A stretch of 64,000 nt of DNA, taken from Rubripirellula sp. Lineage in GTDB: Bacteria; Planctomycetota; Planctomycetia; Pirellulales; Pirellulaceae. Of the stretch, positions 1 through 64,000 are shown piece by piece. Positions within the stretch are counted from its first letter, which is position 1. The number at the start of each line of letters is the position of its first letter. Position numbers and translations under genes: made by a program. The stretch is from the NCBI GenBank assembly GCA_965216875.1, contig OZ244207.1:1440001-1504000 (forward strand). The letters are read 5' to 3'. The notes beneath the pieces were generated by a model. The model was not told the origin of the DNA, ran no database searches, and was given only the letters and a program-made list of their open reading frames with translations.

Positions 1-1
1 T

Positions 2-898
2 TGGACATCACAGGGACGTCCGCAGAAGGACACGATCGCGACTGTCAACGGCGGCTACCATGGCGACACGATGGGAGTGATCGCCCTGTGTGATCCCGGC
101 AATGGGATGCACAAAGCGTTCAATTTTCGACCGTTTCCAACGCTCTTTTGCGGCCTTCCGCCAGCGGAATCGGTAAGCGTTCAAGATGCCATCGATCGAC
201 TCGAAGCTGCACTGAAGCGTTCCGCGGATTCGATCGCAGCCTTTGTCATTGAGCCCATCGTTCAAAATGCGGGCGGTCTGCATTTCTACAGCCCCGCGTA
301 TTTGAAAGCAGCCCGGCAGTTGTGCGACGAGTACGAGGTGTTGTTGATTACCGATGAGATCGCAACCGGTTTTGGACGTACCGGCAAAATGTTCGCCTGT
401 GAACACGCCGGCGTCGCGCCCGATATTCAATGCGTTGGCAAAGCGCTCAGCGGCGGCATGGTCTCGTTGGCGGCGACGATGACCACACGCAAGATTGCGG
501 AAGGGATTTCGGGAACGGACAACAGACCGTTTATGCACGGCCCCACTTACATGGGCAATCCGCTCGCCTGTGCGATCGCTGCCGAGAACATCGCGTTGCT
601 GCGGTCGTATAACTGGCACGCGACCATTCAGGATTTGCAAAGTTGGCTCCGCATCGGACTGGAACCATGCCGCGCTTTGTCGCAGGTCGCGGATGTGCGT
701 GTCCTTGGTGCAATCGGTGTCGTACAAACAGTGGATCCAGTGGACACGGCGGTTTTGCAATCTCGTTTTGTGGATGCAGGCGTTTGGGTGCGACCGTTTC
801 GTGATTTGATCTACATCACTCCGCCGTACATTTCGACTCAGGCCGACATCGAATTGTTGACCGCGGCGATCGGTGACGTTGTGGCCAACGATCTTTGA
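2..898 (+). CDS. bioA: Adenosylmethionine-8-amino-7-oxononanoate aminotransferase (5'-truncated by window edge)
   Basis: Frame is open from base 2 (..GGYHGDTMG..). Class III PLP motifs EPIVQNAGG, LLITDEIATGFGRTG, GKALSGG, FMHGPTYMGNPLAC and C-terminal WVRPFRDLIYITPP are typical of BioA. Confidence 0.92.
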   Translation, partial: WTSQGRPQKDTIATVNGGYHGDTMGVIALCDPGNGMHKAFNFRPFPTLFCGLPPAESVSVQDAIDRLEAALKRSADSIAAFVIEPIVQNAGGLHFYSPAYLKAARQLCDEYEVLLITDEIATGFGRTGKMFACEHAGVAPDIQCVGKALSGGMVSLAATMTTRKIAEGISGTDNRPFMHGPTYMGNPLACAIAAENIALLRSYNWHATIQDLQSWLRIGLEPCRALSQVADVRVLGAIGVVQTVDPVDTAVLQSRFVDAGVWVRPFRDLIYITPPYISTQADIELLTAAIGDVVANDL

Positions 899-933
899 TC
901 GTCAGACGGAGACGCTTTTGGGGGAAGCGAACC

Positions 934-2259
934 ATGGACCAGCCAGCGTACAAACTTCCCAGTGGCCCCAAGGGGAAATGGCGGACAACGCTCAAGTTGA
1001 TTCGCAGCCCACGTGATGCGTTCGCCGAGTGGACCGACAAGTATGGCGACCCGTTTTACTTTCATGCCTTGAACGGGCCGGTCGTCGTCACGGGCCGCGC
1101 CGAGTTGATTCGTGAGATCTTTGCTCACGACCCAATGGAATTTGACGCCTTTGCACAGGAGGCCCTGCGGCCGATGCTCGGTGCGGGGTCGATGTTGATG
1201 CTCTCGGGCGAAACGCATCGACGCGAACGCAAATTGATCATGCCAATGTTCCACGGCGATCGGATGCGCGCCTACGCCGAGATCATTCGTGATGCGACGA
1301 GGCAATGTTTGGCGTACCAGCCGAGCGGGCAAACGTTCGAGATGCTCGACGTGACCACTCAGATTTCGCTGCGAGTGATCGTCCAAGCGATCTTCGGCGG
1401 AGAAAACCGAGCGACGGTTGAGCGGTTGCTTGACCTGGCGAGAAACGTTGTGCGTTACAGTGCGCCGATTCTCTTCTTTTCTCCAAAGCTCCACCGCAGC
1501 TTTTTGGGAATCAGCCCTTGGGACAAGTTCGTCCGGGCTCAGTCAAACTTGAGAGACGCGATCGAAGAAGAGATCGCACGTCGCAAAGCGGATCCGGCTG
1601 ATCGCGAGGACATCCTGACCCTCCTGCTCGACGCTCGCTATGAAGATGGAACGGGGATCGATCCCGAGCATGCCTTTGACGAACTTGGGACCTTTCTGTT
1701 TGCGGGGCACGAGACGTCGGCCCTGGCGATGGCATGGGCCGTTTATCACCTACTGCGAAACCCGGACAAGCTTGAAGCACTCTGTCAGGAGCTTGATGCG
1801 GCGGGGGATGTTTCAGCAGAGGAGATGGCAAAGTTGCCGTACTTGAAGGCGGTGGTTCAAGAGACGCTGCGGTTGCATCCCATTGTGACCGAAGTGTTGC
1901 GGCTCCTGAAATCGCCGATGAAGCTTGGTGAATACTATTTGCCGGCCGGTGTCGCGGTTGCTCCGGCTGCCGTCATGGCACACTACAACGAAGACAATTT
2001 TGAATCGGCCGAAACCTTCCGCCCCGAGCGTTTCCTTGGCCAGTCCTACACGCCCGCCCAGTACATGCCATTTGGTGGCGGGCATCGCAGATGCGCCGGG
2101 GCAGCGTTCGCTTCTTATGAGATTGCGATTGCACTCGGGACCATGTTCCAAGACTACAGGTTTGAGTTAAGGGAGCCCAAGCCCGTTGTGCCCAAACGAG
2201 GCAACATCACGATGGGCCCCTCGACGGGAATTCGCGTCAGTGGTGTGCGACGCGACTAG
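934..2259 (+). CDS. Cytochrome P450
   Basis: I-helix AGHETS, ExxR motif (ETLR), PERF and heme-ligand motif FGGGHRRCAG; ATG at 934. Confidence 0.95.
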   Translation: MDQPAYKLPSGPKGKWRTTLKLIRSPRDAFAEWTDKYGDPFYFHALNGPVVVTGRAELIREIFAHDPMEFDAFAQEALRPMLGAGSMLMLSGETHRRERKLIMPMFHGDRMRAYAEIIRDATRQCLAYQPSGQTFEMLDVTTQISLRVIVQAIFGGENRATVERLLDLARNVVRYSAPILFFSPKLHRSFLGISPWDKFVRAQSNLRDAIEEEIARRKADPADREDILTLLLDARYEDGTGIDPEHAFDELGTFLFAGHETSALAMAWAVYHLLRNPDKLEALCQELDAAGDVSAEEMAKLPYLKAVVQETLRLHPIVTEVLRLLKSPMKLGEYYLPAGVAVAPAAVMAHYNEDNFESAETFRPERFLGQSYTPAQYMPFGGGHRRCAGAAFASYEIAIALGTMFQDYRFELREPKPVVPKRGNITMGPSTGIRVSGVRRD

Positions 2260-2372
2260 TTCTCGACGCCAAGCAAGTTGAAAAGTTTTTTTAGACTTCT
2301 CCCGACCCAACCACCGGCCTGGGGCGTATTGCCTCCTACATCTTATCTTTTCTTTTAGACGATGGCGGTTTA

Positions 2373-2582
2373 GTGATGGCTAAACGGGTCCTTGTTCTTT
2401 CATCTGTTTCGATTGGCGTCGTTGTACTCTTCTTCATCGTCGCCGCCTTTGTGGAACGTCGTTCCGATCGTGTCGAGCCGAATCGTCGGCCGACGCCTTC
2501 TCAACTCGTCGAATACACCCGCTCACTGAACGACCTGGAGGGCTCGCCGCGATCCGGCGAACTCAACAGACCGGCAGGCTAA
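2373..2582 (+). CDS. Small single-pass membrane protein upstream of a DUF1559 gene
   Basis: 69 aa with an N-terminal hydrophobic segment (VLVLSSVSIGVVVLFFIVAAFV) and a short polar tail. Confidence 0.55.
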   Translation: MMAKRVLVLSSVSIGVVVLFFIVAAFVERRSDRVEPNRRPTPSQLVEYTRSLNDLEGSPRSGELNRPAG

Positions 2583-2673
2583 TTCAGGGTAACAAGTGGG
2601 GGGATCGTCGGCTCGCGCGCCATTCGGAACGCTGCGAGCTGATGATCGGTTGCTACCAGCAGGGAGAAGTTGG

Positions 2674-3912
2674 ATGAATCGTGGTCTTCGAAAATATGGT
2701 TTGGCTTGGGTCGAAGCCGTGTTTGTGGTTGGCATTGTGGGAATCGGATTGGCATTCCTACTTCCCGGGTTACAAGCGGGGCGCGAAGCGGCTCGGCGGA
2801 GGGCGTGCAGCAATAACTTCAAGAACATCGGACTCGCGATCCATGACTATCATTCGACGCACAAGATGATGCCAATGCATGGCACGGGGCCAGCGAACGA
2901 ATTGAATGATGATTGTTGTGGAAGTGCCATTCGTCCTGGGCACGGGATGATTGCGGTTGCATCAGCACGACACCAGTTGAGTTTCCTAGTTGGGATACTG
3001 CCGTTTGCAAACCAACAGGAACTTTGGAACAAGATCTCGATTGGACACACCGACAAGCGAGGCGCGCGTTGGCCGGCGTTTGGGCCAGCACCCTACACTG
3101 CGATTTACGACCCCTGGAATTCTGAAATCCCACTGTACCGTTGCCCAAGCGACCCCGGCGAAGGTTGGCCAGCCCTTGGACGCACGAACTACGCTGCTTG
3201 TGTTGGCGACAGTGCGTTTCGAACGGACGATGAAAGCTGGTCCTACTTCAAAGGATCGTCCTGGAGGTATGGCGGCAGCAACGCGTTTCGTGCTCGGCAA
3301 GTCAAAGCGTCGGTGCGTGGTGCATTCGTGCCACGACGGGTGATGAAGTTCCGGGATGTGTTGGACGGTCTTGCCAATACGATAATGGCCGGCGAAATCG
3401 CGACGGACCTCGGTGATCGTGACTTCCGAACGGTTGGCTCTCAAGGCAATGGACGCAATAACGTCTTGGAGAATCCAAAGTTCTGCGCCGACTCCGAACA
3501 GATCGACGAAGAGAAGCCAACGTTTTGGGCAAGTGGAGAGAACGATCGCGCGCCGAACTTGACCGTCGACGCGACCTCACGTGGTGCACGGTGGGCCGAC
3601 TTTCGCCCGCTCTACACGCAGGTCAACACCATCCTGCCGCCAAACGCTGAAGTTTGTTTGCAAGGTTCGCATCGGCAAGATGGGATTGTGCCGCCAAGTA
3701 GTCGACACCCAGGCGGTGCGCATATCCTGATGGGTGACGGGGCCGTGATTTTCATTACCGACTCGATCGAAGCGGGGGATCAACGGGCTCCGGTCGTCTA
3801 CTATCGCAACAGCCAGAATCTTTGTTGCGTCGGCGAGGTGAGTCCGTATGGACTTTGGGGGGCACTCGGAACGCGGGCGTCAAAAGAGGTGCTTGAAGAA
3901 GAGCTTTACTGA
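2674..3912 (+). CDS. DUF1559 family prepilin-like protein with H-X9-DG domain
   Basis: LLPGLQAGREAARRRACSNNFK, RCPSDP, RDVLDGLANTIMAGE, SRHPGGAHILMGDGAV. ATG at 2674 chosen as start. Confidence 0.92.
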   Translation: MNRGLRKYGLAWVEAVFVVGIVGIGLAFLLPGLQAGREAARRRACSNNFKNIGLAIHDYHSTHKMMPMHGTGPANELNDDCCGSAIRPGHGMIAVASARHQLSFLVGILPFANQQELWNKISIGHTDKRGARWPAFGPAPYTAIYDPWNSEIPLYRCPSDPGEGWPALGRTNYAACVGDSAFRTDDESWSYFKGSSWRYGGSNAFRARQVKASVRGAFVPRRVMKFRDVLDGLANTIMAGEIATDLGDRDFRTVGSQGNGRNNVLENPKFCADSEQIDEEKPTFWASGENDRAPNLTVDATSRGARWADFRPLYTQVNTILPPNAEVCLQGSHRQDGIVPPSSRHPGGAHILMGDGAVIFITDSIEAGDQRAPVVYYRNSQNLCCVGEVSPYGLWGALGTRASKEVLEEELY

Positions 3913-4127
3913 CGACACTCTCCCGCTCACGGTCGTGAGCAACGTAAGGTGGCATTGGTCGCATCATTCTAGGAGCGGTCAGGGGGAAACATTGAAGCGT
4001 TAGCTTAGGTGAGTGATGTGACGGAGTCCTGGATACTCGCGTCGTCAGGCCCTTCGGCAGCGGGCGAGTAACCAAGCTATAATCGCCGCTCCTACCGCTC
4101 CTTTCCTACCCCCTACGGACAACAAGC

Positions 4128-5693
4128 ATGCGCCGAGCCACCACGGGACGCTTTTTCGGTTTCTCAATCCTTCTTTTGAGTCTTCTCTGCGCCAATGCCA
4201 GCGCCGCAGACGCGCCAAACATGATCTTTATCCTCGCTGATGATCAGGGGTTTGGGGATGTGTCGGCTTTGAACCCAGAGTCGAAGATTCCGACGCCCAA
4301 CATTGATCGCATCGCCAAGGAGGGAATGATCTTTGAGGACGGGCATTCGTCATCAGCGGTGTGCACACCGACGCGTTACAGCGTTTTGACAGGACGCTAT
4401 CATTGGCGCACCCATTTGCAAAAAGGTGTCTTGGGGGGCTTTTCCAAGCCGTTGATTTCGCAGGGACGCATGACGATCGCGTCGATGCTGAAAGACAAGG
4501 GCTACCGCACAGGATGCATCGGCAAATGGCATTTGGGTTGGAACTGGCCTCTCAAGGATGGTGGCACAGCCGACGACAAGGGCAACTTTTCGGGCGGTTT
4601 CAAGAAGGGTTGGGACGTCGACTACACCGGCGAGATTGTTGATGGGCCCAACGACGTCGGCTTTGACTACTTTTTTGGGATCAGTGCATCGCTCGATATG
4701 CCACCCTATGTCTTCGTTCGCAACCGCGTGCCTACCGAACCTGCAACGGTCGAGAAAGCATTTCATCGCAAAGGCCCTGCTGGCAAGAACTTCGAAGCCG
4801 TCGATGTCCTGCCAACCATCACCGAAGAAGCGGTGAAGTTCATCAATCAGTCGGCCAACAAAGAAAAGCCCTTCTATCTTTACTTTCCCTTGAACGCGCC
4901 GCATACGCCCATTGTTCCTGCAGGTGAGTGGCAAGGAAAAAGCGGAATCAACAAGTACGCAGACTTCACGATGCAAGTCGATTGGACGGTCGGTCAAGTC
5001 CTGAGGGCTCTCGACGAAAACCGAATTGCTGACAACACCATCGTCTTGTTCACGACGGATAACGGTTGTTCACCACAAGCGAAGATTCCCGAGCTTGAAG
5101 CGGCCGGGCACGACCACAACTACATCTATCGCGGACACAAGGCGGACATCTACGAAGGCGGCCATCGGGTTCCGTTCGTGTTGCGTTGGCCGAACGGAGT
5201 TGCCGCAGGTTCACGGACCAAGCAAATGGTTGGCCAGTGGGACTTTGTGGCCACGGCGGCTGAGATTGTCGGTGCGGAGATTCCTGAGGATGCCGCCGAA
5301 GACAGCGTGTCGTTCTTGCCCGTGATGAAGGGATCGACCGAGCCGATCCGAAACTCAATTGTGTCGCAGTCGATTGGTGGACAATTTGCGATTCGCGATG
5401 GCAATTGGAAGCTTTGCCTTTGCCCGGGATCGGGTGGCTGGAGCGCGCCACGGCCCGGCCGAGTCGATATGAGCAAGAACCCACCGATGCAGTTGTTTGA
5501 CCTCGAAGCCGATCCCGGTGAGACAATCAATTTGGCACCCGATCAGCCCGAACGCGTCGAGAAGATGTCCGCAATGCTTCGCTCGGTGATCGATCGCGGT
5601 CGCTCGACCGATGGACCTGGACTTAAGAACGACGTGGACATCGTGATGGTCAAGCCGATCCCTAAGCCAAGGGTAAGAAACAACAAGAAGTAG
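4128..5693 (+). CDS. Arylsulfatase (formylglycine type), secreted
   Basis: Signal peptide, PNMIFILADD, CTPTR (CxPxR), GKWHLG, TDNG. Confidence 0.95.
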   Translation: MRRATTGRFFGFSILLLSLLCANASAADAPNMIFILADDQGFGDVSALNPESKIPTPNIDRIAKEGMIFEDGHSSSAVCTPTRYSVLTGRYHWRTHLQKGVLGGFSKPLISQGRMTIASMLKDKGYRTGCIGKWHLGWNWPLKDGGTADDKGNFSGGFKKGWDVDYTGEIVDGPNDVGFDYFFGISASLDMPPYVFVRNRVPTEPATVEKAFHRKGPAGKNFEAVDVLPTITEEAVKFINQSANKEKPFYLYFPLNAPHTPIVPAGEWQGKSGINKYADFTMQVDWTVGQVLRALDENRIADNTIVLFTTDNGCSPQAKIPELEAAGHDHNYIYRGHKADIYEGGHRVPFVLRWPNGVAAGSRTKQMVGQWDFVATAAEIVGAEIPEDAAEDSVSFLPVMKGSTEPIRNSIVSQSIGGQFAIRDGNWKLCLCPGSGGWSAPRPGRVDMSKNPPMQLFDLEADPGETINLAPDQPERVEKMSAMLRSVIDRGRSTDGPGLKNDVDIVMVKPIPKPRVRNNKK

Positions 5694-5781
5694 GCAGCCG
5701 AGTGTTCAACCGACCCGTTGGCGTTGTAAGTTGTGCGTCCTGAAGACACTCAACTTGACCCTTCTGCCCAGCGGCAACGTG

Positions 5782-6963
5782 ATGAATCACCCTGCTTCGA
5801 CTCTTGCCTCACGCGTTGATTCTCTCGAACCCGAGGGGGCGTACCGAGTGCTTGCCAAGGCGCAGGAGCTCGAGCGGCAAGGCAAGAGCATCATCCATTT
5901 GGAAATCGGCGAGCCCGATTTCCAGACCGACCCTGCCATTTGCGACGCCGGCATTGCCGCGATATCGGGCGGGCAAACACGTTACAACCCGACGGCTGGG
6001 ATCCCATCGTTGCGGCAGGCGATCGCTGATGACTTGCGCGATCGTCGAGGCGTCAACGTTTCGGTCGAGAACGTTGTGGTCGGGCCGGGCGCTAAACCAC
6101 ACCTGTTTTTTCCAACTCTCGCGATCGTTTCGCCTGGCAATGAGGTTCTGTATCCCGATCCTGGGTTTCCAACCTATGAGGCGATGATTCGAGTCGCCGG
6201 TGGCACGCCGGTTCCGGTCCCGCTGAGTGAAGAGGCTGGGTTTTCGTTCGATCTGCAAGAGCTAGAACGGCTCGTTTCGCCACGCACTCGGATGATCATT
6301 ATCAACTCGCCAAGCAACCCAACCGGCGGCGTGATGCCGATCGAGGACCTCGAGCGTGTTGCTGAGTTAGCCAAGCGGAATGATTGCTGGGTGTTGTCGG
6401 ACGAAATCTATCAGCGGATGTGCTACGACGATGCGGTCGCGCCTAGCATCGCTGCGATTGACGGAATGCTCGAGCGAACCATCTTGGTCGATGGGTTTTC
6501 CAAGACCTACGCGATGACGGGATGGCGGCTTGGATATGGCGTGATGCCGACGGTTTTGGCCGAGAAAGTGAGTCTGTTGCTCGTGCACGCGATTGGTTGC
6601 ACAGCCCACTTCACCCAGATCGCGGGCGAAGCGGCATTGGTTGCCTCACAAAGCCACGTCGATGCGACATTTGCCGAGTACAAGTCGCGGCGTGACGTGC
6701 TGGTCGCCGGTCTGAACTCGATCGACGGTGTCGAATGTCAGACGCCAGTTGGGGCGTTCTACGTGTTTCCAAACGTCAAGGCATTTGGGATCACCAGCGA
6801 TGAACTTGCAGAACGGATTCTGCAAGAAGCGGGAGTCGCATTGTTGCCTGGCACCGCGTTTGGAAGTGGCGGTGAAGGCTATCTGCGTCTTTGCTATGCC
6901 AATTCGTTGGCCAACATCGAATCCGCGATTGAAAGATTGCGTGTCTTCTTTAAGCAGCTCTAG
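5782..6963 (+). CDS. Class I/II PLP-dependent (aspartate-type) aminotransferase
   Basis: IGEPDF, NSPSNPTGG, SDEIY, GFSKTYAMTGWRLGY. Confidence 0.93.
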   Translation: MNHPASTLASRVDSLEPEGAYRVLAKAQELERQGKSIIHLEIGEPDFQTDPAICDAGIAAISGGQTRYNPTAGIPSLRQAIADDLRDRRGVNVSVENVVVGPGAKPHLFFPTLAIVSPGNEVLYPDPGFPTYEAMIRVAGGTPVPVPLSEEAGFSFDLQELERLVSPRTRMIIINSPSNPTGGVMPIEDLERVAELAKRNDCWVLSDEIYQRMCYDDAVAPSIAAIDGMLERTILVDGFSKTYAMTGWRLGYGVMPTVLAEKVSLLLVHAIGCTAHFTQIAGEAALVASQSHVDATFAEYKSRRDVLVAGLNSIDGVECQTPVGAFYVFPNVKAFGITSDELAERILQEAGVALLPGTAFGSGGEGYLRLCYANSLANIESAIERLRVFFKQL

Positions 6964-6999
6964 TGGCAGCAGGAAACGCGGGCGGAGTCGACGTTAGAC

Positions 7000-9195
7000 T
7001 TACTTGGCACGAACGTAGATCTGTAACTTCTTTGTGGTGTAGTTCTTCGCGTTGCCGGAAAACGTCCAGTCGCGGTTGCTTCCCGAACTGTTACCGATTC
7101 CGATGTCTGCGTTGCCTTCGGCGGACCAGTGGTTGATCGCAAGAACCGTTTCTTTGGCACCATGATTGTGAATCTGCATGCATCCGTACCCGTCGACTGG
7201 ATCGGAGGGCTGGTCGCCGAAATCGTAAGCGCCCGAGGAAGCGCCAGGGATCTTGGCACCGTTTTGTTGGCCGTAATTGTTGGGCCAAAACTCAATGTTG
7301 CCAGTTGAAATCGAGTTGCCTTCGGTCACAGCCGCAGTGTTGCTTAGCACATCAAGGTTATTGACCTTGGTCCGAAAGTGAGCCTGACTGGCGGCAACGG
7401 GGATTCCGATCTTCTTGATGTCGTCGGTAAACGCATCCATCGAAACGAAGACTCGCTGATCACCTCGATCCGCCGATTCAAGGTGCAGTAGATACCCGAC
7501 CCGATCAAAACGGTCGACGTTGGCGCTCTTGTTGACGTCGTACTTGATCTTGCTGCCGAGATTGGCCAAGTCAAGTTCATAGACGAGTTGATAGTCACGG
7601 TCGACATCGATCAGGCTTAGGAAGTCGGGTTCGTTGCCACCGCGACAGGCTCCAACGGGTAGGCCCGTGCCGCCGGTCAAGTTCGGCTCAGCTAGTTTGT
7701 GCCAAGCGAAGCGAAAACCACTCGGCTCGGTCGCTTGGTCCGAATGCAAGACAACGCTGTCGCCGTCGATTTTGGCCTCGGCTTTGACAAAACCTCGCGA
7801 ACCCTTGCCAATCACTTCAAAGTGAGTTGGTGGTTTGCCATCGCGGGTCTTTAGTCCGCCTGCGGTTTTGGCAAAGGTGACGCGCAATTGGTTACCACTT
7901 GGTTCAACCGATTTGACCGTGGGGTATTCGGCGACCACGTCGTCGCGTCCGTAGTCCCGTTTGAGTGCCCAAAGGGCAAGGCGGTTACCGACGTCTTGTT
8001 TGTTTGGCGGGTGAATATCGTTAAGCGTTGCGATGTCGTTGATCACGACCATCGCCGTGTTGGGAACCTGTTCGACGGCTGCTTGTGCTTCCCAGAAACG
8101 CGCCAGGACAGTGGGGTCTTCGTTGCCGTATTGGTACGGCGCGATTTGTACGTAGTAGAAAGGAAAGTCACCCTGTCCCCAGAGCTTGCGCCATCCGCCG
8201 ATCAGGGCTTTCTTCTTTTCGAAGTAGAGCATTCCTTCGCCATGGTTGGACTCGCCTTGGTACCAAATGGCACCTCGGATCGGGAAGCCAACGATTGCGT
8301 GCAGCATGCCGTTGTACAACATCGTCGGGTCTTGATGGCTTTTGTAGGGCTGCATGGAACTTGGGAACGTCGGGCTTGCTGCGACGGTCGTTGAGTTCTC
8401 TAACGAGGTTCGTGCCTTTTCCAACCACGCCGACGTCGCGTTGATGTGGTCGCCGAGGCTTTTGCGATAAGCGTCTGTACCAGGCGTTCGCCCCAAGATC
8501 GAAGAGTGGATGCTTGAAAGCGCTTCGACCGATTGGAAGCCAATCGGTGGCGTCCACGGTTCAACTCGCGTCCCGCCCCAAGATGCGTTCACGAGTCCGA
8601 TGGGAACGCCCAGGTCTTTTTGCAACCGCCGAGCCATGAAGTATCCGACGGCCGTGAAGTTGGCGACGGTGTCGGGCGAGCAAACTTGCCACTCCGCTTC
8701 AAACTCGTTCAGTGGAACGGTCGACGGACGCCGTGGAACTTTGATGTGGCGGATCAGTGGTTGGTCACCATCGGCGATTTCTGCTTTGGCGTTGCTGCTG
8801 CTGCGAACCGACCATTCCATGTTCGATTGTCCCGAACACAGCCAAACTTCACCGATCAGGACATCGTTGATTTTGACGGTGCTGTTACCGGCGATGACAA
8901 GCTCGTGAGACTTGTCACTCGCATCCAATGCGGGTAGCTCGACGCGCCATTTTCCGTCCTCGTCAGTGGTCGTTGTGGCCGAAGCTTGTCCAAGCGTGAC
9001 CTGGACATGTTCCTGTGCGTCGGCCCAACCCCAGATGACAATGGGCTTCTTCTGTTGAAGCACCATGTGGTCGCCAAAAACGGACGCAACACGGACGTCG
9101 GCGTGAGCGACGGAGGTGATGCCGAATGTAGCCAGGAGAGTCAGCAGAAGGTGGACGGCGCTACGCTTGCGCAGTGTTAGACAGAGACGAGCCAT
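7000..9195 (-). CDS. Sialate O-acetylesterase family (SGNH) protein with extra C-terminal domain
   Basis: [35 protein letters not shown]; signal peptide. Confidence 0.92.
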
Positions 9196-9515
9196 GTTGG
9201 GGCGCTCCGGTAAGCAAGAGAGAAAGGGAGTTGCAGGCGGGTGTATCTAGGGGAAGGAGGATTATTCTAGCTACCCATTCGCCGCGTTGGTGCGCTCGCG
9301 GAGTTGGCGATCAATAAGAAGCCAATCTAAAGACAATGAATCTAAAATGGTTTTGGCGAAGAGGACCGTGACCGTAGATAAGATTTTATGTCTGTGTCGA
9401 AAGCCATAGCGAATCCTTTTGACTTCCGATTCCGAATCGCCCTAAGGGCGTATGCGCATCGCCAGCGCTGATGACCTTGGTTTGGTCTTTTTACTAGTCA
9501 GGGGGTCCAAGCTTC

Positions 9516-9544
9516 TTGACAGGGGGAAGTAGCGGCGCTATTCT
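9516..9544 (+). promoter_or_regulatory. Sigma70-type promoter
   Basis: TTGACA (9516-9521), 17-nt spacer, TATTCT (9539-9544). Confidence 0.75.
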
Positions 9545-9550
9545 AGTTAC

Positions 9551-9656
9551 ATGCTGACACGGAAGAGATTCCTGTGATCAGTACTGCAAATCACATGCGG
9601 GCAAAATGGAATGTGATCGGCAAATTGGGCACGCATAATAACGCGTGCCTTTTTTT
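9551..9656 (+). ncRNA. Candidate ~105-nt structured sRNA or leader (unassigned family)
   Basis: Lies between the promoter and an intrinsic terminator; contains a GAGA-tetraloop hairpin and a second hairpin; no long ORF. Confidence 0.5.
9628..9656 (+). terminator. Intrinsic terminator
   Basis: GGCACGC-ataataac-GCGTGCC followed by 7 T. Confidence 0.8.
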
Positions 9657-9696
9657 ATGATGCCGACTGTTCCTGATGAATCTAATCGACTCATCA

Positions 9697-9789
9697 ATAA
9701 ACAAAATTGCCACGCCATCGGGACGAGAATTCCATTGGGGCACTATGGAGTCCGACTCATCCTTGATGGCGTGGCTTTTTTTGTTTTAT
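9697..9789. terminator. Long imperfect inverted repeat, possible bidirectional terminator
   Basis: GCCACGCCATC (9709-9719) pairs with GATGGCGTGGC (9765-9775), with inner stems; A-rich left flank and T-rich right flank. Confidence 0.55.
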
Positions 9790-10556
9790 CTCTCTGCCAT
9801 TCACACTCACCAAATGTTGGTTAGTCGTTTCGGCTCGTTCTTGCCACAGTCGTTGTCCTCTTTCTTTTCATGAAAGCTGGCAAGCCTGTTCTTCGAAGAA
9901 CTCACTCAACCTTAAGTGGACAACTAAGCTGCCGGTGCGCCACGACTTTCGCGTCAGTGGTTTTGTGGAGGGTGAACCCTGTTCACCACGCGTCACCACA
10001 GCGGAAAACACGAGGTTTTCTGTCGCGTCACAATGTGATGATAGCGACTAAAAAGATCGGATTCAATCCTTAGGTCATTTAGGAAAATCTCGCTGGTTTG
10101 CTGGTGGGGGTCGGCCAGTGCCACCCGTTTCAGCTATTTCGTTTTGGTACTAGCTAGTGGTAGGGGGCTCTGCTTTCCGCTGTTGGCGCAATGAGGCGAA
10201 CGCTCCTCAATCTGGGGAGCCGTTTGGGAGCGCGGCGCAAGAGTCGTCTGACCCTCAGAAAAAACTTTGTCGCGGACTCGCTCACCAAAGTGTCCAGCCC
10301 GATGCACCGATGGGAGCCAGCCCCGTTCGGCTTGCCCGATCCGTCTTGGCAATCTGAAGAAGCGGGCACGAGTCCTGGCAGCTCGCATCTGAAAAGGGGC
10401 CATCAACGAATCGAACGCTCCGGACTGGGATGCGCACCTTCGCAATTTGCCAGTCATTTTCCCGGCATCGCGTCGCCTCCTCAGATTTGCCCTCGTCACG
10501 TAAGCTGTGGTTCGATCGAGGCGGGTCGGTGCACAAAATAAGAGGAAAGTAGTTCG

Positions 10557-12008
10557 ATGGCACACACAATCGTGATTTTCGGTGCGTCTGGTGACCTGAC
10601 CAGCCGGAAGTTGATCCCCGCCCTTTACCGTCTTTTCATCAAGGGACGGCTTCCCGAGGGATCCCGGATTGTGGGTGTCTCACGAAGCGCTTACGAGCAT
10701 CAGCAATGGCGTGATTCGCTTCGCGAAACCACCGCGAAGTTCAGCGGCGATGCGTTTGACAACGCTTCGTGGGACCGATTCAGCGAAAACATCTACTACC
10801 AACCGGGTGACATTAAAGCGCCCGAGGACTTCAAGAAGCTGGCTGAATTCCTTGAGGGAATTGAGACCGAAGCGAGCGCTGGGCGCGTTTACTATCTCTC
10901 GACCATGCCTCAGCTGTACGAGGAGGCGATCAAGCAGCTTGGTGCAGCGGGGCTCGCTGATGACTGCAACGGATATCGCCGGGTCATCATCGAAAAACCA
11001 TTCGGCACGGACCTGAAAACGGCCCAAGCGTTGAATCAGTCGATTCACACGGTATTCCGCGAAGATCAGATCTACCGTATCGACCACTATTTGGGCAAAG
11101 AAACGGTTCAGAACATCTTTGCATTGCGGTTTGCCAACAGCATTTTTGAGCCGATTTGGAACCGCAACTTCGTCGATCACGTCCAGATCACGGTTGCCGA
11201 AGAAGTCGAAATCGGCCGCCGTGCAGGCTATTACGATACGTCGGGAATCCTGCGAGATATGTTCCAAAACCACATCTTGCAATTGATGATGATTACCGCG
11301 ATGGAGCCGCCCGCCCGGTACGACGCATCGTTGGTTCGGGACGAGAAGGTGAAGGTGCTGCACAGCATTCGCCAGATGACCGGCGGCGATTTCGCCTCGG
11401 ACACCGTTCGCGGCCAATACGCAGGCTACCTTGAAGAGGAAGGGGTGCCGGAGGGAAGCGAGACCGCGACGTTCGCAATCTTGAAGTTGTATTGTGACAA
11501 CTGGCGTTGGCAGGGTGTTCCGTTCTACCTGCGAAGCGGCAAGGGGATGTCTTGTCGGACGACGCAAATCGTCATTCAGTTCAAGCAGGTTCCGCATCTC
11601 TTGTTTGCCGACCGCGCTCAGGAACCGCTCGGCAATCGGCTGGTGATTCAGGTTCAGCCCGCCGAAGGCATTCAAATGCACTTCGAAACCAAGGTGCCCG
11701 ATTCAGGAATGGACACGCGAACGAGTACGCTCGACTTTTCGTTCCAAACCTCATCGGGCGAATCGATGCCGGATGCCTACCAACGTCTGCTGCTCGATTC
11801 GATGCAAGGTGACGCGAGCTTGTTCGCCCGTAGCGACGAAGTCGAATTGGCCTGGGGAATCATTGACCCGATCATCGCCGCCTGGCGAAGCCCAGCCGCT
11901 CCGTCGTTGTTTCAATACCAATCGGGCTTGTGGGGACCGACTGAGGCAACGGATTGGATGCGTCAGCAAGGTCGTGAATGGTTCGACGTCTGCCCAGTGA
12001 TTCGTTAG
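10557..12008 (+). CDS. zwf: Glucose-6-phosphate 1-dehydrogenase
   Basis: GASGDL, EKPFG, RIDHYLGKE, RDMFQNH, RWQGVPFYLRSGK; RBS GAGG. Confidence 0.98.
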   Translation: MAHTIVIFGASGDLTSRKLIPALYRLFIKGRLPEGSRIVGVSRSAYEHQQWRDSLRETTAKFSGDAFDNASWDRFSENIYYQPGDIKAPEDFKKLAEFLEGIETEASAGRVYYLSTMPQLYEEAIKQLGAAGLADDCNGYRRVIIEKPFGTDLKTAQALNQSIHTVFREDQIYRIDHYLGKETVQNIFALRFANSIFEPIWNRNFVDHVQITVAEEVEIGRRAGYYDTSGILRDMFQNHILQLMMITAMEPPARYDASLVRDEKVKVLHSIRQMTGGDFASDTVRGQYAGYLEEEGVPEGSETATFAILKLYCDNWRWQGVPFYLRSGKGMSCRTTQIVIQFKQVPHLLFADRAQEPLGNRLVIQVQPAEGIQMHFETKVPDSGMDTRTSTLDFSFQTSSGESMPDAYQRLLLDSMQGDASLFARSDEVELAWGIIDPIIAAWRSPAAPSLFQYQSGLWGPTEATDWMRQQGREWFDVCPVIR

Positions 12009-12105
12009 GGCGTCGTGATTTCTTGTTCGGTGTGTGCACGCATCGCCGCGAAATTGGTGCGTGCAAGCACACACCCTACGCACGCACCGATGGAATCCGC
12101 TTGCT

Positions 12106-13557
12106 TCAGAAATCTCGGAACGGCCCTCTCGGGTCAGCGTTCTCCATCTCGGCGAGCCAATCGTCGTAGCGAGATTTGACCATCTTCAGCACTTCGGGGC
12201 GTTCCTTTGACAAGTCATTGGTTTCGCCGATGTCATTGTCGAGGTCAAACAGGCCGCCCGACTCGCCCATGGAAACCCATTTCCAGTTTCGCACGCGTGC
12301 GCCGAGTTGATCTTTGCGTTTCCAGAACATCTCGTCGCGCGGTGACTCGGTTTTTCCACGCAGCGTCGACCACCAATCGTAGCCATCAAGCACGACGTCG
12401 GCACGTGTCAGCGAACCGGTTGCAGCGGCAAAGCTGGGGAAGAGTTCGAGGCTCGAAAGGAATGCGTCGTTGACCGCGCCGGCAGGAATTTGACCGGCTG
12501 GCCAACGAATGATGCAGGGCACGCGGACGCCGCCCTCCCAGGTTTGTCCTTTGCGTCCGTGCAACGGCGTGTTGTCTGCTCCGCCGCTGCCGCCGTTATC
12601 AGAAAAGAAAACAACGATCGTGTTTTCCAGTTCGCCTTTCTTCTCAAGTGCATCAAGCATCTTGCCAATCGCCGCATCCATGCACGTCACAGCCGCGCGG
12701 TAATCACGTTTCTTAGCTTGCGAAGTGACGACCTTTGCGTTCTCGGCGTACCTAAACTTGTTCACTGTTCGGTATTCAGGGGATACGTCTGGGTACATCT
12801 TTTTGAATTCGTCAGGAGCCTGGACGGTGGATCGTATCTCTGGTTCCAGAGCCGACGAACCGTGCGGCGCATTGAAGGGAACGTACAAAAAGAATGGCGA
12901 AGTCCCGGCGTGGTTTTCGATGAACTTCAACGCCTCACGCTGAAACAAGTAAGTGCAATACGTTCCTTTGTCGGCTTCCGTTTGATTGAAGCCTCGATAC
13001 ATGCTCGGCACGCCGTAACGCTCATGCGTGTAGTAGTCGATGCCGGTATTGACGAAACCGTAAAACTCATCGAAGCCACGTGAGGTTGGCAAAAAACGTC
13101 TCAGCGTCCCCAGGTCCCACTTGCCGAAGATTCCACTGACGTATCCTTCGCGTTTGAGCATGCGTGGGAGGATCACTTCGCGTAAGTCCATTCCGCCGAT
13201 ACGCTCGAACGATACCTGGTATTCAGCGTGCGAGTACTTGTGGCCATAGTCGGGCGCTTCGTTCCGGATCATGTCATAGATCCCGTTTCGCTGCGGGTAG
13301 CGCCCGGTAAGGAGTGATGCCCGTGATGGCGTGCATGCAGGCCATGCGACGTAAAAGTTGGTCAGTCGCGTTCCCTCATTGGCGAGGCGATCGAGTGCCG
13401 GGGTGATGATTCCATTGCCAAGCACGCCAAGGTCGTTGTAGCCCTGGTCATCGGAAACAATCAACAAGATGTTCGGCTTGTCGGCAGCGAGGGACGCTTG
13501 GCTGAAGCATGCCGAAGCAATGATCGTGAAAGCAAAGATCAGTCGAGGTAGGTTCAT
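12106..13557 (-). CDS. Sulfatase, secreted
   Basis: KPNILLIVSDD, CTPSR, GKWDLG, SDNGG; start MNLPRL with signal peptide. Confidence 0.94.
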   Translation of the reverse strand: MNLPRLIFAFTIIASACFSQASLAADKPNILLIVSDDQGYNDLGVLGNGIITPALDRLANEGTRLTNFYVAWPACTPSRASLLTGRYPQRNGIYDMIRNEAPDYGHKYSHAEYQVSFERIGGMDLREVILPRMLKREGYVSGIFGKWDLGTLRRFLPTSRGFDEFYGFVNTGIDYYTHERYGVPSMYRGFNQTEADKGTYCTYLFQREALKFIENHAGTSPFFLYVPFNAPHGSSALEPEIRSTVQAPDEFKKMYPDVSPEYRTVNKFRYAENAKVVTSQAKKRDYRAAVTCMDAAIGKMLDALEKKGELENTIVVFFSDNGGSGGADNTPLHGRKGQTWEGGVRVPCIIRWPAGQIPAGAVNDAFLSSLELFPSFAAATGSLTRADVVLDGYDWWSTLRGKTESPRDEMFWKRKDQLGARVRNWKWVSMGESGGLFDLDNDIGETNDLSKERPEVLKMVKSRYDDWLAEMENADPRGPFRDF

Positions 13558-13587
13558 GTCAGTCGTTGCTGTGGTGAGGGAGTTGCC

Positions 13588-13664
13588 GTAGCTACCTTCG
13601 CCAGGAGGTGGTTCCATCGGTGGGCCGTTTTTCAAGATTTCCACGCTCTGGCGGGCGTAGTTAC
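13588..13664. repeat. REP-like family A inverted pair (GTAGCTAC-cttcgccag)
   Basis: GTAGCTACCTTCGCCAGGAGGTGG ... CCACGCTCTGGCGGGCGTAGTTAC; the same unit recurs at 43832-44033 and 54111-54186. Confidence 0.85.
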
Positions 13665-13665
13665 A

Positions 13666-13694
13666 GGCCCGACGCTAGCGCGTTCGGCTCATGG
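13666..13694. repeat. Palindromic repeat family C
   Basis: GGCCCGACGCTAGCGCGTTCGGCTCATGG; its reverse complement matches 47145-47173 with one mismatch. Confidence 0.8.
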
Positions 13695-13710
13695 ATTGAT
13701 TCAAGCGTGG

Positions 13711-14619
13711 CTACGGGGCCCAGCCCTTCGTTTTTGTCTTTCGCCGATAGATTTTGTCGCCGGCGGCGACGTAAAGGTATGACAAACCTTCGCCCGCAAA
13801 AGCGACGCTGACGATCGGCTGGTCGCTCGGCTTTGCGATCACGCCGCCCATACGCCCGGTCGGATCAAACATTTGAATCCCAACGGCTGTGGTGACGTAG
13901 TACCGTCCGACTGCGTCTGTCGTCATTCCATCACCCTTGCTTGGCGCATCCGGGGCGGGAGTCCTTAGCGTGATGTAGGGCTGACGGAAACTCAGTGCCC
14001 CTGATGATTCGATGCGCCACACCCAGGTGTGCTTGCCGCCATGGTCGGAGACAGCGAGTGTTCCAAAGTCGGGCGTCAGCGCGATGCCGTTTGGCCGAAT
14101 CGGTCCCTGGTATTCTCCGCTTTCTGATTTCTCTGATAGGGAGGCAACCGAAACCGTTCCCGTTGGCGAGACACGTACGACGCGCTTTTTGGGCGTTTCG
14201 GTGAAATAGATGTCGCCGCTGGGGGCCGCAACCAGATCATTGGGGCGAAAGCCTTCAGCGAGTGTGGTCGCTGTGCCTGATTCCAATTCGATCGACAGGA
14301 TGCGACCAAAATCACCGCCTTGGCAGGCGTAGAGCTTTCCGTTGCTTCCCAAATGCAGCCCACTGATTCGGGGAACGTCAACGACAACATCTGCGATTTT
14401 TCCAGCGGGTGTTATTCGGTGGATCGTTGTGCCACCGAGGACATCGGCAAAGTAGAGGTTTCCTGCTTTGTCGACCGCCAGGCCATCGGTAAAGCGATGT
14501 CCTTCTGAGACAACTTGCCAATTCTCGCCATCGACAAGGACTTGGCTAAGGGGCATGTCTTGGGCGAAGGAAGCGTGGGCGATCAACCCGATCAGGAACA
14601 CGAACGCAAAACGGTTCAC
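13711..14619 (-). CDS. SMP-30/gluconolactonase family beta-propeller
   Basis: [27 protein letters not shown] start overlapping the upstream stop. Confidence 0.88.
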
Positions 14620-15506
14620 TTGGCAGCTCCTTTTTTCACGCCGGGGTAATCCCGCCAAAGCCATCGCAACATGTCGGGCAAGAGCGCTCCGCCATGTTGG
14701 CCATTGTGCCCGCCATCGCCCATTTCAAAACGATAGTCATAGTTTGCGAATTTGAGCGCGGCAGCCATCTGGCGGTTGGCCAGCGGCCAACTTCCATGCA
14801 GATTGTCGAGGTCGTTTTCACCATCCTGCAGGAAGACGCGAATCGGTTTCTTCTCGGTCTTGCGAATCAATGCTGGATAGACGTGCCCGCCGCGAATATT
14901 CGTGAAGCTGCCGACATAGCTGATCACCTTTCGAAACGCATCGGGCCGTTCCCATGCGACGGTAAAAGCGCAGATCCCACCCGAGCTGATCCCACAAATG
15001 GCTCGGCCTTGAACGTCGTCGGTCAGGTTGTAGTCCTTGCCGACGGCGGGCAAGATTTCATCGATCAGAAAGCGGGCATATTGGTCGCTGAGTGTGTCGT
15101 ATTCGAAGCTTCGGTTCTTGCGAGGCTTGCCACCCTCTTTCGCTGGTGGAACGACGCCGGGACTGATAAAGATCCCAATGGTGACTGGCATCTCACCACG
15201 ATGGATCAAGTTGTCAAAAACGATCGGCACGCGGCTGTGACCCTTTTCGCTCACGTACCACTGGCCATCCTGAAACACCATCACGCAGGCCGGTTTTTCG
15301 GGATCGTATTGGGCCGGAACGTAAACCCAGTAGTCACGCTCTGTCCCGGGGTAGACCTTGCTCTCGGTCCAGCGGTGTTGGGTGACTTTCCCCTGTGGGA
15401 CGCCGTCTTGGCGTTTTGAGTCGGCGGTCAAGGGATAGTCTGCGACAGCAGACAGATTCAAGAACAATGCGACGACCACACTTGCCGTCACGTGCAAACA
15501 CTTCAT
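14616..15506 (-). CDS. Fes-like alpha/beta hydrolase (putative esterase)
   Basis: VYVPAQY, nucleophile motif GISSGG, LQDGEND, GGH; signal peptide. Confidence 0.88.
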
Positions 15507-15610
15507 CTTTTTACCTCGCTGTTGGTGGCAGCGAAGCACTATAGCTCAATCAGACGCGCGGTGTGGTCGCGGGGCACGTTGTCGTGGCCTACGTTGTCGG
15601 GGGGCACGGT

Positions 15611-16912
15611 TCACAAGAACAAACTCTCCAGTCGCTCACCCGGTTCAACTTCGAGGGGGAAGCGTTCCGAAAACTCGTGTGTTTCAATTCCGGCAAACCG
15701 GCGCAGCGCGTCGTGGATGTGTTCGGGGCGAACACGAATGCCGCTCTCGCTGTCGGTTTCGAGTGTATCGGGCTTGATTGGCACCAGGAACTGTCCCTGG
15801 TCGGTGGCGCCGACGACGCGATCGCCAACAATTCCGCTTCCCAGGAACATGATGGACCCAACAGACCAGTGGTCTTTGCCGTTTCCTTTGTTGTAGTAGG
15901 GAGTTCGCCCCATTTCGCTCTGAATGACAACGACGAGTTTGTCGCGGAGATGCAGTTCTTCTGCTCGTCGCAGCAGATAGTCGACGCCAGCGAGAAACTC
16001 GGGAATCAACTTCATTTGGTCGCGATCGTTGTTGGCGTGACTATCGAATTGGCCGATAGTGAAGTTCGCCGAAACACAGACTCCCGCTTTGAAAGATGCG
16101 AGCGCAATGTCGGCTTGCCGTCCAAGACGCGTCTTGACGGGCTTGGGGGGAACAAACTCGGTGACGCGTTCCAAAGCTTTGGAATTGGCTTGAGCTGCAT
16201 AGAGCATGCTTTGTGAACGTTCGACACGTGGCAATCGCAAAGAGTCGACACGTGCTTGCATCTGGTCTGCGAGCGCCCGTTCAATGCGATCGTTGACGAA
16301 GTCGTCGTGATAGTTCCAGTCCGAGCGTCCTTCGACGCCGTCGGCGTTTGCGAGTCGGTTGAGAGAGTTCAGGTAAGGTACCCGTGACATCGGGACCAAG
16401 TTGCCAGTAGCGGAGTAGTTGCCAAAGGTGAGAAACGACAGCGGGACTCCACCGCCCTGGCAAGCTGCGACAAGTGCGGCAAACGTAGGGTAGGCGAGAC
16501 TATCGAGTTTGCCGGTCGCCATGTACCTGGAACAAGGCGAATGATTGTTTACCGAATAGTCGAGTCCGTTGAGCACGAGAAGGTCGTTGCCGTACCTTTC
16601 GAAAAACGACTCATTGGAAAGGCCATCGGCGAGATGCTTCTGCGTTGGCGCAAACGTGTGGTTCCCATGTGTTTGAATGTCAGCCTCGCGATAGAGCCGG
16701 TTGATCTCTTCGTTTCCTTTGGGATCCATGAGGTACGTGGTGTCCCAACCACCTGATGCATTGAAGACCGCATAGTAAGGCCCCTCGTAGCTGGGTAACT
16801 CTTGCGCCTTCTTGGCTGGATCCACGGCGCGCAAAAGGGTCTGCGCCGAAATCGGAATGGAGAAACCGAGCCCGGAAGCGGCGCAGGTTGCTAGGAAATC
16901 GCGTCGTCGCAT
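15611..16912 (-). CDS. DUF1501 domain protein, TAT-exported
   Basis: MRRRDFL twin-arginine signal, GGWD, FDSH, SEMGRTP, GKDHW. Confidence 0.88.
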   Translation of the reverse strand: MRRRDFLATCAASGLGFSIPISAQTLLRAVDPAKKAQELPSYEGPYYAVFNASGGWDTTYLMDPKGNEEINRLYREADIQTHGNHTFAPTQKHLADGLSNESFFERYGNDLLVLNGLDYSVNNHSPCSRYMATGKLDSLAYPTFAALVAACQGGGVPLSFLTFGNYSATGNLVPMSRVPYLNSLNRLANADGVEGRSDWNYHDDFVNDRIERALADQMQARVDSLRLPRVERSQSMLYAAQANSKALERVTEFVPPKPVKTRLGRQADIALASFKAGVCVSANFTIGQFDSHANNDRDQMKLIPEFLAGVDYLLRRAEELHLRDKLVVVIQSEMGRTPYYNKGNGKDHWSVGSIMFLGSGIVGDRVVGATDQGQFLVPIKPDTLETDSESGIRVRPEHIHDALRRFAGIETHEFSERFPLEVEPGERLESLFL

Positions 16913-16922
16913 TCCCACGGTC

Positions 16923-19319
16923 CTATTCGTATAAGAATGAATGTTGCCGCAACAAATAGGTCACGACCGCTCGCCACGCGCGAAGGGTGTAGTGCGGGTC
17001 GGGATCAGGTGGCGAGGTATCCTTTTCCGTTTGGCACGAGTAGTGTTCACGAGGGCTGATTCCCTCGCGCGACTTCGCATCCTCAACGATCCCGACAAAA
17101 AGTGTGAACGTTCGCTCAACTTCGGGTGCATCCAAGCTCGCTTCCGTCCCAAGCACCAAGTGGTGTAGGTGCACTATCGCTTGGCGGATGGCTTGGTCCG
17201 CTTGGGGGCTGGCACCAGGGACGACGTCGGGCTCAATTTCGGGAAACAATCGCCGCTGCTGGGGTGGAAGCGAAAAGTCATGAGCGACGTGGCGACAAGA
17301 GATTTCGTTCGCCAAGATGCGTTGGATGGCTCCCATAGCGCCGCTCGGATCGAGGTTGCGCTCGGTGACTTCTTTCGAATCGATGCCACCGTAAAGAATG
17401 TTCAACTTTGCTTCGCGATCGGTCAGCCGATTCCAAGATTTGCCGTTCCTCGATCCGAAGATGGCGTGGATTTTGCGTTCGAGTTGCTCGGGAGACAGTA
17501 GCCGGACCACACCCAAGTCATCAAGTTCGGCGATCCGCTGGGCGTCGATTGACCCAGTTGAGATCCCGTCAACGCGGTACAGTTTGGATAGAGCAAGCTC
17601 TTCAAATGCGATTCGCAAATTGAATTGACCTTCGATCAATTTGCTCGCCACTCGCTCCATTTCGTCGCGTTGCACTTGGTACGCACGCCGCTTGGCGTCA
17701 AAGAGCGGGTCATCGATATCATCCGGAGGCAATGGCGGGCGTCGACCAGTCAGCGTGTACCAAACATGCGACACCATGGCAGTTGCAAATCTCGGATCGG
17801 CCGCGGTTCGTTCGCCAAGCCATTGCACGCTGCGCCATCGCTCTGCTTCGGGAAGTCGTTCGTCTTTCCAGCCAGCGGCAAAGATGTCTTTGTACCAACC
17901 CTCTTTGCGCGGGCCAAAAATGCCCTGCCCATCAACCATGTAGTAGTCCTGATAAAGGCCGGCGATGGGGTCGATGACTTTGTGGCAGACCACACAATCG
18001 GATGCCTGCATGGTCGGCACTTCATATTGAGCGGTGACGGCGGCCGCGTCATTGACTCGTGGCGCCAATTCCATAACGTCGATCCCCAAGAAGTGCAGGA
18101 AAACCATTCGCACTCGTAGGCGATTGCGATTGGTTTCGGTGGTTGGGTAGCGTTTGAGGTATTGAAAGGAGGTCAACAACCCCGAGTGTGGGTAGTCGCC
18201 CGTTTTTGACTCCTGTTGACGACCGCTTCGATCGACCAAGGCGGGAAGGGTGACCGGGATAAACTCGAACGGATCGTCCGGGTCTTTGAATTGGTCCTTC
18301 AATTCCTCGAACATTCCGTAGCCGCGAGCTGTGTAGGGAGACAGCATGGTGTAGTTCGCGGTGACCAGTTCAGTGATGGGTCGCTGGTTGCGAACAAGAT
18401 ACGAAACCAGTTCGGTTGGTTCGCGGCGCATCGCTTCGCGATAGTCGTTGACCCGCTTGTAATGTTCTTTCATCAATGGGTGCGAGTATTTGAGACGTTC
18501 GTCTCCCTTCCGCCCCTTATTGGGATCGAGCTCCTGGTACCAAAGCCGTGACTTGAAATGCTCATAGGAAAGTGCACCTTCGGCGACGCCGTCGTAACCA
18601 CGTGTCAGCAAGATGTCGTTGAAAGACTCGCTTAGTCGCTCATAAAACGCATCCTCATCCATCACACCGCGAAGCACCTCGCGAACGGCATCAAGTCCAC
18701 GTTGAGTCACCGCGTCTTGTTCTTCAGGTGTGGGCAGGCGGCCAGCAAGAGAAAGGGTCAATCGTCGAAGCAGCCGCTTCGGTGGCGACATCTCAACGCC
18801 ATCAAAGAAATCGGATGTGTCGATCGGGTCGTTTCGTTCGTCGATTTGCGTCCGCTGGTCGAGTCGCGATCGAAACCGTTTCAGAACTTTCCAGCCGGTC
18901 GATTGGGGCTCGAGGACTTGGCCACCGCCATGGTCGACATCGCCAAGGACTTTTTGTAGCAGCAGCGACGCTCCGTCGTTTTCTTTGAGCGCAACACGCG
19001 CGAACTGTGCGCGATTGTGGCGGTGCGATTCGTCTCGCGACCTCCAGTCCTCGGAAGGGTCGCGGAGGACAAACCCCGACTCGGCTGCATCACCACCAGC
19101 CTGATGACAATTCAGACAGACGCGGTTTCCAACTTTGACCCACACTTCATCCTTGAAAAAGCGATCGACGGCCAAACAAACACGTCCCGTCAGTTGGCCT
19201 TGTGCGCGCTCAGTTGAAACTTGCTTGGTCGACACTTCGCTGCCCGGATCGGTCTGCTGGGCAACCACAGTTACCGGCAACGACAGGACGAGAACGATCA
19301 GAAGGTGGGGGCGGTTCAT
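16923..19319 (-). CDS. Planctomycete cytochrome c-type protein (PSCyt/DUF1588/DUF1592-like)
   Basis: Two CxxCH motifs (CLNCH, CVVCH), HGGG, LLRRLTLSLAGRLPT; directly upstream of the DUF1501 gene as is typical. Confidence 0.8.
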   Translation of the reverse strand: MNRPHLLIVLVLSLPVTVVAQQTDPGSEVSTKQVSTERAQGQLTGRVCLAVDRFFKDEVWVKVGNRVCLNCHQAGGDAAESGFVLRDPSEDWRSRDESHRHNRAQFARVALKENDGASLLLQKVLGDVDHGGGQVLEPQSTGWKVLKRFRSRLDQRTQIDERNDPIDTSDFFDGVEMSPPKRLLRRLTLSLAGRLPTPEEQDAVTQRGLDAVREVLRGVMDEDAFYERLSESFNDILLTRGYDGVAEGALSYEHFKSRLWYQELDPNKGRKGDERLKYSHPLMKEHYKRVNDYREAMRREPTELVSYLVRNQRPITELVTANYTMLSPYTARGYGMFEELKDQFKDPDDPFEFIPVTLPALVDRSGRQQESKTGDYPHSGLLTSFQYLKRYPTTETNRNRLRVRMVFLHFLGIDVMELAPRVNDAAAVTAQYEVPTMQASDCVVCHKVIDPIAGLYQDYYMVDGQGIFGPRKEGWYKDIFAAGWKDERLPEAERWRSVQWLGERTAADPRFATAMVSHVWYTLTGRRPPLPPDDIDDPLFDAKRRAYQVQRDEMERVASKLIEGQFNLRIAFEELALSKLYRVDGISTGSIDAQRIAELDDLGVVRLLSPEQLERKIHAIFGSRNGKSWNRLTDREAKLNILYGGIDSKEVTERNLDPSGAMGAIQRILANEISCRHVAHDFSLPPQQRRLFPEIEPDVVPGASPQADQAIRQAIVHLHHLVLGTEASLDAPEVERTFTLFVGIVEDAKSREGISPREHYSCQTEKDTSPPDPDPHYTLRAWRAVVTYLLRQHSFLYE

Positions 19320-19650
19320 GGCAAGGGGCACGCGAACGCGTTTGGGCACTCATGCATCATGGCGAGTGTGGCATCGCGGCGGGGGTGGCATCATGGTGGG
19401 TGTGGCGACAGGGAAGTATGTCACCTTAACGCCATAGCATAACGCTCCCGAACGAGTCGCATTGAATCAAAGTTCGGTTTTGTGATCTCAGCGCCGAAAC
19501 CGACTGCGAAACAGATCGATCAAAGAATCAAAACCATCGAGGGCAGCTGCGATCTGTTAAGATGCCACACCGTTTGAGGCCGTCTTCGTCCACGCCTGCA
19601 TTGGTTTTTCCACGTCCTCAACGAAGAAACGACAACCATTGAGACCGAAA

Positions 19651-21090
19651 ATGTTAAAGCTCCCACCACAGCGATCACTTGCGCCTTTGTTGTTTTTTGC
19701 ATCTGCCATCCTTTCAACATTTGCGGAAAACCGAACACTCTTCGCCGAGCAAACGCGCACACCCAACATCATTTACATCATGACCGATGATCTCGGTTAC
19801 GGTGACCTCGGTTGCTATGGGCAAGAGATTGTTCAGACCCCAAACATCGACCAAATGGCTGCCGAGGGGATGCGTTTTACGGACCATTACGCAGGGCACA
19901 CTGTCTGCCGTCCTTCGCGGCTTGTGCTCTGGACCGGTATGCACGTGGGCCACACTGGCTTGACTGGCAATCGAGCCTTTAGCATTTCCGGTACTGAAGC
20001 GACCGTGGCACGCCAATTGAAGGAAGCGGGTTACGCCACCGGTGGCGTCGGAAAGTGGGCGCTTGGCAACGTTGATGTTCCTTCAGAAATCAATAACCCA
20101 GGGCATCCAAACAACAACGGTTTTGACTACTGGTTTGGATACATGAACCAGGGCACTGCACACAATTTCTACCCGCCGTTCCTTTGGGAAAACAAAACGC
20201 AGGTCCCGTTGCCCGGCAACGTGCTGAGTACGGATCCGAAAGCGCGCGGCCGGGTGTCGAAGAGTAAGGTCACTTATTCACATGACATGATGACCGATGC
20301 GGCCTTTCGGTTCATTCGTGAAAACAAAGACAATCGCTTCTTGCTTCATATCCATTGGACGATCCCTCACGCCAACAACGAAGGCGGGCGTGTCGAGGGC
20401 GACGGTATGGAGATTCCCGACTACGGCGACTACGGAGCGAAAGAGTGGCCTAACCCCGAAAAGGGATTTGCGGCGATGGTGTCGCGGATGGACGGTGACG
20501 TTGGCAGACTCTTTCAGCTGCTCAAAGACCTTGAAATCGACAACGACACCATTGTGTTCTTTACCTCGGACAATGGTCCTCACAAAGAAGGGGGCCACGA
20601 TCACGAGTTTTTCGATTCCAACGGAAAACTCAACGGATACAAACGTTCGATGCATGACGGAGGCATTCGCGTACCAATGATCGTGCGTTGGCCAGGCAAG
20701 ATCGCTTCGGACACAACGTCGGATCATCCTTCGGCGTTTTGGGATTTCCTGGCTACCGCGTGTGACCTCGCCAAGGTGGACGCGCCCAAGAGCGATGGGA
20801 TTTCGTATTTGCCAACGCTAGTGGGCAATGCGGACGCTCAAGACAAGCACGAGTACCTTTATTGGGCGAGCCAAGAAGGTGCAACGAGCGTTGGAGTCCG
20901 CTACGGCGATTGGAAGCTGGTTCAGTACCGCGGAAAAAAGAAACGCGGTCAGCCAGCGCCCGAAAACTCGAACGACTGGCGTCTTTACGACCTTCGCGAA
21001 GACATTGGCGAGGCGAATGATGTTGCGGCAAAGCATCCCGAGATCGTGAAATTGATCAAAGGTTTACTTCGCCGCGACGGGTTGCTGTAG
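19651..21090 (+). CDS. Arylsulfatase
   Basis: PNIIYIMTDDLGYGDLG, CRPSR, GKWALG, SDNG. Confidence 0.95.
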   Translation: MLKLPPQRSLAPLLFFASAILSTFAENRTLFAEQTRTPNIIYIMTDDLGYGDLGCYGQEIVQTPNIDQMAAEGMRFTDHYAGHTVCRPSRLVLWTGMHVGHTGLTGNRAFSISGTEATVARQLKEAGYATGGVGKWALGNVDVPSEINNPGHPNNNGFDYWFGYMNQGTAHNFYPPFLWENKTQVPLPGNVLSTDPKARGRVSKSKVTYSHDMMTDAAFRFIRENKDNRFLLHIHWTIPHANNEGGRVEGDGMEIPDYGDYGAKEWPNPEKGFAAMVSRMDGDVGRLFQLLKDLEIDNDTIVFFTSDNGPHKEGGHDHEFFDSNGKLNGYKRSMHDGGIRVPMIVRWPGKIASDTTSDHPSAFWDFLATACDLAKVDAPKSDGISYLPTLVGNADAQDKHEYLYWASQEGATSVGVRYGDWKLVQYRGKKKRGQPAPENSNDWRLYDLREDIGEANDVAAKHPEIVKLIKGLLRRDGLL

Positions 21091-21106
21091 AAGTCTTTCC
21101 CTACGC

Positions 21107-22735
21107 CTAGAAATCGATCCGTTCCATGCCTGCGATCGTTAGTAGGCGATGGAAAAGGTTCGCCCCCATGTCGACGGGATAGTCGACGACCGCGCCGTCG
21201 GCTTTGAGAACCTTGAATTGGCCATCGTCGTCGACGTGCAGTCCTTTGAACGGATTGTCGTGGTCGACTTCCCAATCGGCCGGCTTGGTCCAAGGTACAG
21301 CCGATTCTGCGTCCGTTGCGACGACCATCACCGAATTGGAGAGCCCGTCCAAGATGTCGCGAAAGCGTGTGGGGTCATGCACATCGTTGAACATCAATCC
21401 TTCGCCCGTTGGCACTTGATAGACCGTTTTGCCGCCTTCCGTTTTGATGCGAGGGTGACGGTAGACCGCAGGCATGCGATCGAGCAATTTGATGTTGTGG
21501 TCGCTGTCCCAAGGTTCGTCCAACCGAAACTCTTCGTACAACGCTTGCTCTTCGACGAACGGCAACACTTTGACGCGCCAACTTAACAAGGGTGTTCCAT
21601 CATCGCTTTTGATTCCTTGGCGCGGCATGGCTCGATAGGCCGAATGATGATTGTGCATCGCAAGGCCCAGCATCCGCAGGTTGTTTGTAACCCGTGACCT
21701 TGGCATCGCAAGCTCCGCTCGCTGGACCACCGGTGCCATCAAACCCATCACCATGAACGAGTCGTAAGACATAAGGTCGTTTAGCGAATAGTTGATGGTC
21801 AAGCGGCGTCCTTCTCGCTTTGGCGTCAGCTGCGTGACCATGCGGTCAGCCATGCGGTTTACATATTTCTTCATCGCCTGGGGGACGGCACCCTCCTGCA
21901 TGTCGAGCTGCATCTCCATCGGTGCGACCGCCATCATCCGGCCCATGGTCAGTCCATCTCGGAGGATTTCTTCGAGAGTGTTTGCCGACACCTCGTCCTT
22001 AGCGAGCAGGACGAGATTGATTCCTGTGTCGAGATCGTTGACGTCCAACCGTACCAAGATCGCATCGAGGTGATCGGGGATCGAAGTGAATGGCATGAAG
22101 GGAGGCGGAATCTGAGGCCCGATCGATTGCAACAATCCGTTGACGATTGGCCGCACAGGTTCCACAGCGATCAGGATCGCCAGCTGGCCGTTATGGGTGA
22201 CCACCTTGGCATACTTTTGCAACGCGGCATCGTTCCCCCCGTCCGCCGAACGCAAGACGCTGTCGATGTATTTGGACGAAGCCAAAACGAGCGTGTCGTC
22301 GGCAAGTTGATGAGCGACCACACCCGGATCAGCAAATTGGATGCAAGCGTGACCATCGATATCGACTTTCTTCATTTCGCCGCCGAACAGGGCGGGATTG
22401 AATTTCTCGATATCGACCTTTTCCGTGAATTTGACGACGAGTCCGAACAACGCGTCGCTTGGCCCAGGCGTGCCAACCACAATTCGCGCCGACTCAACTT
22501 TCGAAACAGGGACGCCGACGGTCTCGATACACCACGCATCCACGATCTCGCGAGGCATGTATTCGAGGTTTGGGCTTTCGAGGACTTCGATTGGATTCAA
22601 AACCGCGGTGGCGAATCCATCGATCGGAATGTATTGGCTGCCTAACTTACGTTGCTCTTGCCCGTGCAACGAAAGGGGCGAAACCGCGAAAACGCAGATC
22701 AAACCAATAACAGCTCGCAAATGAACTCGAATCAT
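21107..22735 (-). CDS. Secreted protein with C-terminal DUF1559 domain
   Basis: NNLRMLGLAMHNHHS, LLSWRVKVLPFVE, DEPWDSDHN, DILDGLSNS, VPWTKP, ADGAV. Confidence 0.88.
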   Translation of the reverse strand: MIRVHLRAVIGLICVFAVSPLSLHGQEQRKLGSQYIPIDGFATAVLNPIEVLESPNLEYMPREIVDAWCIETVGVPVSKVESARIVVGTPGPSDALFGLVVKFTEKVDIEKFNPALFGGEMKKVDIDGHACIQFADPGVVAHQLADDTLVLASSKYIDSVLRSADGGNDAALQKYAKVVTHNGQLAILIAVEPVRPIVNGLLQSIGPQIPPPFMPFTSIPDHLDAILVRLDVNDLDTGINLVLLAKDEVSANTLEEILRDGLTMGRMMAVAPMEMQLDMQEGAVPQAMKKYVNRMADRMVTQLTPKREGRRLTINYSLNDLMSYDSFMVMGLMAPVVQRAELAMPRSRVTNNLRMLGLAMHNHHSAYRAMPRQGIKSDDGTPLLSWRVKVLPFVEEQALYEEFRLDEPWDSDHNIKLLDRMPAVYRHPRIKTEGGKTVYQVPTGEGLMFNDVHDPTRFRDILDGLSNSVMVVATDAESAVPWTKPADWEVDHDNPFKGLHVDDDGQFKVLKADGAVVDYPVDMGANLFHRLLTIAGMERIDF

Positions 22736-22921
22736 GACAACGTCAGCCTTTGCCCAGGGTTGGAATTTGAGTCGTAGCGTCTGATTCTAGCACAGGTCGA
22801 CACCTCGGTGAGTGCTGGTCGCCTCCGTCGCGAGTAAACGTTTGTCGCCTTTCGCGCCGCGGAAAGTCGCTTAGCCCAACGTTGTGGGGGAGGCACCATC
22901 AACGTCCGAAGGCGACCAACG

Positions 22922-22961
22922 AAAAAGGCCACAGGCCGACGGTGACGTCGGGCCTGTGGCC
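22922..22961 (-). terminator. Intrinsic terminator downstream of the Gfo/Idh/MocA gene
   Basis: Minus strand GGCCACAGGCCCGACG-tcac-CGTCGGCCTGTGGCC-TTTTT. Confidence 0.75.
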
Positions 22962-23013
22962 ATCGTTGATCATGGTTTCCAAGGAGGTCGAACTCTTGGA
23001 AGGAATTGGCGAA

Positions 23014-24357
23014 CTAGACTTCGCGGCTCTTGCGGCTCATCAAGGCGTTTGCTTCATCGTCGTCGATGAACTGTTCGGCCTTTGGATCCCATTTCAACTC
23101 GCGGCCCAACATCACAGCGATGTTGCACATGTGACACGAGGTCATTGTGCGATGGTGGGACCAGACATCTGAGATCGGTTTGCTGCGATCTTCGATGCAC
23201 TCAAAGAAGTTTCGCATGTGACCGCGAGGCTGTTTGCCTTTGCAGAGTTTGACGATGGCTTCGTTGATTTCCTTTTTGTCTTCTTCGGTCAAGTCATTGA
23301 CCGGGCGACCTTCGAGTTTGCCGCGGTTGACAAAAATGCGTCCCTTTTCGCCTTCGAAAAGAATGCCGTTTCCAAAGTCGACATTGTCGCCTTCGCGTTT
23401 GTAGTGATTGTTGACGCTCAGAACCGAGCCGTTTTCGAACGTCAAATCAATGTGGAACTGCGTCAACGTGTTGTAGCCGTTGGGCAACGAAGCTTCGCCA
23501 TCAAGGAAAGCGTTCCAGTTGAAATCGCTTGGTACGATGCCGGGGAACTTGCCTTCGCCTTTGGCTTTGATCGGTCCGGTTTCGCCGGGAGCAAGAGCCC
23601 ACTGAGCGATATCGATGTGGTGAGCACCCCAATCGGTCATCTTGCCGCCTGAGTATTCGAAATACCAACGGAACATGCGACGACGTTCTTCGCAGTACTT
23701 CGCTTCAGGAGCCGGCCCGACCCACATGTTCCAATCGATGTCTTCTGGAGCTTCGGTTGATTCGAAAGGTCCGCCGCCAGGTGCGCCGCCGATGGCGACG
23801 TAAGCATTGACGTTCTTTCCGAGTCGGCCGCTTTGCACAATCGCGATCGCGGTCAGGAACTTGTCAACGGTGCTTCGTTGTTGCGTGCCAACCTGGAAGA
23901 CCTTGCCGGTTTCTTCGACAACCTTGCGAATCTGCTTGCCTTCTTCGATGGTCAGCGTCAACGGCTTTTCGCAGTAGACGTCACAGCCGGCGCGAAGTGC
24001 AGCGATTGCGATCGGCACGTGCCAGTGGTCCGGAGTACCGATGGTGACAACATCGAGATTCTCTTTCTCGAGCATTTCACGGTAGTCGGTGTATTCGTTC
24101 AGCTTGCCGCCGAAGTGCTTTTCGCTGAATTCTTTGGTGTGCAATTTATCGACGTCGCAAACGGCAACCATGTTGGCGAAATTCGATGCTTCGCGTGCAA
24201 TCGCGCCGCCGCGGTTGTATCGCCCACGGCTACCGCCGACTCCGATGGAACCGAGGCGTAGTTTTTTCGAATCTTCTTGCGCGAGTGCGGGGGCGCAGGC
24301 TACGGCAGCCGATCCAGCTGCGGTCGTTTTCAAGAATCCACGACGTGAGGATTTCAT
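23014..24357 (-). CDS. Gfo/Idh/MocA family oxidoreductase, TAT-exported
   Basis: SRRGFLK, TPDHWH, DVYCEKP, QVGTQQRS, DWGAHH. Confidence 0.95.
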   Translation of the reverse strand: MKSSRRGFLKTTAAGSAAVACAPALAQEDSKKLRLGSIGVGGSRGRYNRGGAIAREASNFANMVAVCDVDKLHTKEFSEKHFGGKLNEYTDYREMLEKENLDVVTIGTPDHWHVPIAIAALRAGCDVYCEKPLTLTIEEGKQIRKVVEETGKVFQVGTQQRSTVDKFLTAIAIVQSGRLGKNVNAYVAIGGAPGGGPFESTEAPEDIDWNMWVGPAPEAKYCEERRRMFRWYFEYSGGKMTDWGAHHIDIAQWALAPGETGPIKAKGEGKFPGIVPSDFNWNAFLDGEASLPNGYNTLTQFHIDLTFENGSVLSVNNHYKREGDNVDFGNGILFEGEKGRIFVNRGKLEGRPVNDLTEEDKKEINEAIVKLCKGKQPRGHMRNFFECIEDRSKPISDVWSHHRTMTSCHMCNIAVMLGRELKWDPKAEQFIDDDEANALMSRKSREV

Positions 24358-24527
24358 CGACAAGTCCCTTTGAAAGGCGAGTGGGAGGGGGAGGTGTAAG
24401 GTTGCCACATGATACATAGGACTCACCGCGACGTGTCGCGCGGTGTTCCACAATCCGGTCACATCCTGGCGGGCGGTGGTTAATTATCCGGGTTGTTGGT
24501 TCAGAATCGTATTGGCGTTCCAACAAA

Positions 24528-24644
24528 CACCCTCCCGCTTGCGGGAGGGTCGGACGCTAAAGTCCGGGGAGGGATTGATCGTTACAAAACCGACCCTCAC
24601 CGGGCCTTTGAGCCCGACTCTCCCAAGGACCCAAGGGAGAGTGT
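24528..24644. repeat. Composite palindromic repeat family D
   Basis: CCCTCCCGCTTGCGGGAGGGTCGGACGCTAAAGTCCGGGGAGGG...CCCGACTCTCCC; inverted copy at 32802-32910. Confidence 0.85.
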
Positions 24645-24663
24645 CAACGCAAAACTCAGCTAT

Positions 24664-26106
24664 CTAGAATCCGCCGGGGCTGCTGAATTCGGCGTAGTCG
24701 TCGAATTCGCTGTGGCGTTCGGCGGCGCGGTCGCTGAACCGTGTGAAGTCGGCTTCCCAAGTCAGTTCGACATCGCCCACGGGACCGTTACGCTGTTTGG
24801 CGATGATGATCTCGGCTTGCCCTGCATACTGAGCTCGATCTTCGCCGCGATGGTAATACTCTTCGCGGTGCACAAACATCACCACGTCAGCATCTTGCTC
24901 GATCGCACCCGACTCACGCAGGTGACTCAACTTTGGTTTGTGGTCTTTGCTGTCTTCAGCCTGGCGATTGAGCTGTGAAAGGCAAAGCAACGGGACTTCC
25001 AATTCACGCGCTACCCCTTTCAAGCGACGCGCGATCTTTGCCACTTGTTCCTGACGCGGATCACGCGAGTTGTCCGGTTCGATCAATTGCAGGTAGTCGA
25101 TCACAATCATCCCAAGCGCATCTTCGCGCCGTTTGATCCGACGCGCGGCCGCTGCGATTTCACTGACCGTGCGGCTCGGCGAATCATCGACGAACAGTGG
25201 TGCTTGGCTGATTTCGTTGGCTTTGTTGACCAACCGCATGCGGTCATCGCCCGAGATCGTTCCATTGCGAAGCCGGTGACCGTTGACGCGAGCAAGAGAA
25301 CAGAGCATACGGTCGGCGAGCTCGATGCCGGACATTTCCAAGCTGACAAACAAAACGGGCGCGCGTTGTTCGATCGAAACGTGCTCGGCAATGTTCATCG
25401 CGAGCGCGGTTTTGCCCATCGATGGCCGAGCGGCCAGAATGATCAGTTCGCCGTTATGCAAACCACCGGTCATTTCATCAAAACGCGATAGTCCTGTCTC
25501 GGCACCGCCGTCGACATATTCGTCGCGCAGTCGAGCTTCCATTCGGTCCATCGCTTGATGCAGCACATCGCTGATCGAATGGACGCTTTGGCCACCGCGC
25601 CCATCCATGATGGCGAAGACCTTTTGTTCCGCTTGAGCGCAGAGTTCTTTGGCGGTTGAGTGTTGATCGTAAGCATCACGCAGGATGTCGGTGCTCGATT
25701 CGATCAGCTTCCGATAGACCGCCTTCTCCATCACGATGCTGGAATAGAAGACGGCGTGCGCCGCATTGGGGACCGCACCGGACAAACGTGCAAGGTAGGG
25801 CGCGCCCCCAATCTTTTCGTAGTCGCCAGCCGTTCGCAGACGCGCGACCAACAAGGTCACGTCGATCTTTTCGCCCGTATCATGCATCTCCCGCAATTGA
25901 TGATAGATCTTGCGGTTGGCATCGTCGTAAAAATCATCAGCCTTGAGCGATGCGATTTCGTCACAGACCTCGGGCATCAACAAGATACTTCCGATCACGC
26001 CCATTTCGGCTTCGAGGTCAAACGGCGGCTGGCGCTGAAGGACTTCGGTGATGCTGGCTTCGCGTTTCTTCTTGCCGCGAAAGTTTGAATTGTCTTCAGA
26101 GATCAA
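24664..26106 (-). CDS. dnaB: Replicative DNA helicase
   Basis: PPFDLEAE, AARPSMGKT, SLEM, IDYLQL, LSQLNR, LRESGAIEQDAD, KQRNGP; TTG start uncertain. Confidence 0.97.
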   Translation of the reverse strand: MISEDNSNFRGKKKREASITEVLQRQPPFDLEAEMGVIGSILLMPEVCDEIASLKADDFYDDANRKIYHQLREMHDTGEKIDVTLLVARLRTAGDYEKIGGAPYLARLSGAVPNAAHAVFYSSIVMEKAVYRKLIESSTDILRDAYDQHSTAKELCAQAEQKVFAIMDGRGGQSVHSISDVLHQAMDRMEARLRDEYVDGGAETGLSRFDEMTGGLHNGELIILAARPSMGKTALAMNIAEHVSIEQRAPVLFVSLEMSGIELADRMLCSLARVNGHRLRNGTISGDDRMRLVNKANEISQAPLFVDDSPSRTVSEIAAAARRIKRREDALGMIVIDYLQLIEPDNSRDPRQEQVAKIARRLKGVARELEVPLLCLSQLNRQAEDSKDHKPKLSHLRESGAIEQDADVVMFVHREEYYHRGEDRAQYAGQAEIIIAKQRNGPVGDVELTWEADFTRFSDRAAERHSEFDDYAEFSSPGGF

Positions 26107-26250
26107 GGCTGGATTCCGGTCCGTGGAATGGAAACGTCAAGTTTGAGTTTACAGCGCGAAGGCGGTTTGGGCAGCCGCCTTTTCGAGTCAGACAGGGAAG
26201 GAGGGCTGCTTTGGATTCCGCGCGTCTGAGCGTTGGCTTTCGCGGGGAAA

Positions 26251-27987
26251 TCAACCACTTCGTAGCAGCGATTCGACCCGGTCGATCGCCTGTTGGACGG
26301 TCATGGCCGTTCCGGCTCGACCAATCGGTTTGCCGTTATCACGCCACTTTTCGACGTTTTTTCCGGCTGCGATCGCCGTGCTGTGTGAACGCCCCCCAAA
26401 GTGCCCGGCAATCTCACTGTAGGCCGCGGAAGTCAGTTGTCGCGACAGGTACATTGCGAGCATGCGTGGTTCCGAAACCGCTCGAGTTTGAGCCGCGCCC
26501 CGAAGCGAATCGTCGGGCAAATTGAACGCGCGACAGACGGCTGATTCGATCGTGCGGAGTGTCGCGACCGGCTGAGCTGCGCGGAGGAGGTCGCCACAAT
26601 ATTGGTGGATTTCGTCGATCGACGGCATCCGTGCAAACATGCGCTGCAATGTACCGATCATGTTGGCAACACCTTGCAGCACGCGGCCGTCACCAGCCAG
26701 CAGCGGAACCAGGTACTCGACGACACTCTCGGGCACTTCCAATGGGCAACGGCCCGCAAAGGTCCGGGCCAAAAGCTCATGTCGGGTCGCGGGGTCGAGT
26801 GGTTCGAGCGGGCAGAGTAATCCGCCCGAAAGTCGACCGGCGAGTTCGCGATTGAGACCTGGGATTTCGGTTGGCGACTGGTTGCCGCTAAAGATCATCG
26901 GGCATCCACTCTCGAGCAACGTCTCGACCGTGTAGAGCATCTCGCGAAGCGTGGCGCTTTTTGATCCGAGGAATTGAACGTCGTCAACCAGTAACGCGTC
27001 GACTTCGCGATAGCGACGGCGGAAAGATGCGATGCCGCTGTTACCGACCGAAGTAATGAAATCGTTCGTGAATTGCTCTGCCGACATTTGGATGACACGC
27101 CGCATGCGATGACGACGTCGAAACTGTTCAGCGATCGCGGTCAACAAATGCGTTTTGCCAGATCCCGTCGGACCGGAGACGAATAACGGGCTCGCGGTCG
27201 TGGGCACTTGAATGGTCATCACCATGGCGGTGTGCGCCAAACGATTGCAGCTTCCTTGAATGAAGGCTGCCGCGTTCATTTCGGATCGACGTTGGTTCGA
27301 ATCCGCTTCGCCGCCCTTTGCCTGAGCCTCATTTGCGTCAAGTTCTGGCAGATCAGGCTGGACCAAGCTTTCGGTTTGCGCTGACTTGACGGGACGATCG
27401 ACTCGCCGTGTCGTGACCTTTGCCGGACGCGATCCGGTCGCGCCTTGAACCAATTGACCGATGCTGGTCGTTTTGTTGCGCCCGCCTCGTCCACGCGTTG
27501 TCTTGGTCGGTCGACGTTTGGAGCCAGTTGTGGCGGTCGCAGCCGCGCTCGAGTTGGTCTTGTCGGTTGGGGTTGCCGTGACGTCCGCAGTTGCCGTGAC
27601 ATCTGGGGTTTTTGGGGCGTCCGCGTCGAAAGGCAACGCCTTCTGAACGGGCACGGTCTCGTCCAGCTGGATCACCAGCTCGGTTTTGGGACCTGCAACT
27701 TGCACCGCAGCGGCACGCAACTCGCGAACAAAGTTCTTGCGAAGCCGTTCGATTGCAAACGGACTTTGAACCATGACAAGAACCTTGCCACCACTGGCAT
27801 CCGAAGCGGTCTGCGACGAAGGCGACGCCGATGCCTGGAAAGCAAAGGTGACTCCGCGCGTAAACCACATCCGATACCGGTCTGCACCGATGCGTTGTTC
27901 AACTGCTTCCTTGAAGGTTTCGACAACGTCCTTGTCGTCGATGCAGCCTTGCGGTGCAGACATACTGGTAGCGCAATCCTCCGTCAT
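26251..27987 (-). CDS. dnaA: DnaA-family replication initiator paralog with long linker domain
   Basis: Domain I (YRMWF), Walker A GPTGSGKTHLL, LLVDDVQFL, domain IV PRMLAMYLSRQLT..IAGHFGGRSHSTAI. Confidence 0.88.
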   Translation of the reverse strand: MTEDCATSMSAPQGCIDDKDVVETFKEAVEQRIGADRYRMWFTRGVTFAFQASASPSSQTASDASGGKVLVMVQSPFAIERLRKNFVRELRAAAVQVAGPKTELVIQLDETVPVQKALPFDADAPKTPDVTATADVTATPTDKTNSSAAATATTGSKRRPTKTTRGRGGRNKTTSIGQLVQGATGSRPAKVTTRRVDRPVKSAQTESLVQPDLPELDANEAQAKGGEADSNQRRSEMNAAAFIQGSCNRLAHTAMVMTIQVPTTASPLFVSGPTGSGKTHLLTAIAEQFRRRHRMRRVIQMSAEQFTNDFITSVGNSGIASFRRRYREVDALLVDDVQFLGSKSATLREMLYTVETLLESGCPMIFSGNQSPTEIPGLNRELAGRLSGGLLCPLEPLDPATRHELLARTFAGRCPLEVPESVVEYLVPLLAGDGRVLQGVANMIGTLQRMFARMPSIDEIHQYCGDLLRAAQPVATLRTIESAVCRAFNLPDDSLRGAAQTRAVSEPRMLAMYLSRQLTSAAYSEIAGHFGGRSHSTAIAAGKNVEKWRDNGKPIGRAGTAMTVQQAIDRVESLLRSG

Positions 27988-28200
27988 GGATGTTTCGCGA
28001 TGCAACCAAGACAACGATCCAGCGAGCCCCATTGGCAATGGCCGAGTCGTTGTACTCCTTCGTGCGTGTGATGGGTCAGGCCGCCGAAGCGTTGGCAATG
28101 AAATCTGGTCGCCAACCTAGCTCCGCTGGGCGGCAACGTGGCCTCCCAACACGCGTTTTCTCGCCTCCGATGAATAGGTTTCCTTTCAGCGAGGGAAGAG

Positions 28201-28228
28201 ATTCTAGGGTTGCTAGCATTCAAGTCAA
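28201..28228 (-). promoter_or_regulatory. Sigma70-type promoter upstream of dnaA
   Basis: Minus strand TTGACT, 16-nt spacer, TAGAAT. Confidence 0.55.
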
Positions 28229-28654
28229 ACACCCTCTCCTCGCTCCCTGACAAGATTCCAGTTCGGCCTACGCACAGGTGTTAAAAGCGACGCGATTGGC
28301 GCTCTTTTGGACCTGGGCCACCGACGTCCAAGCGGGCATCGGCGAGATGGGAAGACTGTACCATGCGGTGGAAAACCTGTCGGCAACAGAAAGCTCATCG
28401 AAACTTCATTTCGAGCTAATTGCCGTAAGCGATGAGGTCACAACGGGTTAGGAAAGATGTGTCGGCGCGGTTGGCGTTTTCAGGGCCGTTGGAGGCAAAG
28501 TCCCTTTTGCGGCCCCCCGATTAGAACAACTTCGATGAGCCTCTGTCTGTGAGCAATGAGCCGTTGGCCGTGAGGCCTCGGGCCCTTGGTACTCACGCAG
28601 GTTGCTCGAAGGCCCGGCCGCTGCCGCGATCACGGCTCACTTGTGTGGACTCGC

Positions 28655-28694
28655 GTAGGCCGGATCAAGGAGCGTTAGCGACGCTGATCCGGCA
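28655..28694. repeat. REP element resembling the enterobacterial REP consensus
   Basis: GTAGGCCGGATCAAGGAGCGTTAGCGACGCTGATCCGGCA. Confidence 0.7.
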
Positions 28695-28731
28695 GACTCT
28701 TGGTTTGCGTTCAACCATCCGGGCACTCGCT

Positions 28732-29715
28732 TCATGCTGCTTGGCCGACCCGTTTGACCCAGACCGACTCGGAGAGCACGGGGGCGAAGCCGAGTTGGTG
28801 GTAGATGCGGCGCGCCCAGTGATTTGCCTGATCCACTGCCATGATCATTTGCTCGGCGCCCAACTCACCGGCACGTTGCATTGCCAATCGAACCAACTCG
28901 CGGCCGATCCCATGCCCGCGCGCCTCGGGCAGCACGCCCATGTAGACGAGCTCAATCACCGACGAAGCCGACTCGCGACGATGTTGTGCCAGGATCAAGA
29001 CACCGGCCAGGCGATCGTTGGTAGTGTCTCGGATTCGAAACCACAGCTCGGGCGCAAAAGAACCTGACGCGCGATATCCACAAAGTGTCTGTTCTGTCCG
29101 GCGGTATTTCGCGAGATCGGGACAATCCGCCGTCTCGCGATAGGTTTGTTCAACGATCTCGACCAACGCCTTCCACTGAGACGTGTCGTCGAGCTCGATC
29201 GGTTCCAGAACGACCTGTGACGTGGACGCGGGTTCGGTGTTCTCGGCAAGCGAGCCACTCAGGTATTCGAGTTGTGCGATGTGTTCAAAACCGCACGCTC
29301 GATACCAACTGGATGAGGCTTCGATTGAATCGGGGTTCGGGTCGGAGGCCCATTGTAGGAATTCGACACCTTGGTTGGCGAGTTCTCTGTCTAGAAAATC
29401 GTTGAGCACACGTTGTGCGTTGGAAAGGAGTGGGGCATCGAGTGACGCGACGCTGCCGATATGCACAACGGTCGCCGCCGACGCCGCTTCTTCGTTGCCT
29501 GGTGTTGGCGACGTCCTGATCACTACGGCTGCGGCAACGGGCTTTTGCTGTTCGTCCACCACGGTGGCTACGAAGACAAGGCCTGGGTCGGCGGAGATCG
29601 CGAGGCGGATCTGATCGACTGCAATCTGCCCACGGGCGATTGAGAGGTCGGAAAGCAGCAGAGGCAAGAGGGCCTGCAGGTTCGACAAGGGCGTGGCATG
29701 AACACTAAATGGCAT
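28732..29715 (-). CDS. GNAT family acetyltransferase
   Basis: LVYMGVLPEARGHGIG (acetyl-CoA motif A), AVDQAN..A..IY..LGF. Confidence 0.9.
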   Translation of the reverse strand: MPFSVHATPLSNLQALLPLLLSDLSIARGQIAVDQIRLAISADPGLVFVATVVDEQQKPVAAAVVIRTSPTPGNEEAASAATVVHIGSVASLDAPLLSNAQRVLNDFLDRELANQGVEFLQWASDPNPDSIEASSSWYRACGFEHIAQLEYLSGSLAENTEPASTSQVVLEPIELDDTSQWKALVEIVEQTYRETADCPDLAKYRRTEQTLCGYRASGSFAPELWFRIRDTTNDRLAGVLILAQHRRESASSVIELVYMGVLPEARGHGIGRELVRLAMQRAGELGAEQMIMAVDQANHWARRIYHQLGFAPVLSESVWVKRVGQAA

Positions 29716-29990
29716 TAGCGGGACACTCTCCCTCGCTGTCCAAGGTGTCTTGCCCGAGCGGGCGACCAACAAAAGTGATCGCGCGTCGGCTCGACATCAA
29801 ATGGAACGTGATTTCGACATATCTGGTGTATTCCACCACGTGTAAATGACCAACTGTGGAGCGCTTGCGACGCGATGCCGCCGCTTTTCTAACGTGGCAC
29901 TTCGTTCTTATGATAAGGGCACTATGATAAGGGTTGGTACCGCATCAACGGACAGCCCTTTTTGAGCCCTTCCCATTACGGACAACTAAA

Positions 29991-31376
29991 ATGTCTCGCC
30001 GATTCGTCACGAGCGTGCTCGCTGCAACCGCCGCATTCTGCATTGCTGGAGAGGTGCACCGACAAGCGGATGCACAGGGACTGTTGCGTCGCATTCGAAG
30101 CCGAATCGAGTCGCGGATCGTGGCACCTCCGGCCGGGCCACTGAGTCAGCAAGCTGGGGCACCTAATCAAGCGGCGCCAAATCCAAACGCTCGGCCAACA
30201 CCTGCCGGTGCACGTGTTTCTCCAATTGGCGGCTCGCCAAACGGTGCGCCCGAGCAAACGGGCTCGCAGACGACCAGCCGCTATGGTGGCTCCATCTTGG
30301 CTCCCAATGCTCCCAAAGGCGGCCGCCCTTCGCTTGGCGTGCTTGTCCACGAAGCGGCCACCCCCGGCCCCAATGCTCAGCCTGGATTGGAGGTTGCCGA
30401 ATTCCAGAACCAATCGCAAGCAGATGAGGCCGGTTTGAAAAAGGGCGACATCATCGTTGCCATCGATGGGCGTCCGACTCCGACAACGAGTGCCGTCTCA
30501 ACAATTTTGATTGGCAAACGCTTCGGGCAAACCGTTAATGCGCAGGTTGTGCGTGACGCGCGGCCAATCGTCGTTCGCGTCCCACTGGTCGGTTCACAAA
30601 CGGTGGCCGCAAATGAAGTCGCGGGCAGCCAGATTGCGGGCAGCCAGATCGCTGGAGTGCCGCCGGCGGTTCGGCAGTCGGGACAGAGCATCCTGCTCAA
30701 ACCAGATGTCAAGCAGAGCGATTCTGACGACGCCACGGCGAGCAACGTTCGCGTTGACAATCAAGTCGTAAGCGATTTTGGCCTGGAAGTGGAAGACGCT
30801 GAATCGGCGCGGGGTGCGATTGTCAAGACGGTTCAACAAAAGAGTGCGGCGCAGTCCGCGGGACTCAAGCCGGGCGACCGTGTGGTTTCGATCGATGGAA
30901 CACTCATCGACGGTGCCGATGCGGTCGCCGATGTACTTGCCAAGAAGAAAGACGAAGACGCCTTTACCCTGCGTTTGGTCCGTGGCGGAAAACTGATCAA
31001 CGCGGACGCAAGCTTCGCAGCCAAGACGGGCGCAGCCACATCGAAGGCAAAGGAGGCCGCCGAGGCCTTGCCGTCACTCGAAGGCATTGGGTCAGCCCTC
31101 GGTGGACTCTTCGGTAGCAACGACGGAGCAAAGAAGAACGAAGAGAAGTCGAAAGTTCGCCAGGTCGATTTTGAAGAGGCAGCAGAGAAGCCGGCTCAAG
31201 ACGATGCCGGTTCGAAACTTGAAAACGACCCGCCCTCGCTGGAATCGCTCGAACCGCCGTCTGCCGAGCCGGTTGATCGCGATCTTGATGAATCGAGCGA
31301 ATCGGAAATTCTTCGCAGGAAGATTCGAGAGCTCGAAGATCGCCTCAAACAAATCCAAGAAGACAACCAGAAATAG
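29991..31376 (+). CDS. Secreted tandem PDZ-domain protein
   Basis: Two PDZ signatures (ADEAGLKKGDIIVAIDG; AAQSAGLKPGDRVVSIDG), signal peptide, coiled-coil tail. Confidence 0.88.
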   Translation: MSRRFVTSVLAATAAFCIAGEVHRQADAQGLLRRIRSRIESRIVAPPAGPLSQQAGAPNQAAPNPNARPTPAGARVSPIGGSPNGAPEQTGSQTTSRYGGSILAPNAPKGGRPSLGVLVHEAATPGPNAQPGLEVAEFQNQSQADEAGLKKGDIIVAIDGRPTPTTSAVSTILIGKRFGQTVNAQVVRDARPIVVRVPLVGSQTVAANEVAGSQIAGSQIAGVPPAVRQSGQSILLKPDVKQSDSDDATASNVRVDNQVVSDFGLEVEDAESARGAIVKTVQQKSAAQSAGLKPGDRVVSIDGTLIDGADAVADVLAKKKDEDAFTLRLVRGGKLINADASFAAKTGAATSKAKEAAEALPSLEGIGSALGGLFGSNDGAKKNEEKSKVRQVDFEEAAEKPAQDDAGSKLENDPPSLESLEPPSAEPVDRDLDESSESEILRRKIRELEDRLKQIQEDNQK

Positions 31377-31421
31377 CGGGGATCGCGAAGTCTCTTGTCG
31401 ACGTGATACAACATTGGTGAC

Positions 31422-32789
31422 ATGAAAAGATACGTTGCCTGTTCATCTCTGCCTGTTTCCGTCGAAGAAGCGTTCCAATATCACGAGCGTCCAGGGGCGC
31501 TCGTTCGATTGATCCCACCATGGGAATCGGCCACGGTTGAGTCGAGTGACGGTTCGCTTGAAGTCGGTAGTCGCGTTGTGGTATCGACGCGAATTTTCGG
31601 CATCCCCTTTCGCTGGCGCGCCGAACACACTCTGTATGAGCCGCCGAATTGTTTTGCAGACAAGCAGGTTTCCGGGCCCTTCAAGTCTTGGAATCATGTT
31701 CACCGGTTTGAAGCATCAGGCCAGTACACGTTGTTGCGAGATTCGATCGAGTATGAGCTTCCATTGGGTTTGCCCGGCCGAGTGCTGGGGGACGGCAAGG
31801 CACTCAAAACGATAGAGGCAATGTTTGCTTTTCGGCATCGCGTGACGCGCGATGACCTTACCCTTGCCGCGGATCATCCCTCGGAGCCATTGAAGATTGC
31901 CGTTAGCGGCAGCACCGGACTTGTAGGCAGTCAGTTCTGTTCGCTCATGACCTTGCTCGGCCACGAGATCTTTCCGATTGTGCGTTCGAAGTCAACGGAT
32001 CCGAAATCGATCGCGGCTTGGGATGGCGAGCATGAGAAGCTCTCGGAGGTTGATGCGGTGGTTCATTTGGCGGGCAAACCGATCGCCGGACGTTGGAACG
32101 ACCAATTCAAACAAGAAGTTTTTGAAAGTCGCGTCCCCAAGACTCGGGAGCTTTGCGAAAAGCTTGCGAGTCTTTCAAGCAAACCTAAGACGCTTCTATG
32201 TGCTTCGGCGACAGGCGTCTACGGAGACCGCGGCGACGAGGAATTGACCGAAGACTCTGCCCGCGGCGACAACTTTTTGGCCGATGTTGCGTCGCAGTGG
32301 GAACAAGCTTGCTCCCCCGCGTCGGATGCGGGCATTCGAGTGGTCAATGCACGGTTTGGAATGATCCTTTCACCCAAAGACGGCGCGCTCAAGAAAATGT
32401 TACTGCCAGCCAAGTTCTGTGGCGGCGCGCTTGGAAATGGAAAGCAGTGGTGGGGCTGGATTGCGTTGGAAGATGCGATCGGCGCGATTTACCACGTGTT
32501 GCAAACGCCCTCGCTTTCCGGGCCCGTCAACTTTGTCGCCCCTGATCCATGCACCAATCGCCAGTTCGCCGCGACGCTCGGTTCGGTCGTTCGCAGGCCT
32601 GCTCTGTTCCCAGCACCTAAGTTTGGGCTTCGAATCGCGTTGGGCGAAATGGCCGATTCGTTGTTGTTTGCCAGCACGCGGGTGACGCCAACCCGTTTGC
32701 AACAATCGCGGTACCGGTATCGATTCACCGACCTGGGCGATGCCCTCAGCTTCTACCTTGGCCGGCCACGATTGGCCTCGGCCGAATGA
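31422..32789 (+). CDS. TIGR01777 family epimerase-like oxidoreductase with N-terminal SRPBCC domain
   Basis: N-terminal HERPGA..PPW..GPF..W.H.H; GSTGLVG, HLAG, ASATGVYG, GPVNFVAP. Confidence 0.9.
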   Translation: MKRYVACSSLPVSVEEAFQYHERPGALVRLIPPWESATVESSDGSLEVGSRVVVSTRIFGIPFRWRAEHTLYEPPNCFADKQVSGPFKSWNHVHRFEASGQYTLLRDSIEYELPLGLPGRVLGDGKALKTIEAMFAFRHRVTRDDLTLAADHPSEPLKIAVSGSTGLVGSQFCSLMTLLGHEIFPIVRSKSTDPKSIAAWDGEHEKLSEVDAVVHLAGKPIAGRWNDQFKQEVFESRVPKTRELCEKLASLSSKPKTLLCASATGVYGDRGDEELTEDSARGDNFLADVASQWEQACSPASDAGIRVVNARFGMILSPKDGALKKMLLPAKFCGGALGNGKQWWGWIALEDAIGAIYHVLQTPSLSGPVNFVAPDPCTNRQFAATLGSVVRRPALFPAPKFGLRIALGEMADSLLFASTRVTPTRLQQSRYRYRFTDLGDALSFYLGRPRLASAE

Positions 32790-32801
32790 ATGGTTGTCAA
32801 A

Positions 32802-32910
32802 ACACTCTCCCTTGGGAGAGTCGGGCTCTAAGGCCCGGAGAGGGTTTGTTTTGTCTCGATCATTCCCTCCCCGGACTTTAGCGTCCGACCCTCCCGCAAG
32901 CGGGAGGGTG
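32802..32910. repeat. Composite palindromic repeat family D (inverted copy)
   Basis: Reverse complement of 24528-24644. Confidence 0.85.
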
Positions 32911-33278
32911 ATATTTGGAACGCGCGTTAACTCGGGCAAGCACTTCTAAGGGGGCACGCCACTGCTGATGGGGGATCGGGAATGGGCACGTGTCGATCTG
33001 TCCAGCAGTTGGGTGGCCCCCTCGTTCTTGATTGATCAACAGAGTGCTTGGTCAATTGCATCTGGTCGTCAGCCGAGCCATCCTATACGGATCGACGCTG
33101 TTCGAACGAATCGCCTCCGTAGAGTCCTCTTTGGTTTTTATTCAACATGGCGATTTGGATTGGCGGGCACATGGTGCGCCCCAACAAGCGTCCGATCGTG
33201 CCTAGACGTCGCACGCCTTCCGCAGAGTCGTCGACAATTTGCTGAACTTATTCTTAACACTTTGAAATGGATAAACCG

Positions 33279-34523
33279 ATGCGCCGCGCCAAACGCTTCC
33301 TGTTGGTCGTACCCCTCCTTTCCGGTCTGCTCGTACCGTCGTTTGCACTAGGTGACACCTGGACTGACGTCTCGGGCAAGCACACCATTGAAGCCAAATT
33401 CCTGAGCGTCGCTGGTGGCAAGGTCTATCTCGAAAAGGCGGACGGCACTCGTATTGCTGTACCAATCAAACAGCTTTCGCCAGAGAGTTTGGCTCAGGCG
33501 AAGGCCGCCTATGAAGCTTCCAAGGGTGCAAGTTCGACAGCGGTCGTGCCACGCGATGCCTCGATGAAGGCAGCTTCGGCGCCATCCGGAAAAAGCAAGC
33601 TTGGGTCAAATCCGACGGCTCGCGAAACGGCCGAAGCTCTTACCGCTGCCGTGGCCGAATTTGACATGGTGACAATGTGGGATGCCTTCCCACCGAAGTA
33701 CCAGGACGACATCACCGGCACGATCCAACTCGCCGCAAAATCGATCGACTCGTCGATGTGGAACAGCGTCACCGGTCTGCTGAAGAAGGCAAGCCGCCTC
33801 GTGTCGGAGAAGAAAGAGTTTTTCATGGGCAACGCGATGATCGGCCAACAGATGCCGCCAGGTCCTGAGACCGATAAGGTTTGGGATGCAAGTGCCGCCC
33901 TGCTTGCCGCCTACGTGAACTCGAGCATCACCAACCAAAACACAATGAAGAGTTTTGATATGGATAACTTCATTGCCAAGGACGTGCCGAAGCTTCGCGC
34001 AGCTTACACCGAGCTACAAGCGTTGACCGAAGACCTTGATGATTCGCCTTTCGGCCAGATCTCGGAAGTCCCGACCATCGAAGTCGTTTCCGAAAGCTCC
34101 GACAAAGCAGTCTTCAAGGTCACGACCAACGGCGAGACCGAGGAGCAAACGGTCGTCAAAGTTGACAACCGCTGGCTACCCGAGGATATGGTTCGCGACT
34201 GGGACAAAGAAATCCAAAAGGCCCATGAGAGCCTGAAGCAACTTGCTACGCCTGAAGGACAGCAGGGAATGATGCAAGCACAAATGATGCTTGGCATGGT
34301 GGGTGGTCCCATTGACCAAATGCTCGCCGCAAATTCGCAACAGGAATTTGACAACGTGATCAACGGCATCATGCAGATGGCGATGGGCATGATGGGTGGC
34401 ATGGGCGGACCCGGAGGCCCAGGTGGTTTTGGACCTGGCGGTCCCGGTGGCTTCGGACCAGGCGGCCCCGGTGGCGGACCACCTCCAGGATTTGGTGGCG
34501 ACGCGTTTCCCGATGACTTTTAA
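33279..34523 (+). CDS. SHD1 domain secreted protein with Gly/Pro-rich tail
   Basis: WTDVSGKHTIEAKF...V.L...DG..IAVPIKQLS (SHD1-like); GPGG repeats at the C-terminus. Confidence 0.85.
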   Translation: MRRAKRFLLVVPLLSGLLVPSFALGDTWTDVSGKHTIEAKFLSVAGGKVYLEKADGTRIAVPIKQLSPESLAQAKAAYEASKGASSTAVVPRDASMKAASAPSGKSKLGSNPTARETAEALTAAVAEFDMVTMWDAFPPKYQDDITGTIQLAAKSIDSSMWNSVTGLLKKASRLVSEKKEFFMGNAMIGQQMPPGPETDKVWDASAALLAAYVNSSITNQNTMKSFDMDNFIAKDVPKLRAAYTELQALTEDLDDSPFGQISEVPTIEVVSESSDKAVFKVTTNGETEEQTVVKVDNRWLPEDMVRDWDKEIQKAHESLKQLATPEGQQGMMQAQMMLGMVGGPIDQMLAANSQQEFDNVINGIMQMAMGMMGGMGGPGGPGGFGPGGPGGFGPGGPGGGPPPGFGGDAFPDDF

Positions 34524-34548
34524 ATAACGCTGATTCTCGAGCGATACC

Positions 34549-34591
34549 AACGTCGCGTGGCGATCAATCGATTGATTCGCTACGCGACGTT
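34549..34591. terminator. Long palindrome between convergent genes
   Basis: AACGTCGCGTGGCGATCAATCGATTGATTCGCTACGCGACGTT is nearly perfectly self-complementary. Confidence 0.55.
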
Positions 34592-35375
34592 AACCGGTTT
34601 CCGCTACCTCCAACGCCCGTTCGACCTGTCTTTTAAGGCGTTGAAGCAAGTCCCGAGGCGCAAGGATTCGTACTGTTGCTCCCGGCCCCTCATCTATCGG
34701 GTACACGCCAAGTTGAGCAGCCGGATACTCTGAAGCGGTTGCCTTGAGAATTGGCCCAATCTTGCCTTCGCCCATATCAGTGCGTATCTCCAGTTTCTCG
34801 AATTGGGAGGGGCCCAGGCCGTGGGACTTGGAAAGCGAGAGCAAGAACTTTTCGATCATCGGATTCAGCTCGCGAGGAATTCCTGGAAAGGCGCTGACAT
34901 TGCCAATCGTAAAGCCTGGCGCCGCGCCCATGATGTTTTCGATAACGACAGCACCTTCCGGGAGCAAAGCCATTTTTAGACGATGCTCGTTCAGTTCTAG
35001 TTTGGTTGGATCTTTCCCCTCCTTTCTTGCTGTGGCTTGGCGGCGTTCATAGAACGATTGCAACTGCCGAACTGCTTCAGGATGTTCGAGCCGTTTTACG
35101 CAGAACGCGTCCGCAATGCACTCGGCAGTGATGTCATCGTGAGTTGGTCCAAGTCCTCCGCTCACGATGACATGTTCATAACGCTCCCGAAGGTGATCGA
35201 CAGCCGAAACGATTTCATTGTGGACATCCTCGACGACCCTAGCCTCGATGATCCTCGCATCGTAGGGACTTAGATGCCGTGCAACGTTCTGTAAGTTGGC
35301 ATCCCGAGTGTTGCCGTTAAGTACCTCATTAGCGACAACCAGCATCGCCCATCTTCTTACCGGAGAAGCCGTCAT
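34590..35375 (-). CDS. CinA N-terminal / COG1058 molybdopterin-binding-like pyrophosphatase
   Basis: ANEVLNGNTRDAN, SGGLGPTHDDITAE, MA.LPEGA..IEN..GAAPGF, FPGIPREL; no PncC domain. Confidence 0.88.
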   Translation of the reverse strand: MTASPVRRWAMLVVANEVLNGNTRDANLQNVARHLSPYDARIIEARVVEDVHNEIVSAVDHLRERYEHVIVSGGLGPTHDDITAECIADAFCVKRLEHPEAVRQLQSFYERRQATARKEGKDPTKLELNEHRLKMALLPEGAVVIENIMGAAPGFTIGNVSAFPGIPRELNPMIEKFLLSLSKSHGLGPSQFEKLEIRTDMGEGKIGPILKATASEYPAAQLGVYPIDEGPGATVRILAPRDLLQRLKRQVERALEVAETG

Positions 35376-38300
35376 CGGTTTGTATCCTTGACCTGTTCAA
35401 ACAACTTGATGAACTCGCGTCTCGTTACGTCCGCGAGTTTGCTTGGTTTGATGTCTTTCGACTTAAGCAACAATCGGAGCAATGTGTCGGCAAGCTGGGG
35501 TGAGTACTTTATGTAGTTCTTGATCTTCGACCGTTCGATCACCTTCGCTTCTCTGGTATCCAGTTCATCGATGGTGAGGTTCGACAGCGGAACGTCAAAC
35601 TCGAGTTTGCCTTCACTTGACGGCAAGCGGCAAACTGGGATGCCAATACCTCGACGGAAACGCGAGATTTCAGCGTTGGGCGAGGTGAGGTAGTTCAGGA
35701 TTTTGCATCCAACTTCAGCAGTGCCTTGAGCCACATTAGGGGGAATGGCTAGATACCATTGGCCTGCCGTAGTGATGCGACCTGGCAGATTACGCGCCTT
35801 TAAGTTCACGTTTTCAAGATCCTGGGACAGGTCGTTGGCAAGCTTGTCCGAAAGATCTTGAGCCGTGGAAAACCACTGCCTCCATACGGTGGCGGTGCGG
35901 TCGACTTGAAACGCCTCTGGGTCAGGTGAACCGGCGGCAAGCAGCTTCGAGTAACGCCGACTCTCAAAGGACTTGCGCAGTAGTCTGCAAAAAACGGTTC
36001 CCGACGCGATGGCCACTTCGTGATGATTCCCTTTCTTGTTCATGTCCGGAATTGACCATGCGTAGTGGTCCCCTCGAGCATCGTGTTTGAAAAAATCGTC
36101 GCCCATCTGATAAGCGAAGATCTCAAGGAACAGTGAATTAATGTTCTCCACAACGCCAAAAGGGCAGTCAAATCTGATCGAGGGGTTTACCTTGTCGGCC
36201 TCGCGTGCCATCGCTTCCCAAGGGTTGGGATCTGAATAGATTTTTTTGAGTGTTCCGCTACCATCATCGCGATAGCACAAGAACGAAATGTTGTCATAGA
36301 AGGGAACAGCAGTGAACTCCTTTGAGGAGTTTAACCAGACTTGGCGGCTGATTCGTTTTGGCAGGCTTTGGATTGCGCCACCGAATGCCGATTGTGGAAG
36401 TCGTTTGCTAAGCGTGCTCTCGGGGGTTCGCTTCCAATCTTGCTCGAGAGTCGCAGGTTGTTTTATTCTCGTTCGACCGGCCTTACGAATCTCTGAGACC
36501 TGAAAGGAGTCCAAGGCGACGATGGGAAGTCCGGGAAGCGCCGAATCGTGACTCGCTTCAAAGGCGAAGAATGCGGCATCGCGGTCAAGCGACCGGACGG
36601 TAACTTCAGGAGCTAGCGTCGACGTGAGCACTTCCTTTTGATTGTTCAGATAGTCATCCATGCGATAGCTTTCAAGTGGAACGACGAGTCGAACAGGCTC
36701 TTCTTGCACCCTACCGGACAGGTCCGTCGCAAGCATTCGCTCAAGGGGTTGAGTTGCCAGGCCTGACTCCGACTCTGGTATCAATTCAACTGATTCCCAT
36801 CGGTGACTCATCCTCGGCGTTTTGGTTACCCGAAGTAACATACGACGACGCCCGAGAAGTTCTTTCGGCTCAATTTCCAGCAACATGTCGGCGGCTTCAT
36901 GGATCGCTCTGCAAATGCTGGACGACTGCAAGTCTTCGACTTTGCGATCCGTTGCAAGGATTGCAACCTGTCGGCGGCGAAACCAACGAATCAGTGATGG
37001 CCCGAAGTCTGGTTCAAGATCCAGTAGTGGGCTGAGGTGGCTCCATTCCGTCGGCGCATCGAGCAACACTCGATCGATGATCGTTCCGTCATCTCTTGCC
37101 TGTTCCCAGACATCTTCCAGGTGTTTAAATAGCTCCCCCGCACTTCCAAAGCCCGGTTTCAGCTTGAGCGTGTCGATCTGTTTCTGCAGATAAATGTTAC
37201 CGCGTGATAGAAACGTATTCTCATCAGGCGCTAGCTCCTGCGCTCGATACAAGAGGTTGTTTCGAATCGCGCGTTTGACCGACTTGGACGCTAATCGATG
37301 ATCGATCTCTGATTGCTCAAATCGCATGCTCACAACGAGTCCTTTGCGATTGAGATTGTCGGATCGCGATCCAGAGGGCAGCAGCTTTTTTGATTGCTGA
37401 GTTGTTCGCCGCACCGCTGGGTCACAAAAATCTTGCTGGTTGAGCCAACTGGCGAAGGCTAGGCCCAAGTGCGTTTTGAACGTCCCAATCGGACCTGAAA
37501 CCAAGATCAGATCACCCTGCCGCACGGACTTTTCGCCCAAGTGACGATCCAAGCTTGGCAGTCCAAAGTAGCCATCAGAGCTTCCGTCGCTCGGCAAGGA
37601 TCTTACGACTCGTACGCTATCGATCGAATCGATCGCAGCAGCAGTGAGCGAGATACGGATGCCCTCACCGGATCGGATCGCAAAAAACTGCTGCCCACGA
37701 ATCTCACGCTGGAATCGGGATTTCGTGACAGCCAAACTGCGTTTGGTGTAGTCACCTGCTTTTTGGTAACCCAGTCGAATCACAGTATCGGCGATGTCTT
37801 CGCCGAAACCGAGCCAACGCTCGTCGTCCTCTTCTGCAACGAGCACAACGTTCGCGCCTGTGTCGCAAGCCTTGCGGAGTGCAGCGTACATCAGCCGCCG
37901 CGGCTTGGATCGCTCTGGATCGCTCTCGGCCTGGTCGTCCAGAAGTAACGCATTGACCGGATCAATAAAGATCGCTCGCGGGCCATCGGGAACCATGTTT
38001 TCCGAAACAGCCTTAAGAGCGTCCAGTACGGTTTCAAGCGGCATCGGAGCATTGGCGGTGTCCTTCTTCGCGCCGTTGCCTGAAGCCTTTTCTTCCGTGT
38101 CCGTGTCATCGCTGTCCTGAACTTGGTGAGTCAGCGCACACAAAACGCCGAGTGACTTAGGCGATGAGACCACTTCGTTGGGATCGTTTTCACGCGTCTG
38201 GTAAGCTGCAACGCGTGAGGCTTCGAGTCGGAATCGTCGATCGATTGAATCGGGAGACATCGATTCCAACATGTATCGAACGTCTCGCGCGGTCAGTTCT

Positions 38301-39496
38301 AATCCGAAATACCAAGCGGTTCCGCCCTTGGCCGCAACCTCTGCAGCGAGTTGCAATGAGAGAAGAGACTTCCCCGTGCCGTAGCCACCGCGTACCAAAA
38401 CGACGCGGCCCCGTGGGATATTGGTCTCATGGGTGGTGTAGAACGCAGGTGTGTCGCAAAAATTGATGCCGCCACCACCAAACAGATCGTCGAAACCCGG
38501 GATCATGGTGGGGAGGCCAAACAGGTTTGAGATCATGTACTCAAGATCGATCTCAACCGGCACGAATCGAAACCTGCCCTGACGAGAATGTGTCGTGATG
38601 TATTTGCACAACAGGCAAGTTGCAATGAAACCATGACTTTCGGGGGTCAAGCCGTCACTGCGTCTGACCCTACCAGCTTTCCGCAACCGAGTCGAAAGAT
38701 CTTCATAGAGCACGGTCCGCGATCGATGGTTTTTGTGAGGAATGATGTCCTCTAGCGAATGTGCAAACGTTCGGAACGTTTCCAACGCATCGACTTCGCT
38801 ATTGATGCCGTACATGCGGCGAATCGTCCGGCGAAGCCAGTAGTTGCGAACTGCGGGTTCGACGGAATCGCCGAAGACCAGTTCGCCCACTTCGTGAAGA
38901 CTGAAAAAAAGGAAGTGCGAATCTCGTTTCTGCCGATCAAGCTTGCGAGACACAAGCTCTGCGCCAAGGCAGCTGACAAGCTCTTCGGTCTGCTTGGAGT
39001 CCAGCCCGAGTCGCTTGCTCGTCAGGAACGCGGCGAGTACGGATGTGTTTCTATCGGTCCTCCATTTCGCTGCTTTGATTGTTGCGTCGATTTCAGCGCT
39101 GTGCCGTTCGAGCCACTGTTCAAGTTCGCCGTATTTCTTTTTGTCGGTCGAGTAGCGTTTCAGCAAGGCCGCGAGGTGCGGAAAGTCGTCATTGCCAATT
39201 CGTGACCGCAACTTTGGCAAACACTCGACAAGCTCCAGATAGCCCACGACCTCCTTGGAGACGTCTTCCACAATGCTCTTGGAACTTTGGTGTTGCGCGC
39301 GATCTTTTGCTTTATGTATCGACTCGAGTGCTCGGTTGAGATGCTTGTGCGAATTGAAAAGGCGGTTGAGTGTGACGCCCTGTTCGGCGTCGCAATCCCA
39401 CTGAGCGAGCACAAACACGGTCGTGAATCGAGCCATCGACTCAAAGTCGTCGCCAACGTGTTTTCGAACAAACGCTTGGAGCGGAGAAGCTGTCAT
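35372..39496 (-). CDS. KaiC-like tandem RecA-fold ATPase with N-terminal unknown domain and C-terminal solute-binding-protein-like domain
   Basis: Domain 1: TMIPGFDDLFGGG..IPRGRVVLVRGGYGTGKS..IADTVIRL..RSLAVTKSR. Domain 2: FGLPSLDRHLG..GDLILVSGPIGTFKT..AADMLLEI..LRVTK. C-terminus: AVPFYDNISFLCYR, TAGQWYLAIP, ILNYLTS. Confidence 0.85.
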   Translation of the reverse strand: MTASPLQAFVRKHVGDDFESMARFTTVFVLAQWDCDAEQGVTLNRLFNSHKHLNRALESIHKAKDRAQHQSSKSIVEDVSKEVVGYLELVECLPKLRSRIGNDDFPHLAALLKRYSTDKKKYGELEQWLERHSAEIDATIKAAKWRTDRNTSVLAAFLTSKRLGLDSKQTEELVSCLGAELVSRKLDRQKRDSHFLFFSLHEVGELVFGDSVEPAVRNYWLRRTIRRMYGINSEVDALETFRTFAHSLEDIIPHKNHRSRTVLYEDLSTRLRKAGRVRRSDGLTPESHGFIATCLLCKYITTHSRQGRFRFVPVEIDLEYMISNLFGLPTMIPGFDDLFGGGGINFCDTPAFYTTHETNIPRGRVVLVRGGYGTGKSLLSLQLAAEVAAKGGTAWYFGLELTARDVRYMLESMSPDSIDRRFRLEASRVAAYQTRENDPNEVVSSPKSLGVLCALTHQVQDSDDTDTEEKASGNGAKKDTANAPMPLETVLDALKAVSENMVPDGPRAIFIDPVNALLLDDQAESDPERSKPRRLMYAALRKACDTGANVVLVAEEDDERWLGFGEDIADTVIRLGYQKAGDYTKRSLAVTKSRFQREIRGQQFFAIRSGEGIRISLTAAAIDSIDSVRVVRSLPSDGSSDGYFGLPSLDRHLGEKSVRQGDLILVSGPIGTFKTHLGLAFASWLNQQDFCDPAVRRTTQQSKKLLPSGSRSDNLNRKGLVVSMRFEQSEIDHRLASKSVKRAIRNNLLYRAQELAPDENTFLSRGNIYLQKQIDTLKLKPGFGSAGELFKHLEDVWEQARDDGTIIDRVLLDAPTEWSHLSPLLDLEPDFGPSLIRWFRRRQVAILATDRKVEDLQSSSICRAIHEAADMLLEIEPKELLGRRRMLLRVTKTPRMSHRWESVELIPESESGLATQPLERMLATDLSGRVQEEPVRLVVPLESYRMDDYLNNQKEVLTSTLAPEVTVRSLDRDAAFFAFEASHDSALPGLPIVALDSFQVSEIRKAGRTRIKQPATLEQDWKRTPESTLSKRLPQSAFGGAIQSLPKRISRQVWLNSSKEFTAVPFYDNISFLCYRDDGSGTLKKIYSDPNPWEAMAREADKVNPSIRFDCPFGVVENINSLFLEIFAYQMGDDFFKHDARGDHYAWSIPDMNKKGNHHEVAIASGTVFCRLLRKSFESRRYSKLLAAGSPDPEAFQVDRTATVWRQWFSTAQDLSDKLANDLSQDLENVNLKARNLPGRITTAGQWYLAIPPNVAQGTAEVGCKILNYLTSPNAEISRFRRGIGIPVCRLPSSEGKLEFDVPLSNLTIDELDTREAKVIERSKIKNYIKYSPQLADTLLRLLLKSKDIKPSKLADVTRREFIKLFEQVKDTNR

Positions 39497-40242
39497 CGAG
39501 CCGAATTCCTACGGAGGCCAATACGTTCTTGAAAGCCAGTTTTTTTCGCAGGAAGCGCCTTGAGAGAAAGCCGCAAGTCGTATTGTTTGTTCATGATTGC
39601 GTTGGCAGGCGCTGCGGTTAGGACTTCAGGGCGGTGTGCAGGCGAATGTTCCACCGCAATAGCAAACGCAGCTGGCTCAACCACTTCAGTATTGAAAACG
39701 GTTTCGTCTTGCGATTCTTCGATGGGGGCTTCGTCCGCTAGCTCAACCGGTTGTGGCAGTGCATTGACTTCCTCGTCGCATCTCCCCTGGTCATCGCAAC
39801 CGAATACCTTGCCGCCATGTTTGAGTGTGAGTGCGAGTGAATTGAAATAGATAACAGCTGTCCGCAAAACATCGCTTGGTGAGGGCACGTGGTCATGTTT
39901 GTCCTTCATGTGTGCCTTGATGACTGCAATCAGGTTCGCGTGCCTTGGTTGTTTCGCGATTAGCAAGTTCTTTGTGAATCCGCCCGTCTGATCGTTCGAG
40001 CTCATTGCGAGCGATTTGATCGGCGATGCCACGTAGTAGGTTTCGCTTTGGTCAGAGTTTGAAACCAACAGTTGCTTTTCGCGATCGATTTCAAGAAGGC
40101 GGCGCAATAGATCAAGCGCTATACACAGCGATTCCGGGCGACCTTTGTTTCCATGCAGCTCGCGTGATATCAGGCAAAAGCTGTCTCGATCACTCTCGTG
40201 CAGTCGAAAGGAAAAGCGTTCCTTGGATTTTTTTTCAGACAT
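39493..40242 (-). CDS. Hypothetical protein, probable tandem ribbon-helix-helix DNA-binding protein
   Basis: Two similar modules: RFSFRL..PESLCIALDLL.. and NLLI..SDVLRTAV..GGKV; ATGA overlap with the KaiC-like gene. Confidence 0.6.
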   Translation of the reverse strand: MSEKKSKERFSFRLHESDRDSFCLISRELHGNKGRPESLCIALDLLRRLLEIDREKQLLVSNSDQSETYYVASPIKSLAMSSNDQTGGFTKNLLIAKQPRHANLIAVIKAHMKDKHDHVPSPSDVLRTAVIYFNSLALTLKHGGKVFGCDDQGRCDEEVNALPQPVELADEAPIEESQDETVFNTEVVEPAAFAIAVEHSPAHRPEVLTAAPANAIMNKQYDLRLSLKALPAKKTGFQERIGLRRNSAR

Positions 40243-40262
40243 TGTCTTGCCTATCGTTGACC

Positions 40263-41714
40263 CTACTCTTCAAACGTAAGATTCGTTCCGATCACTTTTG
40301 TGAGCTCTTTTCTTGCTTCATCCGTGAGGATTGATCCAGGGGGACGCTTCAGCGTGCGTTCGATATCTCGGAGACAACGTCCGACCACTTCGCAAAAGAT
40401 TGGATTCAAGTCGTCCCACGTGTTCCCGCCGATGTGACGTGTCACGAGGACATCGGGCAGGACTTCATTTAGTAGGACTTGGACGGCAGCACCCTCCTCT
40501 TTCTCGGTGCCAGCCTCTTTGTCTTCTTCGTCTTCGTCACGGACTAAATGGTCGACGCTCCGATGCGTCAACCCACCGCTCATCTCGGGACAAAGTCGGA
40601 GCAGCGGATGCCTTTCCGCGAGCACCGTTGGGTTGTTTTCGCATCGCGCGTCGAGCAAGTCAGATGCCGCGCGAATGACCTTTTTCGAGACGGCCTCAGC
40701 GACATCGTGTTCGTTCCATATCGCGTGTCTTGCGACGTTGATCAACAGCGGCAACGGGCCCTGATCACTACCCATTGCGGAAATCAACTCCTCGTTGACG
40801 ACTCCCAAAGTGTTTTGGGCTTCCTTGAGGTGAATGGACACGATGTCGCGATTGTTGACGGCGGCCGAGAGTGTTTTGCAGGCCGTGATCCAGATGGCCT
40901 TGCCATTGGAAGACCTGAATTTGCATTCCAACGTGGTGTCGTCGTCGTTGTGTTCAACGTACTCCAAACTCCAGTTTCCCCAGCCGGTCGATTTCCGAAC
41001 AAAGACGACCAGGTGTTCAAGGATCTGGGTCTCGTTCATGTTTTCGTATTTGTAGTGGAATCCAGAAAAACGATTCACTCCACAGATCACAAGACGCTGG
41101 AACAGAACGTTCACCTGGTTGCCCATCCCAAGAAATGACCAACTTTTTGAAGCGAGGCGACGACTCTGTTCCAGTCCGAAGACAAGAAAGTGGGGAAACT
41201 CCGTTTCGTCTCGGTGAGCGGTATACGCCATTCCCCGCGCGTTGGTCGTCAGCGGTCGAAACGCTTCCATGGCAAACCAGAGGGTCAAATCGACGACCGC
41301 CTCACTATTGGTCGTGACCGTGGCTGCATGAGCGTGGGAATTGTCCGGCCTTGCCTGGGCTTTGAGGCTTGGCTTGAGTCCAACCGAGAGCGAACCCAGG
41401 ACAAGGGGCACGGCTGGATCTCGCTGAAGACCAGCTATGTAATCGCCAAGGTTGTTCCCACCGGTTGTAGGCCTTGAAATAATACACGTAGCATTTGCGA
41501 TCGCCTCTTGATCGTCAGAGCTGTAGTTGGCGCTGGAACTCTCTTGGATTTGATAGAGCCTGATGTTGTCGTTCGCGTTTAGTTTCCGCAAAACGCGCAG
41601 CCCAGCGAGCAGTCCAGAGATACCGTTATTCAACGGAGCCGAATCAAGCGAGCCGGTCACATTAAAGGGGACCGACAACGGCAGTACGACGACTAATGGA
41701 GGTTTCTCTTGCAT
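40263..41714 (-). CDS. Divergent D-isomer-specific 2-hydroxyacid dehydrogenase (SerA-like) fold protein
   Basis: NSEAVVDLTL, RLASKSWSFLGMGN, DIVSIHL..NTLGVVN, LLINVARHAIWNE, AASDLL, HPL, VLVTRHIGGNT. Start at ATG 41714 preferred over TTG 41876. Confidence 0.72.
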   Translation of the reverse strand: MQEKPPLVVVLPLSVPFNVTGSLDSAPLNNGISGLLAGLRVLRKLNANDNIRLYQIQESSSANYSSDDQEAIANATCIISRPTTGGNNLGDYIAGLQRDPAVPLVLGSLSVGLKPSLKAQARPDNSHAHAATVTTNSEAVVDLTLWFAMEAFRPLTTNARGMAYTAHRDETEFPHFLVFGLEQSRRLASKSWSFLGMGNQVNVLFQRLVICGVNRFSGFHYKYENMNETQILEHLVVFVRKSTGWGNWSLEYVEHNDDDTTLECKFRSSNGKAIWITACKTLSAAVNNRDIVSIHLKEAQNTLGVVNEELISAMGSDQGPLPLLINVARHAIWNEHDVAEAVSKKVIRAASDLLDARCENNPTVLAERHPLLRLCPEMSGGLTHRSVDHLVRDEDEEDKEAGTEKEEGAAVQVLLNEVLPDVLVTRHIGGNTWDDLNPIFCEVVGRCLRDIERTLKRPPGSILTDEARKELTKVIGTNLTFEE

Positions 41715-42069
41715 GTGCCCCGTGGACCCGCGTGCCTCGTGTCTCAACTCCGGTTGCAGGGTGAGAATAGGAACGCCCGCATGCAACCTTTCGCCTCCAG
41801 CCAGGAAAGCTAGAACGAATATAGTAGCTACGCGAATTCGGTCATCAATTGGACAAAAGACCATCTTGTATGCCAATTTCGGGAGGTGCTCGATGTGTAT
41901 GCACTCCTAATGACACACAGTAGCAAGTCTGGTTCATAACGCCAATATAATTCGCGGATAATGCGACAGAGCGTCGTGCCTCCGTGATAGAATAGTGGTA
42001 GGTCAACCGCGAGCTTGGCGTTAAAGACACACGGGATTGCCTGGATTGACATACAAAGAAGCGAGGGCC

Positions 42070-42741
42070 TTACTTGACGTCAAGAGCCTGTTTCAAGGGG
42101 CAGGTCTTATCCAAGTCCCGCTCGCTTCGATAACCGTCGAGTAGATGTTTCGATCGCTGCGCCAGCATTCGGCGCACTTCTCGGCGTTTCCCCTTCACGC
42201 GGGGGATCTTCATGTTGTCGTACGCGGTCGTCTGATGACGCATCCAAGCGATCACGGCCGCTTCCGCACGCTTTTCGACCGGGATGCGTTTGGTGCGAGC
42301 AACCGTGCCGCTGCCAACGGGCGTCGCATGCTTGGTCACTGCACGAGCAAGCTTTTCCGCGATGTCGTGGTGGGCCGGATGAAAGTCGAGGTAGCCGAGC
42401 ACCTCGCCATAGAACTCGTCGACATATTCCGTTTGGACCTTTTGGCGACGTTTGGCGTCGGAGGCTTTTCGTTTTGCGTAGGCATCAGTCGATCGCTCGG
42501 CATCCAAGTCTGCGCGAATCTGGTTGATCGTTTCGGCGGGCGCCCAAACGCCTTTGGAAAAGGTGCGACGCCCTTTCTTTTCCTGGACCACCCAATGCTC
42601 GCCAGCCGCCTTCACTCGCCGCGTCATTCCTGCATCTCCCGGTGGCAATAAAGCCCAGCCCTTCGGGACGGAGATGACCTTCCCCTTCGAATCACGAACG
42701 GTTGAATCGGTGGGGCCCGGTGAGAAAGCATCTTTTGTCAT
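42070..42741 (-). CDS. DUF2293 domain protein
   Basis: LLPPGDAG.TRRVK, KGVWAP, ATPVGSGTVART, AVIAWMRHQTTAYD. Confidence 0.85.
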   Translation of the reverse strand: MTKDAFSPGPTDSTVRDSKGKVISVPKGWALLPPGDAGMTRRVKAAGEHWVVQEKKGRRTFSKGVWAPAETINQIRADLDAERSTDAYAKRKASDAKRRQKVQTEYVDEFYGEVLGYLDFHPAHHDIAEKLARAVTKHATPVGSGTVARTKRIPVEKRAEAAVIAWMRHQTTAYDNMKIPRVKGKRREVRRMLAQRSKHLLDGYRSERDLDKTCPLKQALDVK

Positions 42742-42894
42742 GAATGTTCGCAACTCCTTGCATTTCAATTGCGACAAACCCTACACGGCGGCGCGTGCAC
42801 AAAGCAACCTGATCACAAAACTTGATTGCCCGCTGGCCAAACACTACCATTAGACGTTGTGTCTAATAATGCGTTTTCCGCGAGGAAGTCTTTG

Positions 42895-43779
42895 ATGTTC
42901 ACGGCCCGCCTGTCACTTGTCTTGTCGATGGTTTTCGGCAGCACGTTGGTCGCAAACGCACAACAATCGGACGAAACGCCGACAGAAGAGGTGCGCAAGT
43001 TATGGATGCAGCGGTATGCGCACGATGCAGCGGCCTATGAGATGTTTCGCCTTGGTGAAAACAAAGAATTGCTCGACTTGGTCAAGACGCCGCTACTGAC
43101 GTTCACCAATCCGATTCGTATTCGCGACACTCATGGTGCTGCGTACGTTTGGACGAGCGATGGTCGACCCGAAATTGTAGGCGCAATCTGGTCGGTGATT
43201 AGTCCACAAGATGCCGAGCGACGGCACGTCTCGCACGAGTTTCATTCGTTGTCGCTGGCGCCGATTGTTTCTGCGCATGAGCCGCGAACCAGCCAGCGCG
43301 GGGTGGTCCCCGATTGGAATGCCGGTGAAGCGGGCATTGAGCGCAAAGACATCCCCCAAGCGGATCGTCCCGTTCCGTCGCCTCTGCGGAGGCTAACGCA
43401 GATGCGCCGGCTTGCCCGGCGATTTGTCGCCCATATCCCGGAGGGCACGCCCGATGGTGCGGGCTCGCTTCGGTTATTGGCTCAGCCTCTCTATCGATAC
43501 GACAGTGACAAGCACGGCGTCATTGACGGCGCCCTGTTCGCCTACGTGATGGGAACCGACCCCGAATTGATCTTGTTGATTGAAGCGGTCGGGGATGACC
43601 AGGATGCGAAGTGGACCTTTTCGGCGGCGCCGTTGAGTAACTTGCCGATGTTCCTAACGGTCGACGAGAACCGGGTTTGGGAATGCCCACGCGCACAGCC
43701 GTTTGTAGGTCATCTACCCCATTTCATGTACTGGGGCGTCTCGTTGCACGGCAAGAAGCCAACAATCCCGACCGAGTAG
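42895..43779 (+). CDS. Secreted hypothetical protein
   Basis: Signal peptide; HEFHSLS, RLTQMRRLARRF, LRLL.QPLYRY, DGALFAYV.GTDPE motifs typical of a planctomycete family. Confidence 0.75.
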   Translation: MFTARLSLVLSMVFGSTLVANAQQSDETPTEEVRKLWMQRYAHDAAAYEMFRLGENKELLDLVKTPLLTFTNPIRIRDTHGAAYVWTSDGRPEIVGAIWSVISPQDAERRHVSHEFHSLSLAPIVSAHEPRTSQRGVVPDWNAGEAGIERKDIPQADRPVPSPLRRLTQMRRLARRFVAHIPEGTPDGAGSLRLLAQPLYRYDSDKHGVIDGALFAYVMGTDPELILLIEAVGDDQDAKWTFSAAPLSNLPMFLTVDENRVWECPRAQPFVGHLPHFMYWGVSLHGKKPTIPTE

Positions 43780-43831
43780 GTCATGCTCCGCATGACAGAA
43801 GGAGATCCGCAAGGCTGAAGCTAAAGACTTC

Positions 43832-44033
43832 GTAGCTACCTTCGCCAGAAGGTGGGCGCGTTGGTTTTGCGGTGTCCACCACACCACGCTCTGGCGAGCG
43901 TAGCTACGGTGCGTTTGGAAGCCACAGAGTTCACGGAGAGCGAATTCCGATTCTTTCGTAGCTACCTTCGCCAGAAGGTGGTTGCGTTGGTATTGCGGTC
44001 TCCGCTACCCCACGCTCTGGCGAGCGTCGCTAC
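43832..44033. repeat. BIME-like array: two tandem inverted pairs of REP family A
   Basis: Units start at 43832 and 43958 (126-bp period) with conserved spacers; sits between convergent genes. Confidence 0.9.
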
Positions 44034-46951
44034 TACTCTTTCTCGATTGGCTTTCGCTGAGCCATCAAATAGGCCAGCAAGTCGGCTGCGCTTTGCGGCG
44101 TCATTCCGGACAAGAGTTGTTCTGGCATCGCCGATTTGTCGGCCAGTCGCATCATCTCGATATCGTCTTTGTCGATGGTGTGTTTCTTGCCTTTTGCGTC
44201 GGCAACAATCACCTGCTCGTCGTCTTCTGACACGATGATGCCACTAAGGACTTCACCGTCAAAGGTGAGCACTTGTTTCGACTGAAACTTCTGGTCGATC
44301 TTTTCGGAGGGACGGACAATGCTTGCCAACAACTCAGCTGGCTTTTGTTGCAATCCTATCGAACTCAAATCAGGGCCAATCGCTTGACCGACTTTGCCGA
44401 TTTGATGACACGAGCGACAGCTGACATCTTTGGCCGTTTCGAACAACGCTCGACCACGTTCGACGTCTCCTGCGATGGCCAACAGTTCCTTTTCGTTGAT
44501 GCTCGCGCCAAGGCGTTTGATACGTTGTTCCTCGGGCAGATAGTGCTCGAACAGATCTCGCACCATCGCTTCGGGGTGACTGACCGCAACTTTGATGATT
44601 GCGTCTTTGGTCGGCGAATCGATTTCACCGTGAGCACAGGCCAAAGAGAGTGCCATGGCACCCGGCAATGAACCAAGCAACGAGTCGACGCTGTCAACGT
44701 TCCCCTGTTTGATTTCGGCGATGGCGGCATTGAAGTGCGATTCGTCGGTCGTGCTTGAGCCAAGTGATTCAACCCAATCGGACATCAATTCGACACCTTG
44801 GTAGTCAATCGTGCTCGATCCAAACTGCGGCATATGCCCTCGCCCAGCTTTGAGCATGCGATACAGAAGGACGCTTCGATACTTGTCTCCCTTGGCGACG
44901 ACGCAGGCGTCTTTGAGGCCGAACGTTCCTTGTCCGGGCGGTGCATCGAGGAATCCGTTCACCTCGAGGGATTCGGTAATGTCGAAGCTGAAGTTCGCTG
45001 TGCCGCCGCCGAGTTTTCGGTGGCAACTGGAGCAGTTCAAAGACAGATAAGAGCGTGCACGATCTTCGAGTGATCGCGTTGGGTCGTGGGGCGACGCGAT
45101 GGTTTGGGGGCGTGGCAATTCTTCGCCGAACAGACCGACTGCCGTGATCCGATCAAGTTGGTTCGTACCGTCAATGTTGATGTTGAGTTGTTCGGGCCAA
45201 AAGCCGTGGACCGTGCCGGCCGACCAAATATGGCATAGCAAACATTCACTGCGACTGGCGTGACGCCAAGTTTGTGTTCGCGTACCACCGGGGAAGGTCG
45301 CATCTTGGATGGTGAGTTTCGATTCGACCGCGTCATCCGGCTGCAAAATCGCGTCGGTTTGCTCTTCATTCCAGATGTAATTGTAGGCCCGCCATTCTTC
45401 ATTGAACTTGTGAAGCAATTGCGTTTCGATGTGCCGTTGTGAAGAGGGGTCACCGGCGCGGGTAAAGTAGCTGACCGTTTTCGCCACCACCGTATCGATC
45501 GGAAAGACAAAGCGTCCTTTCGATTGCCCGGTCTTCCAATCGGCCGTTTTGAACAACGTCAGCTGCTCGGAGCCAGGGACACCGATCCATTGCCGCGAGT
45601 GTGTGCCGTCGCCCCAGTGATGCGCACTGATGTCGTACTCGACGACACCCTCGGCCGGTTGTTGGGCGGCAACATTGGCAAACAAACCGGTCTCGCTCAG
45701 CTTGCTTGGGAAAGGCAGGTCGGATTTCGTTTGGACGTTCGGGTCCAATCGCAAGATGGTTCCGTCGTAGGCCACGATGTAGACCTCGCCGTCTGGACCT
45801 TCCATGAAGCTAATGACGCGATGCGGCGTATCGACCAGCTCCTGTTGCCAAACGACTTCGTCCCCTTCGTATCTCAGTCCCCACACCTTTCCGGTCATCC
45901 AGTCGCCGTACAGGTAAGCTCCCTTCAATTCGGGGATGCGATCGCTTTGCCAGAAGTAGCCGCCAGAGATCGATCGCGAGTCGAGGTGGTTGTGTTCGAA
46001 CAGTGGTGGTGTGATCGGTACCGGTGGCACTTCGTCAGGTTTCACCTGTTGACTGCCCTCCATGATGCTCCAACCGTGATTGCGTCCTTTGAGCACACGG
46101 TGGATCAGCTCGCGTTGTTCCCAGCCCACGTCGGCGGCGAGCAAATCGCCTGTGTTTGGATCAAAGGCAATCTTCCATGGATTGCGAAAACCGAATGCCC
46201 AGATCTCGGGGCGCACCCCTTCTTGGCCGACAAACGGGTTGTCATCAGGGACACGGTACGGCTGGTCCTCGGTGGGATCGTCAACGTCGATACGCAAGAT
46301 GGACGAACGCAGGTCACTGCGATCCTGGCCCGTGTTGTCACCATCGGGTGGGTAGGGAGGTTGACCGTCACCAATCGAGACATAGAGCATCCCATCAGGA
46401 CCAAACTGCATGCTCGAGCCCACGTGTCCGGGGCTCTTCCAGCGAGCGAGGATCGTCATGCTTTCGCGATCGAATGTTGGAACGGTTGGGTCCAACACGC
46501 GCAGCCGTCCAAGGTGATGGCCTTTACCCGCTTGCTGCTGGTTGGTGAAGACGAAGAAACACCAGGGTTGGTTTTTTTGGTCGTAATGAAACTTGGTCGT
46601 GTACGCCGTTCCGACTCGTTCGGAGTGAACGTCGCTAAGGTGCATCAGGTGGGTCGCGACCGCGTTTTCAGGATCGTTGTCAAACGAAACGATGTGCCCG
46701 CCCGCGTGGTTGGCAATCCACTTTTTCGCATCAGGCAACCAAGTGATGTCGGTTGGATGATTGAGTTCGACTTTCGAAAAAACGCGAGTCGTTTTGTAGG
46801 GCAGCGGTGGCTCGGGGCTTCCGGTCACTCGCGACGCCGTCCAAGGTGTGACGCGCGACGAAGGCGCTTGGCCGCACGCGGTCGCCGTGACAACAACCAG
46901 AAGCGCTAATAGAGATAGACGCAGTCTGCCTGCCAAACGAGATTGGTTCAT
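44033..46951 (-). CDS. PQQ-dependent sugar dehydrogenase-like protein with c-type heme domains
   Basis: FGPDGMLYVSIGDG, EIWAFGFRNPW, DVG, SISGG; three CxxCH motifs (CLLCH, CSSCH, CRSCH); GPDLS..SAMP putative heme-binding domain. Confidence 0.9.
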   Translation of the reverse strand: MNQSRLAGRLRLSLLALLVVVTATACGQAPSSRVTPWTASRVTGSPEPPLPYKTTRVFSKVELNHPTDITWLPDAKKWIANHAGGHIVSFDNDPENAVATHLMHLSDVHSERVGTAYTTKFHYDQKNQPWCFFVFTNQQQAGKGHHLGRLRVLDPTVPTFDRESMTILARWKSPGHVGSSMQFGPDGMLYVSIGDGQPPYPPDGDNTGQDRSDLRSSILRIDVDDPTEDQPYRVPDDNPFVGQEGVRPEIWAFGFRNPWKIAFDPNTGDLLAADVGWEQRELIHRVLKGRNHGWSIMEGSQQVKPDEVPPVPITPPLFEHNHLDSRSISGGYFWQSDRIPELKGAYLYGDWMTGKVWGLRYEGDEVVWQQELVDTPHRVISFMEGPDGEVYIVAYDGTILRLDPNVQTKSDLPFPSKLSETGLFANVAAQQPAEGVVEYDISAHHWGDGTHSRQWIGVPGSEQLTLFKTADWKTGQSKGRFVFPIDTVVAKTVSYFTRAGDPSSQRHIETQLLHKFNEEWRAYNYIWNEEQTDAILQPDDAVESKLTIQDATFPGGTRTQTWRHASRSECLLCHIWSAGTVHGFWPEQLNINIDGTNQLDRITAVGLFGEELPRPQTIASPHDPTRSLEDRARSYLSLNCSSCHRKLGGGTANFSFDITESLEVNGFLDAPPGQGTFGLKDACVVAKGDKYRSVLLYRMLKAGRGHMPQFGSSTIDYQGVELMSDWVESLGSSTTDESHFNAAIAEIKQGNVDSVDSLLGSLPGAMALSLACAHGEIDSPTKDAIIKVAVSHPEAMVRDLFEHYLPEEQRIKRLGASINEKELLAIAGDVERGRALFETAKDVSCRSCHQIGKVGQAIGPDLSSIGLQQKPAELLASIVRPSEKIDQKFQSKQVLTFDGEVLSGIIVSEDDEQVIVADAKGKKHTIDKDDIEMMRLADKSAMPEQLLSGMTPQSAADLLAYLMAQRKPIEKE

Positions 46952-47144
46952 GTTGTGATCGATTTCGAAAAGGGTGAGCTGCCAAGGCTCAAGAGTATGG
47001 CAATGAGAAGCTGATATTCTAATCAGCAGCCACCCGGTTTCGGAACGTCACGGTGGTCAAGAGCCGGCTCAAGTGATGCGTGATTTGCGGTCACCATTCT
47101 AGCACTCGCGTCAAATTCTTAACTTGCCAGCAGCGTGGGCGAAA

Positions 47145-47223
47145 CCATGAGCCGAACGCGTTAGCGTCGGGCCTTACGCGATTCAAAGCAAGGTGTAGGG
47201 CCCGACGCTAGCGCGTTCGGCTG
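47145..47223. repeat. Inverted pair of repeat family C
   Basis: GAGCCGAACGCGTTAGCGTCGGGCC ... GGCCCGACGCTAGCGCGTTCGGCTG. Confidence 0.85.
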
Positions 47224-47244
47224 ACGGCGGTTCGCGTTTTCTTG

Positions 47245-48579
47245 CTACGCGAAGCGACTGCTTTGAACGGGGGAGGTTTCCCATGCGATTTCACGCATCC
47301 CTCCCGAGAGAGGGAAGCGGCCAAGCGCATCGATCAGTTCGTCAGAAAGCTCTGCTGGCGATGACTCCTCGCCCTCAAGTTCGCCTGGATCAAACGGCTC
47401 ACTTGCCAACAGCTCATCGGCAATCACCTCGATGGGGCGATCATCTGGATCGGAATACGTGGGTTCCTCCGACTCGGAATCAGCACGCATCTGTGAGTCC
47501 CAAGGAGACGTGTTGTACTGGTGCAAGAAGGTGACGACGTCGGGCGCGATCGGACACGACCGGACCCAGCAGTGTGCATGTGAATAGAGCAACTGCCCAG
47601 GCCGTCGCAGTCGCAAGGATTCGTAGGGTTCTAAATCGGCTGCCGAAAGATCGTAGGCAACGATCAACGAGTCTTCGGCGTCTGATTTGCCGTCCCAACT
47701 TTGCGAAGGTAGCCCGAGTGTTTTGGCAATGGCGGCCGCCAAGATCTCTGACGACCGATCCTCGATGGCGAGCACTTGCTTGAATTCAAGTCCCTTGCGT
47801 CCGACGATTCGTACCAACTGGTTGATACCATCGTGGACGACGGACGCGTTGTCTTGGACGAAGGCGTAGCGACCGTTCATCGGTTCGGGATAACCGTAGG
47901 GCGACAGGTGTGTGAGCAGTCCGCCCGTGATGACGTAATGCCAACCGCGAAGGTCCTGCAGATCAAGCTGGCAAGCATTGCGGACTTGATCGAATCGCTT
48001 CACGAACCGGCCGATACGCTCGACCATGGATCGCGCGTCCTCGCTTTCATCGGCGAGCTCGGGCAGTTTGACGAATTGCTGGCGGCTAAGCTCCATGTCT
48101 CCCGACATCACACCGTTAAACGCCAAGTGATAGGCCAGCAGGAAATCCTCGTCAGCCATGTCGGCGTAAGTTTGCAGCAGTGCGACGGCGTCCCCACAGC
48201 GGTTCATGTTTTCTAGGCACATGACCAATTCGGAAATGATCGCTGGTTGACCGGGGGCCAAGTGGTCGGCGCGTGACAGAACCGTTGCGGCGATGCCGAA
48301 CAGTCCTTCTTCGTAAAGCATGTAACCCAAGTCGTAACTCGCCTGGATGTCACCAGGACGCTCGGCGACGGCGCGTATCTTTTCTACGAACTCGTCGGGT
48401 GCGAAATGGGTGGCGATAGTCGAAAAGATCTCGATCGCCTCGACAAATTGACGCTCTGAGCCGTCGAGGTAGTCCGAGCCGTACTCGAGGACCCAGCGAA
48501 ATTGTTGGTACGCGTCATCATGCTTGCCCTGTTCCAACGCCTTGAGCGTCTCGGCGTGGATTTCCTCGTAGCTTTCCAT
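47245..48579 (-). CDS. TPR-like helical repeat hypothetical protein
   Basis: Acidic 444-aa ORF with TPR-like segments (YDLGYMLYEEG..AA..L.RA..LAP). Confidence 0.7.
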   Translation of the reverse strand: MESYEEIHAETLKALEQGKHDDAYQQFRWVLEYGSDYLDGSERQFVEAIEIFSTIATHFAPDEFVEKIRAVAERPGDIQASYDLGYMLYEEGLFGIAATVLSRADHLAPGQPAIISELVMCLENMNRCGDAVALLQTYADMADEDFLLAYHLAFNGVMSGDMELSRQQFVKLPELADESEDARSMVERIGRFVKRFDQVRNACQLDLQDLRGWHYVITGGLLTHLSPYGYPEPMNGRYAFVQDNASVVHDGINQLVRIVGRKGLEFKQVLAIEDRSSEILAAAIAKTLGLPSQSWDGKSDAEDSLIVAYDLSAADLEPYESLRLRRPGQLLYSHAHCWVRSCPIAPDVVTFLHQYNTSPWDSQMRADSESEEPTYSDPDDRPIEVIADELLASEPFDPGELEGEESSPAELSDELIDALGRFPLSGGMREIAWETSPVQSSRFA

Positions 48580-48660
48580 CTTCTTCCCAACTTGTCGCAA
48601 CCGGATCGATTTTCGAATGTCCTTGTGACACGTTGAGAGTGTAACGAGTTCGGCGGCGCG

Positions 48661-50094
48661 TCAGTTGCGAACGTTCAAACCGGTTACATGGAACGTTTGT
48701 GTTGCCTTTGCCTTGACTTCGATGGGGGTCACGCGATGGGTGATGTCGCCAGGCGATGGGAAACCGTCTCCGTCCATGTCGGCAACGACCGTCAGGAAGT
48801 ACCGTCCTGGATGCAGGTAGGTGAAGGTGAACTGATCCGTTTTGCTACTGATTTCGGGAAAGGACAGCAGCCCATCAAGGAGATCCATTCGCACGTAGCC
48901 ACCTTGCGTGATGAATCTTCCTTTCGCGTCGGTGAGGGCTTCTCGCGACAAATACATGTGCAACTTTTTGCCGCGAGTCGCGGCGGTCCGGTCCACCGAA
49001 ACGGTCAACTGGGATAGGTGAGGCATCTGATCGATTCGATAGGGATCCTTGGCAATCTTGCCAAGCTCGACCAGCGATTTTCCCTTTACTTCCGACACGT
49101 AGCTCGCGGACGTCAACGGAACATCGTCCGGCCAGTTCGGTTTGGGGAGTCCCTCCGCAAAACTGCGATCGACCACATTCTTGGGAAAGCCCACGATCCG
49201 GGCAGCTTCGCGAGCAAGTTCTTTGTGGCGACGTTTCGCCTTGAACGCCATGTGTGGTTTCGGCTCGGTCAATCCGAAGCGACTCGTGTAGGCGTTGAAC
49301 TCAAGTGTCTCGCCGTAGAAGGTCAGATCCATCCACATGATGTCGCTTCCGCCGTGGGCATCGACCAATCGATAGTAGGCCCAGTTGTTGCCGTATTGGA
49401 CATCGTCCAAGACGAAATAGCTTGTGCGGTAGATTCCGTTTAGCAACCCGCCGTTGCGCGCCATGATGGTGCGAGTTCCCTTGAAATCGGTCACAAAAAA
49501 CGAGGTGAACAGATTGCCGATTGTCCCACCTTCGAAGATTCCGTGAACATGTGAGGGGGCGATTGCTCGATAGTCAAAGGCCATCCAGTCCATTTCTTGG
49601 CCCATCAGATTCATCGATCCGATCCAGTGGCCCTGCATCGATTCAAGGAGTTCAAAGCCCTGCTTGTTGATGTCGATCGGAACGATTTCTGGCGGCGTAA
49701 AGTCTGCGTACTTTTTCGCTGGTTTTCCCTGCATCGCTTTCCCCTTGTTGACGTATCCACCCTCGGCCCAAGAACGAAACATGTGCCGCATGTAGTTTGG
49801 CATCAGTCCACTCGGTGGCATCGGTTCGTCAGCATCGACGATGCGGGCGAGCAGTTTGCCTTTCTCGGTATGCTTCCGCACGTCCTCGTAGCGAGTCAAA
49901 ACAAACTCGCCTTCGGGATCGTCCCCCGCATGGCACGTGGTGCAAAAGTTTCGCACGATCGGTTCGATATCGTTCGTGTAGGAAACTTCGTTTTGGATCG
50001 ACCGCGAGCCTGATTGTGCGGCGGCTGGTGTAACGCCCGCCAGCAACGCGAATACTGCGGACCAGACTGCCGAACGCATGGAAAAGTTGGGCAT
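48661..50094 (-). CDS. Secreted monoheme cytochrome c-domain hypothetical protein
   Basis: Signal peptide, CTTCH, distal MPP; large uncharacterised C-terminal region; RBS AGGAGG. Confidence 0.78.
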   Translation of the reverse strand: MPNFSMRSAVWSAVFALLAGVTPAAAQSGSRSIQNEVSYTNDIEPIVRNFCTTCHAGDDPEGEFVLTRYEDVRKHTEKGKLLARIVDADEPMPPSGLMPNYMRHMFRSWAEGGYVNKGKAMQGKPAKKYADFTPPEIVPIDINKQGFELLESMQGHWIGSMNLMGQEMDWMAFDYRAIAPSHVHGIFEGGTIGNLFTSFFVTDFKGTRTIMARNGGLLNGIYRTSYFVLDDVQYGNNWAYYRLVDAHGGSDIMWMDLTFYGETLEFNAYTSRFGLTEPKPHMAFKAKRRHKELAREAARIVGFPKNVVDRSFAEGLPKPNWPDDVPLTSASYVSEVKGKSLVELGKIAKDPYRIDQMPHLSQLTVSVDRTAATRGKKLHMYLSREALTDAKGRFITQGGYVRMDLLDGLLSFPEISSKTDQFTFTYLHPGRYFLTVVADMDGDGFPSPGDITHRVTPIEVKAKATQTFHVTGLNVRN

Positions 50095-50148
50095 GGTTGC
50101 CTCCTGAGTAGATTGTCACCCTTGCAAATCTACGGCGGGTGTTGTAAA

Positions 50149-50164
50149 TTGTCAACTGTGACAA
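50149..50164. promoter_or_regulatory. Putative TetR operator
   Basis: TTGTCA-actg-TGACAA palindrome in the 89-bp divergent intergenic region; partial copy at 50113-50128. Confidence 0.65.
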
Positions 50165-50183
50165 ACAACTTTTCCGGGGATTC

Positions 50184-50774
50184 ATGATGGGACGCCCTGA
50201 TCTTACTCAGATTCGCAAGGCTGAAATCCTTGATGCGTTCGAGGTTTGCGTTGCACGTTTCGGACTCGACGGCAGCTCGGCCGAACGCATTGCCGAGCAA
50301 GCGGGGATGAAACGAAGCATCCTCAGGCATTACATCGGTAATCGCGATGACCTCGTCATCGCGCTGGCCGAACGCGTTGTTGGCAAGTATCAACAGGAGC
50401 TCGACAAGCTGATTGAAGGACTTTGCCCGGAGCATCGCGTCGGCGGTTTGATCGAGTTTTTCTTTCCCGCAAAGTCTTCCGGTAGCACCGCAGACGTGCT
50501 GGTGCTCGAAGCGTTGATCGCGGCGAGCGAAACCTACCCCGAGGTGCGCGAGCTGGTGTATGGGTATATCGATGGACTGGTGCAGGCGGTGGCGAAGCAA
50601 CTTTCGCTTGCCTTCCCGAAAGCAAAGAAGACGGAATGTTGGAGCGTTGCGTACGGGGTGATCTCGATTTGCTTCAATCAGGAGTCACTCACACCGATGG
50701 GGCTGCCACCGAAATACCTCAAAGCAGCCAGGTCAACGGCACAGGTTCTCGTCGACTCGCTGGACCGTGAATGA
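50184..50774 (+). CDS. TetR/AcrR family transcriptional regulator
   Basis: RKAEILDA...G....IAEQAGMKRSILRHYIGNRDDL helix-turn-helix. Confidence 0.92.
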   Translation: MMGRPDLTQIRKAEILDAFEVCVARFGLDGSSAERIAEQAGMKRSILRHYIGNRDDLVIALAERVVGKYQQELDKLIEGLCPEHRVGGLIEFFFPAKSSGSTADVLVLEALIAASETYPEVRELVYGYIDGLVQAVAKQLSLAFPKAKKTECWSVAYGVISICFNQESLTPMGLPPKYLKAARSTAQVLVDSLDRE

Positions 50775-50796
50775 TCGGCCAAAGCACGATCGGCTG

Positions 50797-51690
50797 TTAA
50801 AGGATCGTCGCCATGCCGTCGCCAACTCGAGCGTAGAGTTCGACTTGCTTGGCCGAGTTTTCGACTAGGTCATTGTCGAATCGAACGCGGCCCGGTTCAA
50901 AAAGAGTGATCGTTGATGATCCACCAAATCGGAAATAGCCTTTCTCGGATCCTTTGTCGACGGTGGTACCAGCTTCATAGGTTTGGCAGATGCCACCAAC
51001 ACAAGTCGCACCAATCTCGAGCAGCAGCACACGTCCCACATTCTCAGTTTCAAGGATCGAAACGGTGCGTTTGTTCTTGGCGAGAATGTGAATGTCTTGG
51101 CAGAGCGCGATTGGATTGACCGAGTAGAGCGGGCCATTGATCAGCCGTGTGGGGCCCGCTTGTCCCTTGGCTGGGAAGTGAAAGCGGTGATAGTCGACGG
51201 GGCAGAGACGCGAGAGCAGGAGCGATCCGTTGGCATAGCGCCGCGAGAGCTCGGTGTCGCCAAGCAGCGTTTCGAGATCGAACATTTCGCCTTTGACGAA
51301 CAGCCCCTCGGTCTGTGAAAGATCGGGGATACAAAGGTGGCGACCGTCAGCAGGAAAGACAACGCGGTCCGAAGCTTGTTCAACTGGACGAGCTTCTGGC
51401 TTGAGTTTGCGGAAAAAGAACTCGTTGAACGTTTGAAACTCCGACGCGTCGTTGGCGAATTCACCGGAGTCGAGTTGGTATTGATCGATGAATGGCAAGA
51501 TCTTTTCACGCGACGCCGGCTGATCCATTCTCCATCCGTACCAGCGCGAAAACCATAGTCGCTTGACGAGAGTTTCGAGCGTTAGCTTGCCTGTCGTTGT
51601 GGTGTAGATCCAGCGGAGGTAGGCGTCGCCATAAACTTGCTCGACACAAGTTTTTTGTTGGTAACGGTCAAAGTACTCGATGGGTTGCAC
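50797..51690 (-). CDS. psd: Phosphatidylserine decarboxylase
   Basis: FNEFFFRKLK, PADG, RLCPVDYHRFHFP, YSVNP, autocleavage motif FGGSST; GTG start. Confidence 0.93.
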   Translation of the reverse strand: MQPIEYFDRYQQKTCVEQVYGDAYLRWIYTTTTGKLTLETLVKRLWFSRWYGWRMDQPASREKILPFIDQYQLDSGEFANDASEFQTFNEFFFRKLKPEARPVEQASDRVVFPADGRHLCIPDLSQTEGLFVKGEMFDLETLLGDTELSRRYANGSLLLSRLCPVDYHRFHFPAKGQAGPTRLINGPLYSVNPIALCQDIHILAKNKRTVSILETENVGRVLLLEIGATCVGGICQTYEAGTTVDKGSEKGYFRFGGSSTITLFEPGRVRFDNDLVENSAKQVELYARVGDGMATIL

Positions 51691-51803
51691 GTCGCGGCAA
51701 TGCTACTCGGGTGGGAAGGCGTGTCGGCAAAGCCTAGCAAGGTCGAGGGCCTTCGCGAAGCGGGCTGAAGGTGTCGGTGCTTGTCGTGCTGCAAGAGATG
51801 CAA

Positions 51804-53477
51804 TTAGGAACCCAGCAGAGGGCCAAGGACGTTGGCCAAGAGTTTGATTTGCGTCTCGCTTAGCGCGGTGTCAAACAATGCCAGTTCGTCGATTCGGCCA
51901 TGCCAGTAACCGGGGTTTGTCAGATTGGGCGCTGTGCCTTCGGCGTTCAATTTCGCGCCGATTCCCATGGTGGATGGGCCATCGATCGCCAAGCCATTGC
52001 AAACCGCAGCATCGACGAGCATGCCGTTTCGATACATGCGAACTTTGGATCCGTCCACGACGAACGCAACATGATGCCAGCGGCCAATCGGCAGCGGAAC
52101 GTTCTCTCGCAGCTTCACGATCCGTCCTTCGGTGTCGCGAACTTGCAACTCAAGATCGCCGCTATCTTCGTGAAGGCCAAAGTGAAATTGCCCACCGGCG
52201 CCTGAGTAGGAGGTGCGATCCTCGGTGAATTCAAGCGACCAGTGTTTGGCGATCGCTGCCCAGCGTGGGCGGCTATCGGCACGCACCCAGACGCAAAGGG
52301 TCATCGCGCCGCCTTCAAAAGGCCTGTAGTTAGAGACGTGTGCATAGGATCCCGAACTTGGGCCTCCCAGGTGCAGGCTGCTGCCAACACGACCCGCCTT
52401 GAACGAAGAATGGTCTTTCTTGCCAGCGAACAGTGTGGCGTCGTTGCGGTTGGAGCCTCGGTCGGCAAGCGTGATCCCGTCGACAGCCGGTGGCATTCGG
52501 AACCACATCCGCGGCTGCAGTGATGCGAGGAGTTTGGCGTAACCAGCTTGCTCTCCAATCGGCTCGCTCAATTGTCGCACAAACCGCGCGTGGTCGATGT
52601 CGATTCCTTCGGGGATGCCGCTTTCGCCGCGAATTCGAGTCGCCTGGTTAGCCGTGAGTCTCAGGTCGTCTGATTCAGCACGAGCGAACTTGGGACGCAC
52701 CGTCACTTCGCCATCGAACACGTGAACTTCGCTTCCCACTTCTTGCGAGACATCGATGCAGAATTCGGTGCCGTGATCCACCAAACGCGCCGAAGGAGTT
52801 TCAACTGCGAACCCTCTGCCTTCGGGAGCAACCCGCGCGGACAACTTGCCCTGATGGACAACGACCAGCATGGGCGAATCGATTTCGAATTCCGCCGGAG
52901 ACTCAACGACCATTCGGACGCCGCTTTGCAGATTCAGTTCAGCAAATCCGGATTTGAGACGGTAGTACCCTGTTCGCAATTGGTCCGTTTCGCCCAAAGG
53001 TGGTTTGAGTCCCTCGGCACCGAGAGACGCCCCGCGAAGATGCGAGACCGTTCCGACGACGTCGCGGTCCTGCCATGCGACGTTGCTGCTTTTGGTTGAG
53101 GGGGAGCTGCCTTTTTGCAACGCGAACTCTCGCTGTGTCTGACGATCGTTCATTGCTGCAAGCGTCATCCAGCAGACGGTCACCACCAACAGCAGGGAGG
53201 CTGCCAGTGCGACAAGCCGCCAGCGGCGAATGATGAGCAGCAAGTCACGAGGGTCACGTTGTGTTTCGGCGGGGAACTCTTCGAATGACATCGCATCAAT
53301 TGCACCATGCTCCCACGCCAACATGGCGTGCATCTGGCACATCTCGATGAAGAACGCTTGTGCTTCGTCATCATTGCGGATCAACTCAGCGACCCGTTGC
53401 TTTTGATCAAGGGGCGACTGTGCATCGATTCCGGCATCAAAAAGTTCGATTATCTCCCTGCGTGTTGCCTCGGTCAT
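51804..53477 (-). CDS. FecR-family anti-sigma factor with C-terminal LamG domain
   Basis: TM helix, GFAVETPSA..VDHGTEF, VHVFDGEV; WHHVAFV, G.IDELALF..ALS. Confidence 0.9.
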   Translation of the reverse strand: MTEATRREIIELFDAGIDAQSPLDQKQRVAELIRNDDEAQAFFIEMCQMHAMLAWEHGAIDAMSFEEFPAETQRDPRDLLLIIRRWRLVALAASLLLVVTVCWMTLAAMNDRQTQREFALQKGSSPSTKSSNVAWQDRDVVGTVSHLRGASLGAEGLKPPLGETDQLRTGYYRLKSGFAELNLQSGVRMVVESPAEFEIDSPMLVVVHQGKLSARVAPEGRGFAVETPSARLVDHGTEFCIDVSQEVGSEVHVFDGEVTVRPKFARAESDDLRLTANQATRIRGESGIPEGIDIDHARFVRQLSEPIGEQAGYAKLLASLQPRMWFRMPPAVDGITLADRGSNRNDATLFAGKKDHSSFKAGRVGSSLHLGGPSSGSYAHVSNYRPFEGGAMTLCVWVRADSRPRWAAIAKHWSLEFTEDRTSYSGAGGQFHFGLHEDSGDLELQVRDTEGRIVKLRENVPLPIGRWHHVAFVVDGSKVRMYRNGMLVDAAVCNGLAIDGPSTMGIGAKLNAEGTAPNLTNPGYWHGRIDELALFDTALSETQIKLLANVLGPLLGS

Positions 53478-53989
53478 GTCGCTGCCTCCTTGGGCATGTC
53501 CGAATGCACGCAGCGATGTAACGCATTGCGCGCACGATACAGAAGCTGTTTGACGGCGTTCGATTTTAGGTTCATGTCCGCTGCGATCGCGTCGAGATTG
53601 GCTCCAGCGTCATAACGTCGTTGGACGCATTCGCGTTGTCGCTGACTGAGCTTGTCGAGGCACTTGCGAAGCTGGCGCTGTTTGGATTCGAACGCCGCGT
53701 CGCTTTCAGATGCCGCCGATGCGATGCTTCCAAGCAAGGTGTCATCAAAAACCAACCGATCGCGCTGTTGCTTTTTGCGATGAGCGAGAACTTGGAAATA
53801 GGCAATACGAAAAGACCAGGCAACAAAATTGGTGCCGATTTCGAACTCGGAAGATTTTTCCCAGAGGACTGCGTTGGTCTGCTGCAAAATATCGTCAGCC
53901 TGGTCCGCATCAAAGACGAGCGAATAGATGTAGGCGTAGATCCGGCTCTGGCTTCCGGTCAGCAATTGAATGAACTCTGGGGTCGACAT
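53474..53989 (-). CDS. ECF sigma factor
   Basis: ADDILQQT..LWEK..F..GTNFVAW; region 4 RY..IA..V..LYRAR; ATGA overlap with the FecR gene. Confidence 0.93.
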   Translation of the reverse strand: MSTPEFIQLLTGSQSRIYAYIYSLVFDADQADDILQQTNAVLWEKSSEFEIGTNFVAWSFRIAYFQVLAHRKKQQRDRLVFDDTLLGSIASAASESDAAFESKQRQLRKCLDKLSQRQRECVQRRYDAGANLDAIAADMNLKSNAVKQLLYRARNALHRCVHSDMPKEAAT

Positions 53990-54051
53990 TCCCGAAACTC
54001 TGTGTGATTTGGTTTCGTCCGTAATTCCGCCGTCCACACTAGCAGCAGAAA

Positions 54052-54081
54052 GCAAATAGCCCACCCCTCACGTTGGTTACG
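54052..54081 (-). promoter_or_regulatory. Putative ECF-dependent promoter (autoregulatory)
   Basis: CGTAACC-N14-GCTATTTGC on the minus strand, facing the ECF gene. Confidence 0.7.
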
Positions 54082-54110
54082 CTTGTTGTTGGGCCGGTAT
54101 TCCGCTCGCC

Positions 54111-54250
54111 GTAGCTACGCTCGCCAGAGCGTGGGGTAGTGGCGGGTGGTCTGCGGGCGCGTCCACCTTCTGGCGAAGGTAGCTACGGCTCGTTCGTCGT
54201 ACCGAGCTTTGGTCGGAATCCTCGGCTCTTCCGCCTGAAGGCGGGACTAC
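54111..54250. repeat. Adjacent REP family A pair (54111-54186) and family B pair (54196-54250)
   Basis: GTAGCTACGCTCGCCAGAGCGTGG..CCACCTTCTGGCGAAGGTAGCTAC, then ..CCGCCTGAAGGCGGGACTAC. Confidence 0.85.
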
Positions 54251-54296
54251 AAACGGTGATCACCCGATTGGCTTTTCCAAAAAAACGATCTTCCCC

Positions 54297-54326
54297 CGTA
54301 ACCGCGGCGATTCACCTGCTATTTGC
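54297..54326 (+). promoter_or_regulatory. Putative ECF-dependent promoter of the sulfatase operon
   Basis: CGTAACC-N14-GCTATTTGC, same boxes and spacing as 54052-54081. Confidence 0.7.
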
Positions 54327-54364
54327 AAACACTCCCGCTCACCAACGCCCAGCTCTTCTCCTCC

Positions 54365-55882
54365 ATGCAAGCGTTCCTCACCCGCTTTGTGCCGCTGTTT
54401 TCCGTCGCACGTTACAGTTGCCTGATCGCGATTCTGATTTCGCTGACCGCGATTGCGGATTCAGCCCAGCGTCCGAACGTTCTGCTGATTGTGTGCGATG
54501 ACCTGAACACGCACGTGTCGACCTCGGGCTACGACCAAATTCAGACGCCTGCCTTTGATCGATTGGCTGCCGAAGGGGTTACGTTTGAGCGCGCGTATTG
54601 TCAGTATCCGGTTTGCGGTCCGTCGCGGGCGTCCTTCCTGCACGGGCTCTATCCCGAGTCGACCGGTGTGTTGGACAACAAGGCGGACATTCGCCAGACG
54701 CGGCCCGGTACCGTTTCGATGCCACAGTATTTCAAGCAGCACGGCTATTGGACGGCGAGTGTCGGCAAGGTCTTTCATTCACCGCGTCACGAGCATGGTG
54801 AAGTTGCCTGGCATGAGCACGAGCGTTTCGAGAACGATGAGCTTCCGATCGTCGCAGTGGCCAAGCGAGCGTTCGAAGCGCAACGGGGTTCGATCGACTT
54901 GCCGAAGAATCGTCGCCTTTGGCGTGACGCGCGAAAAGCGGCGATCGCACCCTTGAATGCGCAGACTCCGCCGGGACATGGTCCCAGTGGACTCAGTGAT
55001 CACCAACATCGTGATGGCAAGAACGTTCGCCAAGTGGTCGATTGGCTGAAGCAGGGAAGACCAGGTGACAAGCCGTTCTTTATCGCGCTCGGAATCCAAA
55101 AGCCGCACGTCCCATTTCTGGCTCCCCAAAAGTATTTCGATCTCTATCCTGCTGAGAAGATCGAGTTCTTTCGCGATCGTCCCAACCTGTGGGATTCGAT
55201 CCCGCGCGATGCAATCAACGGTCGCTACCGTGAGTTCGGATTTGAGCTTGGTGTGGAAAACGAATCGCGTCGGCGCGAGTTCATGCAGGCTTACCATGCT
55301 TGCGTCTCGTTCATCGATGCACAGATCTCAATCGTGCTCGAACATTTGAAGGTTGCGGGGCTGGATGACAACACGATCGTCGTCCTCACTTCCGACCACG
55401 GCTATCACTTGGGCGACCATTTCCTTTGGGGCAAGGTGACGCTCTTCGACATCGGAGCCAAAGTGCCGCTGGTGATCCGCGTTCCGGATAGCAGCGCTCG
55501 TGGACAACGCTGCGAAGCGATGGCCGAATTGGTTGACCTCTTTCCAACCCTCACGGATCTGGCTGGATTACCTGCGCCCGAACACTTGCAGGGTGTTTCG
55601 CTGGCACCCTTGCTGGACGATCCTGCGGCAGAACACGAGAAATCGGACGCCTACAGTGTCGTGACTTGGCGTGGGCAACTTGGTTACGCGATTCGAAATC
55701 AGAATTGGCGTTATGCCAAATGGCCCGGGGGCGAAGAGCTTTATGACCTCCGCCGCGACCCAAGTGAGCGTCATAACCTCGCCGCCAACCCAAAACATGT
55801 TGATCACCTCGAGCGTTTTCGCGCTACGCTAGAACTTCGGCAATCACAAGCGCGCGCCCATTCCCCGACCCCTCATGATTGA
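54365..55882 (+). CDS. Sulfatase (iduronate-2-sulfatase-like)
   Basis: PNVLLIVCDDL, CGPSR, GKVFH, KPHVPF, SDHGYHLG. Confidence 0.93.
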   Translation: MQAFLTRFVPLFSVARYSCLIAILISLTAIADSAQRPNVLLIVCDDLNTHVSTSGYDQIQTPAFDRLAAEGVTFERAYCQYPVCGPSRASFLHGLYPESTGVLDNKADIRQTRPGTVSMPQYFKQHGYWTASVGKVFHSPRHEHGEVAWHEHERFENDELPIVAVAKRAFEAQRGSIDLPKNRRLWRDARKAAIAPLNAQTPPGHGPSGLSDHQHRDGKNVRQVVDWLKQGRPGDKPFFIALGIQKPHVPFLAPQKYFDLYPAEKIEFFRDRPNLWDSIPRDAINGRYREFGFELGVENESRRREFMQAYHACVSFIDAQISIVLEHLKVAGLDDNTIVVLTSDHGYHLGDHFLWGKVTLFDIGAKVPLVIRVPDSSARGQRCEAMAELVDLFPTLTDLAGLPAPEHLQGVSLAPLLDDPAAEHEKSDAYSVVTWRGQLGYAIRNQNWRYAKWPGGEELYDLRRDPSERHNLAANPKHVDHLERFRATLELRQSQARAHSPTPHD

Positions 55883-57197
55883 ACGGATGAGAATGCCAAA
55901 CTCGTGCCAAGCATCCACCACAGCACTGTTTTTGGCATTCTTATCACTTTGGTGCCACCATGATGCCAGCAGCCAATCGCTCGATAAGGTCGATTGCACG
56001 ACGCTGCGGGGCAAAGTCATGTGTGGCTACCAAGGCTGGTTCAATTGTGAGGGGGACGGGATGGCTCGAGGCTGGACGCATTGGGCTCGACGTCGAAGCC
56101 AGCCCTTTGGCCCAGGCAATGTAACGGTCGACCTTTGGCCCGATCTTTCCGAGTTCGATGATGATGAAAAGTTTCCGACGCTATTCCGTCACGCCGATGG
56201 CAGCGTCGCAAACGTCTTCAGTAGCGCCAAACGCAAAACGGTGATGCGTCACTTTCAGTGGATGCAGCAGTACGGTATCGACGGTGCGATGGTGCAACGC
56301 TTTACCAATCGCATTCACCATGCCGATGACCAGGCGCAAAAGAACCGCGTGCTGCGCCACTGCCAGGCCGCAGCGGAAAAGTATGGACGCGCTTTTGCCG
56401 TGATGTATGACCTGTCGGGCATGAAACGTGGTTCAATCGATCGCGTGATTAACGACTGGGACGAATTGCATCGCAAGTGGCGCATCACGCGAAGCCGCTC
56501 GTACCTCCACCACGAAAGGCGACCTTTGGTCGCGGTTTGGGGAATCGGTTTCAAGGAGCGGCATGACCAACAGGGCAGCTACAGCCTTGCGGAATGCGAG
56601 AAGCTTGTCGACGCTTTGAAGGCTTCCAATTGCAGCGTGATGGTTGGCATTCCCACTTTCTGGCGTGAACAAACACGTGACAGCGTCGACGATCAAACCT
56701 TCCATCGCATCCTCGAAAAGTGTGACGTCATCAGCCCCTGGACGGTGGGACGCTACCGCAACGAGCAGCAAGTCAGGCGTCATGCCACCGAAGTGATGGA
56801 GCCTGATTTGGCGTGGGCGCGACAACATCGAATTGACTATCTGCCCGTGGTGTTTCCCGGTTTCAGTTGGCATAACCTTTCTGAAGGTCGCGATCCACTC
56901 GGGCAAATTCCGCGTGACGGGGGTCAGTTCTTGTGGTCGCAATTTGTTGCAGCCAAACGATCAGGGGCGGGGATGGTTTACGTCGCGATGTTTGACGAAG
57001 TTGACGAGGCGACGGCGATTTTCAAATGCACCAATTCGCCCCCGGTCGGCGAGAACGTCCAATTCCTGACCTACGACGGTCTGCCCAGCGATCACTACCT
57101 TCGAATCACCGGAAAAGCCGGCCAGCTCTTTCGCGATGAAATTCCGCCGACCGACACGTTGCCGCTAAAAACAGCCGGTTCAAATTCAGCTGAGTGA
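55875..57197 (+). CDS. Glycoside hydrolase, GH71/GH99-like
   Basis: MCGYQGWF, HFQWMQQYGIDG, MYDLSG, ISPWTVGRY, FPGFSWHN, YVAMFDEVDEATAIFK. Confidence 0.82.
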   Translation: MIERMRMPNSCQASTTALFLAFLSLWCHHDASSQSLDKVDCTTLRGKVMCGYQGWFNCEGDGMARGWTHWARRRSQPFGPGNVTVDLWPDLSEFDDDEKFPTLFRHADGSVANVFSSAKRKTVMRHFQWMQQYGIDGAMVQRFTNRIHHADDQAQKNRVLRHCQAAAEKYGRAFAVMYDLSGMKRGSIDRVINDWDELHRKWRITRSRSYLHHERRPLVAVWGIGFKERHDQQGSYSLAECEKLVDALKASNCSVMVGIPTFWREQTRDSVDDQTFHRILEKCDVISPWTVGRYRNEQQVRRHATEVMEPDLAWARQHRIDYLPVVFPGFSWHNLSEGRDPLGQIPRDGGQFLWSQFVAAKRSGAGMVYVAMFDEVDEATAIFKCTNSPPVGENVQFLTYDGLPSDHYLRITGKAGQLFRDEIPPTDTLPLKTAGSNSAE

Positions 57198-57305
57198 TCG
57201 CAATGATTGGTATGACGCTGCGATTTCCCCTACAAAGGAGTCGCGTGTGGGGAGAGCGTCCATCCTCCTCAATGATTCCGTTCTTGTTTGCTCTTGGAAA
57301 TCGTT

Positions 57306-57944
57306 ATGCTCTCATTCTTGTCCCGCCCGCTGTTGCTGATCGCGCCGCTATGGTTGGTTACTTCAACGGCAATTTGTGAAGAGCTCGCGCTCAACGATGA
57401 ACTTCGTAAAGAGATTTCGCCGTTGGTTTCAGATTTTCACGCGATCTATGCTGGCGAAAAGCACCGTGATATCGACGAACTGATTGCCGAAGACGCACTT
57501 TTTGAAGAAGCCGATTCTCCGCTCCGCGAGTACTTGCAGCGTGTTGAAAATGGGAGAAAGAAGCACCCCTTCGACGATGTGCTCAATGGCGACAAGGCAA
57601 AGGAATTGACGCCCGAGGTCCGAGCCTTGCTTGAAAAGGCGCGGCGTGAGCAGATGGCGAAAAAGAAGCAACCGGCGGCTTCGGAAGGGAAACTGTACTG
57701 GGGTCGGGTTGCGGAGTCGCAACTGCTCCGGCCGCTTCGCGTGTACCCGCGATTGAAACCTGAAGACGCAATCATCGTGACGCGAGAACTCGACCGAAAG
57801 CCGGGAAAGATGAAGGCCCTCGGCTGTGTCCTGCAGCGATTCGACGGCGTTTGGAAGATCGTTTTTGTGCTTGAAGGTTGGGGGCCTGAGGAACAGATCA
57901 TCGACAAGTCGGTTCCGTTCGAGCTGCACAGCGGCAAAGGGTGA
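57306..57944 (+). CDS. Secreted hypothetical protein
   Basis: Signal peptide; ends in an NTF2-like L.R.DGVWKIV motif. Confidence 0.6.
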   Translation: MLSFLSRPLLLIAPLWLVTSTAICEELALNDELRKEISPLVSDFHAIYAGEKHRDIDELIAEDALFEEADSPLREYLQRVENGRKKHPFDDVLNGDKAKELTPEVRALLEKARREQMAKKKQPAASEGKLYWGRVAESQLLRPLRVYPRLKPEDAIIVTRELDRKPGKMKALGCVLQRFDGVWKIVFVLEGWGPEEQIIDKSVPFELHSGKG

Positions 57945-58141
57945 TCTTCGCTCGGCAGGTTGAAGATTTGTAGCCCACGGTGTGGCATCTGCGCCGACCA
58001 GCTCAAACGCCATCACCCGAACAATCCGATCCGGGATTCCCTGATTCCCCCTCGGATAACTTCGTCTGGCCCCTAATGCGAACCCCCAGGTGACGCATGT
58101 TTGTTCGTGGCATTGTCCATTGAATTAACGTGAGGGGCACT

Positions 58142-59077
58142 ATGGAAGACGAAGATCAACTCGACGTCGAAGCCACTGGCGAAGCGATCGAAACGGCCGT
58201 CGATCCGCTCGATCAGTGTGCCGAAGCGATGAACGTCATCGCGGGCGACATTACCGAGATGCAGCAGTCGACAGAAGAGGCTGCGCTCAAGATCGGCGGG
58301 TTGCTGAATGAAATCGTTCGCCTTGCTACCGAAGGCAATCGCGAGGCTCAAGAGGCGCTGGCCTCGGCAACGGGCATCAGCGATGATTCGTCGAGTTCCG
58401 TGGCAATCAATGATTTGGTTCATCGCCAGTTGGAAACAATGTCGTCCTTTATGGAACAGACAAGCGAGTTCTTTGCCAAGCATCGCAAGTTGGCAGATCG
58501 CGCGACCGAAGCCTGTCAGACCATTGAGTCGTGCGCCAACAACGTCGCCGAGTTGACCAAGACGAGTCAGGTGCTGGCCATCAACCTGCGACTCGAAGCG
58601 ATGAAGCTTGGCGAAGAGGGGCGTGGGTTCAACGTCCTTGGCGAGAACGTTCAAGAGTTTGCTGATTGCGTTGGCACCGCCGCCGAGCAGATCGAACAGA
58701 TTGTTGCTCCGTTCTCAGTTGCATTGCCTTCGATGAACAGGGAAGCAACGGAAATCGGCGAACACATGAGCTCGCTAACGAACCGCTTTTCGTCGGAGAT
58801 GGATCGGATCGAACGAAAGAGCAACCACCTCGCCCACTCGATGGAAGTTGTGCGGGAACACATCGAATCAGCAAATAGCGAAATCCTGGACTACTCCAAT
58901 CGAACGCTTTCGCATTTGAGCTTTCAGGATCCGATGAGTCAGGGACTGAAAAAGGTTGAGCACGAGATCGAGCAATTGCACAACCTACTCAAAGGTGAAC
59001 CAGCCGTTTTTTGGTCCGAACAGCATAGTGACGAAGAAGAGACCGACGTCGCGGCGGGTGAAGTCGATCTCTTTTAG
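58142..59077 (+). CDS. Soluble methyl-accepting chemotaxis-like protein
   Basis: Hairpin-tip motif SQVLAINLRLEAMKLGEEGRGFNVLGENVQEFA; no TM segment; RBS GAGGGG. Confidence 0.8.
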   Translation: MEDEDQLDVEATGEAIETAVDPLDQCAEAMNVIAGDITEMQQSTEEAALKIGGLLNEIVRLATEGNREAQEALASATGISDDSSSSVAINDLVHRQLETMSSFMEQTSEFFAKHRKLADRATEACQTIESCANNVAELTKTSQVLAINLRLEAMKLGEEGRGFNVLGENVQEFADCVGTAAEQIEQIVAPFSVALPSMNREATEIGEHMSSLTNRFSSEMDRIERKSNHLAHSMEVVREHIESANSEILDYSNRTLSHLSFQDPMSQGLKKVEHEIEQLHNLLKGEPAVFWSEQHSDEEETDVAAGEVDLF

Positions 59078-59082
59078 CGGAA

Positions 59083-60549
59083 TCAATCGGATTCGTTTTG
59101 GGAACGCGAGTTTGATGCCGATCGCTGGCCACCAACAACCATCTCAATGATCGGCCCAACCGATTCAGGATGCACGTAGCCGGCGAAGAGGTGTGTGTCG
59201 CCCGGGCCTGTCTCAAGCTGCTGGGTCTCGCGGTAGAGAACGAGCGTCACCCGCTTGCCTTGGTTCTCATTCAAGAACCTGAGTAACCTCGGACCAGAGA
59301 TCCCGAAGATACCGCGTTGCTTGCTGCGCGGGATTTCAAACCGTCCCAGCAGTACTCCGTCGTCAATGCTCGGCGCCTCGTCCCAGACGACGCCCGACTT
59401 CCATTGCTGAAGCTTTTCGTCGGCGATTCCGTAGATTCGAAAGTGGCAAGTTTCGGGCAGTCGCAGCGAGAATCCCGCTGTTCCAGGCACCAGGTTCACG
59501 CGGAAGCTTGCCGATTCGATCGGTGCGTCCTCGAAATCGGGAAGGTCAAAGGCGAGTAGCGAGTAGTGATCGAATCGTCCGCCCGGAGCCTTTCTGGCCG
59601 AGAGCATGTTCGACTTCAAAATATTTGAGTGCCATTTTCGGTGGCGGTTTTGATTCTTGAGAACCGACGAAAGGATGTCTGCTTGCAGCCGCACGCGTTG
59701 CTCACGATCGGACGCGCTTGGCACTCGGGTTGGAGATTCGTTTCGCTTGGCCGACCCTGCAAACAACGTGTCGTCTACGATCGTCGCGGCATCACGCTTT
59801 TTTGACAGTCGCAGTTCTTCGCCCGACCCTGGGTGATGAACCGAGATCTCGCCTTCGATCAACTCGAAATCTGATTTCTCTTTTTCAGCATCAACAAGGA
59901 CGGCAAACTTGGTGCCGTAGTCAACGGCATAGCCGTCCGGGGTTTCGATCACAAAGCCGATCGCAGAGTCGGGGACGTCGATCACTGCGGCACCGTGGTT
60001 GATTCGTCCGCGCATCGGATCAATCAGCTCGAGCTGCGCGGGCGCTTCAAGAGAAACCTTCACGCCAGACCGGAACAGGATTGTGGCGACGCCCGCTTTC
60101 AAGGTGAGCGTGCCGGCGGATAGTTCGGACCCGACCGCGGTTGGTAGAGCGCTTTCCCAGGCGGCATCTTCGCGTGAGAGGATCTTGGCGATGACCGGTT
60201 CGGATTCGCCATGCGGCGCCGCATTTCTGGAGACGATCCAAGTCATGCCAATCGCCACCAGGATTCCAGCGGCAAGTGCTGAAAACGCAGCCGCTAGCGC
60301 GGCACTCTTGCGTGTCAGCAGCGTGTTGGTCGCTGCAAGCGTTCGCGCTGCCGATAAATCAGAAACACTTTCGGCCACATCATCGGCGACGGCGACGGAA
60401 AGGAGGCCGTGCAAGGTCGCCTCGCGCGAGAAGAGCTTCCTTGCCTCTTTCGATTGACGCAGCAATTCGTTGAGTTCGTCCGATTCACTGTCGGAGATTT
60501 CGCCATCGCGCCAACGGCTAATCAAGTGTTCAAGGCGTTCGGTGTTCAA
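59083..60549 (-). CDS. FecR-family anti-sigma factor
   Basis: TM helix, WE.., GFVIETPDG.AVDYGTKFAV, EGEI; TTG start overlapping the sigma stop. Confidence 0.88.
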   Translation of the reverse strand: MNTERLEHLISRWRDGEISDSESDELNELLRQSKEARKLFSREATLHGLLSVAVADDVAESVSDLSAARTLAATNTLLTRKSAALAAAFSALAAGILVAIGMTWIVSRNAAPHGESEPVIAKILSREDAAWESALPTAVGSELSAGTLTLKAGVATILFRSGVKVSLEAPAQLELIDPMRGRINHGAAVIDVPDSAIGFVIETPDGYAVDYGTKFAVLVDAEKEKSDFELIEGEISVHHPGSGEELRLSKKRDAATIVDDTLFAGSAKRNESPTRVPSASDREQRVRLQADILSSVLKNQNRHRKWHSNILKSNMLSARKAPGGRFDHYSLLAFDLPDFEDAPIESASFRVNLVPGTAGFSLRLPETCHFRIYGIADEKLQQWKSGVVWDEAPSIDDGVLLGRFEIPRSKQRGIFGISGPRLLRFLNENQGKRVTLVLYRETQQLETGPGDTHLFAGYVHPESVGPIIEMVVGGQRSASNSRSQNESD

Positions 60550-61082
60550 GATGTCCTCCCCAACGATGTTTCCAAGCAATTGCGCAGTGCTTGCCGTGCG
60601 CGCGTGAGGGCAACACGCACGGCATTGACGCTCCATCCTACTTCACTTGCAATTTCCTCAGGCATCTTGGCCGTGTGGTAACGCAGTGAGATCATTTGTT
60701 TCGCTTTGGGTGCGAGCCGGTTGAGGCATCCGCGAAGGGCCGACACCTGCTCTTGAAATCCAGCAAAATCTTCTTCGATGTCGTCGGCCAACAGCTCCGC
60801 AACATCATCGGCCAATTGGAATCGTCGCCTACCGCGATCACGTTGGTAACTCAACGTTGTGTAACGCGCAACGGCAAAGGTCCAGGCCAGAAAGTTGGTG
60901 CCTTGCGTCCAAGTGCAAGCCTTCTGGCTCACCTTCAAGAAGGTTTCTTGAACGATTTCCTCGGCTTCGTTGATTCCCGGTTCAAGTGACAAGACATAGG
61001 CGAGCACCGCCTGGCGGTGTTCGACAAAGAGACGCTGGACTTGCAGCTTGTGATCGTCGAGTGTTTCTTGATCATCGACCAT
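60546..61082 (-). CDS. ECF sigma factor
   Basis: AEEIVQETF..GTNFLAW; LRY..EIA..VRVALTRARQAL. Confidence 0.93.
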   Translation of the reverse strand: MVDDQETLDDHKLQVQRLFVEHRQAVLAYVLSLEPGINEAEEIVQETFLKVSQKACTWTQGTNFLAWTFAVARYTTLSYQRDRGRRRFQLADDVAELLADDIEEDFAGFQEQVSALRGCLNRLAPKAKQMISLRYHTAKMPEEIASEVGWSVNAVRVALTRARQALRNCLETSLGRTS

Positions 61083-61085
61083 GAG

Positions 61086-61256
61086 TCAACCATCGTCTTC
61101 CGAACCAGCATCTTGTATCGATGCTTCGACCGCGGCTTTGAAGTCAGCGATTTCCTTTTCCGTTGCATCATCGAAGGCATGTTTAGGCTTGGGTTTGCCG
61201 CATCCCGCGCAAGCCATCAGCAGAGCGCAACATCCTATCGCAATCCAGTTTTTCAT
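61086..61256 (-). CDS. Small lipoprotein (56 aa, below ORF-track cutoff)
   Basis: Translated by hand: MKNWIAIGCCALLMACAGCGKPKPKHAFDDATEKEIADFKAAVEASIQDAGSEDDG; lipobox-like CAGC; follows a DUF1559 gene. Confidence 0.8.
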   Translation of the reverse strand: MKNWIAIGCCALLMACAGCGKPKPKHAFDDATEKEIADFKAAVEASIQDAGSEDDG

Positions 61257-61337
61257 TCTTGAATCTCAGTTTTGGGGTGATTCGTACCGGCACACGCGGG
61301 TGCAACGACACCCGCGTGCCCTTGAGTGCCGGCCGGT

Positions 61338-62513
61338 CTAGAGGGATTCTTGGATCGTTTCTTTGTTCGCCTTGGTGCCAAGGGAACCCCAAAGTCCATA
61401 CGGGCTTTGCCGACCAGGTGCCTGTAGCCCAGTGCCGCCCAGCCAAACCATGCCGGCCGTTGAATCGCCCGCCTCGATCGAATCGGTGATGAAGACCACT
61501 GCGCCGTCGCTCATCAAAATGTGGCAACCTCCCATATGGCGGCTCGAAGGCGGAACGACTTGGACCAGCCTCGTGTTGTTGTGACTGCACACGGTTTGGT
61601 TGGGGGGTAGGATCGTGTTCATGCCGGTGTACATCGCCGAATGGAATGCCCAGCGGTAGCCGCGTCCATCGGCAACGCCCTGCGTCGCTTGGCCAGGCAT
61701 CCAAAAAAGTGGACGTTCTGGATCAACCAGTGGCATGCAAAGTGATGGGTTATCCCGCAACTCCTCACGGCTGAATCCCGGACGCCGGGCGACGATGGTT
61801 CGTTTGTCGCGGTCGCCCAAGTCGGTCGCGATCTCGCCCATCATGATCGTGTTGGAAAGACCGTCGAGAATGTCCCGGAACTTGGTCTCGGTGTAAGTCA
61901 CAAACGCGCCGCGGCTTGCTGCGCGCGACTCGGGTTGGCGAGGAAACGGATGCGCGTTCACACGTCCGCCATTGGTCGGGCCATCGGCAAGGCGATCGCC
62001 CGAGTCAACGGTGCAAGCGGCGTAGTTGGTCCGCGCGAACGCCGGTAACCCCTGGCCTGGATCACTGGGGCAACGCAGCGTCGGAATCTCAGTGAGCCAA
62101 GGGCGATAGTCGGTGTTTTGAAGTGACGGGCCCATGGCGGGAAAGTCAATCGTGCCGTCGGAGTCAAAATCGTTCGGGTTGGAGACCTGTTCCCAAACCG
62201 CTTGTTGCTCATAGAAGGGCGATAGCGGAACCAGCATCGACAGCTGCAACATGTTGCCGTTGGGCGTGACGTTGAACGAGCGACGAAACGCCGTGTCGCT
62301 GGTGCCGCCGCCGTGCTGGGGAAGCTGTTTGTATGCCGAATGATAGTTGTGAATCGCCAACCCAAGTTGCTTGAAGTTGTTGCTGCAGCTCATCCGTCGC
62401 GCGGCTTCGCGTGCTGCCTGGACTGCTGGCAAGAGCAAGCCGACCAAAACTCCAATGATTGCGATCACCACGAGCAATTCGACCAGGGTGAATCCCTTTT
62501 GCGATTTCCTCAT
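61338..62513 (-). CDS. DUF1559 family prepilin-like protein
   Basis: KGFTLVELLVVIAIIGVLVGLLLPAVQAAREAARR, RCPSD, DGLSNT, SRHMGGCHILMSDGAV. Confidence 0.96.
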   Translation of the reverse strand: MRKSQKGFTLVELLVVIAIIGVLVGLLLPAVQAAREAARRMSCSNNFKQLGLAIHNYHSAYKQLPQHGGGTSDTAFRRSFNVTPNGNMLQLSMLVPLSPFYEQQAVWEQVSNPNDFDSDGTIDFPAMGPSLQNTDYRPWLTEIPTLRCPSDPGQGLPAFARTNYAACTVDSGDRLADGPTNGGRVNAHPFPRQPESRAASRGAFVTYTETKFRDILDGLSNTIMMGEIATDLGDRDKRTIVARRPGFSREELRDNPSLCMPLVDPERPLFWMPGQATQGVADGRGYRWAFHSAMYTGMNTILPPNQTVCSHNNTRLVQVVPPSSRHMGGCHILMSDGAVVFITDSIEAGDSTAGMVWLGGTGLQAPGRQSPYGLWGSLGTKANKETIQESL

Positions 62514-62788
62514 CAATGTGCCTTTTAGAATGCAGGAAAAGAAAAAACTCGGCCTACAAATCCAAAAAGGGGAGGGTGGCTTCGGTCCGCCATGGAACGT
62601 TTGCACACTCACCACGAGAATCACGAATCTGGTGGCCGCTGAGTGTTATTCCGCAGACACTTCGAGAATTAGCAACGACCTCGCGATTTTTTTGCCGCCG
62701 GCCCTGCGCTCGATTCACGATTTCGCGATTCACCGTTTCGCGACGTCGCTGCGTTTCGGCAGCGGCGTTCAGACGTCAAATGTGTGAC

Positions 62789-62995
62789 TCACTCCTCTTC
62801 AAAGACGATGATGTCACCCGGTTGGCACTCCAGGATTCGGCACAGTGCATCGAGCGTCGAAAAGCGAACCGCTTTCGCCTTGCCGGTCTTGAGAATGGAA
62901 AGGTTGGCCAGCGTGATGCCAACTTCGTCAGCCAATTCGGTCAACGAGATCTCGTTCTCTTTCATCACCTCGGCGAGGTTGATTTTGATGGTCAT
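62789..62995 (-). CDS. XRE/Cro-C1 family HTH regulator (YozG-like)
   Basis: SLTELADEVGITLANLSILKTGKAKAVRFSTL..LC..L.CQPGDI. Confidence 0.93.
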   Translation of the reverse strand: MTIKINLAEVMKENEISLTELADEVGITLANLSILKTGKAKAVRFSTLDALCRILECQPGDIIVFEEE

Positions 62996-63003
62996 CTGTG
63001 CCC

Positions 63004-63645
63004 CTATACCGTCAATGCCTGTTCTTCACGCAGGATCGCGCCGTGCCGAAAAACTTCCGACAGGACGATCACCGTGCAACCGACAATCAACAATCCCCAG
63101 CTGACTTCGATGCGACCGTTGAGATCGAATCCGGCTGGCTTGACCATCGTGTCGGCATACCCTGACATCGCCAGACGCCCGATCGATTCGAGAATCACGT
63201 AGGCCACAATCAAGCCGCCGATGATTCTTGCTCGCCGCGCGTTTTCGGCATCAAACGGATTCCCTTGATCGACGGTGCGGACAATGTCACGCAGCTGTTT
63301 GACGAAATAGAGGTTGGCCAGAAAGAAGGGAATCACGAGCAAGACTGAAATGACTTTGTGTCCCGCCTTCAATTGCCGGTCTCCCTCCTCGTTGGGCAGC
63401 AAGAGCTTGAGACGAACCGGATCCTCAAACTCAACCTTCAGCTCCGTTCCATGTCGGTCGACTGCCGACAGCGACTCGGTGCTCACGCCGCTCGCATAGC
63501 CGGTCATGGCAAAATCAACATCGGTCGGCTCGGCAGCCGCCAAAAAGACCAGGGTGGCAATCCCGCCAACGATCAGACCCCACCACCAAATCGCCAGAAA
63601 CCCCTTCAGCGCCAACAGCGATACAGGTTTTTCGGTCGTTTCCAT
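63004..63645 (-). CDS. DUF2975 family membrane protein
   Basis: Four TM segments, GNPF..EN, ends LSEVFRHGAILREEQALTV; adjacent to the YozG-like regulator. Confidence 0.88.
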   Translation of the reverse strand: METTEKPVSLLALKGFLAIWWWGLIVGGIATLVFLAAAEPTDVDFAMTGYASGVSTESLSAVDRHGTELKVEFEDPVRLKLLLPNEEGDRQLKAGHKVISVLLVIPFFLANLYFVKQLRDIVRTVDQGNPFDAENARRARIIGGLIVAYVILESIGRLAMSGYADTMVKPAGFDLNGRIEVSWGLLIVGCTVIVLSEVFRHGAILREEQALTV

Positions 63646-63675
63646 TAGTTGCTCCCGCGAATCACAAAAGTACGA

Positions 63676-63741
63676 TTTATCGTTTTTCAATAAACACCCT
63701 GTCGCCCAGGTGGTCAAGCTGAATTTATCGTTTTTCGATAA
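63676..63741. promoter_or_regulatory. Two palindromic operators for the XRE regulator
   Basis: TTTATCG-ttttt-CAATAAA (63676-63694) and TTATCG-ttttt-CGATAA (63725-63741). Confidence 0.7.
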
Positions 63742-63756
63742 TTTGTCTCTTGGTTC

Positions 63757-63811
63757 GTAGTCCCGCCTTTAGGCGGAAGAGCCAACAGAATCCGGCTAAA
63801 GCCGGTACTAC
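63757..63811. repeat. REP-like family B inverted pair
   Basis: GTAGTCCCGCCTTTAGGCGG...CCGGCTAAAGCCGGTACTAC; related inverted copy at 54196-54250. Confidence 0.8.
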
Positions 63812-64000
63812 GAACGATCCACATTGGCACGTTCGGCTCACGGGCGTGGATGCAGAGCCAGTGGCGACAATAAAAAGATCACAACCTAGAATCTTGCGCA
63901 TGCCACGTCGTTCTCCTCCAACAACCGATCCACGCTCTGGTCGTAGCGAGCAACAGGAAGCGTTTTTTGCGCGGATGGTGCCGGGCTCGTTCACGGCGCT

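Follow-up and report, generated by a model that had tools for sequence, protein, structure and literature searches.

In the window, a 64,000-nucleotide stretch of a Rubripirellula genome (contig OZ244207.1, positions 1,440,001 to 1,504,000), four open reading frames lie together on the minus strand, separated by one 20-bp gap and two 4-bp ATGA overlaps (Table 1), exactly as a first-pass annotation, made from the sequence alone, had described them. The same annotation had taken the block to be richer in AT than its flanks. Indeed, its GC content is 0.531, compared to 0.563 for the genome, with equally low values in 0.57% of 8258 segments of the same size, and the codon adaptation of the four genes lies at percentiles 6.6, 4.3, 6.0 and 0.4. 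However, the flanking DUF2293 gene (percentile 0.8) is equally atypical in codon use, so that the upstream edge of the block is not sharp. The lack of REP elements, also put forward as a signal, is real but uninformative, since 69% of 7.3-kb segments are likewise without them. The palindrome that was said to close the block folds better than all of its shuffled versions (200/200, z -3.35) and occurs only once in the genome. It is a probable terminator, outside the set of T-tailed terminator-like sites; promoter and terminator scans gave results at chance level. The four proteins had been described as devoid of a clear signal peptide, and a hydropathy scan (which is not a signal-peptide predictor) agrees, no 19-residue stretch in any of them exceeding a mean of 1.39.

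Table 1. Features of the four-gene block, in window coordinates
Feature	Positions	Strand	Description
P0001	40263-41876	-	TTG start; alternative ATG at 41714 gives 483 aa; orphan
P0002	39493-40242	-	249 aa; orphan, occupying the upstream slot that varies in the family
P0003 (core)	35372-39496	-	1374 aa; N-terminal domain + CI + CII + SBP fold
N-terminal domain of P0003	38537-39496	-	residues ~1-320; mostly helical, family-specific
First KaiC-like ATPase domain (CI)	37622-38518	-	residues ~327-625; motifs intact
Second KaiC-like domain (CII)	36752-37579	-	residues ~640-915; partly degenerate
Solute-binding-protein (SBP) fold	35378-36703	-	residues 932-1373; trehalose/maltose-binder subfamily, no signal peptide
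P0004	34590-35375	-	261 aa; stand-alone COG1058 pyrophosphatase
Hairpin	34549-34591	not assigned	between the convergent SHD1 gene and P0004

The N-terminal domain of P0003 is matched by a family profile (A8, E 2e-34) and has no assignment in Pfam or the PDB; by eye only, it looks like tandem winged helices. In CI, the Walker A motif (K376), the catalytic Glu, the Walker B motif and the K-x-R finger (K592/R594) are invariant or nearly so: K376, D512, K592 and R594 are present in all 127 aligned sequences, and E400 in 125. In CII, the Walker A K674 is kept in 113 of the 127 and K892 in 93, and the position of the catalytic Glu is mostly occupied by Asp. A structural model built from 62 sequences and covering residues 175-1374 (mean pLDDT 81.6) returned in Foldseek top rows that were all KaiC (E 1e-23) and spanned both ATPase domains. 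Domain, profile and structure matches therefore agree on the KaiC-KaiC-SBP fusion that the first-pass annotation had recognized. By its CI motifs P0003 is a member of the KaiC-like ATPase superfamily, to which CII conforms in part, and it is predicted to be an active ATPase and to assemble as a hexamer.

Cyanobacterial KaiC (7S66, 2GBL) has the same tandem of RecA-fold domains, CI-CII, with a TM-score of 0.70 over the target, but shares only about 17% identity with P0003, which adds an N-terminal domain and a binding fold and has a degenerate CII. Tandem RecA-fold domains are likewise found in KaiC-like signalling ATPases such as ArlH/FlaH and the archaeal KaiC families. That the locus is not a classical clock is borne out by a search for KaiB (PF07689), which found none in this 99%-complete genome while the Synechococcus control was positive, and by the score of P0003 against the circadian KaiC model, 43.9 bits for a cut-off of 408; P0003 stays under every NCBIfam cut-off. 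By KaiC numbering, the residues of P0003 at the Ser/Thr phosphorylation sites of CII would be H866 and E867. The same genome carries a PilT-linked KaiC-KaiC-SBP paralogue (C1:37367-42640) that shares the tail motifs (hhalign probability 98.8). It differs from P0003, whose N-terminal domain was not detected in the paralogue and whose partners are separate and swappable.

The tail of P0003 superimposes on 6DTQ over 365 aligned residues (Z 26.0, rmsd 3.8), and a profile made from 43 tails matches 6DTQ (T. maritima MalE3, E 2.4e-20), 1EU8 (4e-15) and 6J9W (1e-10), as well as SmoF and LpqY. By name, the 23 profile matches are sugar or carbohydrate binders or generic SBPs. The proteins of 6DTQ, 1EU8 and 6J9W bind disaccharides (maltose or trehalose in Table 1 of PMC12096829), and that paper names Asp, Phe, Trp, Gly-Gly and Arg as pocket residues of an orthologue of these three. 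The Asp, Trp, Gly and Arg pocket positions of the family agree with these named residues, the match of D996 to the solved pockets resting on motif position, beyond the printed alignments: D996 is present in 118 of the 127 sequences, W1208 in 126, G1245 in 121, W1247 in 117 and R1322 in 124. Altogether, the positions that match the pocket are kept in 71-99% of the 127, for a median column conservation of 31%. P0003 itself keeps D996, Y1067, N1069, E1117, W1208, G1245, W1247 and R1322, has Ser at position 997, where 115 of the 127 have Glu, and also departs from the conserved residues at 940 and 946, with Pro and Met.

By its MalE-type fold and its pocket residues the tail is an SBP of the trehalose/maltose type, predicted to bind an alpha-linked disaccharide. 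TmMalE3 (6DTQ), TlTMBP (1EU8), the Thermus protein of 6J9W, SmoF and LpqY resemble it in fold, profile and the pocket Trp, Gly, Arg and Asp. However, they are exported subunits of ABC importers, whereas the tail closes a cytoplasmic ATPase at its C-terminal end, lacks a signal stretch and is not encoded beside a permease; no sugar-ABC permease was found among the 229 neighbour proteins scanned. The first-pass annotation had assumed a nucleotide or NAD-derived ligand. This is now disfavoured: since the profile matches disaccharide binders and the pocket residues are kept, homology makes an alpha-glucoside likelier than a nucleotide, even though 7C0F, a dinucleotide-binding SBP that is not among the 23 profile matches, shares the fold (Z 24.3). 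Moreover, the pocket is unchanged in family members that lack any NAD-related neighbour.

The three other proteins of the block are of uneven character. P0004 was correctly identified as a COG1058 pyrophosphatase: the profile agrees, the acidic triad (E17/D50/D81) and GGLGPTHDD match the motifs of PMC3680494, and the triad and G73-G74 stand at the spacing given for 3KBQ. Its nearest relatives are alphaproteobacterial (46% identity). It resembles the stand-alone ADP-ribose pyrophosphatase of Agrobacterium described there, a single-domain COG1058 enzyme with the acidic triad and GGLGPX3D, but differs from it in the GXEX3G motif, which reads A-N-E-V-L-N-G with Ala for the first Gly, and in its unusual place behind a KaiC fusion. 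The dehydrogenase-like label of P0001 stands in part. Its match to PF02826 (E 5e-9) is weak but collinear over 308 columns and the catalytic Arg and His are kept; however, the acid is ambiguous and the third Gly of the Rossmann GxGxxG is lost, so that the protein appears degenerate. A single-sequence fold model reached a pLDDT of 32, too low for use, and a search of the protein collection and of 300 genomes from the phylum gave no relatives. As for P0002, described as a tandem RHH protein, its Atlas neighbours (0.81-0.82) are RHH/Arc/NikA proteins but it has no Pfam or NCBIfam match, which leaves an RHH-like DNA binder as a lead only.

A word-index search returned only the query for P0003 and for P0001, and the family was searched with HMMER. 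At E<=1e-3 the P0003 family comprises 593 clusters, of which 191 remain at E<=1e-30. Its 150 best-scoring members show 28-41% identity, and 127 of them have a length of 1100-1460 aa. A set of 68 homologue loci was collected from several phyla, in genomes and metagenomes, the named hosts being Acidobacteriota, Myxococcota, Planctomycetota, Bacteroidota, Verrucomicrobiota, a Heliomicrobium bin and Herpetosiphonaceae. No full-length family gene was found in 400 genomes of the order or in 400 of the class (0/400 each, in overlapping samples), nor in plasmids and viral contigs. One genome of the phylum (G744) gave a match to a 464-aa frame that aligns with the profile in its tail region alone and probably encodes an ordinary SBP; the other matches in the phylum are partial, two of them (G421 and G406) being possible remote sister forms. 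In the tree, P0003 groups with P0005, P0008 and P0062 with a support of 100/100, on long branches and in a tree whose bootstrap had not settled, and none of the 68 loci comes from this sub-branch. The family is thus wide but sporadic in distribution. The absence from the two sets of 400 genomes and the lack of KaiB support the earlier view of P0003 as an acquired KaiC switch that works in the cytoplasm, has no part in a clock and binds a ligand with its tail.

Such support does not extend to the whole block. The first-pass annotation had proposed a conserved four-gene system and had named beforehand, as evidence against it, the failure of the four genes to co-occur elsewhere. This is what was found: relatives of P0001, P0002 or P0004 are present at 0/68 homologue loci (tblastn, E<=0.01, with flanks of at most 8 kb and many short contigs), and the one other carrier of the entire block is a second strain of this lineage. 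These three genes are local cargo and not defining parts of the system; the four-gene claim is to be dropped and the partners in the window regarded as a one-off, judged against loci outside P0003's own sub-branch. Nor was an empty site, with the SHD1 and DUF2293 genes adjacent, found in relatives: P0003 was not found in the two other genomes of the genus, and in both of them unrelated genes come after the SHD1 gene and synteny is broken.

What does recur is the arrangement around the core. After removal of duplicates (10 of the 68), 58 non-redundant loci remained. A co-oriented gene lies within 120 bp upstream of the core gene in 46 of the 49 with room for one, compared to 10/47 downstream; the core gene is usually the last of an operon whose remaining genes vary. 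These counts are not independent, since the loci are related. In 22 of the 58, the upstream gene ends with a shared C-terminal domain of ~135 aa, carried on N-termini that are TPR, nSTAND1, HTH-like or unnamed, and fused to the core itself in L010 and P0115. This domain is unmatched in Pfam and the PDB (matches to designed helical repeats are compositional); searches for it in P0002, in the helical and the anti-sigma-like groups of partners and in the rest of the genome were negative. Pfam matches in the partner slot include TIR (L062, L070, weakly L018), patatin (L004), CHAT (L049), nSTAND1 (L009), KAP (L045), lipase (L055) and nitrilase (L067). A metallophosphoesterase occurs in 9 loci, most of them with a sigma-70 (ECF) factor, plus a CxxC protein; sigma-70 region 2 is matched in 6 loci, with the CxxC protein adjoining the core, and HTH-like partners are found in L041, L060 and L067. 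Two further enzyme-like, unnamed proteins, H-Y-E (11 non-redundant loci) and PEVVH (5 loci), have no match in any profile library, so that the label "ADP-ribosyltransferase-like" given to the former is a by-eye one. With the TIR domains and this possible ADP-ribosyltransferase-like protein, NAD chemistry would recur in family loci. Partners are swapped among close relatives: the patatin of L004 lies inside a clade (97/98) of otherwise H-Y-E loci, and the TIR of L062 inside a phosphoesterase clade (100/100). The partners in the window itself are not toxin-like and lack the ~135-aa domain. Wider flanks contain integrases, SNF2 helicases, methylases and SLOG, ABC-3C and TOTE domains among many housekeeping genes (116 of 262 flank ORFs scanned; raw counts with no background control).

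A comparison with PADLOC (2023) found no known defence system: no model matches the core, P0003 reaching only E 0.002 with mad8, three other family members gave no match at E<=1e-4, and the 7 matches obtained over 99 proteins are all to generic domains. P0003 falls outside the clock, the ABC importers and the catalogued defence systems. There are nevertheless bacterial conflict systems built around an NTPase, such as STAND/Avs and the MoxR- or GTPase-centred ternary systems. The P0003 family resembles them in its constant NTPase core, variable effectors, patchy spread and occurrence in large-genome bacteria, and shares with them effectors of the TIR, patatin, caspase-like and phosphoesterase types. 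The difference lies in the core, where a predicted KaiC double ring joined to a fold that binds small molecules stands in place of STAND or AAA+ proteins with repeat sensors. By analogy, the system would work like a KaiC-type signalling hub while being organized like an NTPase-centred conflict system.

Starting from the architecture, the CI ATPase motifs, the conservation of the pocket, the sporadic spread and the variable upstream partners, we tentatively propose, at a little under even chances, that P0003 is the constant part of a mobile, sugar-gated ATPase switch that serves in conflict or stress and whose partners can be exchanged. P0003 would form a double ring of the KaiC type. A cytoplasmic alpha-glucoside, of the trehalose, maltose, sucrose or glucosylglycerol type, would close the tail, and the closed tail would alter the nucleotide state of the ring. 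The N-terminal domain would then relay the signal to the product of the adjacent upstream gene, which elsewhere contains a TIR, patatin, caspase-like CHAT, STAND, phosphoesterase or sigma-factor module or is found together with one, and the outcome would be a conflict or stress response, for example death or an arrest of growth. Here, the RHH-like P0002 and the degenerate dehydrogenase P0001, possibly a sensor of NAD(H), would fill the partner slot, with the pyrophosphatase P0004 coupled downstream of the core. A bolder version, which we regard as doubtful, makes the family a widespread immunity or programmed-death system, in which a KaiC double ring, gated by a cytoplasmic sugar, would trigger interchangeable effectors by way of a dedicated adaptor domain; the alpha-glucoside would be freed or would build up upon infection, envelope damage or osmotic upset.

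The disaccharide-type pocket would fit equally well a sensor of sugar or osmolyte with no defensive role, in which the ring reads a trehalose-type sugar and controls transcription through sigma/anti-sigma, HTH or RHH partners, P0001 supplying here a redox input. The sigma-70 region 2 matches, the three HTH-like partners and the RHH-like lead in P0002 all speak for this model. However, no sugar-synthesis or uptake gene recurs nearby, where only scattered glycosidases are seen. Fast effector swapping and patchy spread are an established pattern of conflict systems, and the exchange of TIR, patatin, CHAT and STAND modules in a patchily distributed family suits such systems better. We consider the sensor model rather unlikely.

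The second strain bears on whether the neighbours of P0003 do anything with it. The two strains show 135 differences over 10,930 bases (~1.2% over the contig), for which ~2.8% residue change would be expected under neutrality, a DNA divergence that is contig-wide and not per gene. Only 5 of the 1374 residues of P0003 differ (0.36%), compared to 6/249 in P0002 (2.4%) and 7/261 in P0004 (2.7%), both near the neutral value. From two strains and a contig-wide rate, this suggests a core under strong constraint and flanking genes under little. It would agree with a functional core whose local neighbours are passengers or are decaying, a one-off assembly without joint function, as would the lost Rossmann glycine of P0001, its lack of relatives and the absence of a strain variant from its protein cluster. 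Yet the genes are tightly coupled, both strains have P0002 and P0004 intact, P0004 keeps its catalytic triad and an upstream gene coupled to the core is nearly universal in the family, all of which makes passenger status improbable. Still less credible is the earlier NAD model, in which P0001 and the COG1058 enzyme make or destroy a signal derived from NAD or ADP-ribose that the tail reads: it draws on the gene coupling, a P0004 that looks active in a family preferring ADP-ribose (PMC3680494), the NAD chemistry hinted at elsewhere in the family, the fold shared with 7C0F and the substitutions in the pocket of P0003, but is opposed by the absence of its genes from all 68 loci and by a tail profile that finds sugar binders or generic SBPs.

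A literature search, which covered mainly papers outside subscription, listed no description of this KaiC-KaiC-SBP fusion. New here are the swappable partners of the P0003 branch, the shared ~135-aa partner domain and the placing of the pocket in the trehalose/maltose subfamily. The small-molecule alarms known in bacterial immunity are mostly nucleotides. If the bolder version of the proposal is true, a carbohydrate would instead be the alarm signal, read by the scaffold of a clock protein. With at least 191 clusters, swappable effectors and a disaccharide-type pocket conserved on a predicted KaiC ring, the family allows a direct bench test of sugar-gated signalling; it opens a way to the role of non-clock KaiC proteins in bacteria and yields three unnamed partner families.

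The window genome carries a second KaiC-KaiC-SBP protein, which lacks the N-terminal domain of the window protein. Its gene has ordinary codon use and is immediately preceded by one for a PilT/T2SSE-like ATPase of 469 aa. Partial family matches, with frames of 927 and 741 aa, were found in two Planctomycetota genomes (L073 in G421 and L074 in G406, respectively), and these are possibly further KaiC-SBP sister forms.

Several kinds of gene precede the gene of the core protein, represented in the window by P0003. The helical partner domain is joined to the core in a single protein at L010. The loci carrying the phosphoesterase/sigma-70 cassette form a single clade, which includes the TIR-carrying L062. 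Two families of about 270 aa, both unnamed, gave no library match. The first, of the L007 type, has conserved His, Tyr-Phe, PFDTGG and Glu motifs and, judged by eye, looks ADP-ribosyltransferase-like. The second, with the ExVH motif, occurs at five loci and is paired with a helical protein, also upstream of the core.

Within the window, the acidic insert of the dehydrogenase-like protein P0001 separates the catalytic Arg region from the His region. The REP-like repeats occur at about 428 loci genome-wide (merged blastn matches), and in the genus relatives as well.

Coordinates of the features discussed (non-redundant: after removal of 10 duplicates from 68 homologue loci)
Feature	Position	Strand	Further loci or size
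Second KaiC-KaiC-SBP protein, window genome	L003:9368-14641 = G000:C1:37367-42640	-	1285 aa
Cassette ahead of core: metallophosphoesterase, sigma-70 factor, CxxC anti-sigma-like protein	L020:4400-7693		8 more
Unnamed helical domain (~135 aa), C-terminal in gene preceding core	L004:7552-7995		21 more, non-redundant
Three unnamed helical proteins ahead of TPR partner	L005:1690-5503		L010, L034, L047
Family with His/Tyr-Phe/PFDTGG/Glu motifs, upstream of core	L007:6033-6851		10 more, non-redundant
Family with PTIxDA/GxT/ExVH motifs, upstream of core	L013:4180-4992		L014, L015, L017, L049
Host REP-like repeats	window 32790-32950 and 43821-44033		
Acidic low-complexity insert in P0001	window 40501-40535		
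Protein in slot after SHD1 gene, G002	L097:3783-7049		1088 aa

What follows the SHD1 gene in G002, one of the genus relatives, is a gene whose product had no match in PADLOC; by eye, this protein looks HNH-like where it begins and SLATT-like where it ends, and the slot behind the SHD1 gene may therefore be one that collects conflict genes.

Follow-up and report, generated by a model that had tools for sequence, protein, structure and literature searches.

A KaiC-type double ATPase fused to a cytoplasmic solute-binding fold: a candidate switch of a conflict-type operon family

Relation to described systems

Makarova and colleagues reportedly described, in 2017, archaeal KaiC-like signalling hubs with inactivated iKaiC domains. 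The circadian KaiC proteins of Synechococcus/Thermosynechococcus and Rhodobacter (1u9i, 8fwi, 8zn5) are built from tandem RecA-type domains, CI and CII, in the same order as in the protein analysed here, and their CI Walker A and B motifs and K-x-R finger are likewise present. Here, however, the catalytic Glu pair and S431/T432 are missing from CII, a putative winged-helix-like N-terminus is added, and a 440-aa binding domain replaces the KaiA-binding tail. That binding domain resembles the MalE/TMBP-type proteins of ABC importers (6dtq, 1eu8, 6j9w), the fold being shared over the whole domain (Z 22.5) together with pocket Trp, Arg and Asn residues; in contrast to those proteins it forms the C-terminal part of a cytoplasmic ATPase, has no signal peptide and shows only 13–16% identity. 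In the accessible portion of PMC5847659, archaeal KaiC-like ATPases and their inactivated copies are fused to signalling domains, as in the present family, which is, by contrast, bacterial, carries its putative solute-binding sensor internally and lies in effector operons.

The NTP-dependent conflict systems of Kaur, Burroughs, Iyer and Aravind (2020; PMC7159879), as set out in the accessible part of that paper, comprise MoxR-vWA ternary systems, GTPase-GAP1 systems and EAD adaptors. There a constant NTPase core is accompanied by variable effectors, and a small helical domain sits on the variable partners and is occasionally fused to the core, both of which are seen in our family. The core here is nevertheless of the RecA/KaiC class rather than MoxR-vWA or GTPase-GAP1, and a solute-binding fold would act as sensor; the accessible text contains 0 occurrences of KaiC, RecA or RAD55. 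A literature search, outside which Makarova et al. 2017 and the Aravind-group supplements lay, found no description of such a protein.

The window is the whole stretch of 64,000 nucleotides of Rubripirellula sp. that was analysed. Its relevant features, all on the minus strand, are as follows.

35372..39496 (−): main gene, 1374 aa, with putative winged-helix-like N-terminus, KaiC CI, degenerate CII and cytoplasmic solute-binding fold
39011..39496 (−): lineage-specific N-terminal extension, aa 1–162, shared with P0002 alone in alignment A1
38531..39010 (−): conserved N-terminal core, aa 163–322, putatively winged-helix-like
37607..38530 (−): KaiC-type ATPase CI, aa 323–630 (KaiC match)
36713..37606 (−): degenerate KaiC CII, aa 631–928 (profile and alignment)
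35375..36712 (−): cytoplasmic MalE/TMBP-type solute-binding domain, aa 929–1374 (profile and model)
39493..40242 (−): upstream gene, 249 aa, overlapping the main start (ATGA), without Pfam/NCBIfam match
40263..41876 (−): divergent D-2-hydroxyacid-dehydrogenase-like gene (Pfam 2-Hacid_dh_C, E 4.9e-9)
34590..35375 (−): stand-alone COG1058/CinA-N (MoCF_biosynth) gene, 261 aa, overlapping the main stop (ATGA)

Domain architecture of the 1374-residue protein

The initial annotation had called the main gene from its letters, and the call was upheld: the frame is single and intact, with the Walker A motifs at 38366–38389 and 37472–37495, IHEAADML at 36881–36904 and the three C-terminal motifs at 36269–36310, 35741–35770 and 35669–35704. 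Two public DNA-type sequencing runs, which may be this assembly's own source, match the stretch with 0 differences, and an assembly artefact was rejected. The protein combines a conserved CI, a pseudo-ATPase CII and a type II binding fold at the C-terminus.

The KaiC-like double ATPase proposed in that annotation is confirmed by a Pfam KaiC ATPase match over two stretches (E 1.5e-20), with CI giving a KaiC match at E 1e-29. The key residues of CI are the Walker A Lys (K376), Glu400, the Walker B D512-P513, E555 and the finger K592-S-R594. Conservation, here and below, was counted over 113 four-domain members; K376, D512, E555, K592, R594 and Q596 are kept in all 113 and E400 in 111, and the intact Walker A and KSR finger attributed to the first ATPase thus hold. 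CI likewise has no EE pair, reading E-Q in the family and E-L in the window protein, and the single Glu400 stays. The one feature suggesting a KaiC-like ring is the invariance of the trans-acting K-x-R finger.

The CII profile covers CII of solved KaiC over its entire length (profile positions 2–242, E about 1e-7 to 1e-8) and matches CI by HHalign (probability 94%, E 1.5e-7); the second repeat is RecA-like, as had been supposed. Neither a catalytic Glu pair nor an intact Walker A was found in it, in agreement with its description as degenerate. Lys674 of the P-loop is kept (100 of the 113 members), the preceding Gly is lost, being replaced across the family by F, Y, L, S or A, and a Glu stands at position 725 in just 2/113. 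S431 and T432, the autophosphorylation positions of KaiC, align with H866 and E867 in the window protein, so that both phospho-acceptors are indeed absent. Across the family position 866 is mostly hydrophobic, 867 is D or E in 75/113, and the T432 equivalent is S or T in only 8/113. At the CII finger, too, the window protein differs from the family (R894P). Identity as a circadian KaiC was rejected, since the CII catalytic Glu and phospho-sites are gone and the NCBIfam circ_KaiC score is 13.6 against a cut-off of 546; kaiB and kaiA were not among the five neighbours scanned.

At E ≤ 1 the C-terminal profile matched 17 solved sequences, of which 16 are solute-binding proteins, MalE3 (6dtq, E 1.1e-17) ranking first. 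An AlphaFold model of residues 929–1374 (pLDDT 72.5) found solute-binding proteins throughout among the matches listed, and superposed on 6dtq with Z 22.5 and an rmsd of 3.8 Å over 340 aligned residues. The sugar-binding-protein-like C-terminus, with its type II periplasmic-binding fold, is therefore borne out. The pocket positions are occupied by N1069, W1208, W1247 and R1322. D118, W287 and R356 of the Thermus alpha-glycoside-binding protein align to N1069, W1247 and R1322 (3 of 3 mappable); these mutated positions were taken from PDB titles, R49 falling outside the alignment, and a literature search found no paper confirming alpha-glycoside-binding residues. The three aligned residues are kept as N, W and R in 102, 105 and 112 of the 113 members. 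The window protein departs from other family-conserved positions of the domain (D988P, E989G, Q991P, Q994A, E997S and S1255V), and a C-x-x-C tail is present in 62/113 members. No hydrophobic segment was found in the protein, the best 19-residue Kyte-Doolittle mean being 1.25, and the maximum reaches 2.0 in only 3/113 members. With the domain internal, the earlier view that it cannot be exported from this position stands. An exported ABC binding protein was rejected on these grounds and because permease genes are not found alongside; the scanned neighbours, in the window and in relatives' loci, include no permease or ABC ATPase genes.

The N-terminus had been described as an unknown helical region. 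The region exists, but it is not simply unknown, because its counterpart in a homologue models as winged-helix-like. Residues 163–341, a span that takes in 19 residues of CI, match an N-terminal profile built without this protein (E 3e-34). The fold was modelled on the homologous 258-aa region of L006 (pLDDT 91) rather than on the window protein, and aa 1–162 lie outside the model. Both halves of the model align to winged-helix domains at Z 3–5, below the level that the structural tool calls common; most of the 50 matches listed are winged-helix-type chains covering model ranges of about 14–130 or 126–245, and the best has Z 5.2 with an rmsd of 3.2 over 92 aligned residues. Foldseek with this model gave no match at E ≤ 0.001, and the N-terminal profile matched no solved structure by sequence. 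The model thus hints at two winged-helix-like units. In P0002 the N-terminal profile matched twice, and in the window protein aa 1–162 probably arose by partial duplication of that unit.

Operon partners and family distribution

Both immediate neighbours overlap the main gene. The 249-aa protein upstream has Atlas neighbours with RHH/Arc/NikA families at 0.81–0.82 only, a faint lead towards a ribbon-helix-helix-like regulator. The dehydrogenase-like gene, which ends 20 nt upstream of the 249-aa gene, encodes 537 aa from TTG 41876 or 483 aa from ATG 41714; aligned to SerA its product keeps the Arg and His motifs, and no other homologue was found among 8000 candidates scored. The downstream gene is distinct from the genome's housekeeping CinA. 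The COG1058 family has ADP-ribose pyrophosphatase activity (PMC3680494, accessible portion), and in alignment the Glu, Asp and Gly-Gly/Asp motifs of those enzymes are preserved in the downstream protein, a predicted ADP-ribose/FAD pyrophosphatase; unlike them, the window copy is a second, stand-alone one, translationally coupled to the ATPase gene. The operon has a GC content of 0.51–0.54 against 0.563 for the genome, and promoter and terminator scans gave counts at chance level (4 vs 3.8; 6 vs 9.0).

In relatives, the KaiC-binding-fold gene is the constant last gene of the operon and the enzyme partners vary. Their loci contain patatin, metallophosphoesterase, nSTAND1, TPR, ECF sigma region 2, S_4TM, TIR, PNP, alpha/beta hydrolase, CHAT, KAP NTPase and CN hydrolase families. 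In six loci (L015–L017, L036, L037 and L056) the gene is accompanied by both an ECF sigma-like gene and a metallophosphoesterase. The structural neighbours of the commonest first gene (9 of the 42 genes clustered) include DarT- and OspC-like proteins (TM 0.45–0.51), and this ART-like profile matched no solved structure by sequence. The binding-domain clade is also fused to TIR (P0139) and to DUF4062 (P0127). Five partners and two TIR-type fusions match PADLOC effector models (7/20 proteins); P0013 and P0003 gave no PADLOC match at 1e-4, the ART-like genes are likewise without a model, and on the core protein PADLOC 2.0 matched a P-loop fragment only (E 0.0023) and no system model.

An unnamed helical domain lies on the gene just upstream in at least 17 of 44 loci. 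In leave-one-out searches of the 44 loci it was recovered at E < 1e-3 for 17/20 seed genes, five non-seed genes scored above all 449 control ORFs, and 19/44 loci gave no trace of it. In L009 and P0023 it forms one protein with the ATPase; in 4/5 genomes it occurs as a single copy and only beside the ATPase; and it was found in 0/400 genomes without the ATPase. It matched no solved structure by sequence, only the fused P0023 among 157 core proteins, and not the core N-terminus by profile; a complex prediction with the L006 N-terminal region scored 0.00, which is uninformative either way. In contrast to the homotypic EADs in the accessible part of Kaur et al. (2020), it occurs as one copy and does not recur on the core, and its identity as a homotypic EAD was rejected.

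The window operon is atypical for the family. The shared domain was searched for in the 249-aa gene and is absent, there is no classic toxin, and none of the three neighbours has a homologue in any relative locus fetched. A constant core with variable effectors is thus found at the level of the family, the window operon's partners being unique.

The family comprises 369 clusters at E ≤ 1e-30, spread over Acidobacteriota, Myxococcota, Verrucomicrobiota and Bacillota, mostly in uncultured bins. A member was found in 0/40 close relatives and in 2/400 other genomes of the window's own phylum, full-length members in 0/400 further genomes of G441's phylum, and no relatives in the viral contigs searched. 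Gene order around the locus is not kept in G001 and G002 (empty-site comparison), and in G325 a truncated family remnant adjoins a transposase-like ORF. The family is large yet patchy and probably moves horizontally. The window protein has 25–31% identity to the family and a long branch (1.87), and groups with P0002 with a support of 98, in a tree made by a quick method with SH-aLRT support only and with two of its five outgroup rows (L100, L102) in the wrong frame and meaningless.

A ligand-gated switch and its alternatives

We give a probability of about one half to the protein being a ligand-gated ATPase switch of a conflict- or immune-type system, not a clock. This reading of the core follows from its relatives' place as last genes of operons whose toxin-like or signalling enzymes are interchangeable, and the constant last gene, variable enzymes and shared upstream domain across relatives point to a multi-gene system. 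The one-component sensor proposed initially agrees with the domain anatomy but is incomplete, given these multi-gene operons. As the gene's neighbours in the window lack the shared domain, a classic toxin and homologues in the loci fetched, the family-level argument reaches the window only by homology. The protein would be the constant sensor-switch of a family of small, horizontally moving conflict- or immune-type operons. Its binding domain may close on a glycoside or sugar-nucleotide of the cytoplasm, such as an ADP-ribose-type product or one that arises from infection. The non-catalytic CII would then pass the ligand-induced change to CI, and ATP turnover in a KaiC-like ring would expose or release the putative winged-helix N-terminus. 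Once freed, this could act on DNA or on partners (TIR, ADP-ribosyltransferase-fold, phospholipase, phosphoesterase or sigma/anti-sigma). In the window variant the output may reach both the NAD/ADP-ribose pools and its own transcription, because the partners are two NAD-linked enzymes and an RHH-like protein.

The winged-helix-like N-terminus, the RHH-like lead upstream, two enzyme neighbours from metabolic families and the six sigma-metallophosphoesterase loci would also suit a metabolic or transcriptional one-component regulator with no defence role, sensing a cytoplasmic sugar or NAD-pathway metabolite, with the ATPase gating DNA binding by the winged-helix region or a sigma/anti-sigma pair. 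We consider this rather unlikely, since the gene is missing from close relatives and scattered over phyla, its partners are TIR, patatin, PNP, STAND and ART-fold proteins rather than sugar-catabolic operons, and the binding domain is directly fused to TIR.

That the binding fold is instead a module that recognises or scaffolds proteins, either an invader's or a partner, and is triggered in the manner of an NLR without any small ligand, seems improbable: residues at the sugar-contact positions rank with the most conserved of the domain, though possibly for structural reasons. Conserved surface-type motifs that are specific to the family and lie outside the mapped pocket, the altered N-lobe residues of the window protein and the C-x-x-C tail, with its hint of added structural roles, nonetheless speak for such a module. 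We give very little credence to the window copy being a decaying orphan that was inserted, lost its original partners and acquired chance neighbours. The 1374-codon frame is intact and still encodes the complete catalytic set of CI, each flanking gene shares an ATGA overlap with it, and P0002, its partner in the tree, has the same N-terminal extension; against this stand the long branch, the loss of several family-conserved residues and of the shared upstream domain, and the G325 remnant.

If the protein is indeed a ligand-gated conflict switch, the parts list of bacterial immunity gains a switch of the RecA/KaiC class and a sensor of the solute-binding type, the KaiC double domain has a non-clock use with a pseudo-ATPase relay, and a cytoplasmic glycoside or nucleotide signal is indicated. 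With a ligand-binding domain and operons of two to four genes, such questions lend themselves to direct experiment. More tentatively, and at less than even odds, the family may be a new immune or conflict machine in which a periplasmic-type sugar-binding protein has become an intracellular receptor, a KaiC double ring takes over from the STAND or MoxR NTPase as threshold switch, a helical adaptor plugs in interchangeable effectors, and the window variant is rewired to NAD/ADP-ribose enzymes. The receptor of such a machine would be a pattern or second-messenger receptor, and its effectors would include TIR, a DarT-like ADP-ribosyltransferase, patatin, a phosphoesterase and a sigma factor.

Anatomy of the four-domain protein

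The gene analysed is the following:

35372..39496, minus strand, main ATPase gene, ORF of 1374 aa

Its translation carries the motifs named in the initial annotation at the positions claimed. The host genome is complete (8.26 Mb) and, judged by its gene content, probably that of a planctomycete. Two public runs, from which this assembly may itself derive, yield contigs that reproduce the stretch without differences, which rules out a frame artefact as the origin of the fusion. The four-part protein is real and conserved; conservation counts refer to the 113 of 157 stored proteins with all four domains, the other 44 being fragments or other architectures. Elsewhere in the window, a DnaA-like gene (26251-28098, minus strand) has a long N-terminal linker, as judged by eye.

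Pfam identified a KaiC ATPase (E 1.5e-20). Profiles of the two ATPase domains, CI and CII, built from 14 homologues, matched solved KaiC at E 1e-29 for CI and, for CII, across the entire second domain at about 1e-7 to 1e-8, so the second repeat is RecA-like, of the KaiC type; the two profiles also match each other (94%). Every member has the CI residues K376, D512, E555, K592, R594 and Q596, and 111/113 have E400. For CII, G668 is kept in 113/113 and K674 in 100/113, the residue before the P-loop Lys is F/Y/L/S/A where Gly is expected, and the catalytic strand ends in Glu in only 2/113, which bears out the degenerate Walker A and missing catalytic Glu pair first read for ATPase 2. The CII K-x-R finger retains Lys in 92 and Arg in 86 of the 113, with Pro for Arg in the main protein. 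The conserved catalytic set of CI and the decay of CII argue, at the level of sequence, that CI is very probably an active ATPase and CII very probably a nucleotide-binding relay.

Positions 866/867 align with S431/T432 of solved KaiC, which we take to be its phospho-sites; in the family 866 is mostly hydrophobic and 867 is D/E in 75/113 members, while the main protein has H/E, in agreement with the earlier claim that both Ser/Thr acceptors are missing. Unlike circadian KaiC, this is not a clock protein. The CI Walker B reads D-P in 104/113 members (family alignment position 513). One of the structure matches, 4tlb, is presumably the KaiC S146P mutant, which suggests that the slow isomerisation step of KaiC may be natively absent from the family.

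The C-terminal domain profile, with 15 sequences, matched MalE3 (E 1.1e-17) and a trehalose/maltose-binding protein (7.7e-12), the best value improving to 7.7e-22 with 47 sequences. Its model (pLDDT 72.5) aligns to MalE3 with Z 22.5 and rmsd 3.8 Å over 340 residues, and the sugar-binding-protein-like fold proposed initially thus stands. D118, W287 and R356 of an alpha-glycoside-binding protein, mutated positions according to PDB titles, align to N1069, W1247 and R1322, kept in 102, 105 and 112 of 113 members; W1208 is kept in 112/113. The main protein may bind a different ligand, because its N-lobe motif departs from that of the family (D988P, E989G, Q991P, Q994A, E997S). No hydrophobic segment was found in it, consistent with the view that the domain cannot be exported, and unlike ABC transporter binding proteins it is not a transporter component. 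Ordinary binding proteins caught by the same profile start with a signal-like peptide (three of five read in the right frame). A C-x-x-C lies within the last 45 residues of 62/113 members and is absent from the main protein.

The N-terminal fold was modelled on the homologous region from L006, a relative's locus (pLDDT 91). Its first half aligns to winged-helix-type domains of the CRP family and its second to those of Roquin, DpnI, cullin and JetABC chains (best Z 5.2). Foldseek gave no match at E<=0.001. The alignments of this model go beyond the unknown helical region of the initial description and make a winged-helix-like N-terminus a lead that falls short of proof. Residues 163-341 of the main protein match an N-terminal profile built without it (E 3e-34); the first 160 are an extension shared with the homologue P0002, which matches the profile twice.

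Distribution and operon partners

The binding-domain profile gave 369 clusters (50% identity) at E<=1e-30, and 1596 at 1e-3, a cut-off that will take in ordinary binding proteins. No family match was found in 40 close relatives, and within the phylum the family occurs in 2/400 other genomes, one copy being a truncated piece. In the phylum of genome G441, 400 further genomes yielded no full-length member, and viral contigs none at all. Fifteen GTDB loci fall in Acidobacteriota, Myxococcota, Verrucomicrobiota and one Bacillota bin, and a further 56 come from metagenomes. Members at L104:6875-8792 and L030-L032 are truncated or transposase-interrupted, consistent with frequent gain and loss.

In relatives the ATPase gene is preceded by one to four same-strand genes, with no conserved partner downstream. 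Partners vary: patatin, nSTAND1, TIR, PNP, alpha/beta hydrolase, CHAT, KAP NTPase, CN hydrolase, TPR with HExxH-type pairs (motif judged by eye) and, at 6 loci, a metallophosphoesterase with an ECF sigma-like gene. PADLOC effector-type models were matched by 7 of 20 scanned proteins, the core ATPase protein not among them. The commonest first gene (9/42 clustered genes; L005:5649-6467 plus eight loci related to it) represents an unnamed family with ADP-ribosyltransferase-like features. Neither Pfam nor PDB sequences gave a match to it, and its structural neighbours are DarT- and OspC-like (TM 0.45-0.51). A second unnamed head-of-operon family (L012/L013/L051) has ADP-ribosyltransferase-like features, judged by eye only. 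Loci L008 (2478-5164), L009, L024 and L050 carry tandem paralogous helical genes, one with HExxH and one without, then a TPR protein that has the shared upstream domain at its end. An ABC-three-component system (CTD2, MComp1, SMC-like ATPase; L015:13662-19018) and an S_4TM effector (L016:3915-4832) near family members hint at a defence-island context.

The shared upstream domain is helical, 130 aa long and often C-terminal on the gene directly 5' of the ATPase gene. It was counted over 44 distinct loci, excluding six near-duplicates and three transposase-split loci. With 20 of these as seeds, a leave-one-out test at E<1e-3 recovers 17, and five loci outside the seed set reach 6.4-12.8 bits, the best of 449 control ORFs reaching 5.1. 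Profile scoring found no trace in 19/44 loci, the window included. The domain is single-copy beside the ATPase in 4/5 genomes and occurs in 0 of 400 others; L009 and P0023 carry it fused to the ATPase, and two proteins, of which one is probably that of the L047 gene, have it fused to TIR. As no copy is repeated on the core, it does not fit the definition of a homotypic EAD in PMC7159879. The binding domain is itself fused directly to TIR (P0139) and to DUF4062 (P0127). These two-domain proteins contain no ATPase, fall in the same 48-row clade as the main protein (support 95, quick tree) and are candidate stand-alone ligand-gated effectors.

The window operon and possible functions

The window operon comprises four minus-strand genes of GC 0.51-0.54 (genome, 0.563), the last three coupled by ATGA overlaps: a divergent gene of 2-hydroxyacid-dehydrogenase-like type, for which 8000 candidates yielded no other homologue, a 249-aa gene whose only lead is a weak one to RHH, the ATPase gene, and a stand-alone COG1058 gene separate from the housekeeping CinA. 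The COG1058 family hydrolyses ADP-ribose, Ap2A and FAD (PMC3680494). No fetched locus contains a homologue of any of the three neighbours, which is the main weakness in extending the family reading to this copy.

The likeliest reading, to which we give about an even chance (roughly 0.5), is that the main protein is a ligand-gated switch and forms the invariable core in operons of the conflict type described in PMC7159879. The binding domain would close on its ligand, CII would relay the closure, CI would turn over ATP, and the winged-helix-like end might pass the output to DNA or partner proteins; every step beyond the domain anatomy is inferred. A metabolic one-component regulator is a weaker but tenable alternative, favoured by the dehydrogenase-like and COG1058 genes in this operon and opposed by the TIR and patatin partners elsewhere in the family. 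That the binding fold acts as a protein scaffold seems improbable: the altered N-lobe motif of this copy speaks for it, the largely kept ligand-site positions against it. A decaying orphan is less probable still for a copy with an intact CI. For the conflict-type switch, the core is unusual in an NTPase-thresholded conflict or signalling system. The literature searched, with most subscription journals outside coverage, describes no KaiC-solute-binding fusion; by term counts, the main texts of PMC7159879 and PMC8195603 mention neither KaiC nor RecA, and KaiC hubs are treated in PMC5847659 and PMC13700489.

The same genome holds a second, distant KaiC-KaiC-binding-fold gene (L003:7368-12641; G000:C1 about 37370-42640, minus strand; 1285 aa), a PilT-paired paralogue that lacks the winged-helix N-terminus and immediately follows the gene of a PilT/T2SSE-like ATPase (469 aa). 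Another family member is overlapped at its 3' end by a T2SSE/PilT-like ATPase (L055:2579-4102), which may connect the winged-helix and PilT-paired subtypes.
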